Origin: Escherichia coli
GTDB taxonomy: Bacteria > Pseudomonadota > Gammaproteobacteria > Enterobacterales > Enterobacteriaceae
Assembly (NCBI RefSeq): GCF_041248615.1
Contig: NZ_CP158426.1
DNA length: 64,000 nt
Reading direction: 5' to 3' (one strand)
A program made the translations under genes and the position numbers. The notes beneath the pieces were generated by a model. That model was not told where the DNA came from, ran no database searches, and was given only the letters and a program-made list of their open reading frames with translations. Below are positions 1 to 64,000 of this stretch, one piece after another. Numbering within the stretch: position 1 is the first letter of the stretch; the number at the start of each line of letters is the position of its first letter.

Positions 1-111
1 TGAATATCGAATATGGGTGTGTACATAAAGCAATGTACATGAAAGTCATTATGTACACCTCTATGTACACGCATATTGTGCGCTTTGTTGCGTCGTTATG
101 ATAGCTCATGA

Positions 112-152
112 TAACAAAAAAGCCCGACATTTCGCGGGCTTTGTGGTTTTTT
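112..152. terminator. Bidirectional hairpin (gcccgacatttcgcgggc) flanked by A-run and T-run, just downstream of yicC
   Basis: Inverted repeat with T-tracts on both strands directly after the yicC stop at 179. Confidence 0.5.
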
Positions 153-178
153 GCTGCTTGGTGATTTTTATTGATAGC

Positions 179-1042
179 TTATTCGATATTCTGGATCTGC
201 TCGCGCATCTGCTCAATCAACACTTTCAGCTCGATGGCAGAATTCGTCACTTCGGCATTGATAGATTTCGACGCAAGAGTGTTCGACTCGCGGTTGAACT
301 CCTGCATCATAAAGTCCAGACGACGACCAACCGCTTCTTTTTTCTTCAGAATGTTGTAGGTCTCTTTGACATGCGCTTCGAGGCGGTCCAGTTCTTCGGC
401 AACGTCAATTCGTTGTGCCAGCAGAACCAACTCCTGCTCCAGACGGTTGTTTTCCAGTTGCACCTGAGCATCTTCCAGCTTCGCGACCAGACGCTCACGC
501 TGCCATTGCAGGATTTCCGGCATATGGGCGCGGACTTTGACCACTTCGGCGGTGACGCCTTCCAGACGCTGCTCGATCAATGCTTTCAGCGCCTGACCTT
601 CGGTTTCGCGCGCGACGATAAAGTCGTCCAGCGTACCATCCAACGCCGCGAGAATTTCAGCGGCAATCGCGTCGAGATCCTGCTCCTGGGCTGCCATCAC
701 GCCCGGCCAGCGTAGAATATCAACCGGGTTGATTTCCCCTTCGTCACTCTGCATTTTTACCCAGTTCGCGGCAGTTACCAGCTGTTTAGCCAGTTTTTCG
801 TTGAGGATCAGCTCACCTTGTGCGCTAACATCTGGTTCATAGCGCAGGGTACATTCCACTTTACCGCGCGTCAGGCGAGAACGAATACGCTCGCGAACGA
901 CAGGTTCAAGGCTACGGAACTGCTCCGGCAGACGAAAGTAAGTTTCCAGATAACGCTGGTTTACCGAGCGCATTTCCCAGGTTGCGCTCCCCCATTCACC
1001 CTTGATTTCACGCCGGGCGTAGGCGGTCATACTGCGGATCAT
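179..1042 (-). CDS. yicC: YicC-family stress-induced protein (UPF0701)
   Basis: 287-aa ORF; sequence and position divergent from rph match E. coli YicC. Confidence 0.9.
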   Translation of the reverse strand: MIRSMTAYARREIKGEWGSATWEMRSVNQRYLETYFRLPEQFRSLEPVVRERIRSRLTRGKVECTLRYEPDVSAQGELILNEKLAKQLVTAANWVKMQSDEGEINPVDILRWPGVMAAQEQDLDAIAAEILAALDGTLDDFIVARETEGQALKALIEQRLEGVTAEVVKVRAHMPEILQWQRERLVAKLEDAQVQLENNRLEQELVLLAQRIDVAEELDRLEAHVKETYNILKKKEAVGRRLDFMMQEFNRESNTLASKSINAEVTNSAIELKVLIEQMREQIQNIE

Positions 1043-1126
1043 AGACGTTCCTGTTTATAAAAGGAGAGGTGGAAGGATTATAGCCATCGATGCCTTGTCA
1101 GGATAGGAATAACCGCCGGAAGTCCG

Positions 1127-1132
1127 TATAAT
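1127..1132 (+). promoter_or_regulatory. Candidate -10 hexamer TATAAT for the rph-pyrE promoter
   Basis: TATAAT ~37 nt upstream of rph ATG; no good -35 seen. Confidence 0.35.
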
Positions 1133-1168
1133 GCGCAGCCACATTTGTTTCAAGCCGGAGATTTCAAT

Positions 1169-1885
1169 ATGCGTCCAGCAGGCCGTAGCAATAATCAGGT
1201 GCGTCCCGTTACCCTGACTCGTAACTATACAAAACATGCAGAAGGCTCGGTGCTGGTCGAATTTGGCGATACCAAAGTATTGTGTACCGCCTCTATTGAA
1301 GAAGGCGTGCCGCGCTTCCTGAAAGGTCAGGGCCAGGGCTGGATCACCGCAGAGTACGGCATGCTGCCACGTTCTACCCACACCCGTAACGCGCGTGAAG
1401 CGGCGAAAGGTAAGCAGGGTGGACGCACCATGGAAATCCAGCGTCTGATCGCCCGTGCTCTTCGTGCGGCAGTAGATTTGAAAGCGCTGGGTGAGTTCAC
1501 TATTACGCTGGACTGCGACGTGCTTCAGGCTGATGGTGGCACGCGTACCGCTTCGATTACGGGTGCCTGCGTGGCGCTGGCAGATGCGCTACAGAAGCTG
1601 GTGGAAAACGGCAAGCTGAAAACCAACCCGATGAAAGGGATGGTAGCCGCAGTTTCTGTCGGGATTGTGAACGGCGAAGCGGTTTGCGATCTGGAATACG
1701 TTGAAGACTCTGCCGCTGAAACGGACATGAACGTGGTGATGACTGAAGACGGGCGCATCATTGAAGTGCAGGGGACGGCAGAAGGCGAGCCGTTCACCCA
1801 TGAAGAGCTTCTCACCTTGTTGGCGCTGGCCCGAGGGGGAATCGAATCCATTGTAGCGACGCAGAAGGCGGCGCTGGCAAACTGA
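1169..1885 (+). CDS. rph: Ribonuclease PH, full length (238 codons)
   Basis: ORF-track protein from internal Met [10 protein letters not shown]...ATQKAALAN; start trimmed from 1145 to ATG at 1169. Confidence 0.95.
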
Positions 1886-1890
1886 TTTTT

Positions 1891-1918
1891 AAGGCGACTG
1901 ATGAGTCGCCTTTTTTTT
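1891..1918 (+). terminator. pyrE attenuator hairpin plus T8 tract
   Basis: aaggcgactgatgagtcgcc followed by tttttttt, 6 nt after rph stop and upstream of pyrE; matches the classical UTP-sensitive pyrE attenuator arrangement. Confidence 0.8.
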
Positions 1919-1950
1919 GTCTGTAGAAAAGTAAGATGAGGAGCGAAGGC

Positions 1951-2592
1951 ATGAAACCATATCAGCGCCAGTTTATTGAATTTGCGCTTAGCAAGCAGGT
2001 GTTAAAGTTTGGCGAGTTTACGCTGAAATCCGGGCGCAAAAGCCCCTATTTCTTCAACGCCGGGCTGTTTAATACCGGGCGCGATCTGGCACTGTTAGGC
2101 CGTTTTTACGCTGAAGCATTGGTGGATTCCGGCATTGAGTTCGATCTGCTGTTTGGCCCTGCTTACAAAGGGATCCCGATTGCCACCACAACTGCCGTGG
2201 CGCTGGCGGAGCATCATGACCTGGACCTGCCGTACTGCTTTAACCGCAAAGAAGCAAAAGACCACGGTGAAGGCGGCAATCTGGTCGGTAGCGCGTTACA
2301 AGGACGCGTAATGCTGGTGGATGATGTGATCACCGCCGGAACGGCGATCCGCGAGTCGATGGAAATTATTCAGGCCAATGGCGCGACGCTTGCTGGCGTA
2401 TTGATTTCGCTCGATCGTCAGGAACGGGGGCGCGGCGAGATTTCGGCAATTCAGGAAGTTGAGCGTGATTACAACTGCAAAGTGATCTCTATCATCACCC
2501 TGAAAGACCTGATTGCTTACCTGGAAGAGAAGCCGGAAATGGCGGAACATCTGGCGGCGGTTAAGGCCTATCGCGAAGAGTTCGGCGTTTAA
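1951..2592 (+). CDS. pyrE: Orotate phosphoribosyltransferase
   Basis: 213-aa protein [11 protein letters not shown]...; PRPP-binding motif [13 protein letters not shown]; start trimmed to ATG at 1951. Confidence 0.95.
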
Positions 2593-2600
2593 AGAAACTC

Positions 2601-2622
2601 GCCGGATGAAAAGTCATCCGGC
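2601..2622. terminator. REP-like hairpin gccggatga...tcatccggc between convergent pyrE and slmA
   Basis: Perfect 9-bp inverted repeat between two convergent stops. Confidence 0.5.
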
Positions 2623-2628
2623 GTCATA

Positions 2629-3225
2629 TTACTGCAACTGTGCGGCAATTAGCGGCCAGCGGGCGTCAAAATCATCCGTCGGGCGGTATTTAAACTCGCT
2701 GCGGACAAAGCGTGACAGCATACCTTCACAGAAGGCCAGGATCTGGCTTGCCAGCAGGGTTTCATCGGTGGTGTAACCTTCACCCTCACGCATTCTCTTT
2801 TCGCGCAATACCTGACGCAACTGCGCTTCAATACGCTCGAACAGCTGGTTGATGCGCCCTTGCAGGCGATCCTGTTCAAACATTAGTGCATGACCAGTGA
2901 GGATGCGGGTCAGGCCAGGATTACGCTCACCAAAACCGAGAAGCAGCAACACAATCAGACGCAGGCGCGCTGTGGTGTCCTTCTCATCTTTCAGAATCAG
3001 ATTGATGCGAGTAATCAGGCTATCTTCGATAAACTCAATCAGGCTATCGAACATGCGGGTCTTACTGGGGAAGTGGCGATACAGTGCCGCTTCGGAAACG
3101 CCGACAGAGGCGGCCAGTTTTGCCGTCGTGATACGTTGGCTTCCATCGCTGGATTCCAGCATCAGCGCCAGAGACTGAAGTATTTCCTCGCGACGGTTCC
3201 TTTTCGCAGTTTGTTTTTCTGCCAT
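2629..3225 (-). CDS. slmA: Nucleoid occlusion factor SlmA (TetR family)
   Basis: 198-aa protein from [17 protein letters not shown]...; start trimmed to ATG (cat at 3223-3225). Confidence 0.9.
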
Positions 3226-3331
3226 GTTACAAAATACCCCTGAAAATAAGCACTTGCCAGGCGGCACCCACGCTATGACCGCAAACGAAATGTTTGCGGC
3301 TATGTTATGACGTTATTCGGATGCGTATGTG

Positions 3332-3790
3332 TTACTGACGACCAGAGTGACCAAAGCCGCCTTCACCGCGGTCGGTGGCGTCGAAATCTTCCACCAGATT
3401 AAATTCAGCCTGTACTACCGGAACAAAAATCATCTGGGCGATGCGTTCGCCAGGTTGAATGGTGAAGCTGTCCTGACCACGGTTCCACACGGAAATCATC
3501 AACTGGCCCTGATAGTCAGAATCGATCAATCCTACCAGGTTACCAAGCACGATACCGTGCTTATGTCCCAATCCGGAGCGCGGCAGCATCATTGCCGCCA
3601 GTGAAGGATCGGCAATATGAATCGCCAGCCCGGTCGGAACCAGCGTAGTGTCACCCGGAGCCAGTTCTACGGCGTCGTCGAGACAGGCACGCAGGTCAAG
3701 TCCGGCAGAGCCAGAGGTGGCATAAGTCGGGAGCGGAAATTCCTTCCCAACGCGCGGGTCCAGAATCTTAACGTCGATTTTTTTCATCAT
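3332..3790 (-). CDS. dut: dUTP diphosphatase
   Basis: 152-aa [18 protein letters not shown]...; trimeric dUTPase motifs. Confidence 0.95.
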
Positions 3791-4988
3791 AACGGGTCAC
3801 GATCTCGTCGAGTAATAATTGGCCAAGGAGCTCTTTGCGCTCAAGCGGTAAGACTTTATCTCCGTCCTGCCAGAAAAGGTGTAATGCGTTGTTGTCGCTG
3901 TTAAATCCTTGAGTTGGCTGGGAAACATCGTTCGCGCAGATCAGATCAAGGTTTTTACGGATACGTTTTTGCCGGGCGTATTCTTCCACATTATTTGTTT
4001 CGGCGGCAAATCCAACGACGTAGGGTCGATGGTCTTTTAGTGCGGCAACGCCTGCGACGATATCGGGGTTTTTAACCATTTTTATTGTTAATTCATCACC
4101 CTGCGTGGCCTGCTTTTTGATTTTCTCTGGGGCCACGGTAGCTGCGCGATAATCCGCCACGGCGGCGCAACCGATAAAAATATTTTGCTGCTGTACAGAA
4201 GCATTCACGGCCGCTTCCATTTCCAGCGCAGTCATCACATCAACACGTTTAACAAACGGTGGCGTCGGTAGTGAAACCGGACCTGATACCAGCGTGACGT
4301 TCGCGCCACGACGGGCAGCGGCGGCGGCGATAGCAAAACCCATCTTGCCGGAGCTGTGATTAGAGATATAACGCACGGGATCGAGCGGTTCACGCGTCGG
4401 GCCGGCGGTAATCATAATGTTCAGATGTTTCAGGTCGTTGACGGGCGAAAAATGCGCCACCGCCATATCCACAATGGTTAACGGATCGAGCATTCGCCCA
4501 GGACCGATATCACCACAAGCCTGACTGCCACTGTCTGGCCCCCAGATGAGCAAACCACGGGAAGCAAGCACCTCTAAATTATGCTGCGTGGCAGCGGCAC
4601 GGTACATCTGCTGGTTCATGGCGGGGAGCACGGCTACAGGCGCAGGTGTAGCCAGACAAATCGTCGATACCAGGTCATTCGCCATTCCGGCAGCAACACG
4701 GGCAATCAAATCTGCCGTGGCAGGGGCGAGAATCACTAAATCAGCCCATTTACCCAGCTCAATATGGCCCATAGCGGCTTCGGCTGCCGGGTCCAGCAGA
4801 CTGTCGGAAACGGGATAACCAGAAACCGCCTGCAAGCTAAGTGGGGTGATAAAGGCTTTTGCCGCTTCGGTCATGGCTACGCGGACGTCGGCCCCGCGAT
4901 CGCGCAAACGACGCACCAGTTCAGGGGTTTTATAGGCAGCAATACCGCCGCTGACGCCGAGAACGATTTTTTTACCGGCCAGGCTCAT
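3768..4988 (-). CDS. coaBC: Bifunctional phosphopantothenoylcysteine decarboxylase/synthetase
   Basis: 406-aa protein from [20 protein letters not shown]; flavoprotein N-domain and CoaB C-domain; 3' end overlaps dut start. Confidence 0.95.
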
Positions 4989-5159
4989 GATGATTTTTCC
5001 TGTTGGGTGACACCAGAAGTTGGCGATTTTATCACAATACTTTTGTTGTCGTGCCTTCACCTGAGAATCACTTTGCGAGGCGCTTTCCAGGATTGAAAAC
5101 TGGCCGTCGATTTAACGGAACGGCTATGACAGGATGCGAGCACCACAAAGGAGGTGAAG

Positions 5160-5828
5160 GTGAAAAACAATGCACAGCTGTTGATGCCGCGCGAAAAAAT
5201 GCTGAAGTTTGGTATTAGCGCCTTAACGGATGTCGAGCTGCTGGCGCTATTTCTGCGTACCGGAACGCGCGGTAAAGATGTATTAACCCTGGCAAAAGAG
5301 ATGCTGGAGAATTTCGGCTCTCTTTATGGCTTGTTAACCTCTGAATATGAACAATTTAGTGGTGTTCATGGAATTGGCGTGGCGAAATTTGCCCAGTTAA
5401 AGGGGATTGCTGAACTAGCGCGGCGTTACTACAACGTGCGGATGCGTGAAGAAAGCCCTTTACTCAGCCCGGAGATGACGCGGGAATTTTTACAAAGCCA
5501 GCTCACGGGTGAGGAGCGGGAGATCTTTATGGTGATCTTTCTCGACTCACAACACCGGGTTATAACGCATAGCCGTCTTTTTTCCGGCACGCTAAACCAT
5601 GTTGAAGTCCATCCTCGGGAAATTATCCGCGAAGCGATAAAAATAAATGCCTCGGCGCTGATCCTTGCACATAATCACCCTTCGGGTTGTGCTGAACCCA
5701 GTAAAGCGGATAAACTCATTACTGAACGGATAATAAAGAGTTGTCAGTTCATGGATTTACGCGTGCTCGACCATATCGTGATTGGGCGTGGAGAGTATGT
5801 TTCTTTTGCCGAACGCGGCTGGATTTAA
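5160..5828 (+). CDS. radC: RadC/YicR-family JAB-domain protein
   Basis: HNHPSG JAMM-like motif; GTG at 5160 has aaggagg SD 5 nt upstream (ORF track begins at GTG 5154). Confidence 0.85.
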
Positions 5829-6023
5829 CCCGCTATGCGCGATCCTTCGGGATCTTTGTCTGTTCGGGACTTGAGCACATCGCTGAGTCAGCGTATACTA
5901 CGCCACCTTTGAGAATCTCGGGTTTGGCATTTGGGCCTGGCAATCGAGAGTTCACATAGAACTGCGATGACCGGGCTGTAAAGCCTGACGAGGCGCCAAT
6001 ACCCCATACGAAGCTCGAGCTAA

Positions 6024-6281
<258 letters not shown>

Positions 6282-6298
6282 GTACTTAGAGGAAATAA

Positions 6299-6469
<171 letters not shown>

Positions 6470-6494
6470 TTTTTGCTTTGATGTAACGAAAAAC

Positions 6495-6518
6495 CTCGCC
6501 CCGGCGGGGTTTTTTGTT
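6495..6518 (+). terminator. Rho-independent terminator of rpmBG
   Basis: ccccggcgggg hairpin followed by ttttttgtt. Confidence 0.8.
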
Positions 6519-6566
6519 ATCTGCCTGCCCCCATATTGACTGCATCTGTTCATTCCTGGAGATGCT

Positions 6567-7376
6567 ATGCCTGAATTACCCGAAGTTGAAACCAGCCGTC
6601 GCGGCATAGAACCGCATCTCGTTGGTGCAACCATTCTTCATGCGGTGGTGCGCAACGGACGCTTGCGCTGGCCGGTTTCAGAAGAGATCTACCGTTTAAG
6701 CGACCAACCAGTGCTTAGCGTGCAGCGGCGGGCTAAATATCTGCTGCTGGAGCTGCCTGAGGGCTGGATTATCATTCATTTGGGGATGTCTGGCAGTCTG
6801 CGCATCCTTCCAGAAGAACTTCCCCCTGAAAAGCATGACCATGTGGATTTGGTGATGAGCAACGGTAAAGTGCTGCGCTACACCGATCCGCGCCGCTTTG
6901 GTGCCTGGCTATGGACCAAAGAGCTGGAAGGGCACAACGTTCTGGCCCATCTTGGACCGGAGCCGCTTAGCGACGATTTCAACGGTGAGTACCTGCATCA
7001 GAAGTGCGAGAAGAAAAAAACGGCGATTAAACCGTGGCTGATGGATAACAAGCTGGTGGTAGGGGTAGGGAATATCTATGCCAGCGAATCACTGTTTGCG
7101 GCGGGGATCCATCCGGATCGGCTGGCGTCATCACTGTCGCTGGCAGAGTGTGAATTGTTAGCTCGGGTGATTAAAGCGGTGTTGCTGCGTTCGATTGAGC
7201 AGGGCGGTACAACGCTGAAAGATTTTCTGCAAAGTGATGGTAAACCGGGCTATTTCGCGCAGGAATTGCAGGTTTACGGGCGAAAAGGCGAGCCGTGTCG
7301 GGTGTGCGGTACGCCGATTGTGGCGACTAAACATGCGCAGCGGGCAACGTTTTATTGTCGGCAGTGCCAGAAGTAA
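6567..7376 (+). CDS. mutM: Formamidopyrimidine-DNA glycosylase
   Basis: 269-aa protein starting MPELPEVE; C-terminal zinc finger CRVCGTPI...YCRQCQ. Confidence 0.95.
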
Positions 7377-7385
7377 TTCATGCGC

Positions 7386-7407
7386 GCCGGATGGCATACC
7401 ATCCGGC
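7386..7407. terminator. REP-like hairpin gccggatgg...ccatccggc between convergent mutM and coaD
   Basis: Perfect inverted repeat in the 38-bp convergent intergenic gap. Confidence 0.5.
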
Positions 7408-7414
7408 ATAAACG

Positions 7415-9179
<1,765 letters not shown>

Positions 9180-9530
9180 AGTAAATAGCTGACTTATGGA
9201 TGTGCTGGGGATTCTATGTATTTAGCTGTGGCTTTACCATTACTTTTCCCGTTTTTGACTTAAATAGCAATTTACCCGCCAATTCTTGCTGAACATCTAT
9301 ACTTTTTTTGTATTTTTATGCGATTCATTGATTTCTGCAGTACGTGCAGGAAGGAATCGCAGAGCAACAGTAAAAGAATATAGTTGCTAATGATTTTATT
9401 TGATTGATTTCTTTATTGAAAATCAACAATGTGCTTAAAAATCATTCGGGTCGGATTGCCGCGAAAGAAGTGATACACTAGCGCGTCAATATCAGTGCGG
9501 TATCAGTATTCAGGTAGCTGTTGAGCCTGG

Positions 9531-9542
9531 GGCGGTAGCGTG
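9531..9542 (+). promoter_or_regulatory. ops element GGCGGTAGCGTG (RfaH recruitment site, part of JUMPstart) in the waaQ leader
   Basis: Exact 12-nt ops motif ~50 nt upstream of waaQ start. Confidence 0.8.
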
Positions 9543-9591
9543 CTTTTTCTGCTTCACCTTAATCGGATAATCTCAACAAAAAGAGTTACTT

Positions 9592-10650
9592 GTGGATAAG
9601 CCATTTCGAAGAATTTTGCTCATTAAGATGCGTTTTCATGGGGATATGTTATTAACTACTCCCGTCATTAGTTCGCTGAAAAAAAATTACCCTGACGCAA
9701 AAATCGATGTGCTGCTTTATCAGGACACCATCCCGATCCTGTCTGAAAATCCAGAGATTAACGCGCTCTACGGCATAAAAAATAAAAAAGCAAAAGCCTC
9801 AGAAAAAATTGCCAACTTTTTTCATCTCATCAAGGTATTACGTGCCAATAAGTATGACCTTATCGTCAATCTTACCGATCAATGGATGGTTGCTATACTG
9901 GTTCGCTTATTAAATGCCCGTGTGAAAATTTCCCAGGATTATCATCATCGGCAGTCTGCTTTTTGGCGTAATAGTTTCACTCATTTGGTGCCGTTGCAGG
10001 GTGGAAATGTGGTGGAAAGTAACTTATCCGTGCTGTCGCCATTGGGACTTGAATCGTTGGTGAAGCAGACAACCATGAGTTACCCGCCTGCAAGCTGGAA
10101 ACGTATGCGTCGCGAACTTGATCACGCTGGTGTTGGACAAAATTATGTGGTTATCCAACCTACGGCGCGGCAAATCTTCAAATGTTGGGACAACGCCAAG
10201 TTTTCCGCTGTGATTGATGCCTTACATGCTCGTGGTTATGAAGTCGTTCTGACGTCCGGCCCAGATAAAGACGATCTGGTCTGCGTCAATGAAATTGCGC
10301 AGGGATGCCAGACACCACCAGTAACGGCGCTGGCCGGAAAGGTGACCTTCCCGGAACTTGGTGCGTTAATCGATCATGCGCAGCTGTTTATTGGCGTTGA
10401 CTCCGCACCGGCGCATATTGCCGCAGCAGTTAATACGCCGCTGATATCGCTGTTTGGTGCGACAGACCATATTTTCTGGCGTCCTTGGTCAAATAACATG
10501 ATTCAATTCTGGGCGGGAGATTACCGGGAAATGCCAACGCGCGATCAGCGTGACCGAAATGAGATGTATCTTTCGGTTATTCCGGCGGCAGATGTCATTG
10601 CTGCTGTCGATAAATTACTGCCCTCCTCCACGACAGGTACGTCGTTATGA
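9592..10650 (+). CDS. waaQ: LPS heptosyltransferase III (GT9)
   Basis: Heptosyltransferase N-terminus RRILLIKMRFHGDMLLTTP; GTG at 9592 has aagag SD upstream; alternative TTG start at 9616 would give 344 aa. Confidence 0.85.
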   Translation: MDKPFRRILLIKMRFHGDMLLTTPVISSLKKNYPDAKIDVLLYQDTIPILSENPEINALYGIKNKKAKASEKIANFFHLIKVLRANKYDLIVNLTDQWMVAILVRLLNARVKISQDYHHRQSAFWRNSFTHLVPLQGGNVVESNLSVLSPLGLESLVKQTTMSYPPASWKRMRRELDHAGVGQNYVVIQPTARQIFKCWDNAKFSAVIDALHARGYEVVLTSGPDKDDLVCVNEIAQGCQTPPVTALAGKVTFPELGALIDHAQLFIGVDSAPAHIAAAVNTPLISLFGATDHIFWRPWSNNMIQFWAGDYREMPTRDQRDRNEMYLSVIPAADVIAAVDKLLPSSTTGTSL

Positions 10651-11771
10651 TCGTTGCTTTTTGTTTATATAAATATTTTCCCTTTGGCGGTTTGCAGCGC
10701 GATTTTATGCGTATTGCTCAGACAGTCGCCGCCCGAGGTCATCATGTTCGGGTTTATGCCCAGTCGTGGGAAGGCGAATGCCCTGATGTATTTGAACTGA
10801 TCAAAGTGCCGGTTAAATCGCATACCAATCACGGGCGCAATGCGGAGTATTTTGCTTGGGTGCAAAAACATTTACGTGAACATCCCGTCGATAGAGTTGT
10901 TGGATTCAACAAAATGCCGGGGCTGGACGTTTATTATGCCGCTGATGTTTGTTATGCCGAGAAAGTAGCGCAGGAGAAAGGCTTTTTCTATCGCCTTACG
11001 TCACGTTATCGCCATTATGCCGCCTTTGAGCGGGCAACCTTCGAACAGGGCAAGCCGACACAGCTGCTGATGCTGACAGATAAGCAAATCGCCGATTTCC
11101 AGAAACATTATCAGACTGAAGCGGAGCGTTTTCATATTCTACCACCGGGGATTTATCCTGATCGTAAATATAGCCAGCAGCCAGCCAATAGCCGTGAAAT
11201 CTTCCGTAAGAAGAATGGAATAACCGAACAACAATATTTATTGTTGCAGGTTGGTTCAGACTTCACGCGTAAAGGTGTCGATCGTTCCATTGAAGCACTT
11301 GCTTCGTTACCGGATTCGCTGCGCCACAACACATTGCTATATGTTGTTGGGCAGGATAAACCGCGAAAATTTGAGGCGCTGGCAGAAAAACGCGGCGTGC
11401 GCAGTAATGTTCACTTCTTCTCGGGGCGCAACGATGTCTCGGAATTAATGGCGGCGGCGGATTTATTACTGCATCCTGCCTACCAGGAAGCCGCGGGAAT
11501 TGTACTGCTGGAAGCGATAACTGCAGGATTACCGGTACTAACAACAGCCGTTTGTGGCTATGCGCATTATATTGTCGACGCCAATTGCGGCGAGGCTATT
11601 GCTGAGCCATTCCGCCAGGAAACATTGAATGAGATTTTACGCAAAGCGTTAACGCAATCTTCATTGCGCCAGGCCTGGGCGGAAAATGCGCGACATTATG
11701 CTGATACACAAGATTTATACAGTCTGCCAGAGAAAGCGGCGGACATCATAACGGGTGGTCTGGATGGTTGA
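10647..11771 (+). CDS. waaG: LPS core glucosyltransferase I (GT4)
   Basis: 374-aa protein [20 protein letters not shown]...; ATGA overlap with waaQ. Confidence 0.95.
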
Positions 11772-12561
11772 ACTTAAAGAGCCGTTTGCCACGTTATGGC
11801 GCGGTAAAGATCCTTTTGAGGAAGTTAAAACCTTGCAGGGTGAGGTATTTCGTGAACTGGAAACTCGCCGCACTCTGCGCTTTGAAATGGCGGGCAAAAG
11901 CTATTTTCTCAAATGGCATCGCGGCACGACCCTGAAAGAGATAATCAAAAATTTACTCTCATTGCGGATGCCAGTATTAGGCGCAGACCGCGAATGGAAT
12001 GCGATTCATCGACTGCGGGATGTCGGCGTTGATACTATGTATGGGGTGGCATTCGGCGAAAAAGGCATTAATCCGCTCACCAGAACCTCGTTTATTATAA
12101 CCGAAGATCTGACACCAACCATCAGTCTGGAAGATTACTGTGCTGACTGGGCGACTAACCCACCAGATGTTCGCGTAAAGCGTATGCTTATTAAGCGTGT
12201 CGCGACGATGGTGCGCGATATGCATGCTGCGGGCATTAACCACCGCGACTGTTATATCTGTCATTTCCTGCTACACTTGCCTTTTTCCGGTAAGGAAGAG
12301 GAGTTAAAAATTTCGGTAATTGACCTGCACCGGGCGCAGCTTCGCACGCGCGTTCCACGTCGTTGGCGCGATAAAGATCTTATTGGGCTTTATTTTTCTT
12401 CGATGAATATCGGCCTGACTCAGCGGGATATCTGGCGGTTTATGAAAGTGTATTTTGCCGCCCCGCTTAAAGACATTCTCAAGCAGGAACAAGGACTGCT
12501 GTCGCAAGCAGAAGAAAAAGCCACAAAAATCAGGGAAAGAACGATTCGAAAATCGTTGTAA
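11764..12561 (+). CDS. waaP: LPS core heptose(I) kinase
   Basis: 265-aa protein from [14 protein letters not shown]; kinase HRD motif ([11 protein letters not shown]); overlaps waaG by 8 nt. Confidence 0.9.
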
Positions 12562-12576
12562 TTTCCGGAGATAAAT

Positions 12577-13593
12577 ATGAGTGCCCACTATTTTAATCCA
12601 CAAGAGATGATCAATAAGACAATCATCTTCGATGAAAGGCCAGCGGCGTCAGTGGCATCATCATTCCATGTTGCTTATGGCATTGATAAAAACTTTCTTT
12701 TTGGTTGTGGTGTTTCAATCACGTCAGTTTTGTTACATAACAGCGACGTGAGTTTTGTTTTCCACGTTTTTATTGATGATATCCCTGAAGCCGATATCCA
12801 GCGTTTAGCCCAATTGGCGAAAAGCTATCGTACCTGTATCCAGATCCATCTAGTAAATTGTGAACGGCTTAAGGCATTACCGACGACCAAAAATTGGTCT
12901 ATTGCCATGTATTTCCGTTTTGTAATTGCAGATTACTTTATTGATCAACAAGATAAGATCCTTTACCTGGATGCTGATATCGCCTGTCAGGGAAACTTAA
13001 AGCCGCTGATAACAATGGATCTTGCCAATAACGTTGCTGCTGTTGTTACTGAACGCGATGCTAACTGGTGGTCGTTACGGGGTCAAAGTCTGCAGTGTAA
13101 TGAACTTGAAAAGGGTTACTTTAATTCAGGTGTCCTGTTAATTAATACACTAGCGTGGGCGCAGGAGTCCGTTTCTGCTAAAGCGATGTCGATGCTTGCT
13201 GATAAAGCCATCGTTTCCCGTTTAACCTATATGGATCAAGATATCCTTAATCTTATCCTGTTAGGGAAAGTTAAATTCATTGATGCTAAATACAATACGC
13301 AATTTAGTTTAAATTATGAATTAAAAAAATCATTTGTTTGTCCAATTAATGATGAAACCGTATTAATTCATTATGTCGGCCCGACAAAACCCTGGCATTA
13401 CTGGGCCGGTTATCCAAGTGCGCAACCTTTTATCAAAGCCAAAGAAGCATCGCCCTGGAAAAATGAACCGTTAATGCGGCCAGTTAACTCAAACTATGCT
13501 CGTTATTGCGCTAAGCATAATTTTAAACAAAATAAACCAATTAACGGGATAATGAATTATATTTATTATTTTTATTTAAAGATAATAAAATGA
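12577..13593 (+). CDS. waaO: GT8-family LPS core alpha-hexosyltransferase (WaaO/WaaI-like, outer-core HexII)
   Basis: 338 aa; GT8 signatures (YLDADI DxD motif, HYVGPTKPWHYWAGYP); first gene after waaP as in R1/R4 core types. Confidence 0.7.
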   Translation: MSAHYFNPQEMINKTIIFDERPAASVASSFHVAYGIDKNFLFGCGVSITSVLLHNSDVSFVFHVFIDDIPEADIQRLAQLAKSYRTCIQIHLVNCERLKALPTTKNWSIAMYFRFVIADYFIDQQDKILYLDADIACQGNLKPLITMDLANNVAAVVTERDANWWSLRGQSLQCNELEKGYFNSGVLLINTLAWAQESVSAKAMSMLADKAIVSRLTYMDQDILNLILLGKVKFIDAKYNTQFSLNYELKKSFVCPINDETVLIHYVGPTKPWHYWAGYPSAQPFIKAKEASPWKNEPLMRPVNSNYARYCAKHNFKQNKPINGIMNYIYYFYLKIIK

Positions 13594-13609
13594 AATTGAG
13601 AAAAGTTAA

Positions 13610-14605
13610 ATGAATGAATTTATAAAAGAACGGTTTTCGTATTTAGCCGATAATAAAAAAGAAAACGCCCCAGAGCTAAATGTTTCCTACGGTATCGATA
13701 AGAATTTTTTGTATGGTGCTGGCGTTTCAATTTCTTCCGTTTTGATTAATAATTCAGATATTAATTTTGTCTTTCATGTTTTCACTGATTATGTGGATGA
13801 TGATTATTTAAAGTCATTTAATGAAACAGCAAAACAATTTAATACCTCAATTATTGTATATTTAATTGACCCCAAATACTTTGCTGATCTGCCGACGTCA
13901 CAGTTTTGGTCGTACGCGACATACTTCAGGGTATTGTCTTTTGAATATCTGAGTGAAAGTATTTCCACACTGCTGTATCTGGATGCCGATGTTGTTTGTA
14001 AAGGAAGCCTGAAACCTCTCACAGAAATTATATTTAAAGATGAGTTTGCTGCGGTCGTTCCTGACAATGATAGTACTCAGGCGGCATGTGCAAAACGTCT
14101 TAACATTCCCGAAATGAATGGACGTTATTTCAATGCAGGCGTTATCTATGTCAATCTTAAAAAATGGCATGAAGCAAATTTGACACCGTATTTACTCACG
14201 CTTTTACGAGGTGAAACTAAATATGGCTCTCTTAAATATTTAGATCAGGATGCGTTGAATATCGCATTTAATATGAATAATATCTACCTTGCGAAGGATT
14301 TTGATACTATTTATACCCTGAAAAACGAACTTTATGATCGTAGTCATCGAAAGTATCAGCAAACCATTACCGATAAAACAGTGTTGATTCACTATACAGG
14401 GATAACTAAACCATGGCATAGCTGGGCTGGATATCCGTCTGCATCATACTTTAATATCGCGCGTGAACAATCTCCCTGGAAGAAATATCCTCTTAAAGAG
14501 GCGCGGACTGTTGCAGAAATGCAGAAACAATATAAGCATCTGTTTGCCCATGGTGAGTATATAAAAGGCATAACTTCATTAATTAAGTACAAGCTTAAGA
14601 AATAA
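13610..14605 (+). CDS. waaT: GT8-family LPS core alpha-hexosyltransferase (WaaT-like)
   Basis: 331 aa; YLDADV and HYTGITKPWHSWAGYP motifs; AT-rich. Confidence 0.65.
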   Translation: MNEFIKERFSYLADNKKENAPELNVSYGIDKNFLYGAGVSISSVLINNSDINFVFHVFTDYVDDDYLKSFNETAKQFNTSIIVYLIDPKYFADLPTSQFWSYATYFRVLSFEYLSESISTLLYLDADVVCKGSLKPLTEIIFKDEFAAVVPDNDSTQAACAKRLNIPEMNGRYFNAGVIYVNLKKWHEANLTPYLLTLLRGETKYGSLKYLDQDALNIAFNMNNIYLAKDFDTIYTLKNELYDRSHRKYQQTITDKTVLIHYTGITKPWHSWAGYPSASYFNIAREQSPWKKYPLKEARTVAEMQKQYKHLFAHGEYIKGITSLIKYKLKK

Positions 14606-14614
14606 ATTACTCTT

Positions 14615-15307
14615 ATGATTACAAGTATACGCTATCGCGGCTTCTCATTTTATTACAAAGATAACGATAATAAATATAAAGAAATCTTTGATGAAATACT
14701 GGCCTATAATTTTAAAACAGTAAAAGTATTACGTAATATTGATGATACCAAAGTATCGTTGATTGATACGAAATATGGTCGCTATGTTTTTAAAGTCTTT
14801 GCCCCGAAAACGAAAAGGAATGAACGTTTTTTAAAATCTTTTGTAAAAGGTGACTACTATCAGAATTTGATCGTTGAAACCGATCGTGTCAGAAGTGCAG
14901 GTCTTACTTTTCCTAATGATTTTTATTTTCTGGCTGAGCGTAAAATTTTCAACTATGCCAGTGTTTTTATCATGCTTATCGAGTATGTCGAGGGCGTAGA
15001 GCTCAATGATATGCCGATTATTCCAGAAGATGTTAAAGCAGAAATTAAGGCTTCAATGGAAAAATTGCATGCCTTAAATATGCTATCGGGCGACCCACAC
15101 CGGGGTAACTTTATCGTTAGTAAAGATGGTGTCAGGATAATTGACCTATCCGGTAAAAGCTGTACGGCAGAGCGGAAAGCCCGTGATCGTCTGGCCATGG
15201 AACGTCACCTGGGTATTACCAACGAAATAAAAGATTATGGCTACTATTCAGTAATCTACAGAACCAAACTACGCAAATTTATTAAAAAATTAAAAGGCAA
15301 AGCGTAA
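14615..15307 (+). CDS. waaY: LPS core heptose(II) kinase WaaY-like
   Basis: 230 aa, kinase-like, positioned between GT8 genes as in known core clusters. Confidence 0.7.
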   Translation: MITSIRYRGFSFYYKDNDNKYKEIFDEILAYNFKTVKVLRNIDDTKVSLIDTKYGRYVFKVFAPKTKRNERFLKSFVKGDYYQNLIVETDRVRSAGLTFPNDFYFLAERKIFNYASVFIMLIEYVEGVELNDMPIIPEDVKAEIKASMEKLHALNMLSGDPHRGNFIVSKDGVRIIDLSGKSCTAERKARDRLAMERHLGITNEIKDYGYYSVIYRTKLRKFIKKLKGKA

Positions 15308-15332
15308 ACCACACAGTCAAAACGGAACCAAC

Positions 15333-16361
15333 ATGGATTTATTAGCTGAGAGTATTACTGAAGTCGCTGTCTCTGGGGAAATTGCTAACACCGATCGTGT
15401 GTTAAATATCGCTTACGGTATTGACCGTAATTTTTTATTTGGTGCGGCCGTATCTATGCAATCAGTTGTTATGCATAACCCGGACCTTGCGGTTAAGTTT
15501 CATCTCTTTACCGACTACATTGATGAAGATTATCTACAACGTGTTAACGCTTTTACCAGCAAAAATGCTAACGTTGAAGTAAGAATTTATAAAGTCTCCA
15601 GTGCCTTTATTGATATTTTCCCCAGCCTGAAACAGTGGTCTTATGCAACATTCTTCCGTTTAGTTGCGTTCCAGTATCTGAGTGAAACTATTGAAAATCT
15701 GTTATATATCGATGCTGATGTCATCTGTAAAGGCTCATTAGCTGGATTGCTTGATATCAATTTTGATGGCGATAAGTTCGCAGCTGTTATTAAAGATGTG
15801 CCTTTTATGCAGGAAAAACCAGCGAAGCGTCTGGCTATAGAGGGACTTCCAGGTAATTATTTCAACGCCGGTGTAGTATATCTGCAGCTTGAAGCATGGG
15901 CGAAAAATGATTTTATGAATAAAGCCATTGCTATGCTGGCAAGTGACCCGCAGCATACGAAGTATAAATGCCTTGATCAGGATATTTTAAATATTCTGTT
16001 CTTTGGTCATTGTATTTTTATTAGCGGCGATTATGATTGCTTTTATGGCATTGACTATGAGTTAAAAAATAAAAGCGATGAAGATTATAAAAAGACCATT
16101 ACCGATGATACTAAGCTGATTCATTATGTTGGCGTAACGAAGCCCTGGAACGACTGGACGAATTATCCCTGCCAGAAGTATTTTAATGAGGCTTATCAGG
16201 CTTCTTGCTGGAATGATGTGGCGTTTATTCCAGCCACGAATGAAAAGCAGTATCAAGTGAAATCCAGACATTTGAAAAGAAATGGTAATATTGCATCTTC
16301 ATTTTACTATTTCATGCTCTATTATAGTAAGAAAATAGCGCGTAAGCATTTTTCCAAATAA
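15333..16361 (+). CDS. waaW: GT8-family LPS core alpha-hexosyltransferase (WaaW-like)
   Basis: 342 aa; YIDADV and HYVGVTKPWNDWTNYP motifs. Confidence 0.65.
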   Translation: MDLLAESITEVAVSGEIANTDRVLNIAYGIDRNFLFGAAVSMQSVVMHNPDLAVKFHLFTDYIDEDYLQRVNAFTSKNANVEVRIYKVSSAFIDIFPSLKQWSYATFFRLVAFQYLSETIENLLYIDADVICKGSLAGLLDINFDGDKFAAVIKDVPFMQEKPAKRLAIEGLPGNYFNAGVVYLQLEAWAKNDFMNKAIAMLASDPQHTKYKCLDQDILNILFFGHCIFISGDYDCFYGIDYELKNKSDEDYKKTITDDTKLIHYVGVTKPWNDWTNYPCQKYFNEAYQASCWNDVAFIPATNEKQYQVKSRHLKRNGNIASSFYYFMLYYSKKIARKHFSK

Positions 16362-16392
16362 TTATTAAGATTAATCACCCAGAGATTTTTTA

Positions 16393-17166
16393 ATGAACTT
16401 GCCCATTTATATTGTCTCACTTAAAAGAGATATTGAGCGAAGAAATAAAATAAATGATGTTTTTCATCGATTAAATATTAATTTTGATTTTTTTGATGCC
16501 ATAGATGCTAAAGACCCTCAAAATAAAGAAATTATTGATAAAATGAGATTAAGTGGTGTCGGCGCAGAAATGACTGATGGAGAAATTGCTTGTACATTAA
16601 GTCATCAGCTTATATATAAGGATATGATAGATAAAAATATAGAATGGGCAGTCATTCTCGAGGATGATGTTATCGTCAATGAGAAATTTAAAAAATTTCT
16701 GCAATATTTTAATCTTCCTGAAAAAGACAAGTTAAAACATAATAATTTGTATTTGCTTGGAGGACAGAAAGGATTACATGATTATCCGGTATTGGGGCAA
16801 AGCCTTTTTAGTAAAGTTAAGGTAAGTACTTGTACTTTTCGGCGTGTTAATTTCAATAAAAATAAAATTCGTCGTACATGTTCATATTTGATGAATAAAG
16901 ATATGGCACAAAAGTTGCTCAAATTGACAAAGGATTATGGCACCTATCGAGCTGATAGCTGGAAGTTAATGCATCAACATAATATTATAAAAGAGTTTTA
17001 TTTAGACGAAATAATATTACATCCTATTTTAAATGAGTTTAATAGTCATCTTGAAAGTGAAAGGCTATTAACATCGGAAAAAAAACAACCTAGAACAAGG
17101 CTTCAGAAAAGAATGAAGTTTATACGCTCCTGGATAAAGGTGGCTTTTTTTTCTCTTTTGAAATGA
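16393..17166 (+). CDS. GT25-family (Lic2A/LgtB-like) beta-glycosyltransferase; WaaV (R1) or WaaX (R4) equivalent
   Basis: 257 aa; N-terminus MNLPIYIVSLKRDIERRNKI typical of the GT25 LOS transferase family; directly precedes waaL. Confidence 0.65.
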   Translation: MNLPIYIVSLKRDIERRNKINDVFHRLNINFDFFDAIDAKDPQNKEIIDKMRLSGVGAEMTDGEIACTLSHQLIYKDMIDKNIEWAVILEDDVIVNEKFKKFLQYFNLPEKDKLKHNNLYLLGGQKGLHDYPVLGQSLFSKVKVSTCTFRRVNFNKNKIRRTCSYLMNKDMAQKLLKLTKDYGTYRADSWKLMHQHNIIKEFYLDEIILHPILNEFNSHLESERLLTSEKKQPRTRLQKRMKFIRSWIKVAFFSLLK

Positions 17167-17200
17167 GATTGTTAATTTCAATTTGTTGTGAGATATTAAC

Positions 17201-18454
17201 GTGGAAGTAAAAATTGAGCAATTTCGAAATAATAGCTGTAATTTTATTTTTTTATTGTATTTAATCGGTTTGTTGTTTGTGCCAATTGATCTTAATATCA
17301 CCACTAAAATAATTAATGCGACAGGTGCATTTTCTCTTTTCTTATTAATTGTAAATAAAAAGCACAATTATAATAAAAATGTCATTATATTAATTCTTGG
17401 TTTACTTCTTTTGGGTGCAATGAACCTTATATGGTATGAATTTTATAAAACAGAAGATGTAGTATATAGAAATGCTTATCGAGGCTACCTTGAGTCTGGA
17501 AAACTATTAGTATTTAGCTCGTTGACATTTTTATTACTAAGTAAAAATAAATTCAGGCAAAATGAAAAACTACATTTTATTTCAGCTATCTTAGTTCAAA
17601 TAATCATGCTATGTAGAGCATATTATCAAGGGATATATTTGCATGCAGACCGCATTCCCCTCTCCGCCATGAATGGGAATATTGGTCAGATGGGGGCAGC
17701 GACTATTGCGGCTTATGTGATTACATTTACAACTTTATATTCTTCAATTGTATTCATAAAAATGAAATCGAAATATAAATGGTTTCTATTTTATGCTAAC
17801 TTTGCTTTAAGCTTTGCAGCAGTAATGATGACAGGAACGCGTGCGGCAATTTTCACATTCCCACTTATGATTATGGTCATATTATTTCTTCAGCATCGTG
17901 ATCAAAAAGTGTTTTTATTTAAAGGATTGAGTGGTGTTTTTATATTGCTACTTGCTTGTGGTTTGATATTTAATAAGGAAATTGATAGGCGAATTAATTC
18001 ATTAAAAGCTGATGTTATTTCATATGCTACAAAAAATAACAGTCAATCCTCGGTCGGAGCACGTTTTGCAATGGTTAATGCAGGAATTAAAGGAAGTCCT
18101 GATGGTTTTAATTGGCAATCTCTTGAGCAGCGTGCTGAAAAGATAAAAGCATTAAGTGCAGAAAATAATATTTATAGTGGAGCTTTATTATTCCTTGATG
18201 TACATATGCATAACGAAATTGTGGAATCTCTTTCCACGAAAGGAAAAATTGGTCTTCTTGTTCTTATTATGTTCTATGTTGCAATGATCTATTACTGTAT
18301 ACGAGAGAAAAAATATATACTCTTGGTTTTCCCTGCTTCTATTATGTTATTTGGCATTAGTGATGTCATTACACATGCTAAACCAATACCGGCATCGTGG
18401 ATTGTGTGCCTCTTCCTGTCTATATCGTTTTTGAGTAAAAATGAACCACAATAA
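17201..18454 (+). CDS. waaL: O-antigen ligase
   Basis: 417-aa polytopic membrane protein at the end of the waaQ operon; GTG start uncertain. Confidence 0.75.
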   Translation: MEVKIEQFRNNSCNFIFLLYLIGLLFVPIDLNITTKIINATGAFSLFLLIVNKKHNYNKNVIILILGLLLLGAMNLIWYEFYKTEDVVYRNAYRGYLESGKLLVFSSLTFLLLSKNKFRQNEKLHFISAILVQIIMLCRAYYQGIYLHADRIPLSAMNGNIGQMGAATIAAYVITFTTLYSSIVFIKMKSKYKWFLFYANFALSFAAVMMTGTRAAIFTFPLMIMVILFLQHRDQKVFLFKGLSGVFILLLACGLIFNKEIDRRINSLKADVISYATKNNSQSSVGARFAMVNAGIKGSPDGFNWQSLEQRAEKIKALSAENNIYSGALLFLDVHMHNEIVESLSTKGKIGLLVLIMFYVAMIYYCIREKKYILLVFPASIMLFGISDVITHAKPIPASWIVCLFLSISFLSKNEPQ

Positions 18455-18470
18455 TAAAAGCGTTGACTAA

Positions 18471-18496
18471 GTAAGTGGGTATAATGCCCACTTACT
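18471..18496. terminator. Bidirectional hairpin between convergent waaL and waaC
   Basis: gtaagtggg tataatg cccacttac inverted repeat with flanking A/T runs. Confidence 0.6.
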
Positions 18497-18501
18497 ATTT
18501 A

Positions 18502-19461
18502 TTAAATTAATGTGATTTTTTTATAAACAGCCGCTGCTTCTAAATTATTTAAATTCATTAGCGGAGCCCTACAAACCACCTGATTCTTCCCATATCCGCC
18601 AATTAATCCCGGATCGGTTGGTCCATAAACCGTGATATTCGGTCTATCCAGTGCCGCCGTTAAATGGCTTAACCCCGTATCCACCGACACTACAAATTTA
18701 GCCCCGGCCAGTACGCGGGCAACGCCTTCCAGACTCATCTTCGGCAATACTTCAACATAAGCAAATCCTTCCGCCAGTCGTTTCGCCCGTTCTTCCTCAT
18801 GCGGCGCGCCCCACGGAAGTTTAATCCGTATTCCTGAATCAGCCAGTAAACCAATCAATTCTCGCCAGTGTTCTTCCGGCCAGTGTTTATCATCACGGGT
18901 CGTCGCATGAAGAAATACGGCATATTCGCCAGCATCTGTAGGCAGGTTCGTCAGGAAATGTTGTGCGATAGCATAATCACCTTGGGTTTGCGGTTTGCTA
19001 TAGCCCAAACTTTTGGCAAACAGTTCGCGGGTGCGTTCTACGGCGTGCTGCTGTTTTGCAATATGATGCTTACGATTGTAAAACAGGCTGGCTAACGGTT
19101 CTCGAACGGTTTGCCAGTCCATGCCATGCTTTACGCCATGCGCCAGACGCGTCACCAGCGCCGCGCTTTTTACCAGCCCCTGAGCGTCGATAACTGCGTC
19201 ATAGTTCTCTGCTTGTAGCGCTTCACGAAACGCTTTGCGTTCAGCTTTTATGGGGGCCGAGAACCAGGCTTTACGCCAGCGACGTATTGCCACAGGAATA
19301 ACTCGCTCAACGGCGGCGTGCCAGGAAGGAATCTGTGCGAACCCTTCTTCCACCACCCAGTCAAACTTAATCCCTGGGATTGCCTGCTGGGCATCAGTGA
19401 GTGCGGGCAGCGTATGGAGAACATCGCCCATCGACGATGTTTTAACGATCAAAACCCGCAT
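18502..19461 (-). CDS. waaC: LPS heptosyltransferase I
   Basis: 319-aa protein MRVLIVKTSSMGDVLHTLPAL... Confidence 0.95.
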   Translation of the reverse strand: MRVLIVKTSSMGDVLHTLPALTDAQQAIPGIKFDWVVEEGFAQIPSWHAAVERVIPVAIRRWRKAWFSAPIKAERKAFREALQAENYDAVIDAQGLVKSAALVTRLAHGVKHGMDWQTVREPLASLFYNRKHHIAKQQHAVERTRELFAKSLGYSKPQTQGDYAIAQHFLTNLPTDAGEYAVFLHATTRDDKHWPEEHWRELIGLLADSGIRIKLPWGAPHEEERAKRLAEGFAYVEVLPKMSLEGVARVLAGAKFVVSVDTGLSHLTAALDRPNITVYGPTDPGLIGGYGKNQVVCRAPLMNLNNLEAAAVYKKITLI

Positions 19462-19464
19462 CCG

Positions 19465-20511
19465 TCAGGCTTCCTCTTGTAACAATAGCGCGTTGAGTTC
19501 TTCCAGTACGCGCTGGGGAGTAATGTCGATCAAGCTCTGGTGATAACCCTCCGCAGCGTCACCTTTACGCACTTTGTGATAGCCGGTAATCAGGCGGATC
19601 ACGCGTGCTTTATGGGATAGCGGCGGTGTGAAGTCCGGGCTACTCGGACCATACAAGGCAACCAGCGGACGATTGAGCGCCGCCGCAACGTGCATCAGTC
19701 CAGAATCGTTAGTGACAATGGCTTTACAGGCTGCAATCAGGATAACCGCTTGATCAAGCTGTGTTTCCCCTGCCAGGTTCCGGCACCATGCCTGCTGCTC
19801 GGTATTTAAAGCGGCAAGAATCTCATTGCCCGCTTCATGATCTTTCGCCGAGCCAAACAGAACCACCTGATAACCTTCATCAATCAGCTGCTTTGCCAGC
19901 TCCGCATAGTGGTAGTGTGGCCAGCGTTTTGCCGGACCAAACTCCGCACCCGGGCAAAAGCCAATCATCGGACGTTCTGATGAAAGCGAAAATTGATTAC
20001 AGGTATATGATTTTTCACCTTCGCTCACCTGCAACTGCGGCCATAACAATGGCTGCGGCAGATCTTGTGCTGTACGCATAATGCCTTTGTCATAGGCCAG
20101 CGCGACATAGCGTTCCACCATTAGCGGCCAGGCTTCTTTATTGAGCACGCGTACATCGTTGAGTAAACCGTAGCGCATCTCGCCGCGCCAGCCGGTGCGA
20201 TGAGGAATACCCGCGAAGAAAGGCACTAATGCGGATTTGAAGGAGTTGGGTAAGACGTAGGCGCGGTCGTAGCGCTTTTCACGCAGACTATGACCCAGTT
20301 TGCGGCGTTCGCCGATTTCCAGCGCTCCGTGACCGAGAGGCATAGGAATAGCTTCGTTAACTTCCGGCATCCGCGATAATAATGGACGGCACCATGCCGG
20401 TGCCATCACGTCGATTATCGCCTGGGGATAGCGCGCCTGGAGCGTGCGATAGAGACTTTGCGACATCATCATGTCGCCAACCCAAGACGGGCCGATCACC
20501 AGTATTTTCAT
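19465..20511 (-). CDS. waaF: LPS heptosyltransferase II
   Basis: 348-aa protein MKILVIGPSWVGDMMMSQSLY... Confidence 0.95.
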   Translation of the reverse strand: MKILVIGPSWVGDMMMSQSLYRTLQARYPQAIIDVMAPAWCRPLLSRMPEVNEAIPMPLGHGALEIGERRKLGHSLREKRYDRAYVLPNSFKSALVPFFAGIPHRTGWRGEMRYGLLNDVRVLNKEAWPLMVERYVALAYDKGIMRTAQDLPQPLLWPQLQVSEGEKSYTCNQFSLSSERPMIGFCPGAEFGPAKRWPHYHYAELAKQLIDEGYQVVLFGSAKDHEAGNEILAALNTEQQAWCRNLAGETQLDQAVILIAACKAIVTNDSGLMHVAAALNRPLVALYGPSSPDFTPPLSHKARVIRLITGYHKVRKGDAAEGYHQSLIDITPQRVLEELNALLLQEEA

Positions 20512-20520
20512 GCAGAGCTC

Positions 20521-21453
20521 TTATGCGTCGCGATTCAGCCAGGCCATGTATTCCGTTACACCTTCAGCAACGGTTTTGAACGGTTTGTCGTAACCCGCCG
20601 CGCGCAGATTCGTCAGATCTGCCTGAGTGAACGCCTGATAGCGGCCTTTCAGTTTATCCGGGAACGGAATGTATTCGATCTGGCCTTTCTTGTGATAAGC
20701 AAGCGTTGCATCGGCTACAGCCTGGAAGGATTCCGCACGACCGGTGCCGAGGTTGAAGATGCCGGAAACGCCATTTTCCAGGAACCACAGGTTTACATCT
20801 GCCACGTCGCCCACATAGACGAAGTCACGTTTGAAGTTCTCGCTACCTTCGAACAGCTTCGGTGATTCACCGTTATTAAGCTGGGTGTTGAGATGGAAAG
20901 CGACGCTCGCCATGCTGCCTTTATGGCCTTCACGCGGTCCATAAACGTTGAAATAGCGGAAGCCAACAATCTGCGAGTTCGCTTCTGGCAGGATTTGACG
21001 AACATATTCATCAAACAGGAATTTTGAGTAACCGTAGACGTTCAACGGTTTTTCGTACTCGCGGGATTCAATAAAGTCGGAGGTGCGTCCGCCGTAAGTG
21101 GCTGCGGAAGAAGCGTACAGGAACGGGATTTCGCGCTCCAGACAGTAGTGCAGCAGCTCTTTGGAGTATTGATAGTTGTTATCCATCATATACTTGCCAT
21201 CCCACTCGGTGGTGGAAGAGCACGCGCCTTCGTGGAAAATCGCTTCGACATCGCCGAACTCTTCGCCAGCCATAATCTGGATCAGGAAGTCTTCCTTATC
21301 CATATAGTCCGCGATATCCAGATCCACCAGGTTCACAAACTTGGTGCCGTCTTTCAGGTTGTCCACCACCAGAATATCGGTGATGCCTTTATCATTCAGG
21401 GCCTTAACGATGTTGCTGCCGATAAAGCCCGCGCCGCCGGTAACGATGATCAT
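20521..21453 (-). CDS. hldD: ADP-L-glycero-D-manno-heptose 6-epimerase
   Basis: 310-aa protein [19 protein letters not shown] (Rossmann GxGxxG). Confidence 0.95.
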
Positions 21454-21666
21454 AACTGTAACCTTCGAATTATGGAGTCAGAGACAATCTCAGACACGAA
21501 TGCTTCTATCATATCACTACACGGCGTTGGCTTCAGCCATTCGCCAAAAGTGAGATTGATGGACGTTATTTATCCTGAATTTTGCAGAAGTGTTAACGCG
21601 TCATCTCGTCGCGACCTATAAGTTTGGGTAATATGTGCTGGAATTTGCCCTGTCTGGAGAATCGCA

Positions 21667-22863
21667 ATGCGTGGAGAATTTTATCAGCAGTTAACCAACG
21701 ATCTGGAAACCGCACGGGCGGAAGGGTTGTTTAAAGAAGAGCGCATTATTACGTCTGCGCAGCAAGCAGATATCACTGTGGCTGATGGAAGCCACGTCAT
21801 TAACTTTTGTGCCAATAACTATCTCGGACTGGCGAATCATCCGGATCTGATTGCGGCGGCAAAGGCGGGAATGGATTCTCACGGTTTCGGCATGGCTTCG
21901 GTGCGTTTTATTTGCGGCACTCAGGACAGCCATAAAGAGCTTGAACAAAAACTGGCGGCCTTCCTGGGGATGGAAGATGCGATTCTCTACTCTTCCTGCT
22001 TTGATGCTAACGGTGGCCTGTTCGAAACGCTGTTGGGCGCGGAAGACGCCATTATCTCCGATGCACTGAACCACGCGTCTATTATTGATGGTGTGCGTCT
22101 GTGCAAAGCTAAACGCTATCGTTATGCCAACAACGATATGCAGGAGCTGGAAGCACGTCTGAAAGAAGCGCGTGAAGCCGGTGCGCGTCATGTGCTGATT
22201 GCCACCGATGGTGTGTTCTCGATGGACGGCGTGATTGCCAACCTGAAAGGCGTTTGCGATCTCGCAGATAAATATGATGCCCTGGTGATGGTAGATGACT
22301 CCCACGCGGTAGGTTTTGTCGGTGAAAACGGTCGTGGTTCCCATGAATACTGCGATGTGATGGGCCGGGTCGATATTATCACCGGCACGCTCGGTAAAGC
22401 GCTGGGCGGGGCTTCTGGTGGTTATACCGCGGCGCGCAAAGAAGTGGTTGAGTGGCTGCGCCAGCGTTCTCGTCCGTACCTGTTCTCCAACTCGCTGGCA
22501 CCGGCCATTGTTGCCGCTTCCATCAAAGTGCTGGAGATGGTTGAAGCGGGTAGCGAGCTGCGTGACCGTCTGTGGGCGAACGCGCGTCAGTTCCGTGAGC
22601 AAATGTCGGCGGCGGGCTTTACCCTGGCGGGAGCCGATCACGCCATTATTCCGGTCATGCTTGGCGATGCAGTAGTGGCGCAGAAATTTGCCCGTGAGCT
22701 GCAAAAAGAGGGCATTTACGTCACCGGTTTCTTCTATCCGGTCGTTCCGAAAGGTCAGGCGCGTATTCGTACCCAGATGTCTGCGGCGCATACCCCTGAG
22801 CAAATTACGCGTGCAGTAGAAGCATTCACGCGTATTGGTAAACAACTGGGCGTTATCGCCTGA
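21667..22863 (+). CDS. kbl: 2-amino-3-ketobutyrate CoA ligase
   Basis: 398-aa PLP aminotransferase-family protein. Confidence 0.95.
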
Positions 22864-22872
22864 GGATGTGAG

Positions 22873-23898
22873 ATGAAAGCGTTATCCAAACTGAAAGCGG
22901 AAGAGGGCATCTGGATGACCGACGTTCCTGTACCGGAACTCGGGCATAACGATCTGCTGATTAAAATCCGTAAAACAGCCATCTGCGGGACTGACGTTCA
23001 CATCTATAACTGGGATGAGTGGTCGCAAAAAACCATCCCGGTGCCGATGGTCGTGGGCCATGAATATGTCGGTGAAGTGGTAGGTATTGGTCAGGAAGTG
23101 AAAGGCTTCAAGATTGGCGATCGCGTTTCTGGCGAAGGCCATATCACCTGCGGTCACTGTCGCAACTGTCGTGGCGGTCGTACCCATCTGTGCCGCAACA
23201 CGATCGGCGTCGGCGTTAACCGTCCGGGCTGCTTCGCCGAGTATCTGGTGATTCCGGCGTTCAACGCTTTCAAAATCCCCGACAATATCTCCGATGATCT
23301 GGCTTCCATTTTTGATCCCTTCGGTAACGCCGTGCATACCGCGCTGTCGTTCGATCTGGTGGGTGAAGATGTGCTGGTCTCTGGTGCAGGCCCGATTGGT
23401 ATTATGGCGGCGGCGGTGGCGAAACACGTTGGTGCACGTAACGTGGTGATTACTGATGTTAACGAATACCGCCTTGAGTTGGCGCGTAAAATGGGTATCA
23501 CCCGTGCGGTTAACGTCGCTAAAGAGAACCTCAATGATGTGATGGCAGAACTGGGCATGACCGAAGGCTTTGATGTCGGTCTGGAAATGTCCGGTGCGCC
23601 GCCAGCGTTTCGTACCATGCTCGACACCATGAACCACGGCGGTCGTATTGCGATGCTGGGTATTCCACCGTCTGATATGTCTATCGACTGGACCAAAGTG
23701 ATCTTTAAAGGCTTGTTCATTAAAGGTATTTACGGTCGTGAGATGTTTGAAACCTGGTACAAGATGGCGGCGCTGATTCAGTCTGGCCTCGATCTTTCGC
23801 CGATCATTACCCATCGTTTCTCTATCGATGATTTCCAGAAGGGCTTTGACGCCATGCGTTCGGGCCAGTCCGGGAAAGTTATCCTGAGCTGGGATTAA
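22873..23898 (+). CDS. tdh: L-threonine 3-dehydrogenase
   Basis: 341-aa zinc alcohol-dehydrogenase-family protein; kbl-tdh operon. Confidence 0.95.
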
Positions 23899-23907
23899 CA
23901 CAAACAA

Positions 23908-23931
23908 GGGCTGGTATTCCAGCCCTTTTTC
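23908..23931 (+). terminator. Rho-independent terminator of kbl-tdh
   Basis: gggctggtattccagccc followed by ttttt. Confidence 0.8.
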
Positions 23932-24136
23932 CTGAGGATAATCTGTTAAATATGTAAAATGCTGTCAGTAAAATAAAGAATGGGTAATTGCGCTGATCTC
24001 TTATATAGCTGTTCTCATTATCTCTCTACCCTGAAGTGACTCTCTCACCTGTAAAAATAATATCTCACAGGCTTAATAGTTTCTTAATACAAAGCCTGTA
24101 AAACGTCAGGATAACTTCAGAGGTAGTCGGTAATTT

Positions 24137-25171
24137 ATGATGAACAGCACCAATAAACTTAGTGTTATTATCCCGTTATATAATGCGGGCGATGATTTCC
24201 GCACTTGTATGGAATCTTTAATTACGCAAACCTGGACTGCTCTAGAAATCATTATTATTAACGATGGTTCAACGGATAATTCTGTTGAAATAGCAAAGCA
24301 TTACGCAGAAAACTATCCGCACGTTCGTTTGTTGCATCAGGCGAATGCTGGCGCATCGGTGGCGCGTAATCGTGGGATCGAGGTGGCGACGGGCAAATAT
24401 GTCGCTTTTGTCGATGCTGACGATGAGGTCTATCCCACCATATACGAAACGCTGATGACCATGGCGTTAGAGGACGACCTCGACGTGGCGCAGTGCAACG
24501 CTGACTGGTGTTTTCGTGAAACGGGAGAAACCTGGCAATCCATCCCCACCGATCGCCTTCGCTCAACCGGCGTATTAACCGGCCCGGATTGGTTGCGGAT
24601 GGGGCTTTCTTCCCGCCGTTGGACTCACGTTGTCTGGATGGGGGTTTATCGCCGCGATGTTATTGTTAAAAATAACATTAAATTTATTGCCGGATTACAT
24701 CATCAGGATATTGTCTGGACAACAGAATTTATGTTTAATGCGCTGCGTGCGCGATATACCGAGCAATCGTTATATAAATATTATCTGCATAATACGTCAG
24801 TGAGTCGGTTGAATAGACAAGGGAATAAAAACCTTAATTATCAACGTCACTATATTAAAATTACCCGCCTGCTAGAGAAATTAAATCGAAATTATGCCGA
24901 CAAAATTACGATTTATCCGGAATTTCATCAGCAAATAACTTACGAAGCATTGCGTGTTTGCCATGCGGTGCGCAAAGAGCCGGATATTATTACCCGCCAA
25001 CGGATGATTGCCGAGATATTTACTTCTGGTATGTATAAGCGCCTGATTACCAATGTGCGCAGCGTGAAGGTGGGTTATCAGGCGTTACTGTGGTCTTTCC
25101 GCTTATGGCAATGGCGCGACAAAACGCGGTCGCACCATCGCATTACGCGTAGCGCCTTTAATTTACGCTAG
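24137..25171 (+). CDS. waaH: GT2-family LPS glucuronic acid transferase WaaH (YibD)
   Basis: 344 aa; GT2 motifs (VIIPLYNAGDDF, DADDE). Confidence 0.9.
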   Translation: MMNSTNKLSVIIPLYNAGDDFRTCMESLITQTWTALEIIIINDGSTDNSVEIAKHYAENYPHVRLLHQANAGASVARNRGIEVATGKYVAFVDADDEVYPTIYETLMTMALEDDLDVAQCNADWCFRETGETWQSIPTDRLRSTGVLTGPDWLRMGLSSRRWTHVVWMGVYRRDVIVKNNIKFIAGLHHQDIVWTTEFMFNALRARYTEQSLYKYYLHNTSVSRLNRQGNKNLNYQRHYIKITRLLEKLNRNYADKITIYPEFHQQITYEALRVCHAVRKEPDIITRQRMIAEIFTSGMYKRLITNVRSVKVGYQALLWSFRLWQWRDKTRSHHRITRSAFNLR

Positions 25172-26117
25172 CGTTAAGCTTCGCCGCTTCAGGCTGTTTG
25201 CCCCAGCCTTGCCACTGATGCTGGAAGTAAACGATCAGCGTGCTCTGGCTGATGCTTTCGCTTAATACTTCAAAGAAGCGATTAGCATAAACAGGTTCTA
25301 TCGGTTTCTTCGGTTTGCACAGCTTCACGCCACGGAACGGATTACGCGGTGTGTCAGGCACAGTGTTTTTCGGCGGTGTAGACGTATCAACCTGCGGTTC
25401 ATTCAGCAAGCTGCTGGCTTTCACCAGCGTAATGTCTGGCGGCAGGTTATAAACCATCTGTTGTAGCACGCGTACCGTTGAAGGGTGAGGATGCCCAATG
25501 GCAATGGTTGAACCGTTGCGACGCGCCAGATCAATTGCGCGATTGAACTGCACACGGATGTCCGCTTCATTTTGCGAATCGTCGAGGAACACTTTCCGTT
25601 TGATCACCTTCACGCCAGTGCCTTGCGCTGCGCGCATCGCCTGGGTATTACCGATGGTTACGCTGTCGAGGAAGTAAAGATTGTAACGCTCCAGCGCCTG
25701 CATCACTTTCTGCATACCAAACAGGTTAGAGGTCATCTTGCTGCCCATGTGGTTGTTGATCCCCACGGCATAGGGCACGTTATTGACCGCACTACGAATA
25801 ATGCGCTCAATTTCGTCGCTGCTCATCTCCGGGCGTAGCGTATTTTTCTCCAGCGGCTGTTTACTCAGTGGTGCCATCGGTAGATGAATCAACACTTCGT
25901 GACCGCTGTTATGCGCTTTGGTCGCCATCTCTCTGGCGTGCGGTGAATCGGGTAATACAGCGACGGAGATAGCGGAAGGCATCGCCAGCACCTGGTTTTC
26001 GTTGTGCGGGCGATACCCAAAATCATCAATGACGATGGCAAGTTTGCCAGCAATTACGGGGGAGGAGAGCGCCAACAGAGCGGCAAATGCAAGAACGTTA
26101 CGACGAAATGGAAACAA
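25158..26117 (-). CDS. yibQ: Divergent polysaccharide deacetylase-family protein YibQ
   Basis: 319 aa with N-terminal signal sequence; 3' end overlaps waaH 3' end by 14 bp. Confidence 0.9.
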   Translation of the reverse strand: MFPFRRNVLAFAALLALSSPVIAGKLAIVIDDFGYRPHNENQVLAMPSAISVAVLPDSPHAREMATKAHNSGHEVLIHLPMAPLSKQPLEKNTLRPEMSSDEIERIIRSAVNNVPYAVGINNHMGSKMTSNLFGMQKVMQALERYNLYFLDSVTIGNTQAMRAAQGTGVKVIKRKVFLDDSQNEADIRVQFNRAIDLARRNGSTIAIGHPHPSTVRVLQQMVYNLPPDITLVKASSLLNEPQVDTSTPPKNTVPDTPRNPFRGVKLCKPKKPIEPVYANRFFEVLSESISQSTLIVYFQHQWQGWGKQPEAAKLNASVN

Positions 26118-26120
26118 AAC

Positions 26121-27380
26121 TTATCTTCCCAACCACGGCTGTGGATTGACGGCCTGACCCTGGCGACGAATTTCGAAATAGAGTGAAGGCCGACCCTGAC
26201 CGCCACTGCTGCCCACCAGTGCAATCGGCTGGCCCGCGCGAACCTGCGAACCAACGCTCACCAGTGCGCTCTGATTATAGCCGTAAAGACTCATGTCGCC
26301 TTTACCATGCTCAACCACCACCACCAGACCGTAGCCTTGCAGCCAGTCAGCCAGAATCACCCGACCGTCGGCAATTGCTTTAACTTCAGTACCTTCAGAG
26401 GCACCGATAACCATTCCTTTCCAGCGTAATTCGCCCTGTAGCTGCTCGCCATAGCGATGCAGCGTCGGCCCGCGAACTGGCCAGAATGCCTGACCACGCG
26501 GCGCACCCAGGCCACCAGTTCGGGACATCAGCGATTTTTCGCTTTCGGTCGGTTTGTAGGTGGTGCCTTTGCGCGTCGCTTCTTTCTGGCGGTCGCGAAC
26601 CGCCTGGGCCTCACGCGCTTCTCGTTCAGCACGCGCTTTCGCCGCGGCTTCCGCACGGGCAATGCTGTTACGCAGACGGGATTCGTTGGCGCGCAGCTCG
26701 CTCAACTGTTGCTGACCTTGCTGGATGGAAGACTCCAGCCCTGCCAGCGTCTTTTTACGCTCGTTCAGCGCCTGGGTCAGCTTCGCCTGTTGGGCGCGCT
26801 GCTCATACAACAGCGTTTGTTGCTCGCTCTGTTTCTCTTCCAGCTCGGCGCGTTGCATAGCGACTTCTTCACGCGTTTGTTTCAACTGAGCAATGGTTTC
26901 TTGTCGCGCCTGGTTGAGATAGCCGAAATAAGCCTGTAAACGCTGTCCACGCTGGCTTTCTTCACCGCTGAGAATCAGCTGAATACCGGTATGCTCGCCC
27001 TGACGGAATGCGGCATCCAGTTGTGCGGCGAGGCTGCGCTCCTGGGCGGCTTTTTGCTGCTCCAGTTTGGCAATCGACGCGTTCATCTCATCAATCTGTT
27101 TATTCAGTTGATTGAGCGTGTTTTGCGTTTCGCGCAGCTTACGGGTGGCTTCCGAGATCGCTTCTTCCTGCTTTTTCAACTGAGCAAGCAGGCTGGAGCG
27201 TTGTTGTTGCTTTTGGCGTACCGCGCGCTCTTTCGCGGCGATATCTGCCTGAATAGATTTGAGTTGGTCACGCTCATCCGCGTGGGCGGAAAAGGCGCAC
27301 AACAATACGCCAGCGCTAAGAACGCTGGCGTAGATGATGGGCCTGATTGCAAACCTGCGCGGTTTCACGGCCCGTGTCAT
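26121..27380 (-). CDS. envC: Murein hydrolase activator EnvC (LytM-domain, coiled coil)
   Basis: 419 aa from MTRAVKPRRFAIRPIIYA; long coiled coil then M23/LytM domain; extension trimmed. Confidence 0.9.
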   Translation of the reverse strand: MTRAVKPRRFAIRPIIYASVLSAGVLLCAFSAHADERDQLKSIQADIAAKERAVRQKQQQRSSLLAQLKKQEEAISEATRKLRETQNTLNQLNKQIDEMNASIAKLEQQKAAQERSLAAQLDAAFRQGEHTGIQLILSGEESQRGQRLQAYFGYLNQARQETIAQLKQTREEVAMQRAELEEKQSEQQTLLYEQRAQQAKLTQALNERKKTLAGLESSIQQGQQQLSELRANESRLRNSIARAEAAAKARAEREAREAQAVRDRQKEATRKGTTYKPTESEKSLMSRTGGLGAPRGQAFWPVRGPTLHRYGEQLQGELRWKGMVIGASEGTEVKAIADGRVILADWLQGYGLVVVVEHGKGDMSLYGYNQSALVSVGSQVRAGQPIALVGSSGGQGRPSLYFEIRRQGQAVNPQPWLGR

Positions 27381-27413
27381 GGTATTAATCGCCTTTCCCC
27401 TCATGGGGAGGGA

Positions 27414-28958
27414 TTATTCCACGATGAACAGCGGCTTACCAGTCATCTCTTGCGGGATTTCCATACCCATCAGCGACAACATGGTCGGCGCGATGTCAGA
27501 AAGTTTGCCGCCTTCAACCGCTTTCACGTTCTTATCACCAACGTAAATCAGCGGAACTGGCAGGTTGGTGTGTGCCGTGTGTGCCTGACCCGTTGCCGGA
27601 TCGCGCATCTGTTCAGCGTTACCGTGGTCAGCGGTGATCAGCAGTTGTCCACCCACGGACTCAACCGCTTTCGCGACTTCTTCCACGCAGTGATCCAGCG
27701 CTTCAACCGCTTTAACCGCCGCTTCCATCACCCCGGTGTGACCTACCATGTCGCCGTTCGGATAGTTACAGATAATGGTGTCGTATTTGCCGCTCTTGAT
27801 TGCCGCAACCAGTTTTTCGGTCAGCTCTGCGGAGCTCATTTCCGGTTGCAGATCGTAGGTAGCCACTTTCGGAGAGTTGATCAGAATGCGATCTTCGCCT
27901 TTGAACGACTCTTCTACGCCACCGTTGAAGAAGAAAGTAACGTGGGCATATTTTTCGGTTTCGGAAATACGCAACTGAGTTTTGTCGTTTTTCGCCATCC
28001 ACTCGCCGAAGGTGTTAACCAGGGACGCTGGTGGGTAAGCAACCGCAGTTTTGATGTCAGCGGCGTATTCGGTCAGCATCACGAAATCGACGTTAACCAC
28101 TTTCTTGCGCGCGAAGCCATCGAAATCAGCGTTCACGAATGCACGAGTGATTTCACGCGCGCGGTCAGCACGGAAGTTCATGAAAATCAGCGCATCGCCG
28201 TCTTCCATTGCCGCGTCTGGCTGACCTTCTGCACGGATAACGGTCGCTTTCACGAATTCGTCGTTTTCGTCGCGAGCATAAGCAGCCTGCAAACCGGCAA
28301 CGGCGGTATCGGCCTGGAACTCACCCTGCGCCAGAGTCAGCAGGTCATAAGCTTTTTCAACGCGATCCCAACGGTTATCGCGGTCCATGGCGTAGTAACG
28401 ACCAATGATGGACGCTACGCGGCCTTTACCCAGCGCGGCAAATTTCTCTTCGAATTTTTTCAGCGAGGATTCAGCACTGCGCGGCGGAGTGTCGCGACCG
28501 TCAAGGAATGCGTGCAGGTAGATTTTTTCTGCGCCGCGTTCAGCGGCCAGTTCTACCATCGCCATGATGTGATCTTCGTGGCTGTGTACGCCGCCTGCGG
28601 ACAGCAGACCCATAATGTGAACTGCTTTGCCTGCGTTTTTCGCTTTATCTACCGCGCCAGTCAGTACCGGGTTAGCGAAGAAAGCGCGATCTTTGATTTC
28701 AACGTCCAGACGAGTCAGGTCCTGATACACGATGCGGCCGGCACCCAGGTTAACGTGGCCTACTTCGGAGTTACCCATCTGACGGTCAGGCAGACCGACT
28801 TCCAGACCGGAAGCGTCGATCAGGGTATGCGGACGATTGGCCCACAGTGCATCCATTACCGGGGTTTTAGCACTAAAAATGGCGTTATCCTGCTGTTCTT
28901 CACGATAGCCATAGCCATCCAGAATCACCAGTACCATAGGTTTTTTAGAAACCGACAT
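27414..28958 (-). CDS. gpmM: 2,3-bisphosphoglycerate-independent phosphoglycerate mutase
   Basis: 514 aa from [22 protein letters not shown] (cat at 28956-28958) confirmed in sequence. Confidence 0.95.
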
Positions 28959-29202
28959 TGCGACAACCTCATACTCAAGAGTCAAAATTTGCGTAATTTT
29001 ACTACAGCTGAATCGATAAAATAGCCTCTGAAGATCAAAATATACGACCGCTCGCAGCAAGCCGATGCCAGATTTGCGCTTTTTTTTCGTCGCGCCCCGC
29101 AAAATTGCATTCCAGTTAACGCGCTGGCTGTATTTGCCGCACCGCGCAGGTATACTCCTTTCCTGGTTTTTTTAATCACTACGTCGGGAGTTGTTACCCC
29201 CC

Positions 29203-29634
29203 ATGCAAGAAATTATGCAATTTGTTGGCCGTCATCCCATACTGAGTATCGCCTGGATCGCGTTACTGGTGGCGGTTCTTGTGACTACGTTTAAGAGCCT
29301 GACCTCGAAAGTGAAGGTGATTACTCGTGGTGAAGCTACGCGTCTGATCAACAAAGAAGATGCTGTGGTTGTGGATTTACGTCAGCGTGATGACTTCCGT
29401 AAAGGCCATATCGCAGGTTCTATCAACCTGTTGCCAAGCGAAATCAAAGCCAACAATGTTGGTGAGCTTGAGAAGCACAAAGACAAACCGGTTATCGTGG
29501 TAGACGGTTCTGGCATGCAGTGCCAGGAGCCTGCAAACGCGCTGACGAAAGCTGGTTTTGCGCAAGTATTCGTGCTGAAAGAGGGCGTTGCTGGCTGGGC
29601 TGGCGAAAACTTACCTCTGGTGCGCGGCAAATAA
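29203..29634 (+). CDS. yibN: Rhodanese-domain inner membrane protein YibN
   Basis: 143 aa from [14 protein letters not shown]; start trimmed from 29191. Confidence 0.9.
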
Positions 29635-29776
29635 TTTACCTGTCGTCTTTCATGATGCAGGCCGTTAGCTGCAATTAGGCCCCCAGCGACTTATTGTTAT
29701 AAGCTTCTGGGGACACTCCATTTTGCAGCCGCCCTGTAACAAGAAATTTTCAGGGTAAAAAAACAGGAGCTAAGTT

Positions 29777-30028
29777 ATGGCCAATGTTGAAATCTATACC
29801 AAAGAAACCTGCCCGTATTGCCATCGTGCGAAAGCACTGCTGAGCAGCAAGGGCGTGAGTTTTCAGGAGTTGCCGATCGATGGCAACGCCGCTAAGCGTG
29901 AAGAGATGATCAAACGCAGCGGTCGCACCACGGTTCCCCAGATTTTTATTGACGCACAGCACATTGGCGGCTGTGATGACTTGTATGCATTGGATGCACG
30001 TGGTGGACTGGATCCCCTGCTGAAATAA
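29777..30028 (+). CDS. grxC: Glutaredoxin 3
   Basis: 83 aa with CPYC active site. Confidence 0.95.
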
Positions 30029-30090
30029 CGTGTGAACGTTGGCATTACATTGCGCAGTATTTAAGGACAACACTTAAGGGTTTTCTACAC

Positions 30091-30558
30091 ATGTCAGAAC
30101 AAAACAACACCGAAATGACTTTCCAGATCCAACGTATTTATACCAAGGATATTTCTTTCGAAGCGCCGAACGCGCCGCACGTTTTCCAGAAAGATTGGCA
30201 GCCAGAAGTTAAACTTGATCTGGATACGGCATCTTCTCAACTGGCAGATGACGTTTACGAAGTGGTACTGCGTGTTACCGTAACGGCCTCCCTGGGCGAA
30301 GAAACCGCGTTCCTGTGTGAAGTTCAGCAGGGCGGTATTTTCTCCATCGCGGGTATCGAAGGCACCCAGATGGCACATTGCCTGGGTGCATACTGCCCGA
30401 ACATTCTGTTCCCGTATGCTCGTGAGTGCATCACCAGCATGGTATCCCGCGGTACATTCCCGCAACTGAACCTTGCGCCGGTTAACTTCGATGCGCTGTT
30501 CATGAACTATTTGCAGCAGCAGGCTGGCGAAGGTACTGAAGAACATCAGGATGCCTGA
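30091..30558 (+). CDS. secB: Protein-export chaperone SecB
   Basis: 155-aa protein [29 protein letters not shown]. Confidence 0.95.
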
Positions 30559-31577
30559 TGAACCAACGTAATGCTTCAATGACTGTGATCGGTGCCGGCT
30601 CGTACGGCACCGCTCTTGCCATCACCCTGGCAAGAAATGGCCACGAGGTTGTCCTCTGGGGCCATGACCCTGAACATATCGCAACGCTTGAACGCGACCG
30701 CTGTAACGCCGCGTTTCTCCCCGATGTGCCTTTTCCCGATACGCTCCATCTTGAAAGCGATCTCGCCACTGCGCTGGCAGCCAGCCGTAATATTCTCGTC
30801 GTCGTACCCAGCCATGTCTTTGGTGAAGTGCTGCGTCAGATTAAACCGCTGATGCGTCCTGATGCGCGTCTGGTGTGGGCGACCAAAGGGCTGGAAGCGG
30901 AAACCGGGCGTCTGTTGCAGGACGTGGCGCGTGAGGCGTTAGGCGATCAAATTCCGCTGGCGGTTATCTCTGGCCCAACGTTTGCGAAAGAACTGGCGGC
31001 AGGTCTACCAACGGCTATTTCGCTGGCCTCTACCGACCAGACCTTTGCCGATGATCTCCAGCAGTTGCTGCACTGCGGCAAAAGTTTCCGCGTTTACAGC
31101 AACCCGGATTTCATTGGCGTGCAGCTTGGCGGCGCGGTGAAAAACGTCATTGCCATTGGCGCGGGGATGTCCGACGGTATCGGTTTTGGTGCGAATGCGC
31201 GTACGGCGCTGATCACTCGTGGGCTGGCTGAAATGTCGCGTCTTGGCGCGGCGCTGGGGGCCGATCCTGCCACCTTTATGGGCATGGCGGGGCTGGGCGA
31301 TTTGGTGCTTACCTGTACCGACAACCAGTCGCGTAACCGCCGTTTTGGCATGATGCTCGGTCAGGGCATGGATGTACAAAGCGCGCAGGAGAAGATTGGT
31401 CAGGTGGTGGAAGGCTACCGCAATACGAAAGAAGTCCGCGAACTGGCGCATCGCTTCGGCGTTGAAATGCCAATAACCGAGGAAATTTATCAAGTATTAT
31501 ATTGCGGAAAAAACGCGCGCGAGGCAGCATTGACGTTATTAGGTCGTGCACGCAAGGACGAGCGCAGTAGCCACTAA
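30558..31577 (+). CDS. gpsA: NAD(P)H-dependent glycerol-3-phosphate dehydrogenase
   Basis: 339-aa protein with [11 protein letters not shown]ossmann motif; start overlaps secB stop. Confidence 0.95.
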
Positions 31578-31656
31578 AACCAGGGAACCTTTGTTACCGC
31601 TATGACCCGGCCCGCGCAGAACGGGCCGGTCATTATCTCATCGTGTGGAGTAAGCA

Positions 31657-32478
31657 ATGTCGTGTGAAGAACTGGAAATTGTCTGGAACAATATTAAAGC
31701 CGAAGCCAGAACGCTGGCGGATTGTGAGCCAATGCTGGCCAGTTTTTACCACGCGACGCTACTCAAGCACGAAAACCTGGGCAGTGCACTGAGCTACATG
31801 CTGGCGAACAAGCTGTCATCGCCAATTATGCCTGCCATTGCTATCCGCGAAGTGGTGGAAGAGGCCTACGCCGCCGACCCGGAAATGATCGCTTCTGCGG
31901 CCTGTGATATTCAGGCTGTGCGTACCCGCGATCCGGCGGTGGATAAATACTCAACCCCGTTGTTATACCTGAAAGGTTTTCATGCCTTGCAGGCCTATCG
32001 TATCGGTCACTGGCTGTGGAATCAGGGCCGCCGCGCACTGGCAATATTTCTGCAAAACCAGGTTTCTGTAACGTTCCAGGTTGATATTCACCCGGCAGCA
32101 AAAATTGGCCGCGGTATCATGCTTGACCACGCCACGGGCATCGTTGTGGGTGAAACGGCGGTGATTGAAAACGACGTATCGATTCTGCAATCTGTGACGC
32201 TTGGCGGTACGGGTAAATCTGGTGGCGACCGTCATCCGAAAATTCGTGAAGGTGTGATGATTGGCGCGGGCGCGAAAATTCTCGGCAATATTGAAGTTGG
32301 GCGCGGCGCGAAGATTGGCGCAGGTTCCGTGGTGCTGCAACCGGTGCCGCCGCATACCACCGCCGCTGGCGTTCCGGCACGCATTGTCGGCAAGCCGGAT
32401 AGCGATAAACCGTCAATGGATATGGATCAGCATTTCAACGGTATTAACCATACGTTTGAATATGGGGATGGGATCTGA
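31657..32478 (+). CDS. cysE: Serine O-acetyltransferase
   Basis: 273 aa; hexapeptide-repeat C-terminus. Confidence 0.95.
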   Translation: MSCEELEIVWNNIKAEARTLADCEPMLASFYHATLLKHENLGSALSYMLANKLSSPIMPAIAIREVVEEAYAADPEMIASAACDIQAVRTRDPAVDKYSTPLLYLKGFHALQAYRIGHWLWNQGRRALAIFLQNQVSVTFQVDIHPAAKIGRGIMLDHATGIVVGETAVIENDVSILQSVTLGGTGKSGGDRHPKIREGVMIGAGAKILGNIEVGRGAKIGAGSVVLQPVPPHTTAAGVPARIVGKPDSDKPSMDMDQHFNGINHTFEYGDGI

Positions 32479-32491
32479 CGTCCTGTGATTG

Positions 32492-32522
32492 TGCCGGATG
32501 CGATGTAATCATCTATCCGGCA
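32492..32522. repeat. REP-like hairpin tgccggat...atccggca between convergent cysE and trmL
   Basis: Inverted repeat in the 52-bp intergenic gap. Confidence 0.5.
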
Positions 32523-32530
32523 TACAGTAA

Positions 32531-33004
32531 CTAATCTCTCAACACCGCTCCCGGATATCCCAGCTGCCGCCAGGCTTCATACACCACGACCGACACCGCA
32601 TTGGACAGGTTCATGCTGCGGCTGTCCGGCACCATTGGAATGCGAATTTTTTGTTCAGCGGGCAGGGCATCAAGAATGCTTGCTGGCAGGCCGCGTGTTT
32701 CCGGGCCGAACATCAGATAATCGCCATCCTGATAGCTTACGGCGCTGTGAGCAGGCGTACCTTTCGTGGTGAGGGCAAACAGGCGCTGGGGATTTTCTGC
32801 TTCGAGGAACGCGCGATAGTCATGATGACGCGTAACGGCGGTAAACTCGTGATAGTCCAGCCCCGCGCGGCGCAGGCGCTTATCGTCCCAGGCAAATCCC
32901 ATTGGTTCGATGATATGCAGACGAAAGCCGGTATTAGCGCAAAGACGGATGATGTTGCCAGTATTTGGCGGAATTTCTGGTTCGTAAAGTACGATGTTTA
33001 GCAT
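32531..33004 (-). CDS. trmL: tRNA (cytidine/uridine-2'-O)-methyltransferase TrmL (SPOUT)
   Basis: 157-aa protein [26 protein letters not shown]. Confidence 0.95.
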
Positions 33005-33051
33005 ACTGCCCCCTTAGTGCGGGGGCAGGATAGCAGATATTCGTCTAACCC

Positions 33052-34242
33052 TTAAGCTGCATTCCCTTTCGCTATCGGAGCCAGTGCCGCAGGCAACTCT
33101 TTACCCAGCCCTTGCACCAGCGAATCTTGCGTAATTTCGCTAATCGACTTCGCGCCAGTCAGCGTCATTGCCACTTTCATCTCTTTTTCGATCAGATTCA
33201 GCAGGTTAGCTACACCCGCCTGGCCCGCTGTTGCCAGCGCATACAGGAAAGCACGACCCAGCAGTACGGTGTCGGCACCGAGCGCAATCATACGCACGAC
33301 ATCAAGCCCGTTACGAATCCCGCTATCTGCCAGAATGGCAATATCACCTTTCACCGCATCCGCAATAGCGGGCAATGCACGAGCGGAAGAGAGTACACCG
33401 TCCAGCTGGCGGCCACCGTGGTTAGAAACCACAATCCCATCAGCACCAAAACGTACTGCATCGCGCGCATCTTCCGGATCGAGGATCCCTTTGATCACCA
33501 TCGGGCCATCCCAGAAATCGCGGATCCACTCAAGGTCTTTCCATGAGATGGATGGATCGAAGTTATTCCCCAACCAGCCGATGTAATCTTCCAGTCCGGT
33601 CGGTTTGCCGAGGTAAGCCGAGATATTACCTAAATCATGTGGACGACCGTTCAGGCCCACATCCCACGCCCATTGCGGATGCGTCACCGCCTGCAAGTAA
33701 CGGCGCATTGCCGCATTTGGGCCGCTCATACCCGAGTGTGCATCACGGTAACGCGCGCCCGGTGTCGGCATATCCACGGTGAAAACCAGCGTCGAGCAGC
33801 CTGCCGCTTTTGCTCGCTCCAGCGCGTTACGCATAAAGCCGCGATCGCGCAGCACATAAAGCTGGAACCACATCGGACGTTTAATGGCTGGAGCGACTTC
33901 TTCAATCGGGCAAACGGAAACCGTCGAGAGAGTAAACGGAATGCCATGCGCATCCGCCGCTTTGGCAGCCTGAACTTCGCCACGACGCGCATACATGCCA
34001 CACAAACCCACCGGAGCCAGCGCCACCGGCATCGACAATTTCTCATTAAACAGCGTCGTTTCCAGGCTTAAGTCAGACATGTTTTTCAGAATACGCTGGC
34101 GCAGCGCCACTTCTGACAAATCTTCCACGTTGCGGCGCAGCGTGTATTCAGAATATGCACCCCCATCCATATAGTGGAACAGGAACGGCGGCAGAATGCG
34201 TTGTGCTGCGGCGCGATAATCGCTGGCTGCGGAAATAATCAT
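33052..34242 (-). CDS. lldD: L-lactate dehydrogenase (FMN-dependent)
   Basis: 396-aa protein. Confidence 0.95.
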
Positions 34243-35015
34243 GCGTTTTTCTCCCTCGAATGCTCATTATGGTCACCAGGCAGGCGGGTAATGCGTGCAT
34301 GGCGAGCTTGATCTTCATCGAATCGTTTCATGGTGGTGTGAACAAAGCTAAGGTGCGCCATCATTGCTTTACGCGCCCCGTCAGCATCACCGGCAAAAAT
34401 GGCGTCAATGACTGCCTGATGTTGTTCGGTCAGCTGTGAAAAAACCGGGGGTACCAGATACATTCGCTGGCGGCTATGCTTCACAGAGGATTGCAGGACA
34501 TCGAAGAAACCGCGCATGGTTTGCAGCAGCACGATGTTATGTGAGGCTTCGGCAATCGCCAGATGAAAACGAACGTCCGCTTGTGAGGCGAGATCCGGGT
34601 CTTCACTTAGCGTTGCTTCAAAGCAAAGCTGAATTTTCTCTTTTTCGCCTGGTGTGGCGCGCATTGCCGCATGCCACGCGGTGCTGGCTTCAATGGCGTA
34701 GCGGGCTTCCAGAATATCGAAACTGTAATCCGGATCATCGGCCATCAGCGTTTTCAGCGGCTGGACGATGTTTTGCTCCGACCATGTGTCATGACGCCAG
34801 CGAATAAACGTCCCGCCGCCGCGTCGACTAAGCAGCACGCCTTCGCTCACCAGTTTTGCCAGCGCCTCGCGCAGTGAATTACGTGATACGCCGAGTTGCA
34901 TCGCCAGTTGACGTTCAGCGGGCAACTTCATGCCCGCCTCCAGGTTTTTTTCATCAATCAGCGCCCGCACACGATCGGCAACCTCGTCTGACAGGCGTCT
35001 GGGTAAAACAATCAT
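34239..35015 (-). CDS. lldR: GntR/FadR-family regulator LldR
   Basis: 258 aa from [20 protein letters not shown]; overlaps lldD start. Confidence 0.9.
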
Positions 35016-36670
35016 TAAGGAATCATCCACGTTAAAACATAAGCCTGAAGCGTGGTGATCACGCCCACCATACAGGTGAAGATCAGGCTGTGTTTGACGG
35101 TAAAGCGGAACAGATCTGACTCTTTGCCTACCAGGCCTACCGCCGCACAGGCGATAGCGATAGATTGCGGAGAGATCATCTTACCGGTGACACCACCGGT
35201 GGTGTTGGCGGCAACCAACAACAGGTCAGAAACGCCAATTTGTTGTGCTGCAGTGGCTTGCAGGGCGGCGAACAGGGCGTTAGATGAGGTATCCGATCCG
35301 GTCAGGAAGACACCAAGCCAGCCGAGGAACGGCGAGAAGAAGGTGAATGCATGGCCGGTGTGCGCCAGTGCCAGCGCCAGCGTTGATGATAGTCCGGAAT
35401 AGTTCGAGATAAAGGCGAACGCCAGCACCATACCGATGGAGTAGATAGGCAGAGCCAGTTCTTTCAGCGTGCTGCCGAAGGTGCTGATAGCGTCAGATGG
35501 TTTCATCTTCAGCCAGACAATCGAGAGCAGGGCAGCAAAAAGAATGGCGGTACCGGTGGCAGAGAACCAGTCGAACTTAAACACGGCGGCATACGCTGTC
35601 GCTTCGCTGACCACTGGCGGCATACGGGCAACCAGTTTATCGAGGTACGGCACCGGAATATTGATCACCCATTCATACAGCGCACCACCCGAAGCGAACA
35701 GGGCTTTAAACGGTGGAATACTCCACAGCGTTACGGTGGCGGTCAGGAACAGGAACGGTGTCCAGGCGCGAAGCACCTGACCTGCGGTGTAACCGGTGTG
35801 AGCCAGCGTCATATCAACCTGTGACGCCCCCAAGTCACCGAAGCGGAATACGCGCACTGGTTGCCAGCGTTTGAGGAACAGCGTCAGGCAGAGCAGTGAT
35901 ACCAGCGAAGAGATAATGTCTGGCAGTTCCGGCCCAATGAAGTTAGAGCTGAGGTATTGAGCAATGGCAAACGAACCACCTGCAACCACGACCGCAGGCC
36001 ACGTCTCTTTGATACCGCGCCAACCGTCCATAATCGCCATGATCCAGAACAGCACGATAATGGTCATAAACGGCAGCTGACGCCCCACCATCTGACCAAT
36101 CTCAAAGCTGTCGATGCCTGTTACCTGCCCGGCGACCAGAATCGGAATACCCATCGCGCCAAATGCCACTGGCGCGGTGTTAACAATCAGGCACAGTCCG
36201 GCGGCGTACAGTGGTTTAAAGCCCAGACCGACCAGCAATGCGGCGGTAATTGCTACCGGTGCGCCAAAGCCTGCGGCTCCTTCAAGGAAAGCGCCGAAAC
36301 AGAAACCGACGATCAGCATTTGCAGGCGCTGGTCAGGGGTTATCGAAAGAATAGACGAGCGGATGATGTCAAACTGCCCGGTTTTCACCGAGATCTTATA
36401 GACGAACACCGCTGCAATAATGATCCACGCGATGGGCCACAAACCGTAGAAGAAGCCATAAATCACCGAGGCCAGCGCGTTAGCGACCGGCATTTTATAG
36501 AACAGCAAAGCCACGGCAAGGGCGATTGCCACCGTCCATGAGGCGGCGACATAACCTTTGAGTTTGAGCTTAATCAGCGCAAAGAAGAAAAACAGGATGG
36601 GAAGCGATGCTATCAGGCTGGAAAGCCAGATATTCCCGGCGGGATCGTAGTTTTGTTGCCAGAGATTCAT
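35015..36670 (-). CDS. lldP: L-lactate permease
   Basis: 551 aa from [21 protein letters not shown] (cat 36668-36670) confirmed; extension trimmed. Confidence 0.9.
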
Positions 36671-36865
36671 TGCAGGTCTCCTGGAGTCCACGCACATCGT
36701 GTAATGAGTCTGATGCTCATCTCCTTGTCACACGTTGTGTAAAAGTGGCACTGCCAATTGTGTTGTGTAGGGATAATGACAATGAATGGTTAACTAAATG
36801 TTATGCATTGGCAACATTGATGTGAGTTTTAATTGGGGAATTGTGAACCAGAGGTCAGATAAGCG

Positions 36866-48086: not shown

Positions 48087-49223
48087 ATGGATCTATTGAT
48101 TGTTTTAACTTACGTGGCGCTGGCGTGGGCGGTCTTTAAAATCTTCCGCATTCCGGTGAATCAGTGGACGCTGGCGACGGCGGCGCTGGGAGGCGTGTTT
48201 CTGGTGAGTGGTTTGATTTTGTTGATGAACTACAACCACCCTTACACTTTTACCGCGCAAAAGGCAGTGATAGCGATCCCCATCACGCCACAGGTGACGG
48301 GAATTGTTACTGAAGTCACTGACAAGAATAATCAGCTTATTCAAAAGGGCGAGGTGCTTTTTAAACTCGACCCGGTTCGTTACCAGGCGCGAGTTGACAG
48401 ACTTCAGGCTGACCTGATGACGGCGACGCATAATATAAAGACGCTGCGCGCGCAGCTCTCTGAAGCGCAGGCCAACACCACCCAGGTTTCAGCGGAGCGC
48501 GACCGTCTGTTTAAAAATTATCAACGTTATCTGAAAGGCAGCCAGGCGGCGGTGAATCCGTTCTCGGAACGTGACATCGACGATGCGCGGCAAAACTTCC
48601 TCGCGCAGGACGCGCTGGTGAAAGGCTCGGTGGCGGAGCAGGCGCAGATCCAGAGCCAGCTCGACAGTATGGTTAACGGCGAGCAATCGCAGATTGTGAG
48701 CTTAAGAGCGCAACTTACTGAAGCAAAATATAACCTTGAGCAGACTGTCATTCGCGCGCCGAGCAATGGCTACGTTACTCAGGTACTGATCCGCCCAGGT
48801 ACATACGCAGCTGCCTTGCCGTTGCGTCCGGTGATGGTTTTCATCCCCGAGCAAAAACGGCAAATTGTCGCCCAATTTCGGCAAAACTCGCTGTTACGTC
48901 TGAAACCCGGCGATGATGCGGAAGTGGTGTTTAACGCGCTACCTGGGCAGGTGTTCCACGGCAAACTGACTAGCATTTTACCTGTCGTGCCAGGCGGTTC
49001 TTATCAGGCGCAGGGGGTATTGCAATCATTAACGGTCGTGCCCGGCACGGACGGTGTGCTGGGAACCATTGAACTGGACCCTAACGATGATATCGATGCC
49101 TTACCCGACGGCATCTACGCCCAGGTGGCGGTTTACTCCGACCATTTCAGCCATGTTTCGGTGATGCGGAAAGTGCTGCTAAGAATGACCAGCTGGATGC
49201 ATTATCTTTATTTGGATCATTGA
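48087..49223 (+). CDS. yibH: HlyD-family membrane fusion-like protein YibH
   Basis: 378 aa; N-terminal TM helix then coiled-coil and barrel region. Confidence 0.9.
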
Positions 49224-49680
49224 GGGGGGCGGGGGAGATTATGGAACTTTGCTCCCTGCAAGGACTAATTATTTTTGCATATTATTTCATCGGCTGTGAT
49301 GATTTTTCGTTAATATCCATTATGTTAAGAAGTTCGGGATGAGTGTGAACTCATTGGATTTTTTATCCGTCTTGATCTGCCGAAGGATCAGACTATACAT
49401 TGTCGAGATCGCAATGATGATATGAGTTGTTCCTCTGCCACGGCTCTAATCAAAAAAGAGCAGGAGTGCTTTTCCATCTATTGCGATGATGGCTTTATTA
49501 TCTGAAGGATGACAGTCACATTTAAAAATATTTAATTTATAGATCACAATGTAGGTTCATGTAATATATGTATACAACTATTTTTCTCTTCACTTTTAAT
49601 TATCGTATTCATTATAACACTAAGTTAAAAAAACTCCTGGAGAGTGAGTTATTAATATGTTTTTAAATATAATTAAGTTA

Positions 49681-50202
49681 TTATTCATCGATGCATTTTA
49701 TAGAATCATCAATGGCTACAATAGTACTATTAACTCTCCAATTTATATTTTTATTATCATTGCAAATATTAACTGAATCTATATCAATGATTTTTTTATT
49801 TTTATCTTTTATTTTGTTTACAGTTTCAATGCAATCAGCGACAAGTTGGTGTGGATTTAGATTCTTCAGATATGGTCTTATGATCTTTCCCTTGCTTAAT
49901 AAATAGCATGTATAGGATTCGGAAAGTCCAGCATCTATTTTGTACATCATTATTCTAGATAAGGATGTGAGAAATGCCTTGTTATCATTAGCAGCCATAT
50001 ATGCCAGTCCGAGTTCAGCCTCTGCGGCTTTACATGAAAAATAGCTAAGTGAACACGCTTTTCGTCCCTCTTGGGTACTGGCTGATATTAGTGCCCATAA
50101 TATTGCCTTGTCTGCCAAATCCAACTCTCTCTGAAATTGGTTTACAGTAACTGCATTCGCAGAAATAGAGAAGAAAAGCACAATTGTTAATAACCTTGTC
50201 AT
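49681..50202 (-). CDS. Hypothetical secreted Cys-rich protein (candidate periplasmic immunity protein of the orphan module)
   Basis: 173 aa; signal peptide MTRLLTIVLFFSISANA; seven Cys; AT-rich; starts 4 nt after the stop of the upstream small ORF. Confidence 0.5.
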   Translation of the reverse strand: MTRLLTIVLFFSISANAVTVNQFQRELDLADKAILWALISASTQEGRKACSLSYFSCKAAEAELGLAYMAANDNKAFLTSLSRIMMYKIDAGLSESYTCYLLSKGKIIRPYLKNLNPHQLVADCIETVNKIKDKNKKIIDIDSVNICNDNKNINWRVNSTIVAIDDSIKCIDE

Positions 50203-50206
50203 ATTT

Positions 50207-50482
50207 CTAGTCCGTCACTGTTAATGTGCTATCTGGCTCTGAAAATATTAGCTCATTTAATTTTTGCATGTCATTAGATGAACCAGTTATACAACCCTCG
50301 GAACAGAATCGAGGTCCTAAAGATGGACCAAAAGCGTTTAAACAACTATGTGTTAAAAATCCATCACGATTATACGTTTCTGTATTTGCTGACGGTACTA
50401 AACGTATACCATTAGGTTTTCTATTGGTTGCTCCAGGACTGTTAAGCAAGCCTCGTCCGGTTTGCTTCATTGAGTTCTCCAC
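50207..50482 (-). CDS. Hypothetical small protein (candidate orphan toxin tip)
   Basis: 91 aa; internal Met MKQTGRG (start at 50470) has GGAG SD 7 nt upstream; preceded by a vestigial rhs start ATGAGCGGAAAACCAGCGG...TAA. Confidence 0.4.
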   Translation of the reverse strand: MENSMKQTGRGLLNSPGATNRKPNGIRLVPSANTETYNRDGFLTHSCLNAFGPSLGPRFCSEGCITGSSNDMQKLNELIFSEPDSTLTVTD

Positions 50483-50570
50483 TTTAGACTATTGGACTAT
50501 CTTTCAACATGGCATCGCCTTAGTATACCGCTGGTTTTCCGCTCATTGTTAATTTTCTCTTTCGTTCATT

Positions 50571-50981
50571 TCACTTAATTTTCAGTTTTTTCCAAAAGTC
50601 AATATTCCCTTCTAATAAAATTTTTTCTATGGAATCTTCATTAATTTTATTATTAGAGCATATGACATTATCTTGAACGCCATATGACACCACCCCGTTT
50701 TTATCAATATAATATCTGTCTTTACCATCAATAATATAAATCCTAACATTTTTATCATCAAAATGGTAACACTCATTACTAGACCTGTTCAGTAACATTA
50801 ATAACTTCTCACGATTTATCTGTAATAATTTTTGTGCACCATCTTTTATTGCAAAATTTTCAATTTTACTTTTAGTGACAGGGGAATATGTTTGGATGCG
50901 AAAAGGCATCCTATAATGGAAAACATCAGCTATACAGCAAGATGAAAAAAATACGGAAATAAAATACAGACATACTTTCAT
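50571..50981 (-). CDS. Candidate Rhs immunity protein
   Basis: 136 aa; AGGAG SD 5 nt upstream; 57 bp downstream of the rhs stop; AT-rich; hydrophobic N-terminus MKVCLYFISVFFSSCC. Confidence 0.55.
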   Translation of the reverse strand: MKVCLYFISVFFSSCCIADVFHYRMPFRIQTYSPVTKSKIENFAIKDGAQKLLQINREKLLMLLNRSSNECYHFDDKNVRIYIIDGKDRYYIDKNGVVSYGVQDNVICSNNKINEDSIEKILLEGNIDFWKKLKIK

Positions 50982-51038
50982 ACCATCTCCTAAACTGGTG
51001 ATATATTAAAAACATACCCAAAAGCAATATAAAAATGT

Positions 51039-53124
51039 TTAATATTTCATTCTTGCTGGCAAGCCCAACTCTTTACGAAATGGGTTTTCATATTTATCAA
51101 CATTAGCCATCGAGTCAGTTCCATCGTCTTTCATTCCCTTTGCATGCCCCATTTCATGCGCAAGAACCACACTCAACAGAGTGGGTTTCATGGCACATGC
51201 TTTGTTTTTTCCTTGATATACACATGAGCTATGGTCGTTATCAATATCAATGTAAAAACTATATTCAGTATCATCGTAGCATGTTTGGTTTATGCCTTTT
51301 CTTAATCCTCTAAATATATATTCATGCTCTGATGACTCTAATTCTTCTGTTATTTTATGTCCAAACTTTGTTTCTGCTACAGCTTTATATGCTTCTTTTA
51401 AAGTTTTTTGTGTACTTTCATCTCCCTGAAAAGACACTTTTAACCCTAATGGATCGAAACCAGATACCGGATTCAACGGATACTGATAAAAATTCCATCC
51501 CCCCTTAAGCCCAATCGGATCCTGAGTGATATACCGCCCCTGCAGCGGGTCATAATAGCGGTGGCGGTTGTAATAGAGGCCGGACTCCTCATCATACTGC
51601 TGACCCGGCAGGCGGATGAGCTGCTGCAGCTGGTGCGGGTTCTCTTCATTCAGCAGGTTGCCCCATTCATCGTATTCTGCGCACCATTCTGTTGCCCCTT
51701 CCGTGCTGACAAGCGCCAGCGGCAGGCCGCGATGGTCGCAGTGGTACAGGTGGATTTTTCGCGCCGGCGTGTACACCGGGTCCATCTGGTTTTGTATCTG
51801 CTCCACCGTCAGGCCGCACGATGCCAGCCAGCGGCGGCTTTCCTCACTCACCCGGTCAGCCAGGATTTCACTTTCCAGCCGGTCGAGCATCTGCACCAGC
51901 ACCGGCGGGAACACCACACTGCCACCGTCTTCACCGCCGGACTGCTGAAGCGCATCCGCCAGGCTGCGGCGCTGCGTTTTCGCCAGCTCACCGGTGGCAG
52001 TTTCAACTCTGATGAGTGGCGTGAAGCTCCCCGGCTGATAAACCGTCTGGATGCGGGTTCTGTCGTTCTGTATTGTGGTCAGCCGGTCGCCGTCCCAGCC
52101 GTACCAGGTCACTTCCGGTTTCCGTGACAGCGACATCCAGCCCGTCAGGTCCCGTTCACGCCGCCACACCCGTTTTGCCACCCTGCGGCCCAGCGGGTCG
52201 TAAAGATAGCGACTTTCGACCAGCGGCTCTGCATATTGTGTCCGCGTGTAGTGCACCAGCCGGTGCCGGCTGTCGTAATGGTACCGGTGAGTCCGCTCAT
52301 CATCCGTGCGGATAACCCCTTCCGGGATGAGGTCGGTTTTCTCCGTCAGCCTGCCGTGACGGTCATACCGGTAAAGATAGTGCGCGTCACGGGCGATACG
52401 GTTATCCGGCCACATGCTGAGGGTGCTGTCCGGGTGCAGCTCCGGGTCGGGCAGGCGGTTACCTGCCGGGTCCGTGGCATACGGGATGCGGATATCCAGA
52501 TTCGCTGCGGTGGTGTGGACGCCGGTCAGCCTGCCGGTGTCGCTGTAGCTGTAACTCCGGGTCTGGCGCGGGCTGCTGATGCGGATGAGTTCGCCGTTGT
52601 CGTTCCAGGTGTAATCGCGGTCATACTGCAGGCTGTTCAGGTGCTGGCTCTGTAACTGCCCGGCAGAGGTGTAAGCGGTGGTGAGTTCATAACGGCCGAA
52701 GCTGCGCAGCGTTTCCCGGTGCAGGCGGTCGCGGGTGTACTCCACCAGCGGTGTGTCGCCGAGTTTCATGCCTGACAGCCAGCCGCTGCCGTAGGTCAGC
52801 CATTCCACGGCGGGCAGGCTGTCCGGTATACAGCGGTTCGCCAGTCCCTGCGCGTTGTACGCATGTCTGGTTTCATGCTGCCAGAGCAGTGCTTCCGTCT
52901 GCGGGTGATGCACCGTCTGGCGCTCACCGGTCAGGCGGCCTTTCTCATCATACCCGTAATGCACCGTCACCCGGTGGCCTTCGCTGAGATGGCTGATTTG
53001 TGTCAGCCAGCCGCGTTCGTCGTACCGCCACTGTTCTGCGGTTTCACCATTCACCGTTCGCTGTGTGATGCGGTCTGCTTCGTCATAGTGCCAGTGGGTG
53101 ACCAGCCCCTCATCCTCGCTGCGG
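51039..53124 (-). pseudogene. rhsA: rhs C-terminal fragment: YD-repeat core, DPxGL boundary, HExxH-containing C-terminal toxin domain
   Basis: YD repeats; ...[11 protein letters not shown]...[17 protein letters not shown]...; the ORF-track start [14 protein letters not shown] is encoded by the IS21 end. Confidence 0.85.
53119..53124. repeat. Target-site duplication CTGCGG (IS21-family insertion), copy 1
   Basis: Identical hexamer at 55706-55711 immediately outside the opposite IS end. Confidence 0.6.
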
Positions 53125-53209
53125 TGCGTATTACCGTGAAGGAGATCGGTGAGTAACATCGATGGAGATCGGTTCGTGTCACTTTCACAGAACCGTTTTT
53201 AAATTACCT

Positions 53210-53959
53210 TCACTGATCTCCTTCGGTCAACGGAGATTGTATTTTCCGCATTGATTCTCCTTTAAGTTCGATCTTGATACTGCCATGAACCAGTCGATCT
53301 AGGATGGCATCCGCATGTGTGGAGTCTCCGATCATTTTGTACCAGTTTTCCACCGGCAACTGGCTCACTACGATGATTGAGCCTCGTTGGTACATCAGAT
53401 CCACTATTTCCAGCAGGTCGCTACGCTGTTCTGATGAGAGAGGTTCCAGCCCCCAGTCATCCAGAAGCAGCAGATCGCTATTATTCAGCCTGGTCAAAAG
53501 TTTGCTGTATCTTCCATCAGCATGCCCCTGATAGCACTGTTCCATCAGCGCTTTAAGGCGATAATAGTAGACCTTGTATCCCTGTCGGCAGGCATTATGA
53601 CCAAGTGCACATGCCAGGAACGTTTTACCGCTGCCGGTGGCCCCGGTCAGTAAAATATTTTGTTTCAGGGTTAACCAGTTTCCCTGACTGAGTGAACGGA
53701 TGAGGGCCCTGTCCAGCCCTCTATTGTTACGATAATCCAGCTTTGATAACTCAGCATTAAGTCTGAACCGTGCATGTTTGATCAGACGCTCTGCCTTCCT
53801 GTTTTCACGGCAGGTTAGTTCTTCTGCTGTCAGTAATGACAGGCGTTCTTCGAAGCCCAGCTCCTGGTATGTGCCCGGCTGAGCAAGTTGCTTTTTAAGC
53901 GCATCACGGAAGCCGGTGAGTTTAAGTGCGGTCAGTTGTTCGTAAAGATGATTCATCAT
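53210..53959 (-). CDS. istB: IS21-family helper ATPase IstB
   Basis: 249 aa; Walker A GATGSGKT. Confidence 0.9.
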   Translation of the reverse strand: MMNHLYEQLTALKLTGFRDALKKQLAQPGTYQELGFEERLSLLTAEELTCRENRKAERLIKHARFRLNAELSKLDYRNNRGLDRALIRSLSQGNWLTLKQNILLTGATGSGKTFLACALGHNACRQGYKVYYYRLKALMEQCYQGHADGRYSKLLTRLNNSDLLLLDDWGLEPLSSEQRSDLLEIVDLMYQRGSIIVVSQLPVENWYKMIGDSTHADAILDRLVHGSIKIELKGESMRKIQSPLTEGDQ

Positions 53960-53970
53960 TGGATCCCGTA

Positions 53971-55512
53971 TCAGTGGTAATACTCACTGCCGCGTACGTT
54001 TTCGTGTTCCATCGTGGATAACAGATCTGGTTTTGGATCCTGAACAGGTTGTTTATCCAGACCTTTTTCCAGGATCGATTTAATACCTGACAGACGCCAT
54101 ACCTTTGTTTTCAGAGCTCTTGCACATGCTGCATTAAGTCTGGCTTTACTGTATTTTTTATGAAGGTTCAGGAGTCCAAGGCAGAAGCGATAGCTTTGTT
54201 CCGGATGTGGACGAGAGTTCAGTATATGAAGCACATAACTATGAGTTTCACTGCCTATGTGCCCCGCCCATTCCAGAAGACGCTCTGGCGTCCAGGTGGC
54301 ATGCTGTCGATGAGCTTCAGGCATGTGCTCGTTGCGGGTACTGTAGCCATAAGTACGCTTGCGCGGGTGCACAGCAACCTCCTGCCCCTGATTGAAGAGT
54401 CTTACCAGTTCTCCGGAGATCCATGCTTCCAGTTGCTGGCCTAACAGCGAACATGGAACCGAGTAGTAATGTTTGTCGATTTCCACGTGGTAATCGGCAT
54501 GAACTCTGACTTTCTTCACCAGGGTGTAACTGTAACTGGCTTCAGGAAGAGGCTTCAGTGCGGGTTTATCAAGCTGGATGAAGAGTTCTGCACGTGAATA
54601 ACCCAACTTCTGCATTATTTTGTTATTCAGTCTTTCCAGCAACTCCCGAATGCGCTGATTAAGCGATGCAAGGCTGTAGAAGATCTCATGCCTGATTCGG
54701 GCCATGATCCAGCGTTCAACAACCTGAACGCCAACTTCAGCTTTGGCTTTATCTTTCGGTTTACGTGGCCGCGCAGGCAAAACTGCGACATTATAATGCT
54801 CAAGCATCTGCTGGTAGGTAGGGTTAACGTCAGGATCATACTTACATGCCCTGGATGTGGCGCTTTTCAGATTGTCCGGAACAACAAGTTCAGGAACGCC
54901 ACCCAACCACTGGAAGCAGCGAACATGACTCATCACCCAGTCTTCAAGCTGCTGAGACCAGGTGGCCTCTGCCCATGTGTAACTTGATGCCCCGAGAACA
55001 GCTACGATGACCTGAGCAGTTCTTATTTCTCCGGTCTCAGGGTCGGTAACGCCAACGGTAGGTCCACAGTAATCAACGAAAAGTTTTTCGCCAGCTTTAT
55101 GTACCTGACGCATTGATGGTGAAGTGGTTTTGAGCCATTCACGGTACATCCGGCAGTAATGGTTATAGCTGTAAAAACCGCCTGGATTACGCTCACAGTA
55201 TTCTTCCCAGAGTAGCTGCAGCGTCACGCATTTATTACGCAGTTCCCGGTGTACTGTAGCCCAGTCAGGCAGAGAGTGCTTCTTCATCTTAACCTGGGTC
55301 TGAAGGAACGCATGTTTTAGTTTTGTATCATCCCATCCTGTAGGTAAGGGCCACTGCTTTATGCCAAGTTGAGCCGCCCGATTAGCATATCTGGATACAA
55401 CGGAAGGGGAGATTGCAAGACTACGACCAATTTGTCGATGGCTGAGTCCAACACCGTATTTAAGCCTAAGAATTTCTTTAAGTTTTCTCATAGAAATTGG
55501 AACTGTTGGCAT
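53971..55512 (-). CDS. istA: IS21-family transposase IstA
   Basis: 513 aa; N-terminal HTH and DDE integrase core. Confidence 0.9.
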   Translation of the reverse strand: MPTVPISMRKLKEILRLKYGVGLSHRQIGRSLAISPSVVSRYANRAAQLGIKQWPLPTGWDDTKLKHAFLQTQVKMKKHSLPDWATVHRELRNKCVTLQLLWEEYCERNPGGFYSYNHYCRMYREWLKTTSPSMRQVHKAGEKLFVDYCGPTVGVTDPETGEIRTAQVIVAVLGASSYTWAEATWSQQLEDWVMSHVRCFQWLGGVPELVVPDNLKSATSRACKYDPDVNPTYQQMLEHYNVAVLPARPRKPKDKAKAEVGVQVVERWIMARIRHEIFYSLASLNQRIRELLERLNNKIMQKLGYSRAELFIQLDKPALKPLPEASYSYTLVKKVRVHADYHVEIDKHYYSVPCSLLGQQLEAWISGELVRLFNQGQEVAVHPRKRTYGYSTRNEHMPEAHRQHATWTPERLLEWAGHIGSETHSYVLHILNSRPHPEQSYRFCLGLLNLHKKYSKARLNAACARALKTKVWRLSGIKSILEKGLDKQPVQDPKPDLLSTMEHENVRGSEYYH

Positions 55513-55705
55513 AGGTATCCTTTACCGGAATGGCAAAAGATACAGATCAACACACCTGTGAAGTTCCAATAACATTGATGGAGATCACTGAATAACAAAA
55601 TGAGTCAAAAGTGATCTCCATCGATGTTATTCAGCGATCTGTTCAAATGTTATTACCCGATCTCGATGGAAGTTATTGAGTGATCTCCTTTCATGAAAAT
55701 ACGCA

Positions 55706-55711
55706 CTGCGG
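55706..55711. repeat. Target-site duplication CTGCGG, copy 2
   Basis: See copy 1. Confidence 0.6.
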
Positions 55712-56723
55712 ATAAGTTTACCGGTCAGGTCGTGGTGATAACGCTGTGTGCGGCCGTCAAAGCCGGTTTCCTGTATCAGCCGGTCGAGTACATCGTAACG
55801 GAAGGTGGTGTGGCTGCCGTTTTCACTGGTCAGGCGGATGACCCGTCCGGCAGCATCGTATTCCATACTGCGCGTCAGACCGCCCTGTGTGGTACGGATG
55901 GCCTTTCCCCACGCATCGTACTGTGTCCCGTTTCTGCTGCCGTCCGGGGCAATGACGGCGGTCAGGTCACCGGCGGCGTTGTATTCATACCGCGTTTCAT
56001 GGCCCTGCGTGTCTTTCACCGCAATTAACTGTCCACGGCTGTCGTATGCGCGGTACTGACTCAGCCCTTCCTCGCGGTGCACCGCCGTCACCTGACCAAA
56101 ACGGTCATGGTCATAACGGGTTACATAACCGGAACAGTCAGTGACGGTCAGCAACTGACCGTAACGGCTCCATGTCATGGTTTTCCGGCTGCCGGTGGCA
56201 TCTTCCGTTGCGCAGGGTAAGTCACTGTGTGGATTATCATAACGGTAGCGGGTGATATCGCCGTTGTGTGCGGTTTCCTGAATCAGACGGCCGGATTCAT
56301 CATATTCCCGGCGCAATTCCAGCCCGTCAGGCCCGGTGGCTGACGTTAACTGGCTGTGGTGGTTATAGTAAAATGCCGATGCCCTGCCATCCGGTGTGGT
56401 GATGCGCGTGATGAGTCCCGTCACCACATCCGGGCTGTACTCAGTCGTCCGGCCTGCGGCATCCGTCTGTGCCTTAAGCCTGCCCACCGCGTCAAACTGA
56501 CTCTGCGTGACGCTGCCGTCCGCGTGTTCCTTTTTCACCACCCGCTTCAGCCCGCCTTCGCCCTGCGTGTGCAGCACTTCACGGCGGTCCAGGCTGTCGG
56601 TGATGGTGATGTGGTCTTTCTCATACTGATACGTGTAGCTTAAGCCTGCCGGGTTTAGCTGTTCTGTCACCCGCCCGTCACTGTCGTAACGGTAACGGAT
56701 TTCCGGCCGGCCCGTGTGACGGT
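55706..56723 (-). pseudogene. rhsA: rhs middle fragment (YD-repeat region) between the two IS elements
   Basis: YD-repeat protein segment ...RYDHDRFGQVTAV...YHHDLTGKLIRS; reading frame runs into the IS ends on both sides. Confidence 0.85.
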
Positions 56724-57478
<755 letters not shown>

Positions 57479-57582
57479 ATCAGCATACTTGTCCTTAGCC
57501 TTCTGCAGTGACAGCTGGTAGTACAGCGTGCTTCTGGCCAGCCCTGCAGCCTTTAACAGGTCAGACTGGCAGTGTCCGCACC

Positions 57583-58113
57583 TCAGGCTCCGGATGACTT
57601 TCGTTTTTTCTCCAGCTCCTGGCGCTTTTTTTCCAGGAGATGCTCCTGCATGGCTTTCAGATATGCATTTTCTGCGCGAAGATAACGCAGCTCATTCTTC
57701 ATCTCTTCCGGCGTCATGTTTGCCTCGTTTTCATGGGTATCATCAGAACGGGTCATGCTTTTCTCCTTCCTGCGCCTGATAAAGGCCTCATTACCAGATT
57801 TGCGGTAGCCTTTTATCCAGTTTTTAACCGTGTTGTGGCTGGGAATGTTAAACCGGGCAGCTACCCGGGGTAGAGACTCAGAATGCCCGAGAGCATAAAG
57901 AACCACGCAAAGTTTATCTTCAGGAGAATAGCTACGCTTGTGTCTGCAATCCAGTGCCCGAGGACCGTGAAGAAGAAAAAGATTAATCCAGTGTGAGAGG
58001 CTGGTGTGAGAAAGTTGAAAGAGTTTTGCCGTAGAAATGATGCCTGTATGACCAGCCAGGTAATGATTTACAGCGGCAAGTTTTACTTCAAATGAATGTT
58101 TCATAAACTGCAC
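57583..58113 (-). CDS. IS3-family transposase OrfA (HTH)
   Basis: 176 aa; N-terminus resembles IS150-group OrfA; leucine-zipper-like C-terminus. Confidence 0.85.
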   Translation of the reverse strand: MQFMKHSFEVKLAAVNHYLAGHTGIISTAKLFQLSHTSLSHWINLFLLHGPRALDCRHKRSYSPEDKLCVVLYALGHSESLPRVAARFNIPSHNTVKNWIKGYRKSGNEAFIRRRKEKSMTRSDDTHENEANMTPEEMKNELRYLRAENAYLKAMQEHLLEKKRQELEKKRKSSGA

Positions 58114-58155
58114 CTTCAGATGTCAGATTATGTCCAACATTTGGGGTGCAGTTCA

Positions 58156-59203
58156 GGTGCGCCACCATCCGGCCCCGGTATTTATCATCGTAAGTAAAGC
58201 TGCGCACCTGTGTATTGCTGCGGTCATACACCGCCGCCAGTTCGCCGCGTGGCGTCCAGCCATAGCGCACCAGCGGCGCGGCAGGTAAATTCTCCGGGTA
58301 TTCCGGGTCGTGCGTCAGCCACACGGCAGACAGACGGATGCCGTTGTCCCGGCCATATTCGGTGTAACCCGGCAGGGTATCAGGAAAAACGGACGGTTCC
58401 ATCCCGCCGGAAATGGCCTGCTGCCGGGCTTCTTCTGCCCGCTGCGCCTGCGTGGTCAGTACCAGCCGGAAGTGACGCCCGGCACCATCCGTCACGCCGG
58501 TGATTTCGCCGCTGAATTCGCCGCCAGCCTCACGGTGGAACGTCTGTGTGCGCCCGAAGCGGTCCACCAGCCCGGTCAGTACCCGGTACGGCGGCAGCGG
58601 CGCAGGCAGCACCTCATCCGCCTCCGGCACCCGCTCACACCAGCCGAGTACCCACCACGGCCCCTGCGGACTGTTCGTCGCCAGATAACGATGCGGACTC
58701 AGGCGAAGCTCTTCCGGCAGCGCCTGCCAGAGTGCGGCCAGCCGGTGACCTTCATCCAGTTTCGCCACGCCGCCGCGCACCAGCCAGAGTGACTCGCTGC
58801 GGCTGTAACCGTCCTCACCGGGAAACAGGTGCTCAAAATACAGGCTTCTGCCGCCGTTATCACTGAGTATCAGTGTGTTATCGCGCAGCTGTAAGCGGAT
58901 ATCCGCAGGCATTTTCCAGCCGGGGCCGAGGCTCCCCACCGGCGCGGGCGTTTTTGTCCGGTAACTGCTGTAGGTGCGGGAGAGGATGAACGGCAGCGGG
59001 CCGGGCAGGGCAAGGTCGGTTTCGCCGGGAAGGACCTTCGCGCCGAGCAGCGGATTGACCGGATGGCCGGACGTCACCCCGCCGGGGCACACCGAACAGG
59101 CCACGCCGGTGGGGGCACCGATGCGCACCCCGGCTGAACCCTGGACAATGCTACCGCCATACTGCGTCATGTCGCCCTGACGCGCCGCCGGTTTTCCGCT
59201 CAT
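58156..59203 (-). pseudogene. rhsA: rhs N-terminal fragment (PAAR-like N-terminal domain and first YD repeats)
   Basis: MSGKPAARQGDMTQYGGSIVQGSAGVRIGAPTGVACSVCPGG...; the frame reads into the IS3 end. Confidence 0.85.
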
Positions 59204-59431
59204 CTGCTCATCCTTGTTTTATCGGGTTATTTGTCTGCTGACAGGCGAAACCCTACAGATTTATAAGAAAGCCTTAAGTGAGATATCTGTCAAATAAGAA
59301 CAATTAGGAAAATATTTATATCACCATGATAAATATGTGATTTATTGGGAAGTAACAAACCATCAACATTTTCTGCCCTTTTTCCCATCACCAGGCCATA
59401 CTGATATTTTTCCTCGCACAAAGGACTCGGC

Positions 59432-60040
59432 ATGAAACTCGTCGGTAGCTACACCAGCCCGTTTGTACGCAAACTTTCTATTCTGTTGTTAGAAAAGGGC
59501 ATAACTTTCGAATTTATTAATGAACTGCCCTATAACGCGGACAACGGCGTGGCGCAATTTAACCCGTTAGGAAAAGTGCCGGTGCTGGTGACCGAAGAGG
59601 GCGAATGCTGGTTTGATTCGCCGATCATCGCTGAATATATTGAATTAATGAATGTCGCTCCGGCGATGTTGCCGGGCGATCCGCTGGAGTCGTTGCGGGT
59701 GCGCAAAATTGAGGCACTGGCGGATGGCATTATGGATGCCGGGCTGGTATCGGTGCGTGAACAGGCGCGTCCAGCGGCGCAGCAGTCTGAAGATGAATTG
59801 TTACGCCAGCGGGAGAAAATCAACCGCAGTCTGGATGTGCTGGAAGGATATCTGGTCGATGGCACACTCAAAACCGATACGGTCAATCTGGCGACTATCG
59901 CTATTGCCTGTGCCGTCGGATATCTCAATTTCCGCCGCGTTGCGCCAGGTTGGTGTGTCGACCGCCCACACTTAGTCAAACTGGTCGAAAACCTGTTTAG
60001 CCGCGAAAGTTTTGCTCGCACCGAACCGCCAAAGGCTTGA
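59432..60040 (+). CDS. yibF: Glutathione S-transferase-like protein YibF
   Basis: 202-aa protein [28 protein letters not shown]. Confidence 0.9.
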
Positions 60041-60137
60041 TGCGCGATATGTCCTCCTGACCCATCTCACGTTACAATCCGTGGTTATGTTAAACGCCCT
60101 TCTCCGTGTGAGAGGGCCTTGATCAGCCAGGTTTCCT

Positions 60138-61529
60138 ATGACAACCGAAACGCGTTCCCTCTATAGTCAACTTCCGGCTATTGATCGCTTATTGCGCGAT
60201 AGCTCCTTCCTTTCTTTGCGTGATACTTATGGTCACACCCGCGTGGTGGAATTGTTGCGTCAGATGCTCGACGAAGCGCGAGAAGTGATTCGTGATAGCC
60301 AGACGCTGCCCGCATGGTGTGAAAACTGGGCGCAAGAAGTCGATGCCCGACTGACGAAGGAGGCGCAGAGCGCGCTGCGTCCGGTGATCAACCTGACGGG
60401 AACCGTGCTGCATACCAATCTTGGGCGAGCTTTACAGGCAGAAGCCGCAGTGGAAGCCGTTGCGCAGGCTATGCGTTCGCCAGTGACCCTCGAGTACGAT
60501 CTGGACGACGCCGGACGCGGACATCGCGATCGTGCGCTGGCGCAGTTGCTGTGCCGTATTACGGGGGCGGAAGATGCCTGTATCGTTAATAACAATGCGG
60601 CGGCAGTGTTATTGATGTTGGCGGCCACTGCTAGCGGGAAAGAGGTGGTGGTATCTCGCGGCGAACTGGTGGAGATTGGCGGCGCGTTTCGTATTCCTGA
60701 TGTCATGCGTCAGGCAGGCTGCACCCTACACGAAGTGGGGACCACCAACCGCACGCACGCTAATGATTATCGCCAGGCGGTGAATGAAAATACCGCGCTG
60801 TTGATGAAAGTACATACCAGTAACTACAGCATTCAGGGATTCACCAAAGCGATAGATGAAGCGGAACTGGTGGCGCTCGGCAAAGAGCTGGATGTCCCCG
60901 TAGTGACTGATTTAGGCAGTGGTTCGCTGGTCGATCTTAGCCAGTTCGGTTTGCCGAAAGAGCCAATGCCGCAGGAGTTGATTGCGGCGGGTGTCAGTCT
61001 GGTGAGCTTCTCCGGCGACAAGTTGTTAGGCGGGCCGCAGGCAGGAATTATTGTTGGTAAAAAAGAGATGATCGCCCGCCTGCAAAGCCACCCGCTGAAG
61101 CGTGCATTACGCGCGGATAAAATGACCCTCGCGGCGCTGGAAGCCACGTTGCGTCTTTATTTACACCCTGAAGCTCTGAGTGAAAAATTACCGACCCTGC
61201 GCCTGCTTACCCGCAGCGCAGAGGTCATTCAAATCCAGGCACAACGTTTACAGGCTCCCCTTGCCGCACATTACGGCGCGGAGTTTGCGGTACAGGTTAT
61301 GCCATGTCTTTCGCAGATTGGCAGTGGTTCGCTGCCGGTTGATCGCCTGCCGAGCGCGGCATTAACGTTTACACCCCATGATGGACGCGGTAGCCACCTT
61401 GAGTCATTAGCCGCCCGCTGGCGTGAATTGCCAGTGCCGGTGATTGGTCGTATTTATGACGGACGATTGTGGCTGGATTTACGCTGCCTTGAAGATGAGC
61501 AACGGTTTTTGGAGATGTTGTTGAAATGA
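60138..61529 (+). CDS. selA: L-seryl-tRNA(Sec) selenium transferase
   Basis: 463-aa protein. Confidence 0.95.
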
Positions 61530-63370
61530 TTATTGCGACTGCCGGACACGTTGACCACGGCAAAACAACCTTATTGCAGGCGATTACTGGCGTAAATGCC
61601 GATCGTCTGCCGGAAGAAAAAAAGCGCGGCATGACTATCGATCTCGGTTATGCCTACTGGCCGCAGCCGGATGGCCGCGTGCCTGGTTTTATCGACGTAC
61701 CCGGTCATGAAAAGTTTCTTTCCAACATGCTGGCTGGCGTTGGTGGTATCGATCACGCGCTGTTGGTGGTGGCGTGCGATGACGGCGTGATGGCACAGAC
61801 CCGTGAGCATCTGGCGATTTTGCAGCTGACCGGTAACCCGATGCTGACAGTGGCGCTGACCAAAGCCGATCGCGTGGACGAAGCGCGTGTTAATGAGGTT
61901 GAACGCCAGGTAAAGGAGGTGCTGCGGGAATACGGTTTTGCTGAGGCAAAACTGTTTATCACCGCAGCAACCGAAGGTCGGGGAATTGATGCCCTGCGCG
62001 AGCATCTGCTTCAGTTACCAGAACGCGAACACGCCAGCCAACATAGTTTCCGCCTCGCGATCGACCGTGCATTTACCGTAAAAGGTGCCGGGCTGGTCGT
62101 CACCGGTACGGCGTTAAGCGGGGAAGTGAAGGTAGGCGATTCACTCTGGCTGACTGGTGTAAATAAACCGATGCGCGTGCGTGCGCTGCATGCACAAAAC
62201 CAGCCAACAGAAACCGCCCATGCCGGGCAGCGTATCGCGCTTAACATCGCGGGTGATGCGGAAAAAGAGCAGATTAACCGTGGCGACTGGCTGCTTGCCG
62301 ATGTGCCGCCAGAGCCGTTCACGCGGGTGATTGTCGAGCTTCAAACCCATACGCCGCTGACCCAGTGGCAGCCGCTGCATATTCACCACGCCGCCAGCCA
62401 CGTTACGGGACGCGTTTCGCTGCTGGAAGATAGCCTTGCCGAGCTGGTGTTCGACACGCCGCTGTGGCTGGCGGATAACGATCGCTTAGTGTTGCGCGAT
62501 ATCTCGGCCCGCAACACGCTGGCGGGGGCGCGTGTGGTAATGCTTAACCCGCCGCGTCGCGGTAAGCGTAAGCCGGAATATCTGCAATGGCTGGCGTCTC
62601 TTGCACGAGCGCAGAGCGATGCCGATGCGTTATCTGTTCATCTGGAACGCGGCGCGGTTAACCTTGCCGATTTCGCCTGGGCACGGCAGCTCAACGGCGA
62701 AGGGATGCGCGAACTATTGCAACAGCCTGGCTATATTCAGGCTGGTTATAGCTTGTTGAATGCGCCGGTTGCCGCCCGCTGGCAGCGGAAAATTCTCGAC
62801 ACATTAGCGACTTATCATGAGCAACATCGCGATGAACCTGGTCCTGGGCGCGAACGTCTGCGACGTATGGCGTTGCCAATGGAAGATGAAGCGCTGGTAC
62901 TGTTGCTGATTGAAAAGATGCGCGAAAGCGGCGACATCCTCAGTCATCACGGCTGGCTGCATCTGCCGGATCACAAAGCAGGCTTCAGCGAAGAGCAGCA
63001 GGCCATCTGGCAAAAAGCAGAGCCGCTGTTTGGTGACGAACCGTGGTGGGTGCGAGACCTGGCAAAAGAGACGGGAACCGACGAGCAGGCAATGCGTCTG
63101 ACGCTACGTCAGGCGGCGCAGCAGGGGATAATTACCGCGATCGTTAAAGATCGTTATTACCGTAACGATCGGATTGTCGAGTTTGCCAATATGATCCGCG
63201 ATCTCGATCAGGAATGTGGTTCAACCTGCGCGGCGGATTTCCGCGATCGCTTAGGCGTAGGCCGAAAACTGGCAATTCAAATTCTGGAATATTTTGACCG
63301 CATTGGTTTTACGCGTCGTCGGGGAAATGATCATTTACTGCGCGACGCATTATTATTTCCGGAAAAATAA
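61526..63370 (+). CDS. selB: Selenocysteine-specific elongation factor
   Basis: 614 aa; GTPase motifs [11 protein letters not shown] and [12 protein letters not shown] overlap with selA. Confidence 0.95.
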
Positions 63371-63431
63371 GGAAATGATTAATTCATAATAAATATGAAT
63401 TAATACAAAATTTCTTATTAATGTTAAGAAG

Positions 63432-63464
63432 GCACGTTATTTGATGAATGTAACGTGCTTTTTA
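63432..63464 (+). terminator. Rho-independent terminator of selAB
   Basis: gcacgttatttgatgaatgtaacgtgc hairpin followed by tttttatt. Confidence 0.75.
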
Positions 63465-63560
63465 TTAAAAATATTTTAATAAACGGTAATGTTGATCATA
63501 TTTTCAAATGAAAATCCTCAGTAAGCTGCCCGCCCTTTTTTACACTTTCAGGAGTGTGTT

Positions 63561-64000
63561 ATGGCAGCTTCAACCTTTTTTATTCCTTCCGTGAATGTTA
63601 TTGGTGCTGATTCATTGAATGATGCAATGAATATGATGGCAGATTATGGATTTACCCGTACCTTAATTGTCACTGACAATATGTTAACGAAATTAGGTAT
63701 GGCGGGTGATGTGCAAAAAGCACTGGAAGAACGCAATATTTTTAGCGTTATTTATGATGGCACCCAACCTAACCCCACCACGGAAAACGTCGCTGCAGGT
63801 TTGAAATTACTTAAAGAAAATAATTGCGATAGCGTGATTTCCTTAGGCGGTGGTTCTCCACACGACTGCGCAAAAGGTATTGCGCTGGTGGCAGCCAATG
63901 GTGGCGATATTCGCGATTACGAAGGCGTTGACCGCTCTGCAAAACCGCAGCTGCCGATGATCGCCATCAATACCACGGCGGGTACGGCCTCTGAAATGAC
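63561..64000 (+). CDS. yiaY: Fe-containing alcohol dehydrogenase YiaY, N-terminal part (truncated by window end)
   Basis: ATG at 63561 with ggag [28 protein letters not shown]...[14 protein letters not shown]; not in ORF track because no stop in window. Confidence 0.85.

Follow-up and report, generated by a model that had tools for sequence, protein, structure and literature searches.

The rhsA locus of Escherichia coli NRZ14408 raises the question of what is encoded where an interrupted rhs gene comes to an end. The final part of its reading frame and the small gene that follows are sharply AT-rich relative to the rest of the gene, and an initial sequence-only reading of the 64,000-nucleotide stretch of DNA analyzed here (hereafter, the window) took the two for a swapped toxin and immunity cassette, with a snapalysin-like zinc-binding motif in the toxin and a target possibly located in the envelope. 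Cassettes of this general kind are already known: a bioinformatic listing of 2012 includes Rhs toxins with M91-type tips, the type is on record from Shiga-toxin E. coli, and a Salmonella pair has been shown to work as effector and immunity protein. Based on the results presented below, we consider it likely that the locus encodes an Rhs polymorphic-toxin cassette, consisting of a zinc endopeptidase tip of the M91 / Tox-HopH1 type and an exported cognate immunity protein.

RESULTS

The rhsA locus and its disruption

In the window, rhsA lies on the minus strand, as do all of the features described here, and is split into three pieces by two insertion sequences; intact copies are found in other genomes, for example that of CFSAN061763. 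The N-terminal piece (58156..59203, a pseudogene in RefSeq) opens with MSGKPAARQGD and contains DUF6531 (Pfam E 2.4e-18), with a PAAR_motif match that falls below threshold (E 0.16). It is separated by IS1397, an IS3-family element (56724..58155), from a middle core piece (55706..56723), which is in turn separated by ISEc12, an IS21-family element carrying istA and istB (53125..55705), from the C-terminal core piece (51441..53124; GC 0.61), the latter delimited by BLAST against the intact locus L001. RefSeq annotates the C-terminal piece as a pseudogene 'missing N-terminus', the upstream cut being the ISEc12 insertion, and the open reading frame at this end of the gene spans 51039..53159 and terminates in ARMKY. 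Thus, the C-terminal reading frame and its tip are as described in the sequence-only reading, but what had been called an Rhs protein is, for the gene as a whole, a three-piece pseudogene containing two IS elements. An exact match to the ISEc12-rhs junction was found in 1 of 5426 complete genomes, that of NRZ14408 itself, and because the junction is unique to one genome, the disruption is recent. With its gene interrupted by both elements, the toxin probably cannot be delivered in this strain.

Self-cleavage at a boundary motif is characteristic of the Rhs family. A PxxxxDPxGL sequence, named as the boundary motif in a preprint, can be read at 51441..51470 and is the putative site of Rhs self-cleavage and tip release. 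The NCBIfam model RHS_core covers residues 1-1247 of an intact homologue and ends at DPLGL, which leaves a separate tip of 133 aa (51042..51440, stop codon 51039-51041; residues 1248-1380 of WP_072617383.1) that opens with KVSFQGD, precisely where such a tip had been proposed. The difference in composition is equally clear, with a GC content of 0.613 in the core, 0.351 in the tip, and 0.282 in the downstream ORF. As expected for an Rhs cassette, the tip and the gene after it are therefore unlike the core in composition, and they are swapped between strains: the cassette is present at an identity of at least 99% in 180 of the 5426 complete E. coli genomes (~3%), always on the chromosome, compared with 4704 genomes matched by an rhs core query (52950-53350, half of which is ISEc12).

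Farther along the same strand, an orphan module occupies 49681..50482. It is composed of what is left of a Tlde1-type L,D-peptidase toxin (50207-50482; Pfam Tlde1_dom E 1.3e-3) followed by a gene (49681-50202) that RefSeq annotates as 'Imm57 family immunity protein', and Imm57 is reported by Zhang et al. to partner Tox-LD-peptidase.

The toxin tip and its family

The tip carries the HExxHxxGxxD motif that had been noticed in it (H95 to D105, 51126..51158). When the window is translated in all six frames, there are 5 instances of bare HExxH and a single one of HExxHxxGxx[DH], in the tip. A word-indexed protein search with the tip returned nothing beyond its own cluster, and an exhaustive search of a representative library clustered at 50% identified 104 relatives, each a cluster representative; DPxGL-like residues directly precede the tip in most of the relatives listed. 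In an alignment of 53 relatives, H95, E96, H99, N119, and R130 are invariant, and G98, G102, D105, E118, and Y133 are kept in at least 90%. The E118-N119 pair falls in helix 112-124 and R130 and Y133 fall in the C-terminal tail, all within the segment encoded at 51042..51089.

Peptidase_M91 was the sole recurrent Pfam match for these relatives, being found at E<=1e-3 for 28 and at E<=0.1 for 49 of the 53 members, with a best value of 1.3e-8. The match of the tip itself to this model (PF14891) is marginal (E 0.9e-3 to 1.4e-3, 19-20 bits) and split between model positions 6-113 and 155-176, so that the subfamily lacks ~40 model positions; the precomputed annotation of the tip's cluster includes PF14891. 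According to Zhang et al., the Tox-HopH1 signature consists of HExxH and [DE]N, and the domain occurs on RHS and T6SS toxins. Both elements, the [DE]N lying downstream as E118-N119, are present in the tip, which has them in common with the Tox-HopH1 / Peptidase_M91 proteins NleD, HopH1, and XopG. At the level of profiles, then, the tip is best described as a divergent member of Peptidase_M91 / Tox-HopH1. PADLOC and NCBIfam gave nothing meaningful for either the tip or the immunity protein. As for the likeness to snapalysin that was initially proposed, it stands in the literal HExxHxxGxxD, which the tip shares with snapalysin (M7) and the metzincins, and the tip does have a conserved Met (M111), but it does not extend to the fold or the profile. 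Membership in M7 was rejected on both of these grounds, and a metzincin fold with a Met-turn was not found.

Predicted fold and catalytic site

The fold of the tip was predicted by AF2 with a pLDDT of 96.3. Structure comparison had been suggested as a check on a peptidase-like tip. The closest folds are those of BoNT, GtgA, and NleC, all of them sequence-specific protein endopeptidases, but Foldseek found no close solved structure, with all E-values >0.01. GtgA/GogA/PipA, NleC, and the botulinum light chains (M27) are 11-17% identical to the tip, with no homology detectable at the sequence level, and enzymes of the GtgA/NleC/BoNT type differ from it in being larger, in acting in the eukaryotic cytosol, and in having no immunity proteins. 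Searches of PDB sequences, first with the tip alone and afterwards with the profile of its family, returned only motif-level matches to adamalysins, and in the profile alignment D105 is placed on their third zinc-binding His.

In GtgA, the HExxH motif is accompanied by an Asp from the loop behind it and by C-terminal Arg-221 and Tyr-224, the Tyr serving to stabilize the tetrahedral intermediate. D105 of the tip is located in the loop that follows the active-site helix, like Asp-193 of GtgA, and R130 and Y133 correspond in position to Arg-221 and Tyr-224. By analogy, D105 is the likely third zinc ligand, in preference to E118. H95 and H99 are presumed to be the other two ligands and E96 the general base, with G102 at the turn.

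The downstream gene

The candidate immunity gene (50571..50981) encodes a 136-aa 'hypothetical protein' (WP_000861664.1) and begins exactly 57 nt past the rhs stop codon, with an AGGAG ribosome-binding site (50987..50991, read from the sequence) 5 nt upstream of its ATG; the length of the protein, the 57-nt gap, and the AGGAG agree with the sequence-only reading. The protein begins with MKVCLYFISVFFSSCCIADV, and hydropathy and pattern scans of the leader, MKVCLYFISVFFSSCCIA (50928..50981), indicate a hydrophobic segment, a lipobox-like FFSSC that matches the PROSITE pattern, and, behind CIA, a site that signal peptidase I might cut. CC-x-A is kept in three of five enterobacterial homologues, with C-D-A in the remaining two. 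A hydrophobic export-type leader is present in 13/13 immunity homologues, and lipobox-like sites in 7/13, with none in the other 6, so that of the hydrophobic, lipobox-like N-terminus reported initially, the hydrophobic leader is constant and the lipobox is not. The 136-aa protein is accordingly best described as a candidate for export, and it may carry a lipid anchor or be a soluble periplasmic protein. Because every immunity member examined has an export-type hydrophobic segment, the periplasm is the probable site of action of the toxin, which lends support to the proposal of an envelope-located target.

No immunity homologue had a match in Pfam, and the family is unnamed. An HMM built on the five enterobacterial homologues was scored against 404 ORFs of distant loci, the related-locus search with the tip having used a 9-sequence alignment. 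The ORF right after the tip ranked first in 8 of the 10 distant loci, with E-values from 5e-14 to 0.01 and background noise starting at E 1.1; in the other two (L016 and L017), the tip is followed by unrelated lipoproteins. A search in the reverse direction, from the immunity family, revealed a YD-repeat protein that carries this tip and is encoded directly upstream. The adjacency of tip and immunity gene spans Enterobacteriaceae to Acidobacteria and Armatimonadota MAGs, and orphan copies of the immunity gene exist as well. At the level of gene families, this conserved arrangement argues for the pairing of toxin and immunity protein that had been suspected.

DISCUSSION

The results reported here are consistent with the following mechanism. 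In intact copies, the Rhs shell would enclose the tip, the intact Rhs protein would cut itself between DPLGL and the K that follows, and a type VI secretion system would fire the Rhs particle into a neighboring cell, where the tip would act in the periplasm of the recipient. H95, H99, and most likely D105 would hold zinc, E96 would activate water, and Y133, placed by R130, would stabilize the intermediate, in a layout like that of GtgA/NleC and reminiscent of the botulinum light chains. The producer would be protected by the 136-aa protein, which would cross the inner membrane and, whether lipid-anchored or soluble, bind the toxin there. In NRZ14408, the intact immunity gene may still guard against kin with a live cassette. 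The whole cassette of this strain, immunity gene included, might instead be decaying DNA without present function, as would fit an rhs gene in three pieces and the outcome of a promoter scan, which found 9 promoter-like sites in the cassette against 10.8 expected, not above chance, and none convincing upstream of the immunity gene. We find this rather unlikely, however, as the tip and immunity gene are 100% identical to intact cassettes of other genomes, the immunity protein still carries the same RefSeq accession as at the intact locus, and a junction confined to one genome points to a recent disruption. Orphan immunity genes are also commonly retained.

For the reading as an endopeptidase tip with an exported immunity protein, there are two sets of useful comparisons. 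In Salmonella Dublin, the PAAR-RHS-Peptidase_M91 effector SED_RS06335 and the downstream SED_RS06340 behave like an effector/immunity pair; the effect is small (2.4-fold), and the evidence comes from competition assays rather than T6SS secretion. The 3' deletion primer for SED_RS06335 corresponds to the end of a Citrobacter youngae tip over 40/40 nt, and the C. youngae and E. coli tips share 59% identity, so that the Salmonella tip would seem to belong to the same subfamily, the link being a 40-nt primer match only. The SPI-19 Rhs protein of Salmonella Dublin is like that of E. coli in its N-terminus (MSGKPAARQG) and in the end of its tip (MGIPPRMKY compared with LGLPARMKY in E. coli), and a small gene with a hydrophobic N-terminus lies downstream in both. 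The Salmonella pair is intact and located in a T6SS island, whereas the E. coli copy is located at rhsA, is ~40% diverged, and in NRZ14408 is disrupted by IS elements. The second comparison is with the Tpe-Tpi pairs (the VgrG2b C-terminal domain of P. aeruginosa with PA0261, and Tpe1-Tpi1 of A. baylyi), in which a T6SS-delivered HExxH metallopeptidase is toxic only in the periplasm and the immunity protein reaches that compartment in a soluble, lipoprotein, or membrane-anchored form, depending on the species. The E. coli pair would share this working logic, and its immunity family shows a like variety of leaders. Tpe, however, is a DUF4157/eCIS_core gluzincin with Glu-983 as its third ligand and is carried on VgrG, whereas the E. 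coli tip is carried on Rhs. Membership in the Tpe/VgrG2b family was rejected because both the Pfam family and the third ligand are different; eCIS_core was matched by 1 of 53 tip relatives, and only at E<=0.1, and 6H56 was neither recovered by the sequence search at E<=10 nor present among the fold matches listed.

A periplasmic site of action would also be compatible with a cell-wall hydrolase, that is, a zinc peptidase that cuts the peptide stems or cross-links of peptidoglycan. An exported immunity protein would suit such a target, the predicted activity given in the Salmonella paper is 'Peptidoglycan hydrolase', and the neighboring orphan module is of a cell-wall L,D-peptidase type. Nevertheless, we regard a cell-wall hydrolase as improbable, given that the closest folds belong to endopeptidases that cut specific protein sequences, that none of the matched Pfam families is a peptidoglycan peptidase family, that the Salmonella label is a prediction only, and that VgrG2b, an analogous periplasmic metallopeptidase toxin, showed no such hydrolase activity. 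We would guess that the substrate is not peptidoglycan but one specific protein of the envelope.

Known members of M91 are type III effectors with host kinases as their substrates, whereas the tip subfamily is accompanied by an exported bacterial immunity protein. NleD-like effectors gave the Pfam family its name, NleD acts on eukaryotic proteins, and host proteins are the substrates of all three structural neighbors, BoNT, GtgA, and NleC, so it could be argued that the tip likewise targets eukaryotic host proteins and that the downstream gene merely encodes an unrelated envelope protein. This is very improbable in light of the single family of small genes that follows the tip across phyla, including in environmental MAGs without an obvious host, the orphan copies of that gene, which are typical of immunity genes, and the interbacterial competition phenotype of the Salmonella homologue, which depends on the downstream gene. 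Finally, nucleases are the commonest Rhs toxins and YbeY shares the fold of the tip, but a cytoplasmic metal-dependent nuclease is scarcely credible and was rejected, since the Glu that follows the first His is invariant, a hallmark of peptidases that is not known from YbeY, the peptidase folds outscore YbeY, and the export leaders of the immunity family would be needless for the inhibitor of a cytoplasmic nuclease.

The endopeptidase cassette favored here has implications beyond this strain. To what was already known, the present analysis adds a proposed catalytic layout like that of GtgA/NleC, with a likely Asp ligand and a C-terminal Arg-x-x-Tyr, the presence of the exact cassette in about one of every thirty complete E. 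coli genomes, and the finding that the partner immunity proteins constitute one conserved, unnamed, exported family that extends across several phyla and lacks both a Pfam entry and a relative of solved fold. A 2024 preprint assumed a cytoplasmic target for this type of toxin; the occurrence of one exported immunity family across phyla is an argument for an extracytoplasmic site of action of the toxin family as a whole. As a tentative proposal, to which we would give somewhat less than an even chance, the tip family may represent minimal (~130 aa) relatives of the botulinum/GtgA type that kill bacteria by cleaving a single essential envelope protein at a specific site and are held in check by a dedicated family of exported inhibitors. 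If the tip is indeed a cutter of an envelope protein, its substrate could point to a step in envelope biogenesis not previously recognized as vulnerable.

The rhsA toxin/immunity cassette and its disruption

The window carries the rhsA locus of Escherichia coli, with the gene order selB-selA-yibF, rhs, yibH-yibI-mtlADR, and the whole cassette of Rhs tip and immunity gene lies on the minus strand. The Rhs C-terminal ORF (51039..53159, -) ends in ...ARMKY*. In the intact homologue WP_072617383.1 (1380 aa), encoded at the intact reference locus L001, NCBIfam RHS_core spans residues 1-1247 and ends at DPLGL, and the tip is therefore the final 133 residues (51042-51440, -). The candidate immunity ORF (50571..50981, -; WP_000861664.1, 136 aa) starts 57 nt past the rhs stop codon, with AGGAG 5 nt upstream of its ATG. 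GC content is 0.613 in the core but drops to 0.351 over the tip and 0.282 over the candidate immunity ORF. Bare HExxH, which alone is weak evidence, occurs five times in the six-frame translation of the window; HExxHxxGxx[DH] occurs once, in the tip. A sequence-only reading had proposed a separate tip past the core boundary, AT-rich like its neighbor and bearing an extended HExxHxxGxxD motif, followed closely by a gene with a strong ribosome-binding site. Each of these observations is confirmed and, as judged from sequence, the toxin/immunity cassette is genuine and that reading right in its main points. The cassette is found at ≥99% identity in 180 of 5426 complete E. coli genomes, always on the chromosome, where it is annotated as 'RHS element core protein | hypothetical protein'.

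The sequence-only reading had missed two insertions within rhs, evident from comparison with L001 and named in RefSeq as ISEc12 (IS21 family; 53125-55705, 2581 bp, -) and IS1397 (IS3 family; 56724-58155, 1432 bp, -). The three resulting pieces of rhs are annotated as pseudogenes, and the tip is thus severed from the N-terminal part that would load it onto a secretion system. With rhs split, the toxin of this strain is probably no longer deliverable. The immunity gene is intact, its protein accession being identical to that at the intact locus, and the rhs/IS junction is present in 1 of the 5426 genomes. Elsewhere in the same comparison, ~114 bp of L001 (14230-14343) are missing from the mtlA-mtlD gap (45241-45261), probably reflecting a variable intergenic repeat element.

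Downstream of the cassette lies a second, orphan module (49681-50482, -), apparently left over from a displaced L,D-peptidase toxin whose immunity gene was retained. Its 91-aa ORF (50207-50482, -) aligns with the C-terminal portion of Pfam Tlde1_dom (E 1.3e-3) and includes SEGCI, which resembles the catalytic motif of L,D-transpeptidases; next comes an Imm57 immunity gene (49681-50202, -), which has a signal-like leader of its own. Between this module and the 136-aa gene, the sequence ATGAGCGGAAAACCAGCGG (50528-50546, -) differs by one mismatch from the first 19 nt of rhs at its own locus (MSGKPA...) and is identical to the start of a Salmonella Dublin rhs gene in a published primer. Recombination involving a former tandem rhs gene may have left it as a scar, or the match may be due to chance (14 nt exact).

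The tip as a predicted Peptidase_M91 zinc endopeptidase

A word-indexed protein search with the tip returned nothing beyond its own cluster, and exhaustive HMMER of 1.84 billion cluster representatives recovered 104 relatives at E≤1e-3, most of which, among the matches listed, start directly after a DPxGL-type Rhs boundary. In an alignment of the 53 relatives spanning most of the tip, H95, E96, H99, N119, and R130 (tip numbering) are invariant, and G27, G77, G98, G102, D105, G107, N113, E118, P120, and Y133 are at least 90% conserved, so HExxHxxGxxD is a real family feature. Pfam Peptidase_M91 matches the tip itself at E ~1e-3 and the relatives in 28 of 53 cases at E≤1e-3 and 49 of 53 at E≤0.1 (best 1.3e-8), with no other Pfam family recurring among them. 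Peptidase_M91 is the counterpart of Tox-HopH1 as described by Zhang et al. 2012, who give its signature as 'HExxH, [DE]N' and record it on T6SS-delivered RHS-repeat toxins (PMC3482391); the tip carries this signature as HEMGH and E118-N119. Enterobacterial tips share three cysteines, C54 (51279), C73 (51222), and C82 (51195), the latter two bordering a subgroup-specific insertion, QGKxKxC, that is absent from most relatives. A C73-C82 disulfide, if formed, would suit activity in the oxidizing periplasm.

An AlphaFold2 model built from the relatives' alignment (mean pLDDT 96.3, pTM 0.89) gave, among the fold matches listed, its highest values with botulinum neurotoxin A light chain (10.3), the BoNT-like PG1 light chain (10.1), Salmonella GtgA (10.0, 121 of 133 residues aligned), and BoNT/X (9.8), followed by YbeY (8.2), NleC (7.0), and snapalysin (5.1). 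Foldseek again returned botulinum light chains, weakly (E ~0.02). In GtgA, the zinc ligands are His-182 and His-186, both in HExxH, and Asp-193 in the loop past the active-site helix; Tyr-224 adjoins the zinc and stabilizes the intermediate, and activity requires Arg-221 (PMC6166728). The tip presents these elements in identical order: a helix (89-100; H95/E96/H99), a loop (G102, D105), a second helix (112-124), and a tail (R130, Y133). Given this order, and a profile search of PDB sequences in which D105 aligned with the third zinc-binding His of adamalysins, D105 is likely the third zinc ligand; E118 is the alternative. A D105 ligand agrees with the snapalysin-type motif proposed from sequence, whereas membership of the tip in the snapalysin family is rejected by both fold and profile.

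A probably exported candidate immunity family paired with the tip

Pfam, NCBIfam, and PADLOC gave no match for the 136-aa protein. Its E. albertii homologues are 67% identical, and tips of 58-59% identity from a food metagenome contig (L006), Citrobacter youngae (L010), and Hafnia alvei (L011) are each followed by a homologue of the 136-aa protein. When an HMM built from these five enterobacterial proteins was run over the complete set of 404 ORFs at ten distant loci found with the toxin, the best eight matches (E 5e-14 to 0.01; next match 1.1) were the ORFs directly 3' of the tip at 8 of the 10 loci. Metagenome-assembled genome labels at the distant loci include Gammaproteobacteria, Haliea, Methylobacter, Methylococcaceae, Bdellovibrionaceae, Actinomycetota, Acidobacteria, and Fimbriimonas. 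The two exceptions encode unrelated lipoproteins after the tip, which suggests a second immunity family for the same toxin; these proteins, in Uliginosibacterium (L016, 3364-3780) and a Spirochaetaceae MAG (L017, 3222-3818), have clear lipoboxes (LISSGC and LSAC, respectively). In the reverse direction, P0147, a distant homologue of the immunity protein, is encoded 22 nt 3' of a YD-repeat protein ending in ...HELGHAAMGNLDNGPGQMNNINWNENLIMRQLGDFNDRTSY, and another, P0131, is an orphan with the toxin absent from its vicinity. Orphan copies are usual among immunity genes. Among 5.8 billion proteins, profile searching gave 99 immunity-family clusters, of which the named ones are all 'hypothetical' and none has a Pfam domain.

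Two further arrangements were seen. In Escherichia albertii (L003, 4271-6417; GCA_012119315.1), the HExxH tip on an orphan Rhs fragment (GLGHEFAHAQ) is of another type and a distant relative of this family (hhalign probability 81%, E 1.2e-5). Next comes a 153-aa protein bearing a signal-like leader, and then an orphan 67%-identity immunity homologue whose matching toxin is absent. At L007 (2848-3752; CP050150.1), L008, and L009, an orphan tip of 61% identity is preceded by only ~25 Rhs-core residues before DPLGL, and the immunity homologue that follows lacks a leader and is apparently truncated (72 aa).

Of the hydrophobic, lipobox-like N-terminus noted from sequence, the hydrophobic character is the constant part: all 13 immunity-family members examined have a hydrophobic N-terminal segment. 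A PROSITE-type lipobox is present in 7, including the 136-aa protein (FFSSC) and clear examples with LFALGAC or LIGGC, and missing from 6. In E. coli, E. albertii, and L006, CC-x-A is constant just upstream of a conserved F-Y-R-I-P-F-R-I-Q-T-Y block, and the proteins of Citrobacter and Hafnia retain C-D-A alone; this feature is also compatible with a signal peptidase I site. Export is therefore well supported at the family level, and lipidation of the 136-aa protein is possible. The mature protein has two Cys, C71 and C108, a pair that E. albertii and Citrobacter share with E. coli; L006 has neither, and Hafnia has the first only; given this patchy conservation, a periplasmic C71-C108 disulfide is a weak possibility.

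Proposed mechanism and relation to known systems

For intact copies, the tip would be held inside the Rhs shell and released within it by self-cleavage at DPLGL|K, as in known Rhs proteins; the T6SS would deliver the particle, the tip would function in the periplasm of the prey as a zinc endopeptidase, and the exported immunity protein would guard the producer. The Rhs N-terminus matches DUF6531 strongly but PAAR only at E 0.16, so loading on the T6SS is putative. A similar working logic is found in the Tpe-Tpi pairs (VgrG2b C-terminal domain and PA0261), in which the metallopeptidase is toxic in the periplasm only and the form of the immunity protein varies with species between soluble, lipidated, and anchored in the membrane (PMC6899460), but that protease is a DUF4157 gluzincin with Glu-983, of another family than the tip.

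Closer to the tip is the Salmonella Dublin SPI-19 effector SED_RS06335, a PAAR-RHS-Peptidase_M91 protein whose downstream gene encodes 110 aa with one predicted transmembrane segment; deletion of the pair lowered fitness 2.4-fold in competition with the wild type (PMC8867033). The 3' deletion primer of that study encodes ...MGIPPRMKY* (PMC8867033) and agrees at 40/40 nt with the end of the tip gene in Citrobacter youngae, so the tested pair very likely belongs to this tip subfamily. A 2024 preprint that mentions an 'Rhs-Peptidase M91' in STEC O22:H8 assumed a cytoplasmic target, against which the export-type immunity leaders argue. Because the nearest folds are site-specific protein endopeptidases, our guess favors an envelope protein over peptidoglycan as the substrate, and it is in this substrate and in the unnamed immunity family that the remaining interest of the system lies.

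Follow-up and report, generated by a model that had tools for sequence, protein, structure and literature searches.

Does the end of an insertion sequence lying inside an rhs gene give a start codon, and perhaps a promoter, to the 3' part of the gene that it has broken? The question is raised by the rhsA locus of Escherichia coli NRZ14408, a multidrug-resistant clinical isolate, represented here by a window of 64,000 nucleotides. All features described below lie on the minus strand of the window. The initial annotation reported that an open reading frame (51039–53159) opens in the terminal repeat of an IS21-family element and runs in frame into the Rhs core and toxin tip. It added that, if the IS end carries outward promoter activity, a truncated Rhs and the downstream immunity gene could be expressed from the IS. 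Our analysis indicates, with a probability of roughly 0.8, that the chimeric ORF, carried on a pseudogene, is incidental: a by-product of the insertion of ISEc12 and not an expression device.

The rhsA locus and its two insertion sequences

In NRZ14408, rhsA is a pseudogene interrupted twice, by IS1397 after nt 1048 and by ISEc12 after nt 2063, both elements being in the orientation of rhsA itself. The 5' fragment (nt 1–1048; 58156–59203), which encodes the PAAR-like N-terminus and DUF6531, is followed by IS1397, an IS3-family element of 1432 bp (56724–58155) with a 3-bp duplication, and by the middle fragment (nt 1046–2063; 55706–56723). ISEc12 comes next (53125–55705; 2581 bp, IS21 family, TG...CA ends), and then the chimeric ORF of 706 aa, composed of the ISEc12 end and the 3' part of rhsA (51039–53159). 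The presumed cognate immunity gene (50571–50981) encodes 136 aa with a signal-peptide-like N-terminus. All three pieces of rhsA are pseudogenes in the PGAP annotation, in which 51039–53141 is a pseudogene with its N-terminus missing. The locus also holds an orphan module (49681–50482), made up of a Tlde1-like C-terminal remnant (50207–50482) and an Imm57 immunity gene (49681–50202). Truncated cores are common in Rhs loci, as are displaced C-terminal tips and orphan immunity genes.

A search with the toxin tip found an uninterrupted rhsA in strain 746, and the immunity gene adjoining it is identical to that of NRZ14408. This intact allele encodes 1380 aa, starting with MSGKPAARQGDMTQYGG, and has the PAAR-like N-terminus, DUF6531, and DPxGL at residues 1221 and 1243. 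The ancestral rhsA has the hallmarks of an Rhs polymorphic toxin, namely DUF6531, RHS_repeat, a PF03527 core, a toxin tip and an immunity gene. When the reconstructed empty site was used as a BLAST query, the top hit, in AR_0067, proved to be the rhsB paralogue beside nikR and was set aside.

ISEc12 contains consecutive istA and istB genes, as expected of the IS21 family. The product of istA (53971–55512) is a DDE transposase (PF00665 rve, PF22483) and that of istB (53210–53959) is an AAA+ helper ATPase (PF01695 IstB_IS21); RefSeq assigns both to the ISEc12 family. The ends, TGCGTATTTTCATG... and ...GGTAATACGCA, show the TG...CA termini and the multiple direct repeats at each end that define IS21-family elements. 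The boundaries are identical in four independent copies, and a Serratia relative, 88% identical to ISEc12, diverges exactly at the assigned ends. The uninterrupted rhsA allele, which provides the empty site, also supports them. The element is flanked by a 6-bp target-site duplication, CCGCAG (right copy 53119–53124, left copy 55706–55711), which corresponds to rhsA nt 2058–2063 on both sides and is present as a single copy in the intact rhsA sequence. The duplication is 6 bp here compared with 5 bp at three other ISEc12 copies and in the literature (PMC10711316), and it fits the IS21 range of 4–8 bp. The two hexamers are nearly palindromic to each other and many BLAST matches overran the boundary by 8–17 nt, which raised the suspicion that CCGCAG belonged to the IS ends. 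This was rejected because the four copies and the empty site place the end at ...ACGCA. At the right end, two direct terminal repeats, R1 (53130–53158) and R2 (53153–53181), are presumed to be IstA-binding sites, given the terminal-repeat organisation of IS21 (PMC10122671).

A reading frame that opens in the insertion sequence

The chimeric ORF opens with an ATG (53157–53159) that forms part of the repeated motif GATCTCCATCGATGTTA, 35 nt in from the right end of ISEc12 and at the boundary of R1 and R2; this ATG is kept in the Serratia relative. Because it belongs to a repeated terminal motif that presumably binds IstA, this ATG is likely to be present for transposition and not for translation. 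The IS contributes codons 1–11 and two bases of codon 12, and the duplicated target supplies the last base of codon 12 together with codons 13 and 14 (R and S). Residues 13–706 correspond to residues 687–1380 of RhsA of strain 746 with three substitutions. The coordinates and this comparison confirm that the frame opens in an IS21-family terminal repeat and continues into the Rhs core and toxin tip. The claim that the product would lack the PAAR-like N-terminus also holds, as residues 1–686 of 1380 are absent, and with them about half of the YD-repeat shell.

What is left in the chimeric ORF is a YD shell reduced to its C-terminal half, followed by the RHS core with its DPxGL motif and by a toxin tip with HExxH. 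Lacking the N-terminal 686 residues, it does not encode a complete Rhs effector. Any product would consist of half a shell and the toxin tip with no PAAR-like or VgrG-loading region, and it would be unable to load onto the type VI secretion system. This expectation is argued from published Rhs architecture, in which the shell forms a cocoon (PMC7618764).

The frame arose mechanically when ISEc12 inserted into rhsA and its stop-free right end, with the ATG in it, joined the rhsA frame. In the frame joined to rhsA, the last 74 nt of the right end contain no stop codon. Two of the three outward frames are open with a start inside the IS (ATG 53159 and GTG 53188), and the third is shut by TAA at 53133–53131. 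Insertion in the same orientation as the target gene will thus produce an ORF started by the IS in two cases out of three, and the frame of this particular ATG is expected in one case out of three. Two further same-orientation ISEc12 insertions are found in rhsB, one in frame with the same ATG (strain Iso00041) and one not. The in-frame match of the IS-borne ATG with rhsA is no more than expected by chance.

Among 5,426 complete E. coli genomes, the exact ISEc12–rhsA junction was found in one. The toxin tip and immunity gene of this locus are shared by 180 genomes, and in the 25 listed the tip lies under an Rhs protein annotation. The exact 706-aa protein occurs on only five contigs, all chromosome-sized; the gene order IS1397–rhs–ISEc12–rhs–immunity was seen at the one locus displayed, and the other four were reported to be similar. 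The junction is thus limited to one clone. Of the complete E. coli genomes searched, about 87% contain ISEc12, roughly 1,360 with a near-full-length copy, and other insertions of it in rhs genes occur in strains Iso00041, 41EC2 and 2020N21-246.

Transcription and translation across the junction

Between istB and the IS end, no terminator-like site was found on this strand. A promoter-like site facing outward, TTGACC-18-TAATTT (53201–53230), overlaps the istB stop codon about 35–42 nt upstream of the ATG, with a predicted transcription start near 53194. Taken together, the lack of a terminator and the promoter-like site make transcription into the rhsA fragment plausible, and some RNA probably crosses the junction, either by read-through from istAB or from this site. 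The hexamers of the site are conserved in the Serratia relative. When the last 120 nt were shuffled, 0.9% of the shuffled sequences equalled or exceeded its position-weight-matrix (PWM) score of 11.6, and 128 kb of strand sequence contains 11 such sites, this one included. It was detected only by our own, looser PWM scan; a standard promoter scan called nothing near the junction, and the −10 hexamer TAATTT has three of six matches. Of the PWM sites in the window that score equally, about half fall inside ordinary coding regions, and the site is therefore a lead and not a finding.

A transcript that starts in, or passes through, the right end of ISEc12 would carry ATG 53159 and could in principle yield meaningful amounts of truncated Rhs (687–1380) and raise expression of the immunity gene. 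The promoter-like site speaks for this possibility, as it is predicted to start transcription about 35 nt upstream of the ATG and is kept in the Serratia relative, and so does the lack of a terminator after istB. Activation of adjacent genes by the ends of IS21-family elements has precedents, such as blaKPC next to ISKpn7 and cepA next to ISBf1 (PMC9330008), and sub-genic transcripts are known for Rhs toxin tips and immunity genes (PMC7043789, PMC7618764). The ISEc12–rhsB junction of strain Iso00041 provides a second case in frame with the same ATG. We nevertheless consider such expression unlikely, as the promoter-like site is uncalled by the standard scan, with only half of its −10 positions matching and half of its equals lying within genes, and the junction is confined to one clone. 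The main difficulty lies in translation. ATG 53159 has no Shine–Dalgarno pairing (duplex ΔG +0.1 kcal/mol), and read-through RNA is predicted to fold with codons 3–7 of the ORF paired to the end of istB (151 nt, −49 kcal/mol, z −2.4). In E. coli, translation can start without a Shine–Dalgarno sequence, with low efficiency. Initiation at ATG 53159 should, judging from these features, be very inefficient, and translation from this codon is the limiting step.

The immunity gene raises further points against control from the IS. An RNA from the junction would have to escape Rho-dependent polarity over about 2.1 kb of poorly translated sequence to reach it. The immunity gene carries a ribosome-binding site of its own, AGGAG, which precedes the ATG by 6 nt, and promoter-like sites lie upstream of the gene at 51363–51335 and 51062–51034. 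Signals of its own within the AT-rich toxin tip probably drive its expression. In addition, the immunity protein looks exported, which suggests that the toxin acts in the periplasm and that a cytoplasmic toxin fragment would exert no selection. The internal rhs promoter P2 of Salmonella was also looked for at this locus, with the published sequence as query (PMC7043789) and at least 80% identity over at least 95 bp, upstream of the sequence coding for PxxxxDPxGL, as the threshold. It was rejected, as identity was 70% over 108 bp. The inferred P2 hexamers, TTGACG and TACAAT, read ATGATG and TACAAC in rhsA of NRZ14408.

A second route to transcription is the type of promoter known from IS21, in which the right inverted repeat carries a −35 element and the left one a −10 element (PMC10122671). 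ISEc12 resembles the IS21-family elements with end promoters in its istA and istB genes, its multiple terminal repeats and a −35-like hexamer in the right inverted repeat, TTCACG (53135–53140), 10 nt from the IS end. It likewise has a −10-like TATTTT 4 nt from its left end, and in real head-to-tail dimers the two hexamers are 16 nt apart, as in the tandem (ISEc12)2 of strain 4/1-1, where a 2-bp spacer gives TTCACG-16-TATTTT. At rhsA, a hybrid promoter would combine TTCACG with GAGGAT in the right flank, start transcription near 53105 and depend on an internal GTG instead of the IS-borne ATG. Its geometry fits the tandem junction and the published IS21 layout (PMC10122671, PMC9330008), with a 17-nt spacer, and GAGGAT retains A at position 2 and T at position 6. 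Compared with the hybrid promoters of the IS21 family, however, the flank offers only a weak −10, with three of six matches and no extended −10, and the PWM total of 4.8 is low next to the 11.6 scored by the upstream site. Shine–Dalgarno pairing is poor or badly spaced at the in-frame starts that follow, GTG 53054, 52970 and 52964, and IstA binding is reported to occlude the promoter elements in the ends (PMC10122671). We regard such a hybrid promoter at rhsA as highly improbable.

The position of TTCACG also bears on the ATG. Junction and hybrid promoters of the IS21 type start transcription beyond the IS end, and the ATG of the chimeric ORF lies 17 nt upstream of the −35 hexamer (53140). Such promoters therefore cannot serve this ATG, and the mRNA of a hybrid promoter would not contain it; only the separate promoter-like site at 53230–53201 places the start codon after the transcription start. 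Our literature search found no paper on promoter activity or transcription starts of ISEc12.

The in silico evidence on expression from the IS end, which the initial annotation had stated as a conditional, is thus mixed and leans against it. The part concerning transcription gains from the lack of a terminator after istB and from the conserved promoter-like site, and it is opposed by the blank standard scan and by TTCACG lying downstream of the ATG. Expression of the truncated Rhs is opposed by the missing Shine–Dalgarno sequence and the single clone, and IS-driven expression of the immunity gene by the signals of that gene itself. A lack of transcripts starting in or reading out of the IS end had been proposed as grounds for refutation; this is a weak condition because read-through transcripts are likely anyway.

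Relation to known systems and meaning

In E. coli ST131 clade C/H30, ISEc12 splits tssM roughly in half with a short duplication (PMC10711316). The rhsA case is similar in that the same element breaks a gene related to the type VI secretion system. The tssM insertion, however, has become fixed across a large clade and duplicated 5 bp of its target, whereas that in rhsA is found in one clone, has a 6-bp duplication and is accompanied by IS1397. Expression of a C-terminal Rhs fragment with its immunity gene from internal promoters has been described for Salmonella P2 and for rhsF and rhsG of EHEC (PMC7043789, PMC7618764). In these cases the promoter is found immediately ahead of the autoprotease motif, and the product is short and contains the toxin alone, whereas the chimeric ORF begins in foreign DNA, about 1.6 kb upstream of that point. 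Compared with other IS-disrupted and orphan rhs modules of E. coli, this locus is another example with no substantive difference. The phenomenon is of low importance.

The most far-reaching interpretation would be that ISEc12 acts as a portable expression cassette, with an outward promoter at the istB stop codon and an ATG 42 nt downstream that re-express the 3' part of a broken gene. We give this very little credence. If it were true, the cassette would re-express the Rhs half-shell, toxin tip and immunity gene here, and likewise the rhsB fusion in Iso00041, and would preserve toxin and immunity modules beyond the loss of the delivery part.

Under the preferred reading of an incidental chimeric ORF, the locus shows how two insertion sequences have brought about the decay of an effector gene of the type VI secretion system, in line with the published ISEc12-linked loss of this system in ST131. 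It also offers a lesson for annotation: an ORF starting in the ISEc12 end is expected for two of three frames and should not be taken for a gene. Were the outward promoter-like site active, ISEc12 could alter the expression of genes beside its right end. Such an outward promoter would, if real, extend a known property of the IS21 family, and it would be relevant given the presence of ISEc12 in about 87% of the genomes searched.

The disrupted rhsA locus and its junction with ISEc12

The rhsA locus, the region between yibF and yibH, contains three rhs pseudogene pieces in the RefSeq annotation, split by IS1397 (IS3 family) and ISEc12 (IS21 family). Intact rhsA of strain 746 (1380 aa) aligned with the window in three blocks. 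IS1397 (56724-58155, 1432 bp, same orientation as rhsA) is inserted after rhsA nt 1048 with a 3-bp duplication, both flanks holding nt 1046-1048, and nt 2058-2063 (CCGCAG) were found on both sides of ISEc12. The ends of ISEc12, TGCGTATTTTCATG... and ...CACGGTAATACGCA, are identical in four independent copies, each of 2581 bp with differing flanks (the window copy, two rhsB insertions and a copy in a different rhs gene), and a Serratia grimesii plasmid element that is 88% identical to ISEc12 diverges exactly at both ends. The shared ends, the Serratia divergence points and the intact rhsA alignment place ISEc12 at 53125-55705; the 6-bp duplication flanking it occupies 53119-53124 and 55706-55711. 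The element had been called IS21; it does belong to that family, but it is ISEc12 and not IS21 itself.

The 5′ and 3′ rhsA pieces are 99.4% and 99.7% identical to the strain 746 allele, and the middle fragment (55706-56723) is less so, at 98.4% (16 mismatches over 1018 nt), a drop that might stem from exchange with a different rhs paralogue. An orphan module (49681-50482) lies downstream of the rhsA immunity gene. It comprises a remnant of 91 aa that matches the Tlde1 domain weakly and, after it, an immunity gene of the Imm57 family whose product has an N-terminus resembling a signal peptide; an Imm57 gene is annotated at the same position beside intact rhsA in strain 746. Elsewhere, between lldP and yibL, a YadA-like trimeric autotransporter adhesin gene (36968-41287, 1439 aa) is followed by a DUF3251 gene and has no relation to the junction.

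The ORF on the minus strand at 51039-53159 (706 aa) starts at an ATG (53159-53157, minus strand) lying 35 nt inside ISEc12, at the boundary of two direct terminal repeats, and its residues 13-706 correspond to RhsA residues 687-1380 with three substitutions. The initial annotation had claimed that a terminal repeat of the IS supplies an in-frame ATG to the Rhs fragment, and the ORF, the IS boundaries and the RhsA alignment bear this out. Two of the three outward frames of the right end are open with a start codon in the IS (ATG 53159 and GTG 53188), the ATG frame being open from a TAA at 53201, and a TAA at 53133 closes the third. ORF calling by rule alone would thus begin the downstream fragment within the IS in two out of three same-orientation insertions, and the in-frame ATG is no more than chance. 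Two more same-orientation insertions were compared: the rhsB junction of Iso00041 is in frame with the same ATG and that of 41EC2 is not.

The ATG belongs to a motif, GATCTCCATCGATGTTA, that recurs at both ends of ISEc12, and by analogy its copies are presumably IstA-binding repeats; the terminal repeats of IS21 are named L1/L2 and R1/R2 (PMC10122671). A 15-nt inverted repeat (53138-53152 and 53210-53224, 93% complementary) joins the last istB codons to terminal repeat R1; in RNA its two arms pair into a hairpin enclosing the ATG, and as DNA it is an extra inverted copy of the GGAGATC repeat motif. In several E. coli plasmids (hits H123-H125) the only part of ISEc12 present is its final 99 nt, at 100% identity (equivalent to window 53125-53223), and these solo right-end remnants start exactly at the inverted copy.

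Distribution of the junction and of ISEc12 insertions

The exact junction was found in one of 5,426 complete E. coli genomes, where the one further match above 80% coverage was the different insertion in 41EC2 rhsB. Among about 15 billion proteins searched, the exact 706-aa product occurred on five contigs, all chromosome-sized; the gene order was the same as here in the one place shown, and the remaining four were reported as resembling it. A total of 180 genomes had the toxin tip and immunity gene found here, at an identity of at least 99%; the tip was under Rhs protein annotation in all 25 matches listed, and the strain 746 gene is intact. The ISEc12 insertion in rhsA is recent and clonal, and nothing in the distribution of junction and product pointed to selection maintaining the fusion.

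Three independent ISEc12 insertions lie in rhs genes of other strains (retrieved loci L002, 3879-6459; L003, 3002-5582; L004, 3008-5588). The two in rhsB have the 5-bp duplications AGGGG and GGCCG, and the third, in another rhs gene and in opposite orientation, has CCCAG. A target preference for rhs genes is not inferable from these, because the search query itself included rhs flanks.

Translation, the truncated product and the immunity gene

No anti-Shine-Dalgarno pairing was seen for the 17 nt that precede the ATG (CGAACCGAUCUCCAUCG; dG +0.1 kcal/mol), and initiation at 53159 would be very inefficient; the immunity gene has AGGAG 6 nt before its ATG. In ancestral RhsA, a PAAR-like sequence at the start (MSGKPAARQGDMTQYGG...) and DUF6531 are followed by YD repeats and the RHS core (PF03527), with DPxGL at residues 1221 and 1243; the terminal tip has an HEMGH motif and matches Peptidase_M91 below threshold. 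The ORF retains residues 687-1380 only. Rhs proteins form a closed cocoon around the toxin domain (PMC7618764), so a half shell without the N-terminal loading region would presumably be undeliverable.

The presumed immunity protein gene (50571-50981) encodes a signal-peptide-like N-terminus (MKVCLYFISVFFSSCC...), which suggests that the toxin acts in the periplasm; a cytoplasmic fragment would then not make the cell dependent on immunity. The AT-rich tip holds promoter-like sites (51363-51335 and 51062-51034), so the immunity gene could be expressed independently of the IS. Internal promoters are known to drive transcription of Rhs tips and immunity genes (PMC7043789, PMC7618764). The Salmonella P2 internal promoter is not conserved at the rhsA locus (70% identity, likely hexamers degraded).

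Possible transcription from the right end of ISEc12

Two insertions leave rhsA in three pieces, and native rhsA transcription would need to pass through both IS elements before reaching the ORF. The terminator scan found no terminator-like site on this strand from istB to the IS end; this interval has a strong predicted hairpin (151 nt, -49 kcal/mol, z -2.4) with no U run after it. In RNA reading through from istAB or from further upstream, the end of istB (GAAGGAGAUCAGUGA) is predicted to pair with codons 3-7 of the ORF. As judged from sequence, transcription across the junction is plausible.

In IS21 the -35 box lies in the right inverted repeat and the -10 box in the left one; together they make a strong promoter in tandem copies only, and the -35 can also form hybrid promoters with flanking DNA (PMC10122671, PMC9330008). 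ISEc12 carries counterparts of both: TTCACG lies 10 nt from its right end and TATTTT 4 nt from its left. In the rhsA flank GAGGAT is the only -10 on offer, and a hybrid promoter cannot give an mRNA containing the ATG because TTCACG (53140-53135) lies downstream of it. Head-to-tail ISEc12 dimers occur in two complete genomes, strain 4/1-1 (L010 3040-3160) and NZ_OZ501570.1, which has the same 202-nt match. The 4/1-1 junction reads ...TTCACGGTAATACGCA-AC-TGCGTATTTTC..., and its 2-bp AC spacer puts TTCACG 16 nt from TATTTT, a layout like that described for (IS21)2 and apparently not yet reported for ISEc12.

A home-made position-weight matrix gave a candidate outward promoter, TTGACC-18-TAATTT (53230-53201, minus strand), overlapping the istB stop codon, with transcription predicted to start near 53194, some 35 nt before the ATG. 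A standard promoter scan did not call it, since the -10 matches only 3/6. It scores 11.6, and shuffling the last 120 nt gave as high a score in 0.9% of cases. The matrix yields 11 sites of this kind, this one included, over 128 kb of strand sequence, and of the sites in the window with equal scores about half fall within ordinary coding regions. Both hexamers are kept in the Serratia relative, but the weight of this is limited, the whole IS end being conserved too.

All elements of the finding belong to known kinds: the insertion is of the same kind as that of ISEc12 in tssM of ST131 (PMC10711316), truncated cores and orphan modules are familiar from rhs loci, and end promoters are known for the IS21 family. 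The initial annotation had proposed that the truncated Rhs and the immunity gene could be expressed from the IS. Its structural part holds (in-frame IS ATG, Rhs core and tip), and the sequence tends to argue against both translation and function of the ORF. The IS-initiated ORF is probably an incidental by-product of the insertion (probability about 0.8). If active, TTGACC-18-TAATTT would affect any gene beside the right end of the very common ISEc12.

What the first reader, a model, noticed from the sequence alone, without database searches (positions are those of the whole stretch)
57583..57640. Programmed -1 frameshift site in the IS3-family element
orfA ends at 57583 and orfB has no upstream start close to it; about 45 nt upstream of the orfA stop the minus strand reads GGAAAAAAAGCG, containing the A AAA AAG slippery heptamer typical of IS3-family OrfAB frameshifting. 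This supports an intact, translatable transposase.
Basis: partly seen in the sequence, partly recalled or inferred. Interest (0 to 1): 0.3.

Follow-up and report, generated by a model that had tools for sequence, protein, structure and literature searches.

The report
IS1397 transposase programmed -1 frameshift site
This is the ordinary, already annotated ribosomal -1 frameshift signal (A AAA AAG) that lets the E. coli insertion sequence IS1397 fuse its two overlapping reading frames into a working transposase.

Summary
On the minus strand, window 58155-56724 is a complete 1432-bp copy of IS1397 (IS3 family). It has imperfect terminal inverted repeats and a 3-bp target duplication (ACC), and it sits inside an rhs gene. 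orfA runs from 58104 to 57583. The heptamer A_AAA_AAG lies at 57631-57625, in the correct phase (GAA AAA AAG). orfB is in the -1 frame and has no stop from 22 codons upstream of the junction to its end at 56756. The 449-aa fusion matches the IS3 transposase model end to end in one stretch. RefSeq already annotates this exact copy as [quoted passage not shown]. All 16 relatives examined keep an in-phase A_AAA_AAG. In the eight-member IS1397 clade, synonymous-type variation switches from the 0 frame to the -1 frame at the heptamer. That places the slip there and not at the second A-run 16 nt downstream. An SD-like GGAG 12 nt upstream is kept in 7 of 8 clade members. A downstream hairpin is only weakly supported. 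Side notes: this clade's slip site lies 9 codons downstream of the IS150-type site and lacks the IS150-type hairpin. The rhs target resembles the REP/PU palindrome that IS1397 normally uses. Verdict: real, ordinary, already known.

The parts
56724..58155 (-). Complete IS1397 copy (1432 bp), IS3 family
   Evidence: 100% identical to copies in 2 E. coli genomes and 99.5-99.9% identical to many others annotated as IS1397 family. Boundaries come from the inverted repeats and target duplication.
58131..58155 (-). Left terminal inverted repeat (IRL), TGAACTGCACCCCAAATGTTGGACA
   Evidence: It is an imperfect match to IRR (about 21 of 25), and the element ends are 5'-TG...CA-3'.
56724..56748 (-). Right terminal inverted repeat (IRR); its reverse complement reads TGAACTGAACCCCAAAACCTGGACA
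58156..58158 (-). Target-site duplication ACC, left copy
   Evidence: Removing the IS and one ACC restores the continuous rhs reading frame.
56721..56723 (-). Target-site duplication ACC, right copy
57583..58104 (-). orfA (173 aa, HTH domains plus C-terminal coiled region); ATG at 58104, stop TGA at 57585-57583
   Evidence: The PGAP start is record position 218104, which is window 58104. The exact protein is on record in a 2287-member cluster.
57643..57646 (-). [quoted passage not shown]
   Evidence: Meets the motif and spacing rule of Sharma et al. 2014. Kept in 7 of 8 clade members. The synonymous third base of its GAG codon is invariant.
57625..57631 (-). Slippery heptamer A_AAA_AAG, the -1 frameshift site
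   Evidence: In phase with orfA. Invariant in 8 of 8 IS1397-clade members and present in 8 of 8 more distant relatives. The frame under selection switches here.
57584..57621 (-). Candidate 3' hairpin (38 nt, dG 12.4 kcal/mol, starts at the 4th nt after the motif)
   Evidence: Meets the Sharma hairpin rules with ddG/nt 0.133. Shuffle z-scores are only -1.0 and -1.45. It is not conserved in the clade and shows no covariation.
57604..57609 (-). Second A-run (GAG AAA AAA CGA); rival, weaker slip site; lies in the loop of the candidate hairpin
   Evidence: Broken in L017. -1-frame selection already operates upstream of it.
56756..57625 (-). orfB part of the fusion (-1 frame, re-reading G57625; 289 aa; HTH_21 plus the rve DDE domain); stop at 56758-56756
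   Evidence: D295, D355 and E391 are invariant in the nine-fusion alignment.

Best explanation
The site is the programmed -1 ribosomal frameshift signal of IS1397. Most ribosomes translating orfA end at TGA 57585-57583 and make OrfA, a 173-aa DNA-binding protein. A minority slip while AAA and AAG occupy the P and A sites (57630-57625). Both lysyl-tRNAs re-pair one base back on A_AAA_A, and decoding resumes at GCG (57625-57623) in the orfB frame. The product is the 449-aa OrfAB transposase, with junction ...LLEKK|APGAGEKTKVIRSLR... Shown here: the in-phase heptamer, the open -1 frame, a fusion that matches IS3 transposases across the junction, conservation of the site, and the switch of selective constraint at the site. 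Inferred: that the slip is ribosomal, that GGAG 12 nt upstream pairs with 16S rRNA to stimulate it as in dnaX and IS911, and that a modest 38-nt hairpin starting at the 4th nt after the motif may help. By analogy with other IS3-family elements, frameshift efficiency would set the OrfAB:OrfA ratio and so the transposition level.
For: The heptamer is in X_XXY_YYZ phase and the -1 frame has no stop. The fusion scores 387.8 bits against NF033516 transpos_IS3 in a single stretch over profile positions 1-369 of 369, and has rve and rve_2 domains. RefSeq marks this copy 'programmed frameshift' as a two-piece join of 1349 nt, which equals 449 codons plus a stop with one base read twice. The same annotation appears on four other copies. 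An in-phase A_AAA_AAG sits in the orfA/orfB overlap of 8 of 8 diverged IS150-type relatives. It is invariant in all 8 IS1397-clade members, although the 7 relatives' OrfAs are only about 52-59% identical to IS1397's. Pairwise codon differences upstream are 85 synonymous / 87 nonsynonymous in the 0 frame and 40/155 in the -1 frame. Between the motif and the second A-run they are 20/60 in the 0 frame and 51/39 in the -1 frame. GGAG meets the published SD rule and is kept in 7 of 8. A_AAA_AAG is one of the three most efficient heptamers measured in E. coli. 72% of IS1/IS3-family heptamers are A_AAA_AAG or A_AAA_AAA.
Against: There is no experimental evidence here for the OrfAB product or the junction peptide. 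The primary IS1397 papers could not be read. The downstream hairpin is not significantly more stable than shuffles (z -1.0 and -1.45). It is not conserved, its RNAalifold covariation term is +1.07, and ddG/nt is about zero or negative in 5 of 8 clade members. Conservation of GGAG may partly reflect the Met-Gln-Glu codons it lies in. The syn/nonsyn counts come from only 8 related sequences and are not phylogenetically independent. No Rfam family matches.
Confidence: 0.9

Rival explanations
1. The slip occurs at the second A-run (GAG AAA AAA CGA, 57609-57604) and gives a fusion ...RQELEKK|TKVIRSL... of the same 449-aa length.
For: Both frames are open between the two A-runs, so either site gives a full-length fusion. 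An in-phase A_AAA or A_AAG tetramer at this position is present in 7 of 8 clade members. Lysyl-tRNA(UUU) is intrinsically shifty.
Against: It is not a full X_XXY_YYZ heptamer, because the P-site codon would have to re-pair on GAA. A_AAA is the weakest of the six effective tetramers. The run is broken in L017 (GAG ACA AAA), while the first heptamer is invariant. -1-frame selection already operates upstream of it: 51 syn / 39 nonsyn against 20/60 in the 0 frame, and APGxGEK is conserved.
Confidence: 0.04
2. The frames are joined by transcriptional slippage. RNA polymerase would add one A in the A7 run (57632-57626), so some mRNAs encode OrfAB directly.
For: A run of 7 A is present and invariant in the clade. 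Homopolymeric A/T runs are linked to transcriptional slippage, and some IS elements use it.
Against: From general knowledge, elements that use transcriptional slippage usually have longer runs of about 9 or more. The more distant relatives have only A6 followed by G, always in the exact ribosomal phase. Strict conservation of the 3' G and of the phase is expected for ribosomal slippage and not for polymerase slippage.
Confidence: 0.03
3. There is no recoding. The heptamer is incidental, and OrfB is made on its own from GTG 57478 or not at all, so this copy is a relic.
For: AAAAAAG is common in the window, 23 matches against 15.7 expected. A GTG-initiated 240-aa ORF exists. Roughly half of the E. 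coli records with IS1397 matches hold only partial copies.
Against: A GTG-initiated OrfB would lack the conserved 70 residues of the -1 frame upstream of it, including the RSTLYY motif conserved in all relatives. The heptamer is conserved in phase in 16 of 16 relatives. The fusion matches the IS3 profile continuously across the junction. This copy has intact ends and a target duplication, and its insertion is found in only 2 of 5426 genomes, which points to a recent transposition.
Confidence: 0.03

Closest known systems
IS1397 (IS3 family; E. coli; known for inserting into REP/PU palindromes of BIMEs)
   Same: This is a copy of it: 1432 bp, 99.5-100% identical to copies annotated 'IS3-like element IS1397 family transposase, programmed frameshift'.
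   Different: This copy lies inside an rhs coding sequence and not in an intergenic REP, although the target is REP/PU-like. It also has a private OrfA A20T change relative to four other copies.
IS150 and IS150-type elements (e.g. ISBth167)
   Same: orfA/orfB overlap in the -1 frame, an A_AAA_AAG heptamer, the same domain order, and 41-47% fusion identity.
   Different: In IS150-type elements the heptamer encodes the KK of 'YLKK'. It is followed 6 nt later (stem starting at the 7th nt) by a conserved GCCUU...AAGGC stem, with 8 pairs kept in 7 of 7 and compensatory changes at pairs 7 and 8. There is no upstream SD. In the IS1397 clade the heptamer is 9 codons further downstream ('LLEKK'), that stem is absent, and an SD-like GGAG lies upstream.
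IS911 and E. coli dnaX -1 frameshift signals
   Same: The same A_AAA_AAG heptamer combined with an upstream SD-like stimulator and a downstream structure; a mechanistic analogy.
   Different: These are not homologous cassettes. IS911 has a three-way-junction structure and dnaX a strong simple stem-loop. In IS1397 the 3' structure is weak and not conserved.

Membership tests
IS3-family insertion sequence | Two consecutive ORFs with orfB overlapping orfA in the -1 frame | tested here: met
   Frame 0 orfA and frame -1 orfB overlap by 109 nt.
IS3-family insertion sequence | DDE (rve) transposase; the fusion matches the IS3 transposase profile above its cut-off | tested here: met
   NF033516 scores 387.8 bits (cut-off 160) over positions 1-369 of 369. 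PF00665 rve scores 75.7 bits. D295, D355 and E391 are invariant.
IS3-family insertion sequence | Imperfect terminal inverted repeats ending 5'-TG...CA-3' and a 3-4 bp target duplication | tested here: met
   IRL and IRR both begin TGAAC. The duplication is ACC here and 3-4 bp in four other copies.
IS1397 (the named element) | Near-identity to the reference element | tested here: met
   99.5-100% identity over 1432 bp to RefSeq copies annotated as IS1397 family. The ISfinder/GenBank reference sequence itself was not available for direct comparison.
IS1397 (the named element) | Insertion into REP/PU palindromes | tested here: inconclusive
   Four other copies sit in canonical GCCGGATG...ATCCGGC palindromes. 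This copy sits in a PU-like sequence inside rhs (GCCGGATGGTGGCGCACC|...GGGCCGGCC), with the same 10-nt offset from GCCGGATG.
Programmed -1 ribosomal frameshift signal | X_XXY_YYZ heptamer in phase with the upstream ORF, inside the overlap | tested here: met
   A_AAA_AAG at 57631-57625, 0-frame codons GAA AAA AAG.
Programmed -1 ribosomal frameshift signal | Motif conserved among diverged homologues, with coding constraint switching frame at the motif | tested here: met
   16 of 16 relatives have it. The syn/nonsyn pattern switches at the motif.
Programmed -1 ribosomal frameshift signal | Flanking stimulator: an SD-like sequence 6-17 nt upstream | tested here: met
   GGAG lies 12 nt before motif base 2 and is kept in 7 of 8 clade members. 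Its stimulatory function is inferred.
Programmed -1 ribosomal frameshift signal | Flanking stimulator: a 3' RNA structure | tested here: inconclusive
   A 38-nt hairpin meets the published rules (dG 12.4, ddG/nt 0.133). It is not better than shuffles, is not conserved, and shows no covariation.
Programmed -1 ribosomal frameshift signal | Demonstrated frameshift product | not testable with these tools
   This needs a reporter assay or protein analysis. The primary IS1397 papers are not held.
IS150-type frameshift cassette | Heptamer at the 'YLKK' codons followed, starting at the 7th nt after it, by the conserved GCCUU...AAGGC stem | tested here: not met
   The IS1397 clade has CTG AAA/AAG GCC at that place, with no heptamer and no such stem. 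The slip site is 9 alignment columns downstream.

The most novel reading that the evidence does not exclude
Within the IS150 group, the IS1397 clade has turned over its recoding signal. The slip site moved 27 nt downstream without changing linker length. The covariation-supported 3' hairpin of IS150-type elements was lost. An upstream SD-like GGAG may now be the main stimulator. This would be a natural example of a frameshift site migrating along a two-frame overlap. The displacement and the hairpin loss are shown here. The SD function, and whether this has already been described (for example in IS3-family frameshift surveys), are not established.
Probability: 0.4. Interest if true: 0.3.

Novelty: already known. 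Interest (0 to 1): 0.1.

Why it matters
It matters little beyond correct annotation. The result confirms that this IS1397 copy encodes a complete, frameshift-dependent transposase and is probably still mobile. The rhs disruption it caused is therefore likely recent, being present in 2 of 5426 E. coli genomes. The comparative side result may interest people who study how recoding signals evolve. In this clade the slip site has moved and the stimulators differ from those of IS150-type relatives.

Tried and rejected
- **Exact-sequence look-up of both candidate fusions:** neither the first-site nor the second-site fusion is on record. This decides nothing, because the collection holds mostly single-frame gene calls.
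- **Primary IS1397 papers:** PMC94167, PMC169884 and PMC95333 are not held, so any published experimental frameshift data could not be cited.
- **Rfam scan of the element:** an E-value-threshold scan found no match.
- **Single-sequence folds downstream of the heptamer:** they are not significantly better than shuffles, with z -1.0 and -1.45.
- **RNAalifold on 8 clade members:** it found no covariation and no conserved 3' hairpin. I therefore do not claim a downstream stimulatory structure.
- **P0021 as a guide to the PGAP junction:** I expected this NCBI partial protein to show the annotated junction. It is instead an internal-deletion variant that reads the A-run in the -1 frame.
- **First protein search:** It was repeated successfully.
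- **Second A-run, transcriptional slippage and independent OrfB initiation:** all three were considered and rated unlikely (see the rival explanations).

Full report
**1. What is in the sequence**

Window 58155-56724, read on the minus strand, is a 1432-bp element. It is bounded by imperfect inverted repeats: IRL is TGAACTGCACCCCAAATGTTGGACA, and the reverse complement of IRR is TGAACTGAACCCCAAAACCTGGACA. A direct 3-bp duplication, ACC, flanks it at 58158-58156 and 56723-56721. Removing the element and one ACC restores a continuous rhs reading frame (...GRMVAH|RHTGRPEIRY...).

orfA starts at ATG 58104, preceded by GAAGGTG, and ends with TGA at 57585-57583. The string GGAAAAAAAGCG is at 57634-57623. 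The heptamer A_AAA_AAG occupies 57631-57625, with 0-frame codons GAA AAA AAG, which is the X_XXY_YYZ phase required for tandem -1 slippage.

orfB is in the -1 frame. That frame opens 22 codons upstream of the junction and has no stop until 56758-56756. The first canonical start codon in that frame is GTG at 57478, 105 nt beyond the orfA stop.

**2. What it is**

A megablast against 5,426 complete E. coli genomes finds the element in 3,496 genomes. Full-length copies at 99.5-100% identity are annotated "IS3-like element IS1397 family transposase". The window corresponds to NZ_LT599825.1, where window coordinate x equals record position 160000 + x.

Its 1349 nt equal 449 codons plus a stop with one base read twice. 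That matches the 449-aa fusion I obtain by shifting -1 at the heptamer. Four other copies carry the same annotation.

- **Profile match.** The fusion matches NCBIfam NF033516 (IS3 family transposase) at 387.8 bits in one continuous stretch covering profile positions 1-369 of 369. It therefore runs straight across the junction.
- **Domains.** It contains HTH_28, HTH_21, rve and rve_2.
- **Catalytic residues.** D295, D355 and E391 are invariant in an alignment with eight diverged relatives.

**3. Is it more than chance?**

AAAAAAG alone is common: 23 matches in the window against 15.7 expected. From that rate I estimate about 0.006 chance of an in-phase copy on the right strand within the 109-nt overlap. 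The decisive evidence is comparative.

- **Distant relatives.** Eight relatives were collected, seven from plasmids plus IS150 of E. coli K-12, at 41-53% fusion identity. They come from Pantoea, Acinetobacter, Pseudomonas, Priestia, Bacillus and E. coli. All have orfB in the -1 frame and an in-phase A_AAA_AAG in the overlap.
- **IS1397 clade.** Six further members were recovered through OrfA homologues at 53-59% identity. Together with IS1397 and the Pantoea SO10 element they make eight sequences. GGAAAAAAAGCGCC is invariant in all eight, while the mean column identity of the surrounding 165 columns is 82%.

**4. Where exactly is the slip?**

A second A-run (GAG AAA AAA CGA, 57609-57604) would give a fusion of the same length. 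Three lines of evidence favour the first heptamer.

- **(a) Frame of selection.** In the 45 nt upstream of the heptamer, pairwise codon differences are 85 synonymous / 87 nonsynonymous in the 0 frame and 40/155 in the -1 frame. Between the heptamer and the second A-run they are 20/60 in the 0 frame and 51/39 in the -1 frame. Variable columns there fall at -1-frame codon positions 1, 2 and 3 as 3, 0 and 5. The -1-frame peptide APG(A/S/T)GEK is conserved, and the substitutions are CCA/CCG and GGA/GGC/GGT wobble changes. Caveat: eight related sequences are not independent.
- **(b) Conservation.** The second run is broken in L017, while the first heptamer is invariant.
- **(c) Measured efficiency.** A_AAA_AAG is one of the three most efficient heptamers measured in E. 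coli, whereas A_AAA is the weakest of the six effective tetramers (PMC4066793).

**5. Stimulators**

I applied the published criteria of Sharma et al. 2014.

[quoted passage not shown] It is kept in 7 of 8 clade members, and the synonymous third base of its GAG codon is invariant. None of the seven IS150-type relatives has such a motif within that window.
- **Downstream hairpin.** A 38-nt hairpin (57621-57584; dG 12.4 kcal/mol; starting at the 4th nt after the motif) meets the rules, with ddG/nt 0.133. The evidence against it is substantial. Folds are not significantly better than shuffles (z -1.0 and -1.45). RNAalifold finds no conserved hairpin, and its covariation term is +1.07. Five of eight clade members have ddG/nt near zero or negative.

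I therefore treat the SD-like motif as the likelier stimulator (inferred) and the hairpin as unproven. No Rfam family matches the region.

**6. Mechanism**

This section rests on established knowledge plus inference. Most ribosomes terminate at the orfA stop and produce OrfA. A fraction slip on A_AAA_AAG, with lysyl-tRNA(UUU) in both the P and A sites, and continue in the orfB frame. The product is the OrfAB transposase with junction LLEKK|APGAGEK.

In the IS3 family the fusion is the transposase, and frameshift efficiency sets the transposition level (PMC5009743; PMC4066793). Transcriptional slippage at the A7 run and independent initiation of OrfB were considered and rated unlikely (see the rival explanations).

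**7. Comparison with known systems**

This is IS1397 itself. The general design is that of IS150, IS911 and IS3. The cassette differs from the IS150 type in three ways.

- **Slip-site position.** In the seven IS150-type relatives the heptamer encodes the KK of "YLKK". In the IS1397 clade those codons read CTG AAA/AAG GCC, with no heptamer. The slip site lies 9 alignment columns (27 nt) downstream at "LLEKK", and the alignment of that region needs no gap between IS1397 and most of the relatives, so linker length is essentially unchanged.
- **Hairpin.** The IS150-type heptamer is followed, starting at the 7th nt after it, by a GCCUU...AAGGC stem. Its first eight pairs are kept in 7 of 7, with compensatory changes at pair 7 (AU/GC/GU) and pair 8 (UA/CG/UG). 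The IS1397 clade lacks this stem.
- **Upstream SD.** It is absent in the IS150 type and present in the IS1397 clade.

**8. Is this copy intact?**

It is full length, with both inverted repeats, a target duplication and uninterrupted frames. It differs from four independent copies by 1-7 nt. The only amino-acid difference common to all four comparisons is OrfA T20 (A20 in the others), and nt 481-600 are identical in all five copies.

The rhs::IS1397 junction occurs in only 2 of 5,426 genomes, which fits a recent insertion. Activity of this copy is inferred and not shown.

**9. Verdict**

The feature is real, ordinary and already annotated. Interest is low.

Noticed in passing
window 58156-58190 and 56690-56723 (rhs flanks of the IS): IS1397 is known for inserting into intergenic REP/PU palindromes, and four other copies do sit in them (GCCGGATGCGGCGTGAAC|IS|GAACGCCTTATCCGGCCTAC and similar). 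Here it sits inside an rhs coding sequence, at a PU-like site: GGCCGGATGGTGGCGCACC|IS|ACCGTCACACGGGCCGGCCGG. The offset from GCCGGATG is the same 10 nt. This junction is present in only 2 of 5426 E. coli genomes.
   Followed up: partly
window 57625-57660; loci L002-L009, L014-L019: In the IS1397 clade the slip site lies 9 codons (27 nt) downstream of the IS150-type site, with no change in linker length. The covariation-supported GCCUU...AAGGC hairpin of IS150-type elements is absent, and an SD-like GGAG appears upstream.
   Followed up: yes
window 58047 (IS nt 109): This copy has A where four other copies have G. That gives OrfA T20 in place of A20, in the N-terminal HTH region. It is the only amino-acid difference common to all four comparisons. 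Its effect is unknown.
   Followed up: partly
window 57634-57649 and 57615-57640: Three related hexamers surround the heptamer: CAGGAG-CAU-CUCCUG upstream and CCAGGAG just downstream. CUCCUG could pair with the SD-like CAGGAG, a 6-bp hairpin seen in the MFE fold. It could instead pair with the downstream CCAGGAG, which would put the heptamer in a loop. The upstream hairpin is kept in 6 of 8 clade members without covariation.
   Followed up: partly
L014-L019 (orfA stop / orfB start): In six clade relatives orfA ends at TAG within TAGTG, and gene callers start orfB at the overlapping GTG. IS1397 reads GTC ATC there, lacks that start, and extends orfA by a few codons to TGA.
   Followed up: no
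window 53210-56724: The rhs remnant downstream of IS1397 (window 55705-56724) is itself truncated. About 190 bp further on lies an IS21-family ISEc12: istA at window 53971-55512 and istB at 53210-53956. The rhs locus therefore appears to have been hit by at least two IS elements.
   Followed up: no
E. coli genomes: 3,502 records match IS1397, but only 1,711 have a place covering at least 80% of it. About half of the carriers therefore seem to hold only fragments.
   Followed up: no
protein P0021 (NCBI, partial): This is a natural internal-deletion variant of IS1397. It joins OrfA residue ~R116 directly to the -1 frame just before the A-run (…FIRRSPGKKAPGAGEKTKV…), so the fusion is frameshift-independent.
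   Followed up: no

Follow-up and report, generated by a model that had tools for sequence, protein, structure and literature searches.

A conserved bipartite element between selB and yiaY of Escherichia coli: a putative protein-binding site and its haplotype-specific perfect palindrome

The AT-rich spacer between selB and yiaY in Escherichia coli carries a conserved bipartite DNA element, ATTAATTCA-N9-TGAATTAAT followed by ACAAAA, which haplotype A of E. coli shares with almost every Citrobacter. The perfect palindrome present in the 64,000-nucleotide stretch of E. coli DNA that was analysed (the window) appears to be a haplotype-specific, perfected version of this element. Our preferred reading, held tentatively and with slightly less than an even chance of being right, is that the element is a DNA site bound by protein in an H-NS-silenced region 5' of yiaY, the protein being either a member of the H-NS family or a dimeric regulator. 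We infer both that the 27-bp element is recognised by a protein and that its target gene is yiaY. Neither a prior description of the element nor a report of a protein binding it was found in the literature searched. Three things can be told apart at this locus: the half-sites that are conserved, the perfect palindrome peculiar to one haplotype, and the actual terminator of selAB.

The palindrome in the selB-yiaY spacer

The genes of the locus are arranged as follows.

59432-60040, plus strand: yibF, at the window end
60138-61529, plus strand: selA, at the window end
61526-63370, plus strand: selB, with its stop codon TAA at 63368-63370
63561, plus strand: ATG start codon of yiaY, a gene that begins near the window end

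The selB-yiaY spacer is 190 bp long with 27% G+C; its first 140 bp have 21% G+C, and the local G+C around the palindrome is 22%. The original prediction described a perfect inverted repeat with 10-bp arms, ttaattcata-ataaa-tatgaattaa, at 63379-63403, just past the selB stop and ~160 bp before yiaY. The sequence reads exactly so, and the repeat gains one further base on each side, resulting in two 11-nt arms (63378-63388 and 63394-63404) that are 100% complementary across a 5-nt gap and contain a single C-G pair (7% G+C).

63378-63404, no strand assigned: perfect palindrome ATTAATTCATA-ataaa-TATGAATTAAT, the haplotype-A form of the element

The first base of the palindrome is 8 nt past the selB stop and its last base is 157 nt ahead of the yiaY ATG, while its centre lies 170 bp 5' of this ATG and also 5' of the selAB terminator. 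The self-complementary hexamer ATTAAT occurs twice within it (63378-63383 and 63399-63404), at a distance of 21 bp, or two helical turns, and both copies constitute the most invariant core of the element, with K-12 too having both. The TAA inside the left half-site is a second in-frame stop for selB. In E. coli SCPM-O-B-8794 and Pseudocitrobacter faecalis (loci L010 and L047), the usual selB stop is absent and translation continues for four more codons to the left-arm TAA (GAT TAA); since both terminate there, the left ATTAAT doubles as a backup selB stop.

In the whole 64-kb window, a search for perfect inverted repeats with arms of 10 bp or more and loops no longer than 12 yields just five, two of which are inside the 190-bp selB-yiaY spacer. 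The other perfect 10-bp repeat of the spacer, TTTATTAAAA-ata-TTTTAATAAA at 63461-63483, has 0% G+C, is located directly 3' of the terminator T-run and is not kept in the K-12 haplotype. The probability of such a palindrome arising by chance was estimated with 5000 dinucleotide-preserving shuffles, in which a perfect arm of at least 11 with a loop of 3-12 was counted as an event. Across the whole spacer (27% G+C) this event had P = 0.0032; within the 140 AT-rich bp (21% G+C), P was 0.0074. Both values mark the repeat as locally unusual, but neither is compelling alone because a genome has thousands of spacers. Judging by the alignments described below, the stronger case against chance appears to be cross-genus conservation and not the shuffle P.

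The element is single-copy in all 1,336 E. coli genomes that carry the perfect form, and this restriction to one place per genome rules out a REP/BIME, a MITE or another mobile repeat. A sequence at 13120-13146 of the window, TTTAATTCAggtgtcctgTTAATTAAT, differs from the arm pattern by 2 mismatches; it lies inside an AT-rich waa (LPS-core) glycosyltransferase gene, where it encodes GYFNSGVLLINT. It was rejected as a second copy of the element and is probably a chance match in the coding sequence of an AT-rich gene. An imperfect palindrome, ATTAATTAAT-atttagt-ATGAATTTAT, which also has 2 mismatches to the conserved arms, was found in the xylB-yiaB spacer of E. coli E2348/69 (locus L090, 313-339). 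It is positioned 3' of the xylB terminator and 5' of yiaB, the same arrangement as at selB-yiaY, and may be either a coincidence of AT-rich sequence or another site of this type.

Haplotypes and conservation of the element

The selB-yiaY region was found in 5,425 of 5,426 complete E. coli genomes, and its identity to the window is bimodal. Haplogroup A, which carries the perfect palindrome, comprises 1,336 of the 5,426 genomes (24.6%), and haplogroup B, which includes K-12, comprises about 4,052 (74.7%). The K-12 form, ATTAATTAAGTTTTAAAATAAATTAAT, is degenerate, with the outer seven pairs intact and the inner pairs broken, and EPEC E2348/69 and strain 20.1 share the form ATTAATTAATTTTTAAAATAAATTAAT. 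Over the 122 bp of 63385-63506 the window and K-12 differ at 30 positions (25%), compared with about 3% in the genes on either side, and the two haplotypes are identical at 63371-63384 and at 63398-63410. The split does not simply follow phylogroup: ST131 has haplotype A and EPEC E2348/69 has haplotype B, and we take both to belong to phylogroup B2. This sharp two-haplotype polymorphism is the most curious aspect of the locus.

SelB was used to gather 80 loci from different species, and yiaY was then located in each of them. The two genes adjoin each other in Escherichia, Citrobacter, Pseudocitrobacter, Intestinirhabdus, Kluyvera, Pluralibacter and two Enterobacter species. Comparison with eight Citrobacter species divided the palindrome and its 3' flank into three parts.

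63378-63386, no strand assigned: left half-site ATTAATTCA, 100% identical to the eight Citrobacter species, with a mean majority fraction of 0.94 over 18 sequences
63387-63395, no strand assigned: variable 9-nt centre of fixed length, 40% identical to Citrobacter, with 0 indels among 17 sequences
63396-63410, no strand assigned: right half-site TGAATTAAT with the 3' flank ACAAAA, the arm 100% and the flank 96% identical to Citrobacter

Unassigned segments of the spacer show 36-47% identity in the same comparison, and the spacing of the half-sites is invariant among the 17 sequences. The element differs by one change in Pseudocitrobacter and by one or two changes in E. albertii and cryptic-clade Escherichia. 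On the left side nothing mirrors the conserved ACAAAA flank, and this one-sidedness implies that the element is not a purely symmetric site. With regard to conservation in orthologous regions, which had been proposed together with the original prediction as the way to examine it, the outcome is divided: the perfect 10/11-bp palindrome is confined to one E. coli haplotype (~25% of genomes), whereas the outer 9-bp half-sites, their spacing and the 6-nt 3' flank are kept in Escherichia, Citrobacter and Pseudocitrobacter. Among the selB loci compared, these three genera are the only ones in which the element (at most 3 mismatches over 18 positions) follows selB. In Enterobacter, Kluyvera and Pluralibacter yiaY lies beside selB, yet the full element is absent, and it is therefore not required for yiaY expression.

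In Escherichia sp. MOD1-EC7003, yiaY has been lost while selAB is retained with an intact terminator. The element of this strain is decayed, with 4 of the 18 arm positions changed and ACAAAA converted to GCAATT, and its SelB is 99% identical to that of the window. The decay in this single lineage appears to point the same way as the conservation of the arms, namely to a constraint on sequence that is tied to yiaY. In Citrobacter sp. Cu233, where yiaY was recently broken, the element is still there, with one change.

Altogether, yiaY was lost or broken independently three times. In E. coli ETEC1701 (L007, 1578-2303) an IS1 insertion directly after selB plus a deletion removed the gene, in MOD1-EC7003 (L009, 4345-4700) a large deletion lies within it, and in Cu233 (L015, 4535-4760) internal deletions left a 36-codon remnant. 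The gene appears to be dispensable in some lineages.

Regulators and promoter signals at yiaY

In K-12 under standard conditions, yiaY is not transcribed (PMC11741368). It is anaerobically induced in Shigella flexneri in an FNR-dependent manner (log2 3.18; PMC4229854), it is raised 5-9 fold in EPEC E2348/69 by Ler, an H-NS antagonist (PMC3891560), and an oxygen-dependent change of yiaY (0.15) was reported only in an hns stpA double mutant (Myers et al. 2013, PMC3688515 Table S11). ChIP-chip of H-NS in K-12 defined bound regions at 3755039-3757215 under anaerobic and at 3755059-3756664 under aerobic conditions (U00096.2; PMC3688515 Table S3). The element was placed on U00096.2 with the aid of the sigma-70 peaks of PMC3688515 at selA (3759284-3759316) and yibF/rhsA (3759996) plus the K-12 annotation. 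According to the converted coordinates, selB occupies 3756040-3757884, the spacer 3755851-3756039 and the palindrome position 3756006-3756032, which is covered by each of the two H-NS regions and falls close to the middle of the aerobic region. The H-NS ChIP-chip does not single out the palindrome because its resolution is 1.6-2.2 kb, and K-12, the source of the H-NS data, has the weakened form of the element. Each arm with its outer flank contains, in inverted orientation, a best match of 7/10 to the published H-NS motif tCGATAAATT (Lang et al. 2007, PMC2094087); such 7/10 matches occur at 9.4 per kb in the window and are thus not discriminating.

Based on these observations, the element would most likely be a preferred entry or anchoring site for proteins of the H-NS family (H-NS and StpA, and Ler in EPEC). 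Coating by these proteins, from the spacer into the 5' end of yiaY, would keep the gene off until anaerobic signals or anti-silencers bring relief. Alternatively, the element may be the operator of a dimeric regulator working on the same yiaY promoter. Among the candidates, experimental data at this locus speak for H-NS-family proteins alone, and the half-site pattern would suit a dimeric regulator just as well. The element is also transcribed within the selAB 3'UTR and can fold there into a hairpin, a role that we regard as secondary.

Several other regulators were considered and rejected. By-eye comparison with consensus sites showed that none of ArgR, Fur, Zur, Cra, MetR, CRP, IHF and Fis fits in orientation or spacing. 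The K-12 allele matches 12 of 15 positions of an ArcA consensus, and this serves as a lead only. An ArcA box (TGTTA-type direct repeats) was rejected: none of the supplementary tables that accompany the ArcA ChIP study lists yiaY, selB or aldB. The FNR motif TTGAT-N4-ATCAA is absent from the palindrome, and PMC3688515 gives neither an FNR peak nor a predicted FNR site at the locus. The Dan (TtdR) box GTTNATT was rejected since the arms read ATTAATT, with an A where the G is needed; the text of the Dan paper mentions neither yiaY nor selB.

Two further signals lie inside selB. An IHF ChIP-chip peak at 3756423-3756791 of U00096.2 (PMC3688515 Table S4) falls, by coordinate conversion, at about 62619-62987 of the window, which is 380-750 bp 5' of the selB stop. 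The 3' end of selB (63139-63248) contains seven GATC (Dam) sites in 110 bp, the densest cluster in the window. These seven sites match the selB-end cluster reported in PMC11741368, for which that study described dam-dependent changes in RNA polymerase and in protein occupancy, with no known binding protein.

No sigma-70 promoter was recognised between 63000 and 64000 when both strands were scanned for the consensus. Two conserved blocks were recognised nearer to yiaY.

63494-63504, plus strand: conserved block GATCATATTTT, with about 0.92 identity to Citrobacter and present also in the Enterobacter, Kluyvera and Pluralibacter spacers
63521-63530, plus strand: conserved block GTA(A/T)GCTGCC, a candidate yiaY -10 region (TAAGCT/TATGCT), conserved from Escherichia to Enterobacter and Pluralibacter

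As far as their sequence allows us to judge, these blocks probably form the promoter or an activator region of yiaY. The first of them includes a Dam site and, in the window allele, a TTGAT FNR-like half-site, and its distance of 24 bp from the candidate -10 is a poor fit to a plain sigma-70 promoter. The names yiaYp4 and yiaYp6 are presumably RegulonDB predicted-promoter labels and, taken as such, give no experimental start site. They appear in PMC5961368 solely as labels of initial transcribed sequences. The element is located at about 130-140 bp upstream of the likely yiaY promoter, which is an unusual place for a simple operator.

Competing explanations and biological meaning

The alternative that survives best, possible although on balance unlikely, is that the element acts in RNA, either as a hairpin past the stop codon in the selAB 3'UTR or as the seed of a small RNA. 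In the first form, the hairpin would serve protection or processing of the message, e.g., as a barrier to 3' exonucleases or as an RNase E substrate. In the second form, a 3'UTR-derived small RNA would consist of the single-stranded seed AUUAAUACAAAA followed by the terminator hairpin. Two structures besides the palindrome itself are relevant to this possibility.

63366-63419, plus strand: extended predicted hairpin in the selAB 3'UTR, with the outer stem AAUAAGGAA/UUUCUUAUU, enclosing the selB stop and the palindrome, in Escherichia only
63427-63463, plus strand: selAB intrinsic terminator, in which the G+C core stem GCACGUUA/UAACGUGC encloses a loop of about 11 nt and is followed by a T-run at 63459-63463 (-16.4 kcal/mol, z = -5.5)

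Folding predictions are in part consistent with a role in RNA. The 111-nt 3' end, comprising the palindrome, the outer stem and the terminator, folds strongly (-31.6 kcal/mol, z = -7.5), the palindrome of the window allele is predicted to fold with -6.2 kcal/mol (25 nt) or -7.2 kcal/mol (27 nt), and the outer 7 pairs are predicted at a probability of 0.74-1.0 in all 12 species or alleles folded singly. Pairing survives a C-G to U-A change in C. amalonaticus and an A-U to G-C change in strain SCPM, Pseudocitrobacter and C. sedlakii maintain it through U-G wobbles, and the outer stem of Escherichia still pairs in E. albertii, in which one G-C pair is replaced by U-A; the outer stem is not predicted in Citrobacter. 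Small RNAs derived from 3'UTRs usually have a conserved block directly 5' of a conserved terminator, and the element and the selAB terminator are arranged in this manner. Moreover, the one-sided ACAAAA flank suits a strand-specific RNA element better than a symmetric operator.

Nevertheless, the palindrome helix is absent from the RNAalifold consensus of 13 3'UTRs, where the terminator stem is the sole helix, with compensatory changes at 3 of its 11 pairs. Between the haplotypes, the terminator stem changes from CACGTTA/TAACGTG to CACATTG/CAATGTG by two compensatory changes. In the palindrome, 85.6% of the cells in a pair count over 17 sequences are paired, but the outer 7 pairs never covary, the inner two fail to pair in 7 and 9 of the 17 sequences, and double changes occur at 3 of the 11 pairs, in six cells, each limited to a few sequences. 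Since the outer arm pairs are invariant while the neighbouring terminator stem covaries, the constraint reads as one on sequence and not on pairing. The palindrome has at most one G-C pair, and the lone stem is marginal or absent in the majority haplotype (0.0 kcal/mol in K-12 and -1.8 kcal/mol in strain 20.1). The decay of the element in MOD1-EC7003, where yiaY was lost but selAB was kept, also argues against a function in the selAB message. A search of Rfam 15 returned chance-level matches only (E of at least 0.86, all far below the gathering scores), and a literature search for an sRNA from the selB 3'UTR found nothing. We conclude that the hairpin can form, and that the constraint looks like one on sequence.

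The palindrome was ruled out as an intrinsic terminator: besides its low G+C pairing, its stem is followed by ACAAAATTTC with no T-run, the T5 at 63459-63463 belonging to the next hairpin, and the terminator scan was blank there. The true selAB terminator is this next hairpin, at 63427-63463, which a simple terminator scan missed because its loop is longer than the limit of the scan. Of the two roles originally suggested for the palindrome, that of a second hairpin before the selAB terminator holds only to the extent that a hairpin is predicted in the transcript, given that it is not a terminator and is missing from the consensus fold. The other role, a regulator site for yiaY, is better supported than the hairpin by the arms, which are conserved in sequence without covariation, by the decay in MOD1-EC7003 and by the H-NS ChIP-chip, although the binding protein is one that we infer.

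A bolder and clearly unlikely reading is that ATTAATTCA-N9-TGAATTAAT-ACAAAA is the specific site of a new regulator that links the Fe-dependent dehydrogenase YiaY to the selenoprotein operon upstream, with the two haplotypes as a maintained polymorphism. The candidate regulator might bind DNA, as an anti-silencer or a repressor, or it might act in the selAB 3'UTR as an RNA-binding protein or an sRNA module. If this were true, the E. coli haplotypes would represent a strong site versus a weak site, that is, a maintained regulatory polymorphism.

Less probable still, and hardly likely in our view, is the absence of any selected function, whereby an accidental palindrome would have arisen in an AT-rich, H-NS-coated spacer and its conservation would reflect low-complexity composition, the backup stop (GAT TAA) and slow local divergence. 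AT-richness does ease the formation of palindromes, as the second perfect 10-bp repeat only 60 nt away (63461-63483) illustrates; comparable imperfect AT-rich palindromes occur elsewhere, and a P of 0.003-0.007 per spacer is expected to be reached a few times per genome. In addition, 75% of E. coli genomes, K-12 included, carry a degraded version with no obvious harm, and the in-frame TAA of the left arm is actually used in Pseudocitrobacter and E. coli SCPM. However, all 24 arm and flank positions are essentially identical between genera as opposed to 36-47% identity around them, the spacing is fixed with zero indels, both arms are conserved and not just the one with the backup stop, and the arm flanks are unchanged within a segment that is 25% divergent between the haplotypes.

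The proposal that a small protein explains the conservation, namely a Citrobacter ORF of 16 codons that runs through the palindrome (MKQLIQELNELIQNRY), is very improbable and was rejected: 8 of 10 Citrobacter sequences keep it open and its TAATG overlap is an arrangement typical of translational coupling, but it is interrupted by an in-frame TAG in Citrobacter wls619 and has ACG at the start in Cu233, it is absent in E. coli, which has AGG for ATG plus an in-frame TGA and keeps the arms nonetheless, its centre alters amino acids freely (QKSN, QRLN, HGLN, HIKH), and the arms are equally invariant at all three codon positions. This ORF and its variants were observed at the Citrobacter loci L013, L014, L018-L020, L025 and L026, where the start overlaps the selB stop.

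Returning to the protein-binding reading, the closest functional parallels of the element are H-NS nucleation sites and two-turn operators. The element resembles H-NS nucleation sites (PMC2094087) in its 22% G+C, in its location inside a K-12 H-NS region beside a gene that behaves as H-NS/StpA-silenced and Ler-inducible, and in the AATT steps and the 7/10 motif match of both arms. However, the similarity to the motif is weak and of a kind seen often (9.4 per kb), and a strict inverted repeat with 21-bp phasing and cross-genus conservation has not been described for H-NS sites. The operators of dimeric or tetrameric factors share with it the conserved half-sites, a spacer that is variable yet of fixed length, cores two helical turns apart, and a single copy beside the regulated gene. 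It differs from them in its position at about -130 to -140, upstream of a terminator, in its asymmetric conserved flank, and in showing no match to the sites compared (FNR, ArcA and Dan by published data; ArgR, Fur, CRP, Cra and MetR by eye). Structured 3'UTR elements and 3'UTR-derived sRNAs are similar in their location between stop codon and terminator, in their predicted fold and in the A/U-rich block 5' of the terminator, but the stem here is nearly all A-U, with minimal covariation, and is absent from the consensus fold. With a Rho-independent terminator the palindrome has in common an inverted repeat in a 3'UTR, but it has at most one G-C pair and no T-run after the stem. The element qualifies neither as a terminator, a repetitive element or a member of an Rfam family nor as an FNR, ArcA or Dan site.

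The element is most likely a modest, ordinary kind of regulatory element, a putative binding site that helps to control yiaY. The scope of the finding is a local regulatory detail that leaves general principles unchanged. Within this scope, yiaY is a poorly understood gene, normally silent and anaerobically induced, and the element gives a handle on the silencing protein and its relief. The within-species divergence of 25% over about 120 bp could offer a natural test of regulatory variation.
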